A DNA stretch of 11,282 bases from Miltoncostaea sp. (lineage in GTDB: Bacteria; Actinomycetota; Thermoleophilia; Miltoncostaeales; Miltoncostaeaceae). Shown one piece after another: positions 1 to 11,282 of this stretch. Each line of letters starts with the position of its first letter. The first letter of the stretch is position 1. The stretch spans positions 1 to 11,282 of the forward strand of contig JARFPS010000171.1 of assembly GCA_029288175.1 (NCBI GenBank), written 5' to 3'. A program made the translations under genes and the position numbers. The notes beneath the pieces are model-generated. The model ran no database searches and was not told where the DNA came from. It was given only the letters and a program-made list of their open reading frames with translations.

Positions 1-1
1 C

Positions 2-373
2 AAGCGCACCGCGCTGACCGAGTATCCGCGCAAGGGTCGTCCCACCAAGGGCGTGCGCACCATCAAGCTGGCCGAGAACAAGGGCGGGCTCGTCGGTGCG
101 CGCACGGTGCGCGAGAACGACCAGCTGTTGCTGATCTCCAAGCACGGGCAGGTCATCCGCATCGACGTCGGCGCGGTCAAGCGCATGGGCCGGCCCACCG
201 AGGGTGTGCGGCTCATGGACACGGCGGACGACGACTGGGTCTGTGGGTTGGCCGCGGTGGACGAGCCCGACGAGAACGGCGCGCCGGAGGCGACGGACGG
301 CGGGTCGGCCCCCGACGACACGGCGAGCGACGCCGAGGTGCCGGCCGAGGAGGAGGCTCCGCCCACCGGGTGA
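2..373 (+). CDS. gyrA: Type IIA topoisomerase subunit A (DNA gyrase GyrA / topo IV ParC-like), C-terminal beta-pinwheel blade plus acidic tail; 5'-partial (runs off window start)
   Basis: The reading frame is open from base 2. The translation KRTALTEYPRKGRPTKGVRTIKLAENKGGLVGARTVRENDQLLLISKHGQVIRIDVGAVKRMGRPTEGVRLMD matches the repeated GyrA/ParC C-terminal blade pattern (..GrgtKGv..ikl.e.d.lvga..v.e.d.lllit..G.viR..v.ev..mgR.t.GVrlm). It ends in an Asp/Glu-rich tail, with stop TGA at 371-373. I cannot decide between GyrA and ParC from the sequence alone. Confidence 0.6.
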   Translation, partial: KRTALTEYPRKGRPTKGVRTIKLAENKGGLVGARTVRENDQLLLISKHGQVIRIDVGAVKRMGRPTEGVRLMDTADDDWVCGLAAVDEPDENGAPEATDGGSAPDDTASDAEVPAEEEAPPTG

Positions 374-376
374 GCT

Positions 377-391
377 CGGCGACCGGCGCCG
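377..391. terminator. Short GC hairpin (cggcg-accgg-cgccg) in the 21-bp gap between the convergent stops of the topoisomerase gene and the GalT-like gene; possible bidirectional terminator
   Basis: An inverted repeat CGGCG/CGCCG with a 5-nt loop is seen directly in the sequence. There is no U-tract, and the stem is short. Confidence 0.15.
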
Positions 392-394
392 CGC

Positions 395-1255
395 TCAGGC
401 GGCGAACGCCGGACGCAGCTCGGCGGCCACGTCCTGCGGAGCGCGGTGCGCCGCAATGACGCCAGCGCCCAGCTCGAGCCCCGCCAGAGTCCCGAGCCGG
501 GGGATCAGGTCGAGGTGCCAGTGGTACGACGGCGTTCCGCCGGGCGGGCGCTCGAACAGGCAGATGTTGACGTTCTCGGCCCCGAGCCCGCTCTCCACAG
601 CCTCCACCAGCCGCACGAGCGTCGCACCGAAGCCGGCGGCGTCGAGGCCGCTCCGCCAGTCCGGCGCCGGTCTCTCGGGCGCGACCCTGATGACCCCGGA
701 CATCGACGGTACCTCGGGACACCAGGCCACCAGGCCGGCCTCGCGGACCACGATGCGGTCGGTCGCGATGTCGTCGAGGAGCAGCCCCGCCCGCTGCGCG
801 AACGCCCGGTCGCGCGTGGCGAGCCGTCCGGGAACCATGGGCAGGCCGACGATCTGCGCATGGGTGTGGGTGAGCGATGCCCCGGCCAGTGCCCCCTGGT
901 TCAGGAAGAGATAGGGCGTCAGCCCGCGCGGGTCGTCGCCCACCGCCCGAAGTCGGTCCGCCCACACCCCCACCGCGGCCGCCGCCTCGTCGGGGGTCAG
1001 CTCGCTGAGCGACGCGAGGTGGCGCGGCGAGTTGATGACCACCTCGTGCGAGCCCTCGTCGGCCGGGACCGTGGGGAACTTGTTGGGAATGGCGCGCACC
1101 GTCCAGCCCGGCCCGTCGGCCCTACCGCCTCCCGGCCTCACGGCCTGGGTCTCCGGGGGTGTCGCGCTCTCGTTTCCCGGGCAGAACGGGCAGCCCGACG
1201 GGGAGCCCTTTCCGATGTCGTTCGGCCGCCCGGCGCGTGCAGGGGCGAGCAGCAC
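395..1255 (-). CDS. GalT-branch HIT-superfamily nucleotidyltransferase (galactose-1-phosphate uridylyltransferase / NDP-sugar phosphorylase-like)
   Basis: CPFCPGNE matches the zinc-binding CxxC motif of GalT (E. coli CFLCAGN). SPRH is an additional metal ligand. LTHTHAQIV matches the GalT active-site H-x-H-x-Q (E. coli PHPHGQIW). The annotated start is GTG at 1255. Recognisable GalT N-terminal homology (RIDPLTGEPVLLAPARAGRP, compare E. coli RYNPLTGQWILVSPHRAKRP) continues in-frame upstream to about 1294 with no ATG/GTG/TTG, so the true 5' end is uncertain. Confidence 0.75.
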   Translation of the reverse strand: MLLAPARAGRPNDIGKGSPSGCPFCPGNESATPPETQAVRPGGGRADGPGWTVRAIPNKFPTVPADEGSHEVVINSPRHLASLSELTPDEAAAAVGVWADRLRAVGDDPRGLTPYLFLNQGALAGASLTHTHAQIVGLPMVPGRLATRDRAFAQRAGLLLDDIATDRIVVREAGLVAWCPEVPSMSGVIRVAPERPAPDWRSGLDAAGFGATLVRLVEAVESGLGAENVNICLFERPPGGTPSYHWHLDLIPRLGTLAGLELGAGVIAAHRAPQDVAAELRPAFAA

Positions 1256-1290
1256 GGGCTCGCCCGTGAGGGGATCGATGCGGACCGGGG

Positions 1291-2100
1291 TCAGGAGGCG
1301 GCTCGCTCCTCGATCGCGGCCGGCCGGTCGCCGGCCTCCAGGCTGGCCTTGAGGGCCGCCATCAGGTCGACCGGGGCCGGGACCTGCTCGGTCTCGGCCG
1401 GGGTGATCGGCTCCTGTCCCGCGGCTTTGGCATCCAGGAACTCCTGCAGACGGGCGCGCGTCTCGTTCGGGTAGGCCCCGGGCTCGAACTCCTTGGTGAG
1501 GCCGTCGATCAGCTGCTCGGCCATCGACAGCTCCTCGTCGGCCACCTCGATGCCGTCCAGCCGGTCGGCGATGACGCGCTGCTCCGCCTGGCGCACGTCC
1601 TCGGGCCAGTAGAGCGTCTGCAGGGCCATCACACCGTCGACCGGCCGGAGAAGCACCAGGTGCTCGCGCGTAGAGAGCACGAACTTCCCGACCCCCGCGC
1701 GCCCCGTCCGCTCCATGGCCTCGGCCAGGAGGGCGTAGGGCCGCTCCGCCCGCTCCTGCGGCTCGATCCAGTAGGCGCGCTCGAAGAAGACCGGGTCGAC
1801 CTCTTCCAGTCGCACGAACTGAAGGATCTGGATGGTCCGCTCGTTGCGCACGGCGAAGCGGGTCAGCTCCTCCTCGTCGATCGGGATGAACCGCCCCTTG
1901 GCGACCTCGTACCCCTTGACCGTCTCGTCCCGCGGCACCTCGACGTCGCGCTCGGGGTCCCAGCGCTTCTGCTTGACCGGCTGACCGGTGGCCTTGGACA
2001 GCGTGCGGAAGCTGACGTCCTTGCGCTGCTGGGCGATGCCCACGGCCACCGGGATCGTCACCAGGCCGAACGAGATGAAGCCGTTCCAGATCGAGCGCAT
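1291..2100 (-). CDS. ku: Ku protein (bacterial non-homologous end-joining DNA-end-binding protein), minimal 269-aa form without a basic C-terminal tail
   Basis: The N-terminus MRSIWNGFISFGLVTIPVAVG is the bacterial Ku signature (M. tuberculosis Ku begins MRAIWTGSIAFGLVNVPVKV). Conservation continues through ...VDPVFFERAYWIEPQ... (Mtb VDPMMFDRSYFLEPD). Start ATG at 2100, stop TGA at 1293-1291. Confidence 0.9.
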   Translation of the reverse strand: MRSIWNGFISFGLVTIPVAVGIAQQRKDVSFRTLSKATGQPVKQKRWDPERDVEVPRDETVKGYEVAKGRFIPIDEEELTRFAVRNERTIQILQFVRLEEVDPVFFERAYWIEPQERAERPYALLAEAMERTGRAGVGKFVLSTREHLVLLRPVDGVMALQTLYWPEDVRQAEQRVIADRLDGIEVADEELSMAEQLIDGLTKEFEPGAYPNETRARLQEFLDAKAAGQEPITPAETEQVPAPVDLMAALKASLEAGDRPAAIEERAAS

Positions 2101-2130
2101 GGGGGTTCCGCTCCGGGGTGGGTCGAAAGG

Positions 2131-2970
2131 CTACCCGTGACCGTTGGGCGGAGAGCCGTCTGCGCCGACCCCGGCGCCCGTGCCGGTCTCCGCGCCCTCG
2201 CCGAGCGCGGCGCCCAGGGCACCGAGGCCCTTCATCGCTTCCATCATCTCGACCGGGAAGGGGATGATCAGGCTGCTGGTGTTGCCCGAGGAACCGATCT
2301 CGTTGACCGTCTGGAGGTAGCGCAGCTGCATGGCGCCGGCCTCGGTGGCGATGACCCGGGCCGCCTGGGAGAGCTTCTCGGACGCCTGGAACTCACCGTC
2401 CGCGGCGATGATCTTGGCGCGCCGCTCGCGCTCGGCCTCCGCCTGGCGCGCCAGGGCGCGCTGCATGTCGGTCGGAAGCTCGACGTCCTTCACCTCGACC
2501 ACGCTGACCTTCACGCCCCACGGCTCGGTCTGCTCGTCGATGATCTGCTGAAGGCGGTCGTTGATCTGGTCGCGCTCCGAGAGCAGGTGGTCGAGGTCGA
2601 CCTGGCCGAGCACGCTGCGCAGCGTGGTCTGCGAGATCTGCGACGTGGCCACCAGGAAGTTCTCGACCTGGACGATGGCCTTCGAGGCGTCGACCACGCG
2701 GAAGTAGGCGACCGCGTTGACCTTGACGGTGACGTTGTCGCGGGTGATGACCTCCTGCGGCGGCACGTTGAGCGTGACCGTCCGGAGGTCCACCTTCACG
2801 GCCTTGTCGATGAAGGGGATCAGGATGAACAGCCCCGGCCCCTTGATGCCGATGAGCCGACCCAGTCGGAAGACCACCCCGCGCTCGTACTCGCGGGCCA
2901 CCTTCACGGCCGCGAACAGGAACATCAGGGCGACCGCCAAGATGATGATGATCGCGATGAGGGCGCCCAT
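2131..2970 (-). CDS. SPFH / Band-7 (stomatin-prohibitin-flotillin-HflK/C) family membrane protein
   Basis: There is an N-terminal hydrophobic anchor ([18 protein letters not shown]). This is followed by [14 protein letters not shown]...PFID...VDLR, typical of the start of the SPFH domain. Next comes a coiled-coil region rich in [12 protein letters not shown], then a Gly/Ala-rich tail. An AAGGAG ribosome-binding site lies 7 nt upstream of ATG 2970 on the minus strand. Confidence 0.85.
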
Positions 2971-3078
2971 GCCACGCTCCTTGATCGGGGTTCGGGGGCT
3001 CCGCCATCACAGATTGAAGCACGAACGGAGCGATTCTCGCGGTCATCCGTCGCCCGTTTGGGCTAGCATTGCGCCGCT
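2971..3078. promoter_or_regulatory. Divergent intergenic region (108 bp) expected to hold promoters for the minus-strand SPFH-ku-HIT genes and the plus-strand fab operon
   Basis: This is the only non-coding stretch longer than 40 bp in the first 10 kb, and it is flanked by divergent gene starts. A candidate -10-like hexamer TAGCAT sits at 3064-3069. Imperfect inverted repeats (cgaacgga/tccgtcg at about 3022-3053; gggct...agccc at 3060-3086) could be operator sites. I cannot verify any of these as real sites from sequence alone. Confidence 0.35.
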
Positions 3079-3534
3079 TTGAGCCCCGGTGAACCCCGTT
3101 CTGTGGCTCCTACCGAGCTTCTCCCCCACCGGCCACCGTTCCTGTTCGTCGACGAGATCGTCGACCTCCGACCGGGGGAGTCGGCCCGTGCCCGGTGGTA
3201 CGTCGATCCCGATGCGGCCTTCTTCGAGGGCCATTTCCCGGGGAACCCCATCCTCCCGGGGGTGATCATCGTGGAGGCGCTCGCACAGACCGGCGCCCTG
3301 GCGGCGCTGGCCGATCCCGAGACCGAAGGAAAGCTCGCCCTGTTCGCCGGTATCGACAAGGTGCGCTTCCGCAGGCCGGTGCGCCCCGGCGACACCCTGG
3401 ACATGGAGACCGCCCTCACGCGCAGGCGTGGCCCCGTGGGCGAGGGGAAGGGAGCCGCGGTGGTCGGCGACGAGAGGGCGTGCGAGGCCGTCGTGAGGTT
3501 CGCACTGGTCGACGTCGACGAGGCGACGACATGA
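3079..3534 (+). CDS. fabZ: 3-hydroxyacyl-ACP dehydratase FabZ
   Basis: LLPHRPPFLFVDEI, HFPGNPILPGV and IVEALAQTG match the FabZ/FabA hot-dog fold, including the active-site His region (E. coli LLPHRFPFLLVDRV ... [20 protein letters not shown]). The start is either TTG 3079 or GTG 3103. Stop TGA 3532-3534 overlaps the fabH ATG as ATGA. Confidence 0.88.
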   Translation: MSPGEPRSVAPTELLPHRPPFLFVDEIVDLRPGESARARWYVDPDAAFFEGHFPGNPILPGVIIVEALAQTGALAALADPETEGKLALFAGIDKVRFRRPVRPGDTLDMETALTRRRGPVGEGKGAAVVGDERACEAVVRFALVDVDEATT

Positions 3535-4553
3535 TCGCGGTCCGCAACGGCTCGCGGGCGCGCGCCCGACTCGTGGCGCTCGGGGCGCACGTGCCGGAGC
3601 GTGTCGTGACGAACGCCGAGATCGAGACATGGGTGGACACCACCGACGAGTGGATCACCACTCGCACCGGCATTCGTGAGCGCCGCTTCGTGGCCGAGGA
3701 CGAGGCGGCGAGCGATCTCGGCGTCGTGGCCGCCGAGCGCATCCTCGACGAGGCCGGGATGGCCGCGGCGGACGTCGACGTGCTCATCGTGCCCACGGCC
3801 AGCCCCGACCACATCTTCCCGTCGACGGCCGCCCTGGTGGCCGACCGCATCGGCGCGCACAAGGCTGCGGCCTTCGATCTGAACGCCGGCTGCACCGGGT
3901 TCGTCTACGCCCTGGCCCAGGCCTGCGCCCTCATCGAGTCGGGGATCGGGCGCAACGTGCTGGTGGTGGGGGCCGAGGCGCTGAGCCGCCTGATGGACCC
4001 CACCGACCGCAGCACGTGCATCCTGTTCGGCGACGCCGCCGCGGGCGCCTTGCTGGTGGCCGAGGAGGCGGATGCGCAAGGGGTCACCGGCTTCCTCGGC
4101 TTCGAGCTCGGCGCCGACGGCTCGGGCGGGCACGATCTGGTGGTCCCGGCGGGTGGCAGTCGTCAACCGCTCGGTGCGGTGGACGCTCCCGGCGATGCCT
4201 GCATCCAGATGAACGGCCGGGAGGTGTTCAGGTTCGCCACGCGGGTGATGGTCGACTCGTGCACCCGCATGCTCGAGGCGGTCGAGATGGGCATCGACGA
4301 GGTCGATCTGCTCATCGCCCACCAGGCCAACAGCCGCATCATCGACCACGCGGTTCCCAAGCTCGGCATCGACCCCGAGCGGGTGCTCAACAACCTCGAC
4401 CGCTACGGCAACACGAGCTCGGCCTCCATCCCGCTGGTGCTGACCGAGGCCCGTGACGACGGACGGCTTGAGCCGGGCCACCTGATGCTGCTGGTCGCCT
4501 TCGGCGCCGGCCTGACCTGGGGATCGACATTGGTGAGGTACGAACCCGCATGA
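3531..4553 (+). CDS. fabH: 3-oxoacyl-ACP synthase III (KAS III) FabH
   Basis: The protein aligns along its full length to FabH: VVTNAEIETWVDTTDEWITTRTGIRERRF; catalytic Cys in AFDLNAGCTGFVYAL; His in LIAHQANSRI; Asn in RYGNTSSASIP; C-terminal FGAGLTWGS. The start ATG at 3531 overlaps the fabZ stop as ATGA. The six-frame ORF extends upstream to 3195, but that stretch is antisense, non-coding-looking sequence. Confidence 0.92.
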   Translation: MIAVRNGSRARARLVALGAHVPERVVTNAEIETWVDTTDEWITTRTGIRERRFVAEDEAASDLGVVAAERILDEAGMAAADVDVLIVPTASPDHIFPSTAALVADRIGAHKAAAFDLNAGCTGFVYALAQACALIESGIGRNVLVVGAEALSRLMDPTDRSTCILFGDAAAGALLVAEEADAQGVTGFLGFELGADGSGGHDLVVPAGGSRQPLGAVDAPGDACIQMNGREVFRFATRVMVDSCTRMLEAVEMGIDEVDLLIAHQANSRIIDHAVPKLGIDPERVLNNLDRYGNTSSASIPLVLTEARDDGRLEPGHLMLLVAFGAGLTWGSTLVRYEPA

Positions 4554-5464
4554 TCGCCGTGATGTTCCCCGGACAGGGCGCCCAGACGGTCGGCATGGGC
4601 CACGATCTGGCCGACGCCTACGCCGTCGCCCGCGAGACCTTCGAGGAGGCCGACGACACGCTCGGCTACGCGTTGTCGGCGGTGTGCTTCGAGGGCCCGG
4701 CCGAGCGACTGACCCAGACCGACGTCTGTCAGCCGGCGCTGGTCGCCACCTCGATCGCGGCCTACCGGGTCGCGCGCGCCGAGGGTCTCGTCGCCGATGT
4801 GGTGCTGGGCCACTCGCTGGGCGAGTACAGCGCGCTCGTCGCCTGCGGCAGCCTCCCGTTCGATGCCGCGATCCGTCTGGTCGCCGAGCGGGGAGCGGCC
4901 ATGCAGGAGGCGGGGGACGCCACACCGGGGGCGATGGTCGCCCTGATCGGACTCGAGGACGACGCCGCCGAGGCCCTGTGCGCCGAGGTCGGCGACGTCT
5001 GGCCCGCGAACTTCAACTGCCCGGGCCAGGTGGTCGCTTCGGGGCGTGAGGAGGCTGTGGACCGGCTGGTGCGGCTTGCGGGAGAGCGCGGGATCAAGTG
5101 CGCCCGGCTCGCGGTCAGCGGCGCGTTCCACAGCCCCCTGATGGGTCCCGCGGCGGATCGCTTGGCGCCTGCGCTCGACGCCTGGGAGCCGGCCGAGCCG
5201 GACCCCCCGTTCCTGTCCACCACGACGGCCGCCCGGGAGACGACCGATCGCCTGCGACCGGTGCTGCTCGATCAGCTCACCAGCCCCGTCCGCTTCGGGG
5301 CGGCCGTCGAGGTCGCGCTGGCGGACGGTGCCGAACGCTTCGTCGAGGTCGGTCCCGGCAAGGTCCTCTCCGGTCTCGTCCGCCGCGTGAGGCGCGGTAC
5401 CGCCACCCTGCAGATCGGCGAGCCGGGGGACATCGCGGGCCTGGCCGACCTGACCGTCGCCTGA
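4550..5464 (+). CDS. fabD: Malonyl-CoA:ACP transacylase FabD
   Basis: MFPGQGAQ at the N-terminus. GHSLGEYSAL carries the catalytic serine (GHSxG). The gene is about 300 aa. Its start overlaps the fabH stop as ATGA. Confidence 0.92.
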   Translation: MIAVMFPGQGAQTVGMGHDLADAYAVARETFEEADDTLGYALSAVCFEGPAERLTQTDVCQPALVATSIAAYRVARAEGLVADVVLGHSLGEYSALVACGSLPFDAAIRLVAERGAAMQEAGDATPGAMVALIGLEDDAAEALCAEVGDVWPANFNCPGQVVASGREEAVDRLVRLAGERGIKCARLAVSGAFHSPLMGPAADRLAPALDAWEPAEPDPPFLSTTTAARETTDRLRPVLLDQLTSPVRFGAAVEVALADGAERFVEVGPGKVLSGLVRRVRRGTATLQIGEPGDIAGLADLTVA

Positions 5465-6201
5465 TGCCGACCGCGCTCGTCACGGGGGCCTCACGCGGGA
5501 TCGGCGCCGCCATCGCGCGCGCCCTCTCCGAGGAGGGCTTCGACGTCGCGGTGGGGTACCGGTCGGACGAGGAGGGCGCGCGGGCGACCGCGGCGGCGGT
5601 CGAGACGGCCGGGCGCCGGGCCAGCGTGCACGGTGGCGACATCGCCGACGCGGATGCGGCGGCGGCCCTCGTGGAGGGCGCCGAGGAGGCCCTCGGCCCG
5701 CTTGATGCGCTGGTTCTGAACGCAGGCGTGACGGCCGACGCGCTCGCCGTCCGCATGTCGGCCGAGGACTGGGGCTCGGTCATCGACACCAACCTGACGG
5801 GCGCCTTCAACGTGGTCCGTCCCGCGCTCCGCGGGATGATGCGCCGACGCGAGGGGAGCATCGTGGCCGTCTCGTCCGTCGTCGGGCTGACGGGCAACGC
5901 GGGCCAGTGCAACTACGCGGCCGCCAAGGCCGGTCTCATCGGCCTCGTCCGGTCGCTCGCGCGCGAGACGGGGGGTCGCGGCGTGCGGGTCAACGCGGTG
6001 GCGCCCGGCTACATCAGCACCGACATGACCGCCGGCCTGTCCGAGGAGCAGCGCGAGGCCATCCTCGGGGCCACCCCACTGGGCCGGCTGGGCGAGCCGG
6101 AGGACGTGGCCGGCGCGTGCGCATTCCTCTGCTCGCCCGAGGCCGCCTTCGTCACCGGGGCCGTCCTCACCGTCGACGGCGGCCTCGCCATGGGATCGTG
6201 A
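5464..6201 (+). CDS. fabG: 3-oxoacyl-ACP reductase FabG (SDR family)
   Basis: ALVTGASRGIGAAIA is the Rossmann TGxxxGIG motif. LVLNAGV is the NAG motif. S...NYAAAKAG provides the YxxxK catalytic residues. The product is 246 aa. Start ATG at 5464 overlaps the fabD stop as TGATG. The six-frame ORF extends upstream to 5098 in frame, but that stretch lies inside fabD. Confidence 0.88.
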   Translation: MPTALVTGASRGIGAAIARALSEEGFDVAVGYRSDEEGARATAAAVETAGRRASVHGGDIADADAAAALVEGAEEALGPLDALVLNAGVTADALAVRMSAEDWGSVIDTNLTGAFNVVRPALRGMMRRREGSIVAVSSVVGLTGNAGQCNYAAAKAGLIGLVRSLARETGGRGVRVNAVAPGYISTDMTAGLSEEQREAILGATPLGRLGEPEDVAGACAFLCSPEAAFVTGAVLTVDGGLAMGS

Positions 6202-6205
6202 GGCG

Positions 6206-7468
6206 ATGAGCGCGCCTCCACTCGATCAGCGCGTCGCCGTCACCGGGCTCGGCGTCGTGAGCCCCCTGGGCATCGGCGTCGACGCCACCTGGGCGGGCGC
6301 GACCGCGGGTGTCAGCGCGGCCGGCCCGATCACGCTCTACGACCCCTCGGAGACCCACACCACGATCGCCTGCGAGGTCAAGGACTTCGAGCCCGGTGAC
6401 CACATGCCGTCGCGGATCGCGCGGCGCATGGAGCGGTTCGCCCAGTTCGGCGTGGCGGCCGCCCGCATGGCCCTCGAGGACGCGGGGCTCAGCCTTGACG
6501 GCGCCGCGCGCGATCGCGCCGGCGCGATCGTGGGCAGCGGCATCGGCGGCCTCCGCTCGTTCGAGGTCCAGTCCGAGATCATGGCCGAGCGCGGCCCCAC
6601 GCGGCTGTCGCCGCTGTTCATTCCGTTGATGATCGCGAACATGGGCGCCGCCCAGATCTCGATGGAGCTCGGTCTGCGCGGACCGCTGTCGTGTGTCTGC
6701 ACCGCGTGCGCGTCGGGCAACCACGCCATCGGCGACGCCGCCGCGGCCATCCGTCGCGGGGACGCGGACGTCATGTTCGCCGGCGGCGCCGAGGCCACGA
6801 TCACCCAGATCGGCATCGGCGCCTTCAACGCCATGCGCGCCCTGTCGACGCGCAACGACGACCCGGAGGCCGCCAGCCGCCCGTTCGATGCGGATCGCGA
6901 CGGGTTCGTCATGGGCGAGGGCGCGGGGCTCCTTCTGCTCGAGCGAATGGATCAGGCGGTGGCCCGCGATGCCGAGATCTACTGTGAGCTCGTCGGCTAT
7001 GGGGCGACGGGCGACGCCCATCACCTCACCGAGCCCGATCCCACCGGCGAGGCGCCGGCGCGGGCCATGACGATGGCGCTCGAGCGCGCCGGGGTCACGC
7101 CCGAGGAGGTCGGATACGTCAACGCCCATGCCACGGCGACCCCGGTGGGCGACACCAGCGAGCTCGCCGTCCTGCGCATGGCCCTCGGCGACGCGGCCGC
7201 AACGACCCCCGTGAGCTCCACCAAGTCGATGCACGGGCACTGCCTGGGCGCGGCCGGCGGCATCGAGGGCGTGCTGACCGTCAAGGCCATGAAGGAAGGG
7301 CTCATCCCGCCGACCATCAACCTGGACAACCTCGATCCCGATTGCGAGGGGGTCGACCATGTGGCCAACGAGGCCCGGCCGGCCACGGTGGACGTGGCGG
7401 TGTCGAACGGGTTCGGGTTCGGCGGGCACAACGCGGTGATCGTGATGCGCCGGGCGGAGGACGCATAG
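6206..7468 (+). CDS. fabF: 3-oxoacyl-ACP synthase I/II (KAS II) FabF
   Basis: VAVTGLGVVSPLG at the N-terminus. Catalytic Cys in CTACASGNHAIGDA. His in NAHATATPVGD. His in KSMHGHCLGAAGG. C-terminal NGFGFGGHNA. The product is 420 aa. There are only 4 bp after the fabG stop, so there is no room for acpP. Confidence 0.92.
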   Translation: MSAPPLDQRVAVTGLGVVSPLGIGVDATWAGATAGVSAAGPITLYDPSETHTTIACEVKDFEPGDHMPSRIARRMERFAQFGVAAARMALEDAGLSLDGAARDRAGAIVGSGIGGLRSFEVQSEIMAERGPTRLSPLFIPLMIANMGAAQISMELGLRGPLSCVCTACASGNHAIGDAAAAIRRGDADVMFAGGAEATITQIGIGAFNAMRALSTRNDDPEAASRPFDADRDGFVMGEGAGLLLLERMDQAVARDAEIYCELVGYGATGDAHHLTEPDPTGEAPARAMTMALERAGVTPEEVGYVNAHATATPVGDTSELAVLRMALGDAAATTPVSSTKSMHGHCLGAAGGIEGVLTVKAMKEGLIPPTINLDNLDPDCEGVDHVANEARPATVDVAVSNGFGFGGHNAVIVMRRAEDA

Positions 7469-7521
7469 CGATCGGCGCGATCGATCCGCTGCGCTCGCTG
7501 ATCTTCCGCGCCAGCGACCTG

Positions 7522-8022
7522 GTGTACCGCCCACCGGCGAGCCGCCGGGGCTGGACGTGGATCGGGGACGGTCGCCTCGCGATCGGGGCGAAGCCCGGCC
7601 CGGACGACATCGGGCGGCTCGCGGACGACGGGGTGACGCACATCGTCAACTGCCGGGCGCGCGAGCAGCACCTGATCTCCCAGGATCTCTGGATGGAGCA
7701 GCGCGCCCTCGGCGAGGGCCGAGTCGTCGCGGCGCCGATGTGGGACCACGGGCGACCTCAGGACCCGCGGCGATGGGCGCCGGCGGCAGAGTTCGCCGCC
7801 GCCGCGCTCGCCGACCCCGGCGCGCGCGTGCTGGTGCACTGCCAACAGGGCCGCCGGCGCTCGGCCATGGTGGCCTACGCCGTGCTGCGCTTGGGGGGCG
7901 TGTCCGAGTCGGAGGCGGCGCGCACGATCCTCGAAGGGCGCCCGGTCACGAGCATCGTGCCGGCGTACCGGGCGTCGGTCGAGGGGTGGCTGTCCGCGCG
8001 GGACACCCCGACGCTGCAATAA
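7522..8022 (+). CDS. Dual-specificity (Cys-based, CX5R) phosphatase-like protein, PTPMT1/DSP-like; start codon uncertain
   Basis: The P-loop VLVHCQQGRRRSAMVAYAVL matches the HCxxGxxRS active site (CX5R), as in PTPMT1 HCKAGRSRS. A candidate general-acid Asp lies in PMWDHGRPQD about 35 residues upstream. The domain core begins around DGVTHIVNCRAREQ. GTG 7522 is the only canonical in-frame start after the fabF stop (7466-7468). The six-frame ORF begins at ATG 7342, but that would overlap fabF by 126 nt. A GGAGG at 7456-7460 precedes a non-canonical ATC at 7471. Confidence 0.6.
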   Translation: MYRPPASRRGWTWIGDGRLAIGAKPGPDDIGRLADDGVTHIVNCRAREQHLISQDLWMEQRALGEGRVVAAPMWDHGRPQDPRRWAPAAEFAAAALADPGARVLVHCQQGRRRSAMVAYAVLRLGGVSESEAARTILEGRPVTSIVPAYRASVEGWLSARDTPTLQ

Positions 8023-8031
8023 TCGCGGACG

Positions 8032-9021
8032 ATGCCGCCCCATATCCACATCTCGGTGGACCGCCTGCGCCGCCGCCGGTCCACGCCGCCCTCCAAGAAG
8101 CCCGTGGGAGACGGCAAGGCCTGCAAGGCGTGCGGGGCGCACTTCCGCGCGGAGGAGCTCGAGCGCAACTGGGGCGTGTGCACGACCTGCGACCATCACT
8201 TCCCGGTCTCGTCGAGCGAGCGCATCACGCAGCTGGCCGACGGCGACGAGTGGCGCGAGCTCTGGTCCGAACTGGCCGCCACGGACCCTCTGCGGTTCAC
8301 CGATCTGGTCCCCTACACGGAGCGCGTCGAGCAGGCCGAGGCCAAGGGTGTCCGAGAGGCCCTCGTCGTGGGTGAGCTCAGCGTCCAGGGCGTCCCGTCG
8401 CTGGCGGCGGTCATGGACTTCGGCTTCCTGGGCGGCAGCATGGGCTCGGTGGTCGGCGAGAAGTTCGCCCGCGCAGCGGACCGCTGCGTCGAGACCGGTC
8501 GCCCGCTGAGCGTCATCACCGCCTCCGGCGGCGCGCGGATGCAGGAGGGTGTCATCGCGCTGATGCAGATGGCCAAGACGGTGGTGGCGATCGACGACCT
8601 CCGTGAGGCGGCGATCCCGGTCGTGGTCGTCCTCGCCCACCCCACCACCGGCGGCGTCTGGGCCTCCTTCGCCTCGATGGGCGACTTCACCTACGCCGAG
8701 CCGGGCGCGCTGATCGCGTTCTCGGGCCCCCGGGTCATCGAGCAGACCACCCGCGAGAAGCTGCCCCCGGAGTTCGGCCTGGCCGAATCCCAGCTCGAGA
8801 ACGGCCAGGTGGACGCGGTGGTCGATCGCCGCGAGCTTCCGGGTCGCATCGGGTCGGTCCTGAACATCCTCGACCGCCCGCGAGCCGACATCGACGACGG
8901 CGCCGGCCGCATCGCCCGCCAGGGCCGCGAGCGCGCTTCCCGCGCGGCCCAGGCCCTGCCCAAGCTCTCGCGGCGCCTGCGCGGGCGCCTGGGCACCGGG
9001 TCGGACGGGGGCGCCGAGTGA
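8032..9021 (+). CDS. accD: Acetyl-CoA carboxylase carboxyltransferase beta subunit AccD
   Basis: The N-terminal zinc ribbon CKACGAHFRAEELERNWGVCTTCDHHF aligns with E. coli [27 protein letters not shown]. It is followed by a crotonase-fold carboxyltransferase domain (GGSMGSVVGEKF, ASGGARMQEG). The start lies 9 nt after the phosphatase stop. Confidence 0.92.
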   Translation: MPPHIHISVDRLRRRRSTPPSKKPVGDGKACKACGAHFRAEELERNWGVCTTCDHHFPVSSSERITQLADGDEWRELWSELAATDPLRFTDLVPYTERVEQAEAKGVREALVVGELSVQGVPSLAAVMDFGFLGGSMGSVVGEKFARAADRCVETGRPLSVITASGGARMQEGVIALMQMAKTVVAIDDLREAAIPVVVVLAHPTTGGVWASFASMGDFTYAEPGALIAFSGPRVIEQTTREKLPPEFGLAESQLENGQVDAVVDRRELPGRIGSVLNILDRPRADIDDGAGRIARQGRERASRAAQALPKLSRRLRGRLGTGSDGGAE

Positions 9022-9956
9022 GCCGCCTCACGCGCCGCCTCACAGGCCGCTCCGAGGAGGCCGAGCCGCAGGATCGAGACGAGGTCTGGGAGGCGATCCA
9101 GCTCGCGCGCCACCAGGACCGCCCCTACCCACTCGACTACATCGATCGCCTCATGACCGACTTCGAGGAGATCCACGGCGACCGCCTGTTCTCCGACGAT
9201 CCCGCCCTGGTGTGTGGCATCGGGCGCTACCACGGTCGGCCGGTGGCGGTCATCGGGCATCAGAAGGGCCGGGACACCAACGAGCGCACCTACCGCAACT
9301 TCGGCATGCCGGGTCCGGAGGGCTACCGCAAGGGCATGCGCCTGATGGAGCTCGCCGAGAAGTTCGACCTCGACCTCGTCACCCTGATCGACACGCCCGG
9401 GGCGTACCCCGGCGCCGGAGCCGAGGAGCGGGGACAGGGGGGCGCCATCGCCCGCAGCATGCAGACCATGCTGCGTCTTCGCCCGCCGACCGTCGCGGTG
9501 GTCATCGGCGAGGGGTCGTCCGGCGGAGCGCTGGCGCTCGGCGTCGCCGACCGCGTGGTCATGCTCGAGAACACGACGTACTCGGTCATCTCGCCCGAAG
9601 GCGGCTCGGCCATCCTCTGGCGCGACGCCGGCAAGGCGCGGGACGCTGCCGCGGCCTTCAAGCCCACGGCGTCGAACTGCTACCGCTGGGGCGTCGCCGA
9701 CGCCGTCGTGCCGGAGCCGGCCGAGGGAGCCCATGCCGACGCCGACGAGGCCGCCCGCCTGCTCGACGCCTATCTCGAGCGCACGCTGCGGGAGCTCCGA
9801 CGCGTCGACGTCGGCCAGCGCCTGGCTCGTCGCAAGGAGCGGTTCCGCCGCATCGGCACGTTCCGCGAAGGCCCCCACGAGGGGCAGGTGCCGCTCGCCG
9901 ACCCGCCAGCCGATTCGGCGAGCGAGACGTCGAACGGGCAGCCCCCCGCGAGCTGA
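9018..9956 (+). CDS. accA: Acetyl-CoA carboxylase carboxyltransferase alpha subunit AccA
   Basis: QLARHQDRPYPLDYI, VIGHQKGRDTNERTYRNFGMPGPEGYRKGMRLMELAEKF and IDTPGAYPGAGAEERGQGGAIAR are near-identical to E. coli AccA motifs. GTG start at 9018 overlaps the accD stop as GTGA. The N-terminus is about 50 aa shorter than E. coli AccA and there is a short Pro/Ser-rich C-terminal tail. Confidence 0.92.
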   Translation: MSRLTRRLTGRSEEAEPQDRDEVWEAIQLARHQDRPYPLDYIDRLMTDFEEIHGDRLFSDDPALVCGIGRYHGRPVAVIGHQKGRDTNERTYRNFGMPGPEGYRKGMRLMELAEKFDLDLVTLIDTPGAYPGAGAEERGQGGAIARSMQTMLRLRPPTVAVVIGEGSSGGALALGVADRVVMLENTTYSVISPEGGSAILWRDAGKARDAAAAFKPTASNCYRWGVADAVVPEPAEGAHADADEAARLLDAYLERTLRELRRVDVGQRLARRKERFRRIGTFREGPHEGQVPLADPPADSASETSNGQPPAS

Positions 9957-9959
9957 GGG

Positions 9960-10244
9960 TCAGATCGTCTCGAGGTCGAGTCCGTGCAGCGCGAGCTCGT
10001 CGCCCACGCCCTCGGGAAGCTGAACCTCGCCGCCGAAGGCCTCCTTGTGGAGACGCAGCGCGCGCTCGAAGAGCGCGCGGTTGGTGGGGGTGTGCTCGGG
10101 GGTGAAGTCCACCGCCAGAGCGATCTCCCGGTACCACCGCTGAAGCTCGGCGCTGGGGCGTCGATCCGGATCAACGCGCACCATGTCCATCACGAGGGCT
10201 AGGAGTCCGCGCAGGGATGCGCGCGGGTCGGGTCCCGGTGTCAT
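9960..10244 (-). CDS. Hypothetical small protein (94 aa), family not recognised
   Basis: The ATG at 10244 is preceded on the minus strand by a perfect Shine-Dalgarno AAGGAGG with 5-nt spacing (plus-strand 10250-10256 cctcctt). Stop TGA at 9962-9960. The six-frame ORF (9960..10484) continues upstream in frame, but that part is Arg/Pro-rich and overlaps the 3' end of the neighbouring gene. The sequence MTPGPDPRASLRGLLALVMDMVRV...WYREIALAVDFTPEHTPTNRALFERALRLHKEAFGGEV... has mixed, helical-looking composition. I do not recognise any motif. Confidence 0.5.
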   Translation of the reverse strand: MTPGPDPRASLRGLLALVMDMVRVDPDRRPSAELQRWYREIALAVDFTPEHTPTNRALFERALRLHKEAFGGEVQLPEGVGDELALHGLDLETI

Positions 10245-10306
10245 CTGAGCCTCCTTGCTCGTCTGAAGGCGCAGGGCATCCCGCCGTGCGCCGTTGGTCG
10301 TGCAGC

Positions 10307-10322
10307 GGACCATCCGTGGTCC
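10307..10322 (-). terminator. Perfect 6-bp inverted repeat hairpin (GGACCA-tccg-TGGTCC) 20 nt downstream of the lipid-kinase stop; possible terminator or attenuator between the kinase gene and the small ORF
   Basis: The palindrome is seen directly in the sequence. There is no U-tract, which is common for actinobacterial terminators. It is also compatible with a protein-binding palindrome. Confidence 0.2.
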
Positions 10323-10342
10323 TTCCGCGTGGAGGTCGGCTC

Positions 10343-11282
10343 CTAGGGGGGCGACTTGAGGGGCGGGGCGGCGGATGGTCCCGGCGGGACCAGCACCCGG
10401 AGGGTGGGGCCGGCCGCGAACAGGACCGAGCCGTGCGAGCCGAGCGGCTCGCCGTCGGCCTGAACGGCGACGGCGCGGTCGCACTCCACCTCGATCGCGG
10501 TCGCGTGGCCGGCCGCCATTCGCCCCGAGCCGAGATGCCGGGCGGTGCCCCGGATCGATTCGGCGGCCAGTTCCGCCAGGCGGGCGGGCGTGATCTCAGG
10601 CATCGCCAACCAGGCCAGCACCCCGTCGAAGGCCGCGGCCGGCAGGGCGTGGACGGCGCGCGGACCCAGGTACGTGTAGGGGGACCCCACGGCCACGGCC
10701 AGCGCGGCGGCGGTCAGCCGCGGCCCGCCGGCGACCCGCACCGACAGGACGGGGGGGTCGCGCAGCGCGCGGGACGCCGCCACGCTCGCGCCGATCCCGA
10801 ACGCGGCCTGTCGAAGGCGCGCCTTCACGTTCGGCCGGGTCTCAACCCACTCCACCACCTCGGCGTCGATGCCCACGCCGGCATTGGCGATGAACGGGCG
10901 TCGCCGGGAGCCGGTCGTGACCTCGCCCACCGTCGCCTCCCGGACGATCCCGGCGGCCAGGGCCGGTGCGAGGGCCTGGGCCGCCCTGGTGCTCGACGCC
11001 GGCCACCCGAGCGCGCGGGAGAAGATGTTCGCGCCGCCCGCGGGGACGGGCGCGACGATCAGGCCCCGACGTGCGGCCGTCTCGGCCACCTGCGTCACCG
11101 TGCCGTCGCCACCGACCGTCACCAGGACGCGCGCGCCCGCGTCGGCGGCGTCCCGGGCGAAGCGCGCCGCGTCGCCGGGACCCCGCGTAGAGCGGAGCTG
11201 CAGGAGGCCGAACGGGGTGAGCACGTCGACCACCCGCCCGATCAGCCGCGATCGCGCCCTCGTGGCGGCGGGATTCACGATC
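10343..11282 (-). CDS. Diacylglycerol-kinase catalytic-domain (DAGK_cat, YegS/BmrU/Rv2252-like) lipid kinase; 5'-partial (continues beyond window end)
   Basis: RVLVTVGGDGTVTQVAE carries the GGDGT nucleotide-binding hallmark of DAGK_cat/sphingosine-kinase-like lipid kinases. The N-terminal ..NPAATRARS.. resembles the NPxSG start of the fold. Stop TAG at 10345-10343. The ORF is still open at 11282. Confidence 0.7.
   Translation of the reverse strand, partial: IVNPAATRARSRLIGRVVDVLTPFGLLQLRSTRGPGDAARFARDAADAGARVLVTVGGDGTVTQVAETAARRGLIVAPVPAGGANIFSRALGWPASSTRAAQALAPALAAGIVREATVGEVTTGSRRRPFIANAGVGIDAEVVEWVETRPNVKARLRQAAFGIGASVAASRALRDPPVLSVRVAGGPRLTAAALAVAVGSPYTYLGPRAVHALPAAAFDGVLAWLAMPEITPARLAELAAESIRGTARHLGSGRMAAGHATAIEVECDRAVAVQADGEPLGSHGSVLFAAGPTLRVLVPPGPSAAPPLKSPP

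Follow-up and report, generated by a model that had tools for sequence, protein, structure and literature searches.

SPFH1-type membrane scaffold proteins are known from operons in which they are paired with NfeD, as in YbbJ-YbbK/QmcA and PH1510-PH1511. NfeD-SPFH1b operons have been described, as have SPFH genes without an NfeD partner, which are known from 50 genomes (PMC2636767). Among genomes with conventional non-homologous end joining (NHEJ), 75% keep ku and ligD within 10 kb of each other and in about 25% the two genes are unlinked (PMC7719229). The minimal C-terminal region of bacterial Ku serves in the recruitment of LigD, and the extended basic C-terminus of characterised Ku proteins binds DNA (PMC4889933, PMC9638933). 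The Arabidopsis ADP-glucose phosphorylase At5g18200 (PDB 1Z84, 1ZWJ and 2H39) has a fold of two half-domains with a CxxC/His zinc site. Covalent histidine-NMP chemistry is common to the enzymes of the HIT superfamily; these include aprataxin, which has a single HIT domain with an HxHxHxx motif and a DNA-binding C2H2 zinc finger.

Here we analyse a locus in which an SPFH, a Ku and a HIT gene follow one another. The preliminary description of this DNA supposed that the combination is not a described module, and our literature search likewise found no paper describing it; searches on NHEJ in Miltoncostaea, on bacterial homologues of ADP-glucose phosphorylase and on the Pyrobaculum structure 6K5Z returned nothing usable. 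We compared the locus with about 90 related loci, cited below by L numbers; 80 genome loci carry a HIT homologue. The source organism belongs to the Thermoleophilia (Miltoncostaeaceae-like). The region is probably the form taken here by an NfeD-SPFH operon that this class carries near the origin, with two unrelated passenger genes added at its 3′ side.

Layout of the locus

The window, that is, the whole 11,282-bp contig that we analysed, carries three consecutive minus-strand genes, and verification of their coordinates together with profile matches to their products confirmed the positions and identities given in the preliminary description. First comes an SPFH1/stomatin-type membrane scaffold gene (2131-2970; 279 aa), followed by a bacterial Ku gene (1291-2100; 269 aa) and a class I GalT-type HIT gene that resembles ADP-glucose phosphorylase (395-1294; 299 aa when read from the CTG codon proposed below). 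The SPFH protein has a hydrophobic N-terminus (residues 1-23) ahead of a Pfam Band_7 domain (residues 24-192, E 2.9e-40) and matches the HflK and HflC profiles only weakly. It shares an N-terminal membrane anchor with the SPFH proteins of NfeD-SPFH1 operons, but the window copy of the operon has no NfeD and has Ku and a GalT-like HIT as extra 3′ genes. Only 108 nt separate the SPFH ATG (2970), which has AGGAG 8-12 nt on its 5′ side, from the start of the divergent fabZ gene (3079), so there is no NfeD upstream and the gene does not form an NfeD-SPFH1 pair.

This divergent intergenic region (2971-3078) presumably holds the operon promoter, from which the trio would be co-transcribed. Neither a sigma-70 consensus nor a LexA box was detected 5′ of SPFH; the LexA-box search gave only three-mismatch matches, all inside coding regions. 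The SPFH stop and the Ku ATG are separated by a 30-nt spacer (2101-2130, minus strand; read directly), in which a Shine-Dalgarno-like GGAG precedes the ATG. This part of the spacing reported earlier is exact; the reported overlap of Ku and HIT exists only if HIT starts at CTG 1294. A scan of positions 1-3600, of a kind that is weak for high-GC actinobacteria, found no consensus promoter or intrinsic terminator between the three genes. Given spacings of 30 and −4 nt and the lack of such signals, the trio is almost certainly one transcript, as had been proposed. At the 3′ end of the operon, a 21-nt gap (374-394) lies between the convergent stop codons of HIT (395-397) and gyrA (371-373), and domain and profile matches place the C-terminal beta-propeller of gyrA at 53-373 on the plus strand. 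The gap contains no terminator consensus, and its local fold is no better than that of shuffled sequences (z = −0.11).

All genes of the window outside the trio could be accounted for: the 3′ end of gyrA, fabZ, fabH, fabD, fabG and fabF, a DSP-type phosphatase, accD, accA, one unknown ORF and a DAGK-like kinase. An Rfam scan of the window gave no matches. Anti-phage defence models from PADLOC matched none of the three proteins at E ≤ 0.01, and PHROGs returned only generic Ku and Band-7 families.

Ku and its C-terminus

Like Mycobacterium Mku and Bacillus YkoV, the window Ku is a full-length Ku_bact equivalog with a conserved minimal C-terminal region. It matches NCBIfam TIGR02772 with 277 bits (cutoff 150) across positions 1-259 of the 259 in the model, Pfam Ku (PF02735) with E 1.1e-44 and the PHROG Ku-like family with E 2.9e-50. 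In the C-terminal alignment PVDLMAALKASL is common to all aligned relatives, and the window protein retains the VDLMAALKASL region and a terminal RAAS. What it lacks is the basic C-terminal extension of 20-70 aa that most of its relatives have, in keeping with the earlier remark that it has no Lys-rich tail. The absence of this extension distinguishes it from Mku and YkoV, as does its setting, which is not next to LigD: the gene sits in a membrane-scaffold operon that adjoins the gene cluster of the replication origin. A metagenome scan with a single Ku protein returned two short loci; exact peptide patterns proved too specific.

No gene in the whole contig encodes a ligase, and a crude regular expression for ATP-dependent ligase motifs had no matches in the window or within 8 kb on either side at 90 related loci. 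It was thus correct that LigD is not adjacent, but to regard this separation as an anomaly is not justified, since unlinked ku and ligD genes are common (PMC7719229). We assume that the ligase partner of this Ku is encoded elsewhere in the genome. The ku product itself would be an ordinary homodimeric DNA-end-binding NHEJ protein.

The HIT protein and its closest homologues

The product of the 395-1255 reading frame scores 38.7 bits against Pfam GalP_UDP_transf (cutoff 22.1). In a profile search of the PDB, its match to At5g18200 (1Z84/2H39) covers the full length with E 1.6e-61, ahead of Pyrobaculum GalT (6K5Z, 1.2e-43) and E. coli GalT (8e-25). The AF2 model (pLDDT 83) consists of two tandem half-domains; its top Foldseek match is 2H39 (E 4e-21, TM 0.76), and superposition of the model with 2H39 and with 1Z84 covers about 290-310 columns at a TM of 0.75. 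Conserved sites comprise the CPFCPGNE zinc site (C35-P-F-C38), H92, H143 and H258-W-H260. An HxHxQ motif, H143-T-H145-A-Q147, is invariant in 22 aligned HIT sequences and aligns with HSHSQ of 1Z84, and the NQGAxAGAS-x-HxHxQ stretch is nearly identical to that of At5g18200. These matches uphold the earlier assignment of the protein to the GalT branch. It differs from At5g18200 in that identity is only about 26%, in lacking an insertion of about 35 residues that the plant protein and the Solirubrobacterales homologues carry, and in that its expression would be coupled through the CTG start to the upstream SPFH or Ku gene.

An ordinary Leloir GalT, the identity that the preliminary description had raised against its own reading, was considered and rejected. 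The protein scores far below the galT equivalog cutoffs (TIGR00209, 23 bits versus 102; PRK11720, 35 versus 448), E. coli GalT matches it only distantly, and neither galK nor galE occurs in the window or among the annotated neighbours in related loci.

The protein is closest to the Arabidopsis ADP-glucose phosphorylase and not to aprataxin. Aprataxin belongs to the same superfamily and shares its histidine-NMP chemistry, but the window HIT has no zinc finger or other DNA-binding domain and ends with the GalT C-terminal half-domain, and aprataxin is absent from its 50 best Foldseek matches in the PDB. In other lineages HIT has TreT (L003, L006) or GAPDH and the glycogen synthase GlgA (L057) as neighbours, and in L070 a PFK gene overlaps its 3′ end. 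Sugar neighbours are few in all, with TreT at two loci and PFK and GlgA at one each.

The most likely substrate of the enzyme is an NDP-glucose, whose NMP moiety it would phosphorolyse or transfer. The reaction that we propose, ADP-glucose + Pi ↔ glucose-1-phosphate + ADP, would pass through a covalent His145-NMP intermediate held by the zinc site of Cys35, Cys38, His92 and His143, and would place the protein in the nucleotide-sugar metabolism of alpha-glucan or trehalose.

A proposed CTG start codon of HIT

The longest canonical HIT reading frame begins at GTG 1255 (395-1255; 286 aa as called), which leaves a 35-nt gap to Ku and places the family-conserved N-terminal motif TPVRIDPLTGEP 5′ of the start. 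Upstream of this motif the open frame in the window contains no ATG, GTG or TTG and a single start-like codon, CTG at 1294-1292; together with the overlapping TGA stop of Ku it forms CTGA (1291-1294, minus strand). The CTG aligns exactly with the start codons of homologues that use ATG (L035, L052), GTG (L002, L037) or TTG (L028), and the aligned canonical start is followed by Ser or Thr. Because the motif lies 5′ of the GTG and the CTG coincides with the starts of homologues, the 4-nt overlap of Ku and HIT is very probably real, with HIT beginning at a non-canonical codon.

The junction is widespread. It recurs as tcCTGAgc/cc after Ku in L001, L008, L066, L081-L085 and L089, and the same CTGA follows SPFH in at least 25 Solirubrobacterales loci. 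CTG is the only start-like codon near the N-terminal motif in 49 of the 79 loci in which the motif was found, and these span two orders. Since the same CTGA joins HIT to SPFH where there is no Ku, the coupling goes with the HIT gene rather than with a pairing of Ku and HIT.

Four-nucleotide stop/start overlaps are a signature of termination-reinitiation coupling (PMC6728339, PMC10666635), and tight coupling shows a statistical association with subunits of complexes: the products of overlapping unidirectional gene pairs often belong to one heteromeric complex (PMC10666635). The Ku-HIT junction, with CTGA in 10 of 11 Ku-HIT loci, is of the type to which this association applies. The window resembles the ATGA and GTGA pairs (PMC6728339) in having such an overlap between co-directional genes, but its restart codon is CTG, kept as CTG in the 49 loci. 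Ribosomes would presumably terminate at the stop of the preceding gene and then reinitiate at the overlapping CTG. We also considered a programmed −1 frameshift that fuses Ku or SPFH to HIT, and rejected it for want of a slippery heptamer and in view of the canonical starts that homologues have at the CTG position.

A GalT-like gene whose predicted CTG initiation codon has been kept across two orders, mostly overlapping the upstream stop, would allow the use of non-canonical restart codons in termination-reinitiation to be tested cleanly in a natural setting. It would also affect the annotation of the GalT-like family in public databases, because a CTG start leads gene callers systematically to cut off the conserved N-terminal strand.

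Gene order in related loci

A homologue of the window SPFH (59-86% identity by tblastn) lies 5′ of HIT in 65 of the 80 genome loci, and in 61 of the 80 SPFH is found directly or closely 5′ of HIT with no Ku. The order SPFH-Ku-HIT occurs in at least ten related loci (L001, L002, L008, L066, L081-L085, L089). Four loci, which represent the cultured Miltoncostaea marina and three MAGs, have NfeD-SPFH-Ku without HIT (L086, L087, L088, L090). A GNAT acetyltransferase gene fills the slot between SPFH and HIT at about nine loci of the Solirubrobacterales, and in L005, L007 and L009 HIT stands alone between fabZ and gyrA. We found no convincing remnant of Ku 5′ of HIT in L003 or of HIT 3′ of Ku in L087. 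Single-linkage clustering of all locus ORFs was confounded by long spurious ORFs (70% GC) and showed conserved positions only. Because Ku and HIT each occur behind SPFH without the other, a GNAT gene can take the slot and HIT can stand alone, Ku and HIT are separable passengers. The linkage on which the preliminary description relied is therefore conserved in part: it is kept within one family only, and each partner is dispensable.

These patterns bear on the idea, put forward in that description, that Ku and HIT form an NHEJ end-processing pair in which HIT removes or transfers AMP or NMP in the manner of aprataxin and SPFH supplies a membrane anchor. Such a pair would accord with the CTGA junction that links Ku to HIT here and in L001, L008, L066, L081-L085 and L089, with the lack of a nearby LigD and with the covalent chemistry shared by HIT enzymes. 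However, 61 of 80 loci have HIT but no Ku and four others have Ku but no HIT, M. marina among them, and the CTGA couples HIT equally to SPFH where Ku is absent. The protein itself, with full-length matches to ADP-glucose phosphorylase and GalT, HxHxQ in place of HxHxH, no DNA-binding extension, no aprataxin among its top 50 fold matches and sugar enzymes as neighbours elsewhere, also speaks against an aprataxin-like role. We regard a functional end-processing pair as highly improbable. We give scarcely any credence to a membrane-anchored, LigD-independent end-joining module, in which the NfeD/SPFH scaffold would recruit Miltoncostaeaceae Ku and so keep double-strand-break ends near the origin at the membrane, and in which HIT, in the sub-lineages where Ku is coupled to it, would act on nucleotidylated ends or in ligase-independent nucleotidyl transfer.

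The flanks of the operon differ between orders. L082 and L083 have the order fab cluster, NfeD-SPFH-Ku-HIT, ftsH-gyrA-gyrB-dciA-recF, and the M. marina locus occupies 3.5-20 kb of CP064655.1, next to the gene set of the replication origin. The context of the Ku-less SPFH-HIT pair is instead hemC-hemD-LplA-unknown-redoxin-NfeD-SPFH-HIT. As the flanks are otherwise different, SPFH-HIT is the only block shared by the two orders. Its persistence, the 4-nt stop/start overlap in at least 25 loci and the frequency with which such overlapping pairs give rise to heteromeric complexes (PMC10666635) would suit a HIT protein that associates physically with the NfeD/SPFH cage as its client or partner, for example an NDP-sugar enzyme for envelope glycans, with Ku merely inserted. 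Yet SPFH is lacking at ten HIT loci (L003-L007, L009, L016, L056, L067, L070) and at every locus from outside the Thermoleophilia (L026, L057 and L059 of the Omnitrophota; L045). Apart from the GalT fold, HIT also contains no domain for membrane attachment or docking, and insertion of Ku or GNAT between SPFH and HIT is tolerated. A physical partnership of this kind seems quite unlikely.

NfeD is present at 67 of the 90 loci and stands 5′ of SPFH in L082, L083, L086-L088 and L090. As in described NfeD-SPFH1b operons (PMC2636767), most relatives carry an NfeD1b-type gene directly 5′ of SPFH, with an architecture of NfeD1b_N, NfeD_membrane and NfeD C-terminal domain. NfeD is missing from the window and also from its closest relative, L089, and from L066.

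Proposed assembly of the trio

Under the reading that we favour, a scaffold operon with passengers, HIT, which follows SPFH across both the Solirubrobacterales and the Miltoncostaeaceae-like lineage, would be the older passenger; ku, the younger, would have entered between these two genes, in the Miltoncostaeaceae alone. The sub-lineage of the window would additionally have lost NfeD and the basic tail of Ku. This order of gain, with Ku inserted and HIT appended, is suggested by parsimony. From the sequence comparisons, Ku and HIT appear to have joined the scaffold operon independently, and a new DNA-repair machine is unlikely.

A different possibility is that the operon is an adaptive co-expression unit for stress or dormancy. 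Its proteins would not be in contact; membrane maintenance by SPFH, template-independent double-strand-break repair by Ku and glucan or trehalose turnover by HIT would be co-induced in non-growing, desiccated or starved cells. Two papers describe NHEJ as acting mainly in non-replicating cells and as open to induction by stress (PMC6379672, PMC8656161), the TreT and GlgA neighbours tie HIT to two classic stress metabolites, trehalose and alpha-glucan, and the SPFH-Ku order is kept family-wide, the two genes being 5-31 nt apart. What tells against such a unit is that the upstream region shows neither a LexA box nor a recognisable stress promoter, that the slot accepts a GNAT gene in other lineages and so looks opportunistic, and that the whole surrounding region is syntenic, so that simple inheritance is enough to explain the gene order. 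We rate this possibility as doubtful, if worth keeping in mind.

If the scaffold-and-passenger reading is true, the locus is a cautionary case in which guilt by association would mislead: behind a striking, tightly coupled trio would stand a conserved scaffold operon in which unrelated genes, be it ku, GNAT or a GalT-like gene, fill the 3′ slot according to lineage. The ku gene in the NfeD-SPFH operon is the only locally visible ku of the family, and a ku embedded in this operon family-wide, near the origin and away from any local ligase, would be an undescribed context for bacterial NHEJ. SPFH and Ku are adjacent in all of the Miltoncostaeaceae-like Ku contexts that we examined, roughly 15 in number, and Ku is never found elsewhere in those loci; this invariant adjacency could reflect a functional link and not inherited synteny.

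A three-gene operon with ordinary family members

The window (GC content 72%) carries three minus-strand genes, encoding in order a stomatin-type SPFH protein (2970-2131, 279 aa), a bacterial Ku (2100-1291, 269 aa) and a GalT-type HIT enzyme whose frame ends at 395. All three belong to known families, of which they are ordinary members. SPFH has a hydrophobic N-terminus and matches Pfam Band_7 (E 2.9e-40), Ku is matched end-to-end by TIGR02772 Ku_bact (277 bits; cutoff 150) and by Pfam Ku (E 1.1e-44), and HIT matches Pfam GalP_UDP_transf with 38.7 bits (cutoff 22.1). The shared strand and order, together with a SPFH-Ku spacer of exactly 30 nt that contains a GGAG, confirm the tight co-directional trio recognized in the preliminary description. 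The set is convergent with the 3' end of gyrA (53-373, +) and divergent from a fabZ-fabH-fabD-fabG-fabF-phosphatase-accD-accA cluster that begins at 3079. Scans of the window for consensus promoters, intrinsic terminators and Rfam elements found none, and none of the three proteins matched a PADLOC defence model. The genes could form an adaptive unit co-expressed in stress or dormancy; however, no LexA box was found upstream of the set, and we consider this explanation rather unlikely.

The HIT gene probably starts at a conserved CTG

In its reading frame, HIT has no canonical start codon before the GTG at 1255, 35 nt past the Ku stop. The frame is open far 5' of this codon, and the residues encoded immediately before it, TPVRIDPLTGEP, are the family's conserved N-terminal strand, which even the Arabidopsis enzyme At5g18200 has as PELRKDPVTNRW. 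Homologues with canonical starts open with M/V-(S/T)-P-V-R-x-D-P-L-T-G, and the codon that aligns with these starts is a CTG (1294-1292) that overlaps the Ku stop as CTGA. The same junction is found 3' of Ku in the related loci L001, L008 and L066 (all three at 8001-8004), L081-L085 and L089. At least 25 Solirubrobacterales loci in which HIT comes immediately after SPFH (for example, L014, L020, L021, L027, L029, L031 and L036) have an identical tcCTGAgc, here linking the end of SPFH to the HIT start. Among the 79 loci in which the HIT N-terminal motif could be located, CTG is the sole start-like codon within 25 codons upstream in 49, usually overlapping the upstream stop as tcCTGAgc, and in the remaining loci the corresponding codon is ATG, GTG or TTG. 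Gene callers that disallow CTG truncate the conserved strand in public annotations and give ragged N-termini such as MLLAP... in the homologue P0001 and MAAGGCPFC... in P0053.

The conserved motif, the aligned starts and the recurrent CTGA junction thus support the overlap of Ku and HIT noted previously as a real 4-nt overlap, but one that depends on a non-canonical CTG start. Overlaps of 4 nt are a hallmark of termination-reinitiation coupling (PMC6728339, PMC10666635), and from the sequence we infer that such coupling would be the simplest explanation of the CTG start. This conserved start, which spans two orders, is the most unusual feature of the operon. The best-supported reading, which we regard as probable, is that a single transcript would arise from the divergent region between fabZ and SPFH, with SPFH and Ku translated from their own Shine-Dalgarno sites and HIT translated by ribosomes that reinitiate at its CTG, over the upstream stop. 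The three products would then act separately: SPFH as a membrane scaffold, Ku in end binding during non-homologous end joining (NHEJ) and HIT in NDP-glucose turnover.

At one locus, L003 (~7780-8004), HIT is preceded by neither SPFH nor Ku. A short unannotated ORF (...APRLRRAT*) with no detectable similarity to Ku takes their place, and its stop again forms a CTGA with the CTG of HIT, as though a leader ORF had been retained here to supply reinitiating ribosomes.

Operon composition varies between two orders

With the window proteins as tblastn queries, we searched 80 genome loci, each centred on a HIT homologue, and read Pfam-annotated contexts for further HIT and Ku homologues. Almost all of the HIT homologues come from Thermoleophilia metagenomes or metagenome-assembled genomes (MAGs) of Miltoncostaeaceae and Solirubrobacterales. 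Five arrangements were seen. NfeD-SPFH-HIT, with NfeD being the usual partner 5' of SPFH, occurs in 61 of the 80 loci, all Solirubrobacterales-like, within hemC-hemD/cobA-LplA-unknown-redoxin-NfeD-SPFH-HIT. NfeD-SPFH-Ku-HIT is the arrangement of the Miltoncostaeaceae-like loci L001, L002, L008, L082 and L083, with the fab cluster on one side and ftsH-gyrA-gyrB-dciA-recF on the other, and NfeD-SPFH-Ku without HIT is present in the cultured Miltoncostaea marina (CP064655.1) and three MAGs. The arrangement of the window, SPFH-Ku-HIT without NfeD, is shared with L066 and with the window's closest relative, L089, whose Ku is 91% identical, and HIT stands alone in the fabZ-gyrA interval of L005, L007 and L009. 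The neighbourhood comparison shows that SPFH-Ku-HIT recurs in Miltoncostaeaceae-like loci and that Ku and HIT each occur in this operon without the other.

In about nine Solirubrobacterales loci the slot held by Ku in the window, between SPFH and HIT, is occupied by a GNAT acetyltransferase gene. Examples are L051 (7464-7973), L033, L035, L052 and L061, in all of which HIT begins with a canonical ATG; in L016 a GNAT gene (7145-7978) is directly upstream of HIT.

The sole constant element of the operon is NfeD/SPFH, and SPFH-HIT is the only block common to both orders, and parsimony therefore favours SPFH-HIT as the older arrangement, into which ku was inserted in one family; by the same reasoning NfeD, HIT and the basic tail of Ku have been lost in particular sub-lineages. 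This coupled adjacency across two orders is what would be expected if SPFH and HIT were physical partners, although we judge such a partnership distinctly unlikely. HIT genes outside the Thermoleophilia (those of L045 and of the Omnitrophota loci L026, L057 and L059) have no SPFH neighbour. The operon is of a known kind, that of NfeD1b-SPFH1b (PMC2636767), in a variant that carries extra 3' genes. We found no description in the literature of a Ku or GalT-like gene in SPFH operons, and the undescribed arrangement looks like lineage-specific operon accretion and not a new system.

The NfeD1b gene is absent at window positions 2971-3078 and from L089 and L066, and is present in most other relatives (L082 4865-6163, L086 5884-7170). 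Lacking this partner, the window SPFH is an 'orphan' stomatin.

Ku is bona fide and lacks a neighbouring ligase

Judged by its sequence, the window Ku is a genuine member of the bacterial Ku family and has kept the minimal C-terminal region, but not the basic extension found in most relatives that are 67-77% identical to it (280-338 aa), in agreement with the earlier account of a minimal 269-aa Ku without a Lys-rich tail. The near-universal ending among relatives is (R/K)-(K/A)-A-S, both with and without a HIT gene behind ku. This extreme C-terminus (window 1291-1305) is conserved: the last tripeptide is KAS in 88 of 120 homologues (P0121-P0240) and AAS in 7, independently of the variable length of the basic extension and of a downstream HIT gene.

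No ligase gene lies anywhere on the contig, as expected from the reported absence of an adjacent LigD, and no ligase, primase-polymerase or phosphoesterase gene is found in the annotated contexts, which reach 8 kb to either side. The preliminary description took Ku-LigD linkage as the norm. However, a survey of 5,973 genomes found ku and ligD within 10 kb of each other in only 75% of bacteria with conventional NHEJ (PMC7719229), which makes the ligase-free context less remarkable than had been assumed.

In L086, the M. marina locus (CP064655.1, 3553-20419), the whole set of genes falls in the first ~20 kb of the chromosome record. This locus, L082 and L083 adjoin recF-dciA-gyrB-gyrA, the replication-origin neighbourhood; the Miltoncostaeaceae ku is thus origin-proximal.

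The HIT enzyme resembles ADP-glucose phosphorylase

A HIT profile built from 22 sequences matched At5g18200, deposited in the PDB as ADP-glucose phosphorylase (1Z84, 2H39), over its full length (E 1.6e-61). The match to the Pyrobaculum-type GalT 6K5Z was weaker (1.2e-43), and the GalT enzymes of human and E. coli reached only 1e-25 to 1e-17. An AlphaFold model of HIT (pLDDT 83, pTM 0.83) had 2H39 and 1Z84 as its first structural matches (E 4e-21, TM ~0.75). The alignment shows conservation of the zinc ligands C35, C38, H92 and H143, of the nucleophile motif H143-T-H145-A-Q147 and of H258-W-H260 in the second half, and the HIT stretch FLNQGALAGASLTHTHAQ is a close counterpart of At5g18200 FKNQGASAGASMSHSHSQ. 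The possibility of an ordinary Leloir GalT was rejected because galK and galE are absent; the score is also far below the galT equivalog cutoffs.

In lineages where HIT lies outside the SPFH operon, a few sugar-metabolism genes are its neighbours. TreT, an NDP-glucose-dependent trehalose synthase, is nearby in L003 (6221-7543, -) and L006 (5321-6769, +), a phosphofructokinase gene overlaps the HIT 3' end in L070 (8962-10062), and genes for GAPDH and an ADP-glucose-type glycogen synthase are close to HIT in L057 (9004-11435). These neighbours are coherent with a role as an NDP-glucose phosphorylase or transferase. The Omnitrophota loci L026, L057 and L059 have two tandem GalT-like paralogues.

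The preliminary description had suggested that Ku and HIT could form a pair that processes DNA ends, with HIT acting like aprataxin. However, aprataxin is not among the best 50 structural matches of the HIT model, and the protein has no DNA-binding module, so nothing in HIT itself points to DNA ends. Given also that the two genes are separable, that the enzyme belongs to the GalT branch and that its neighbours in other lineages are sugar genes, we regard such a module as very improbable.

Flanking genes

In many relatives ftsH lies between the operon and gyrA, convergent with the operon (L082 8883-10888, L086 8880-10850). SPFH proteins are known to interact with FtsH, and this adjacency may therefore not be accidental. 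The gene is absent from the window, where 21 nt (374-394) separate the gyrA end from the HIT stop, and from L008. A gene of ~208 aa without a Pfam match lies downstream of HIT in L028 (9303-9929, +), and is conserved there: tblastn with the L028 copy as query found it in 63 of the 90 loci.

On the divergent side, the fabG-fabF gap is only 4 nt with no acpP between the genes (window 6201-6206; L082 2666-2690), and the acyl carrier protein gene must be sited elsewhere. The 174-aa ORF downstream of accA (9960-10484, -) has no Pfam match. A small gene for a dual-specificity/PTP-like phosphatase is conserved in this family between fabF and accD (window ~7468-8022, +; L087 1861-2421; L088 847-1347), an unusual companion for fatty-acid synthesis genes. 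In the window its longest ORF runs from 7342 and so overlaps the fabF 3' end, and the true start is therefore probably later.

Follow-up and report, generated by a model that had tools for sequence, protein, structure and literature searches.

A DSP-fold cysteine phosphatase gene between fabF and accD in a Thermoleophilia fatty-acid synthesis operon: a candidate lipid-phosphate phosphatase

Cysteine phosphatases of the dual-specificity (DSP) fold that act on lipids have a bacterial precedent. Rhodopirellula baltica has a PTPMT1-type enzyme with proven phosphatidylglycerophosphate (PGP) phosphatase activity, and the features considered PTPMT1-like include a basic CX5R motif and a predicted transmembrane segment (PMC3576122). 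A PGP phosphatase of the PTPMT1 type, as suggested in the original prediction for the gene described here, would hence have a precedent in bacteria. Most Actinobacteria have PgsA without PGP phosphatases of the PgpA or PgpP type (PMC11804483), and the actinobacterial phosphatidylinositol phosphate (PIP) phosphatase was called 'yet-unidentified' in a 2019 paper (PMC6506517).

The window, i.e. the whole stretch of 11,282 nucleotides of Miltoncostaea sp. DNA that was analyzed, contains eight genes that run in one direction, namely fabZ, fabH, fabD, fabG, fabF, the DSP gene, accD and accA. The Pfam matches and the coordinates agree with the original placement of a DSP gene between fabF and accD in a FAS-II/ACC operon. 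The relevant features are:

3079-3534, + strand: fabZ (Pfam)
3531-4553, + strand: fabH (Pfam)
4550-5464, + strand: fabD (Pfam)
5464-6201, + strand: fabG (Pfam)
6206-7468, + strand: fabF, beta-ketoacyl-ACP synthase II (Pfam ketoacyl-synt 2e-52, Ketoacyl-synt_C 4e-36)
7456-7461, + strand: GGAGGA, Shine-Dalgarno-like, 3 nt 5' of ATA 7465 and 9 nt 5' of ATC 7471, also coding for the FabF C-terminus (..AEDA, stop)
7465-7468, + strand: ATAG junction, where the fabF TAG stop (7466-7468) overlaps ATA (7465-7467), the latter homologous to the GTG or ATG start of relatives (GTGA/ATGA)
7465-8022, + strand: likeliest extent of the DSP-family phosphatase gene, 185 codons with ATA 7465 as codon 1
7732-7755, + strand: general-acid loop APMWDHGR, with the Asp94 codon at 7744-7746
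7834-7863, + strand: P-loop VHCQQGRRRS, with the Cys126 codon at 7840-7842 and Arg132 completing CX5R
8032-9021, + strand: accD, carboxyltransferase beta subunit (Carboxyl_trans and an N-terminal Zn ribbon)
9018-9956, + strand: accA, carboxyltransferase alpha subunit (Pfam ACCA 1.9e-114), with its start in a GTGA overlap with the accD end
10343-11278, - strand: YegS/BmrU/Rv2252-type lipid (diacylglycerol) kinase (Pfam DAGK_cat 3.5e-19 and NCBIfam lipid kinase models)

The open reading frame at 7342-8022 (+) was confirmed, its translation containing both motifs (VHCQQGRRRSA and PMWDHGRP), and its TAA stop (8020-8022) is separated from the accD ATG by 9 nt. Sequence inspection of the operon junctions revealed overlaps of ATGA, ATGA, TGATG and GTGA, with the 4-nt design recurring at fabZ/fabH (3531), fabH/fabD (4550) and accD/accA (9018). 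With a GC3 of 0.92 and a codon composition like that of the adjoining genes, the codon usage of the DSP gene is native to the operon. The lipid kinase gene 3' of accA, which is kept in most syntenic loci, also matches an NAD-kinase-like fold (PF01513, 6e-7). acpP is absent from the window, where no ACP-like DSL motif was found in any frame, and a Pfam scan of the window revealed no pgsA, cdsA or cls in the neighborhood of the DSP gene. No RNA elements, promoters or terminators were detected around this gene.

As the single sequence falls below the DSPc gathering cut-off (26.3 bits, E 7e-6, with the Pfam threshold at 33.5), the family assignment rests on profile, fold and motif together. Many homologues have precomputed matches to PF00782 or PF22784, and the window protein is a divergent member of DSPc (PF00782, CL0031) rather than a non-member. 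Pfam and NCBIfam scans returned only PTP-superfamily models, with no match to PgpA, PAP2 or HAD models. The AlphaFold2 model (pLDDT 95.3, pTM 0.91) resembles solved DSPs in structure comparison and places the P-loop between a strand (residues 122-126) and a helix (131-143). In an alignment of 81 sequences, H125, C126, Q127, G129, R130, R132 and S133 are invariant, as are A90, M92, W93, D94 and G96, and a motif census of representative sequences gave HC[QHS][QA]GRRRS as the P-loop signature of the family. D94 sits 32 residues before C126 and aligns with Asp92, the general acid of VHR. Originally, the product had been taken for a phosphatase of the DSP fold with a catalytic Cys in an intact CX5R motif and an Asp as general acid, and both the invariance of C126, R132 and D94 and the fold model bear this out; similarity to DSP models is found at the level of profile, fold and motif alike. 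The family has a median pI of 9.75 and an Arg-rich, hydrophilic N-terminus, and neither a transmembrane segment nor a membrane anchor is predicted in the protein. An amphipathic N-terminal membrane anchor was also considered and is unsupported, as the values of muH (0.11-0.47) are not conserved and helix 8-21 is modeled as packed on the globular domain.

The start codon of the DSP gene is indeed anomalous, as had been noted. In the DSP frame between 6988 and 7570, the only ATG, GTG or TTG codons are TTG 7342 and GTG 7522, and no canonical start codon in the window would take in the conserved N-terminus. The three starts originally put forward were these two, which the comparative data speak against, and ATC 7471, which holds only as an alternative to ATA 7465. 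Since 19 relatives have, in syntenic loci, a GTG or ATG start overlapping the fabF TGA stop, and since the window and nine other loci have a TAG stop of fabF with ATA or GTA as the homologous DSP codon, the likeliest start of the protein is 7465 or 7471, and not 7342 or 7522, as judged from sequence comparison. The ATAG junction is presumed to be the site of translational coupling or re-initiation, and GGAGGA is kept at the homologous position in many loci (L001, L002, L010-L012, L017-L019, L025, L030 and L041). Homologues are 165-205 aa long and align over 90-98% of the translation of 7471-8019, and the N-terminal helix (residues 8-21) is modeled with a pLDDT of ~95. In loci without a canonical start, synonymous changes are in excess 5' of the anchor, including upstream of 7522. 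Use of ATC 7471 would yield 183 aa, while the database call P0001, which begins at GTG 7522 and is 166 aa long, is probably N-terminally shortened.

TTG 7342 was rejected as the start because the position shows no conserved start among relatives and because the overlapped peptide mirrors the FabF C-terminus in another frame. GTG 7522 was rejected as the main start because it cuts off the conserved and confidently modeled N-terminal helix and because the codons upstream of it are under protein-level constraint. A FabF-DSP fusion by programmed frameshifting, an idea prompted by a 576-aa FabF+DSP gene call (P0135) together with the TAG-type junction, was rejected as well, given that there is no slippery heptamer and that most relatives have an independent GTG or ATG start; the P0135 call probably reflects an assembly frameshift.

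A sequence search returned more than 300 homologues, with E-values down to 1e-105. In 34 of 43 species-level genomes of Miltoncostaeaceae and related Thermoleophilia, fabF lies directly 5' of the DSP gene, and the same linkage was seen in 15 metagenome contigs found via AccD. The fabF-DSP(-accD) arrangement is thus conserved over a whole clade, although the DSP gene is a lineage-specific insertion, subsequently retained, as in 24 contigs of a sister Thermoleophilia lineage fabF overlaps accD directly, without a DSP gene. At least 34 species-level genomes, with protein identities down to 55-60%, keep the gene in this operon position. In most loci accD is directly 3' of the DSP gene; in six (L014, L016, L022, L023, L024 and L028) it has moved 0.4-6 kb away, and the DSP gene is still found with fabF. 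The genes inserted between the two in such cases are assorted transporters and DUFs, which gave no functional clue.

Beyond this clade, the contexts of homologues at 51-60% identity, found in Dactylosporangium, Asanoa and other Actinomycetota, are heterogeneous, a pattern suggestive of horizontal mobility. These Micromonosporaceae and other actinomycetotal homologues do not adjoin FAS genes and lie in unrelated contexts, with neighbors such as RHS/HEAT, SCO1/redoxin, DUF1861, methyltransferase, luciferase-like, PALP, APH, TetR and esterase genes. The sole lipid-related neighbor outside the operon, found in two Dactylosporangium genomes, is a FabV/TER-like enoyl reductase gene at a distance of 0.8-5 kb. 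In distant relatives, fusions to glycosyltransferases and an inorganic pyrophosphatase were seen, as were tandem DSPs, with nothing specific to the family of the window protein. As this family is narrow (21 clusters at E<1e-30), it is not the general actinobacterial PGP phosphatase.

The gene, its fold, its catalytic motifs, its conserved linkage and its coupling architecture are established, whereas the substrate class is what we infer. Our best explanation, which is put forward tentatively, is that the product is an atypical, cytoplasmic Cys phosphatase of the DSP fold that is competent in catalysis and acts on a phosphorylated glycerolipid. In such an enzyme, Cys126 would serve as the nucleophile, Arg132 would bind the phosphate and Asp94 would act as the general acid. 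The gene would have entered the fabF-accD junction in the ancestor of a Miltoncostaeaceae-type Thermoleophilia lineage and been retained since, being translated via coupling to fabF through the overlapping stop and start codons; in the window, the start may have decayed to ATA, or the nearby ATC may be used. The enzyme would then remove the terminal phosphate from a glycerolipid built on the fatty-acid output of the operon, with PGP and/or PIP, and possibly phosphatidate, as candidate substrates. Its action may thus resemble that of PTPMT1, although orthology between the two is not demonstrable.

Several observations lean towards this lipid substrate. The three-Arg P-loop (CQQGRRR) is comparable to the basic CX5R motifs of PTPMT1 (CKAGRSR) and PTEN, and the high median pI of the family leans in the same direction, as may the conserved presence nearby of a YegS/Rv2252-type lipid kinase, since PRK12361 fuses a DSP-like domain to a kinase of that type. 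The lasting attachment to fabF, the overlapping stop and start codons and the native codon usage associate the gene with the fatty-acid pathway. Where an enzyme is encoded by a translationally coupled gene within a biosynthetic operon, it usually belongs to the pathway of that operon, an example being plsX in the fab clusters of Escherichia coli and Bacillus subtilis. The bacterial DSP-fold PGP phosphatase of R. baltica also counts for a lipid substrate (PMC3576122), as do the absence of PgpA- and PgpP-type enzymes from most Actinobacteria (PMC11804483) and the 'yet-unidentified' status of the actinobacterial PIP phosphatase (PMC6506517). Against it, comparisons of sequence and structure do not tell PTPMT1 apart from DSPs directed at proteins, no transmembrane segment is found and the amphipathicity of the N-terminal helix is inconsistent, pgsA, cdsA and cls are not nearby, sister Thermoleophilia run the same operon without a DSP, and the homologues of Micromonosporaceae and other Actinomycetota lie in unrelated contexts. 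The narrowness of the family should also be considered, as should the fact that the similarity to PRK12361 is weak (E 1e-3) and generic. A more specific form of the proposal, which we consider doubtful, is that the DSP family is the missing PGP and/or PIP phosphatase of this Thermoleophilia lineage, soluble, Cys-based and co-translated with FabF, and that in one third of the genomes, the window included, it is translated from an ATA or GTA (or ATC or CTG) codon via termination-reinitiation at the fabF stop.

The same protein may instead be a phosphoprotein (pTyr/pThr/pSer) phosphatase that reverses kinase marks on the FAS-II/ACC enzymes (FabF/KAS, FabH, FabD, FabG, AccD/AccA) with which it is co-expressed, a possibility that we rate as the main rival and as only slightly less probable. 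Its sequence is best matched by atypical DSPs that act on proteins (VHR/DUSP3, DUSP13 and DUSP26), the modeled N-terminal helix packs on the catalytic domain as in VHR-type DSPs, the protein is predicted to be soluble and free of a membrane anchor, and its closest linkage is to a KAS gene, fabF. Ser/Thr phosphorylation controls KasA/KasB, FabH, FabD, MabA and InhA in Mycobacterium tuberculosis, which lends this alternative support. There is, however, no linked kinase gene in the window, FAS-II is not known to be phosphorylated in Thermoleophilia, and a regulatory phosphatase coupled translationally to an abundant enzyme would be unusual. The triple-Arg P-loop is moreover atypical of the VHR type, the nearest outgroups having HCxxGxSRS or HCAAGxxRS, and homologues beyond the clade do not adjoin FAS genes. 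A soluble small molecule tied to fatty-acid synthesis, such as the 2'-phosphate of NADP(H), 4'-phosphopantetheine or the 3'-phosphate of CoA, an acyl-phosphate or glycerol-3-phosphate, is a less probable substrate still. A basic P-loop fits polyanionic ligands, the neighboring lipid kinase has an NAD-kinase-like fold, and a distant relative faintly matches the Pfam family 'DSP-PTPase fused to NAD+ kinase' (PF22741). Nonetheless, no single substrate is indicated, no conserved fusion or neighbor suggests cofactor metabolism, and hydrolysis of NADPH, CoA or acyl-phosphate beside FAS-II would be wasteful.

The gene could also be a passenger, that is, a general-purpose DSP that is kept in the fabF-accD junction only for expression and has a non-lipid function, e.g. 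in stress signaling or in sulfur transfer of the DUF442 type. The sister operon without a DSP and the heterogeneous contexts of the 51-60% identity homologues are in line with this, as is a weak match (E 0.01-0.025) to Blh, a sulfur transferase/dioxygenase, in its DUF442-type N-terminal domain. We nevertheless consider it improbable, as the position is held over so many diverged species, the fabF stop-start overlap is preserved and the fabF linkage outlasts rearrangements that take accD away. That the frame is not a gene at all but a chance ORF in DNA of 72% GC, or a decaying pseudogene without a start, is effectively refuted. High-GC DNA does yield long spurious ORFs, many of which are in the ORF list of the window, and no canonical start includes the conserved N-terminus, but the number of homologues, the invariant catalytic residues, the model with a pLDDT of 95, the GC3 shared with adjoining genes and a divergence skewed to synonymous changes, upstream of 7522 too, all speak for a gene.

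If the enzyme does act on a lipid phosphate, the last step of phosphatidylglycerol/cardiolipin or phosphatidylinositol synthesis would be identified in an actinobacterial lineage, and the use of a Cys phosphatase on a lipid substrate, as in PTPMT1, would have arisen or spread in bacteria beyond Planctomycetes. Should PGP or PIP be the substrate, an operon-encoded class that is PTPMT1-like but independently derived would join the bacterial Pgp enzymes. A protein phosphatase would, in turn, be the first to be hard-wired into a FAS-II operon and would hint at phosphoregulation of fatty-acid synthesis outside mycobacteria. The question is directly testable, since the proteins are small, soluble and well modeled and since cultured Miltoncostaea, Asanoa and Dactylosporangium have homologues. 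Independently of the substrate, the replacement of the start codon by ATA or GTA in about one third of the operons provides a natural test case for non-canonical initiation via translational coupling.

When compared with known systems, the window protein has in common with PgpA, PgpB (PAP2), PgpC and PgpP (HAD) only the proposed formation of PG from PGP and a connection with gene clusters for lipid synthesis, as in some Bacilli, where pgpP is found together with pssA/psd (PMC11804483). Fold and chemistry are unrelated, with a Cys nucleophile here as opposed to His in PAP2 and Asp in HAD enzymes. NCBIfam PRK12361, a natural fusion of a DSP-like domain and a YegS/BmrU lipid kinase, is paralleled in the window by the presence of both modules 2.3 kb apart. 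Of the profile, positions 101-196 correspond to the DSP (E 1e-3) and positions 263-541 to the lipid kinase (E 1.9e-14). In the window, however, the two are separate genes on opposite strands, the match of the DSP is weak and of a kind generic to DSPs, and the fusion family itself consists of uncharacterized proteins. The best sequence matches belong to the VHR/DUSP3 type (DUSP3, DUSP13, DUSP26, DUSP27 and DUSP28; phmmer E 1e-4), with which the window protein shares its size, an N-terminal helix ahead of the core domain and an Asp that aligns with D92 of VHR. VHR/DUSP3-type enzymes are, in contrast, eukaryotic, act on MAP kinases and other phosphoproteins, have no operon context and carry HCxxGxSRS P-loops that lack the Arg triplet.

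The analogy to PTPMT1 drawn in the original prediction holds in part. PTPMT1 is among the nearest structures, level with protein-directed DSPs such as VHR, and hhalign aligns it with a probability of 96.5% over 152 columns, the C-terminal helix included. Both proteins are small and single-domain, with an Asp general-acid loop and a basic CX5R motif that has Arg at X4 (CQQGRRR in the window, CKAGRSR in PTPMT1), the window motif having Arg at X5 and at the invariant position as well. On the other hand, the family profile scores better against VHR (1.7e-9) than against PTPMT1 (3.6e-7), hhalign yields a tie, and the window protein is not nearer to PTPMT1 than to VHR or DUSP28 and has no predicted transmembrane or membrane-anchoring segment. 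It further differs from PTPMT1 in a signature of its own family, made up of HCQQGRRRS, APMWDHGR, VVNCR and LVPAYRASVExWL, and in the embedding of its gene in a fab/acc operon.

The gene under study encodes a dual-specificity-type Cys phosphatase (DSP) and lies in a window with a GC content of 72%, within a block of eight co-directional genes (3079–9956) in which every fab and acc gene gave a strong Pfam match. The overlapping junctions place the fabH start at ATG 3531 and the fabG start at ATG 5464 and, judged by these stop-start overlaps, the operon as a whole looks translationally coupled.

Features of the window (coordinates, strand, description)
53–373, +, GyrA C-terminal beta-propeller fragment, upstream of operon
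395–1255, −, GalT/HIT-like nucleotidyltransferase, upstream of operon
1291–2100, −, Ku, upstream of operon
2131–2970, −, SPFH/Band-7 protein, upstream of operon
3079–3534, +, fabZ
3531, +, fabZ/fabH junction, ATGA stop-start overlap
3531–4553, +, fabH
4550, +, fabH/fabD junction, ATGA stop-start overlap
4550–5464, +, fabD
5464, +, fabD/fabG junction, TGATG stop-start overlap
5464–6201, +, fabG
6206–7468, +, fabF
stop ending at 8022, +, DSP ORF, 9 nt ahead of the accD ATG
8032–9021, +, accD
9018, +, accD/accA junction, GTGA stop-start overlap
9018–9956, +, accA
10343–11278, −, YegS/BmrU/Rv2252-type lipid (diacylglycerol) kinase, follows accA in most syntenic loci

The DSP ORF has a GC3 of 0.92, as in the adjoining genes, and is thus considered native DNA. 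No Rfam families and no promoter-like or terminator-like sites were found flanking it. The operon contains no acpP, fabI, accB or accC; acpP is missing between the fabG end (6201) and the fabF start (6206), and none of the window's reading frames contains an ACP-like DSL motif. The operons of a DSP-less Thermoleophilia sister lineage likewise leave too little space for acpP between fabG and fabF. Outside the operon, the order Ku-SPFH-fabZ is kept in many related loci. Between accA and the kinase, an ORF (9960–10484, −) without any Pfam or NCBIfam match has a core of ~60–70 aa conserved in most syntenic loci (39–70% identity); it probably begins further inside, as the listed ORF shares ~140 nt with the kinase ORF.

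The motifs on which the original prediction was built, VHCQQGRRRSA and PMWDHGRP, are both present exactly in the ORF translation. As a single sequence, the protein matches Pfam DSPc weakly (E 7e-6, 26.3 bits, under the 33.5-bit cut-off) and is also weakly similar to Pfam PTP-SAK and to the solved structures of DUSP13 and VHR (E 1e-4). Its homologues, however, number more than 300, with E values down to 1e-105 and lengths of mostly 165–205 aa. In an 81-sequence alignment, H125, C126, Q127, G129, R130, R132 and S133 are invariant, as is Asp94 within A-P-M-W-D-x-G-R, which aligns with the VHR general acid. An AlphaFold2 model from this alignment reached a pLDDT of 95.3 and a pTM of 0.91, and Foldseek placed PTPMT1 at the top (E 4.5e-8), with DUSP28, DUSP13 and DUSP23 within a factor of three. 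The family profile matched VHR at 1.7e-9 versus 3.6e-7 for PTPMT1, and hhalign gave a tie (96.5% probability for PTPMT1, 96.8% for VHR). Taken together, the homologues, invariant residues, model, and structure and profile matches establish the fold and catalytic apparatus; motif, general acid and fold were each tested and found, which places the protein in the PTP/DSP superfamily. With a pI of 9.7 (family median 9.75), it is a soluble, basic and catalytically intact Cys phosphatase. The family proper, with the signature HC[QHS][QA]GRRRS, is narrow, comprising just 21 clusters (50% identity) at E<1e-30 among 1.8 billion representatives, and its members, to which public annotation assigns no function, are listed as 'dual specificity protein phosphatase family protein' or 'protein-tyrosine phosphatase'. 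A second, nearly invariant cysteine, Cys63 (window 7651–7653), lies in the motif VVNCR next to the invariant Arg64 and, by analogy to some PTPs, might have a back-door or redox-regulatory role.

The fabF-DSP-accD linkage noted in the original prediction recurs in related genomes. When one genome per species was scanned, 43 loci with a DSP homologue emerged. In 34 of them, which come from Miltoncostaeaceae and further Thermoleophilia MAGs (some carrying wrong labels), fabF is directly upstream, usually in the order fabZ-(fabH)-fabD-fabG-fabF-DSP-accD-accA. The DSP-accD gap widens to 0.4–6 kb in six loci (L014, L016, L022, L023, L024 and L028), the longer inserts carrying unrelated genes (DUF6962, EamA, MFS, FMN reductase), and accD was not found downstream of DSP in L026; DSP remains joined to fabF in every such locus. 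The other nine homologues (Dactylosporangium, Micromonosporaceae MAGs and other Actinomycetota) have heterogeneous, uninformative surroundings. The out-of-operon homologues of two Dactylosporangium genomes are followed, at 0.8 kb and 5 kb, by a FabV/TER-type trans-2-enoyl reductase (L031 9285–10484; L032 13442–14641), the sole lipid-related neighbour found outside Thermoleophilia. One public gene call (P0135, 576 aa) joins the FabF C-terminal half to the first ~110 DSP-family residues, probably through an assembly frameshift; such breaks are visible in several nanopore-type MAG loci (L029, L038–L043).

To avoid the ascertainment bias that comes with searching by DSP, a metagenome scan was anchored on AccD. 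Where the sequence ahead of accD was available, 15 contigs from close relatives (AccD identity of 57% or more) have DSP immediately before accD. A more distant group of 24 contigs (AccD 50–55%, FabF ~55% identical) has the operon fabH-fabD-fabG-fabF-accD-accA with no DSP in it. In this group (L065–L089), whose FabF is labelled Thermoleophilia or Actinobacteria RBG_16_64_13, the accD ATG overlaps the fabF end, as in ATGGCTAA, an 8-nt overlap (L067 3985–4005). As fabF overlaps accD there without DSP, the DSP gene is an insertion into an older junction; direct fabF-accD coupling is the ancestral state that it interrupted, and the gene has been maintained since in a clade within which DSP protein identity has fallen to 55–60%.

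In 19 syntenic loci, a GTG or ATG start of DSP overlaps the fabF TGA stop (GTGA/ATGA), 14–26 codons (usually 19–22) upstream of the conserved anchor V/I/L-Y-G/R-P, whose counterpart in the window is at 7522. Ten loci, the window among them, have TAG as the fabF stop, and their homologous codon is not a canonical start: it is ATA at 7465 of the window and in L007 and L020, and GTA in L001, L011, L017, L018, L025, L030 and L041. In L007, L011, L017, L018, L020 and L041, no in-frame ATG, GTG or TTG covers the conserved N-terminus (~60–70 nt upstream of the anchor), and initiation there may use near-cognate re-initiation or a CTG start. Between start site and anchor, L011 and L017 differ by 7 synonymous and 5 non-synonymous changes in the DSP frame versus 1–2 and 11 in the other two frames; for the window and L001 the counts are 6 and 8–9 versus 1–2 and 10–11. 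Going by such counts, these codons are under purifying selection at the protein level. The overlapping starts of the relatives, this constraint and a confidently modelled N-terminal helix (residues 8–21, pLDDT ~95) lead us to conclude that the protein most likely begins where fabF stops or immediately beyond, at ATA 7465 or ATC 7471; a near-cognate codon is probably used there through termination-reinitiation. ATC 7471, one of the originally proposed starts, lies 9 nt after GGAGGA and is shared with L001; TTG 7342 and GTG 7522 are unsupported, as relatives start at the fabF stop and constrained codons and the modelled helix precede 7522.

DSP appears to be co-transcribed with fabF and, going by the architecture, co-translated, and it is from such context that we infer a substrate class. 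Tentatively, the enzyme may be a lipid-phosphate phosphatase acting on phosphatidylglycerophosphate (PGP), phosphatidylinositol phosphate (PIP) or phosphatidate, because the operon ties it to the fatty-acid pathway and its P-loop, rich in Arg, is similar to the basic CX5R found in PTPMT1 and PTEN, a feature documented for PTPMT1 (PMC3576122). PTPMT1 is also consistently among the structures nearest to the model, the conserved neighbour is a lipid kinase, and NCBIfam PRK12361 (546 aa, 'hypothetical protein') is a natural fusion of a DSP-like domain (~101–196) to the same kinase type (263–541). Further in favour, most Actinobacteria are without PgpA- and PgpP-type PGP phosphatases though PgsA is present (PMC11804483), the actinobacterial PIP phosphatase is described as unidentified (PMC6506517), and a DSP-type PGP phosphatase is known in a bacterium (PMC3576122). 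Against this stand the lack of a membrane anchor in the model and N-terminal helix analysis, the lack of head-group genes near DSP, a sequence equally close to protein-directed DSPs, the absence of the gene from the sister lineage's operon and the unrelated contexts of out-of-operon members.

The main rival, in our view plausible and nearly as likely, is that DSP is a phosphoprotein phosphatase whose substrates are FAS-II/ACC proteins. Mycobacterial KasA/B, FabH, FabD and MabA carry Ser/Thr phosphorylation, which would offer a precedent, and the VHR-like sequence affinity of DSP points the same way. It is quite improbable that the substrate is a soluble metabolite, and just as improbable that DSP is an unrelated passenger gene; that it is an artefact can practically be dismissed.

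A full-text literature search revealed no paper combining fabF, accD and 'dual specificity phosphatase', and we know of no earlier description of a DSP gene conserved within a FAS-II/ACC operon. With this family, a live question can be tested cheaply and directly, namely which enzymes carry PG or PI synthesis to its end in Actinobacteria, although its narrowness and a function deduced from context temper the reach of the finding. PgpA, PgpB, PgpC and PgpP are unrelated to DSP. The membrane segment of the PTPMT1 family is absent from DSP, and sequence comparison does not set PTPMT1, the functional analogy originally drawn, apart from VHR, which ties or scores better; what DSP and PTPMT1 do share is the Cys-based DSP fold and the basic P-loop.
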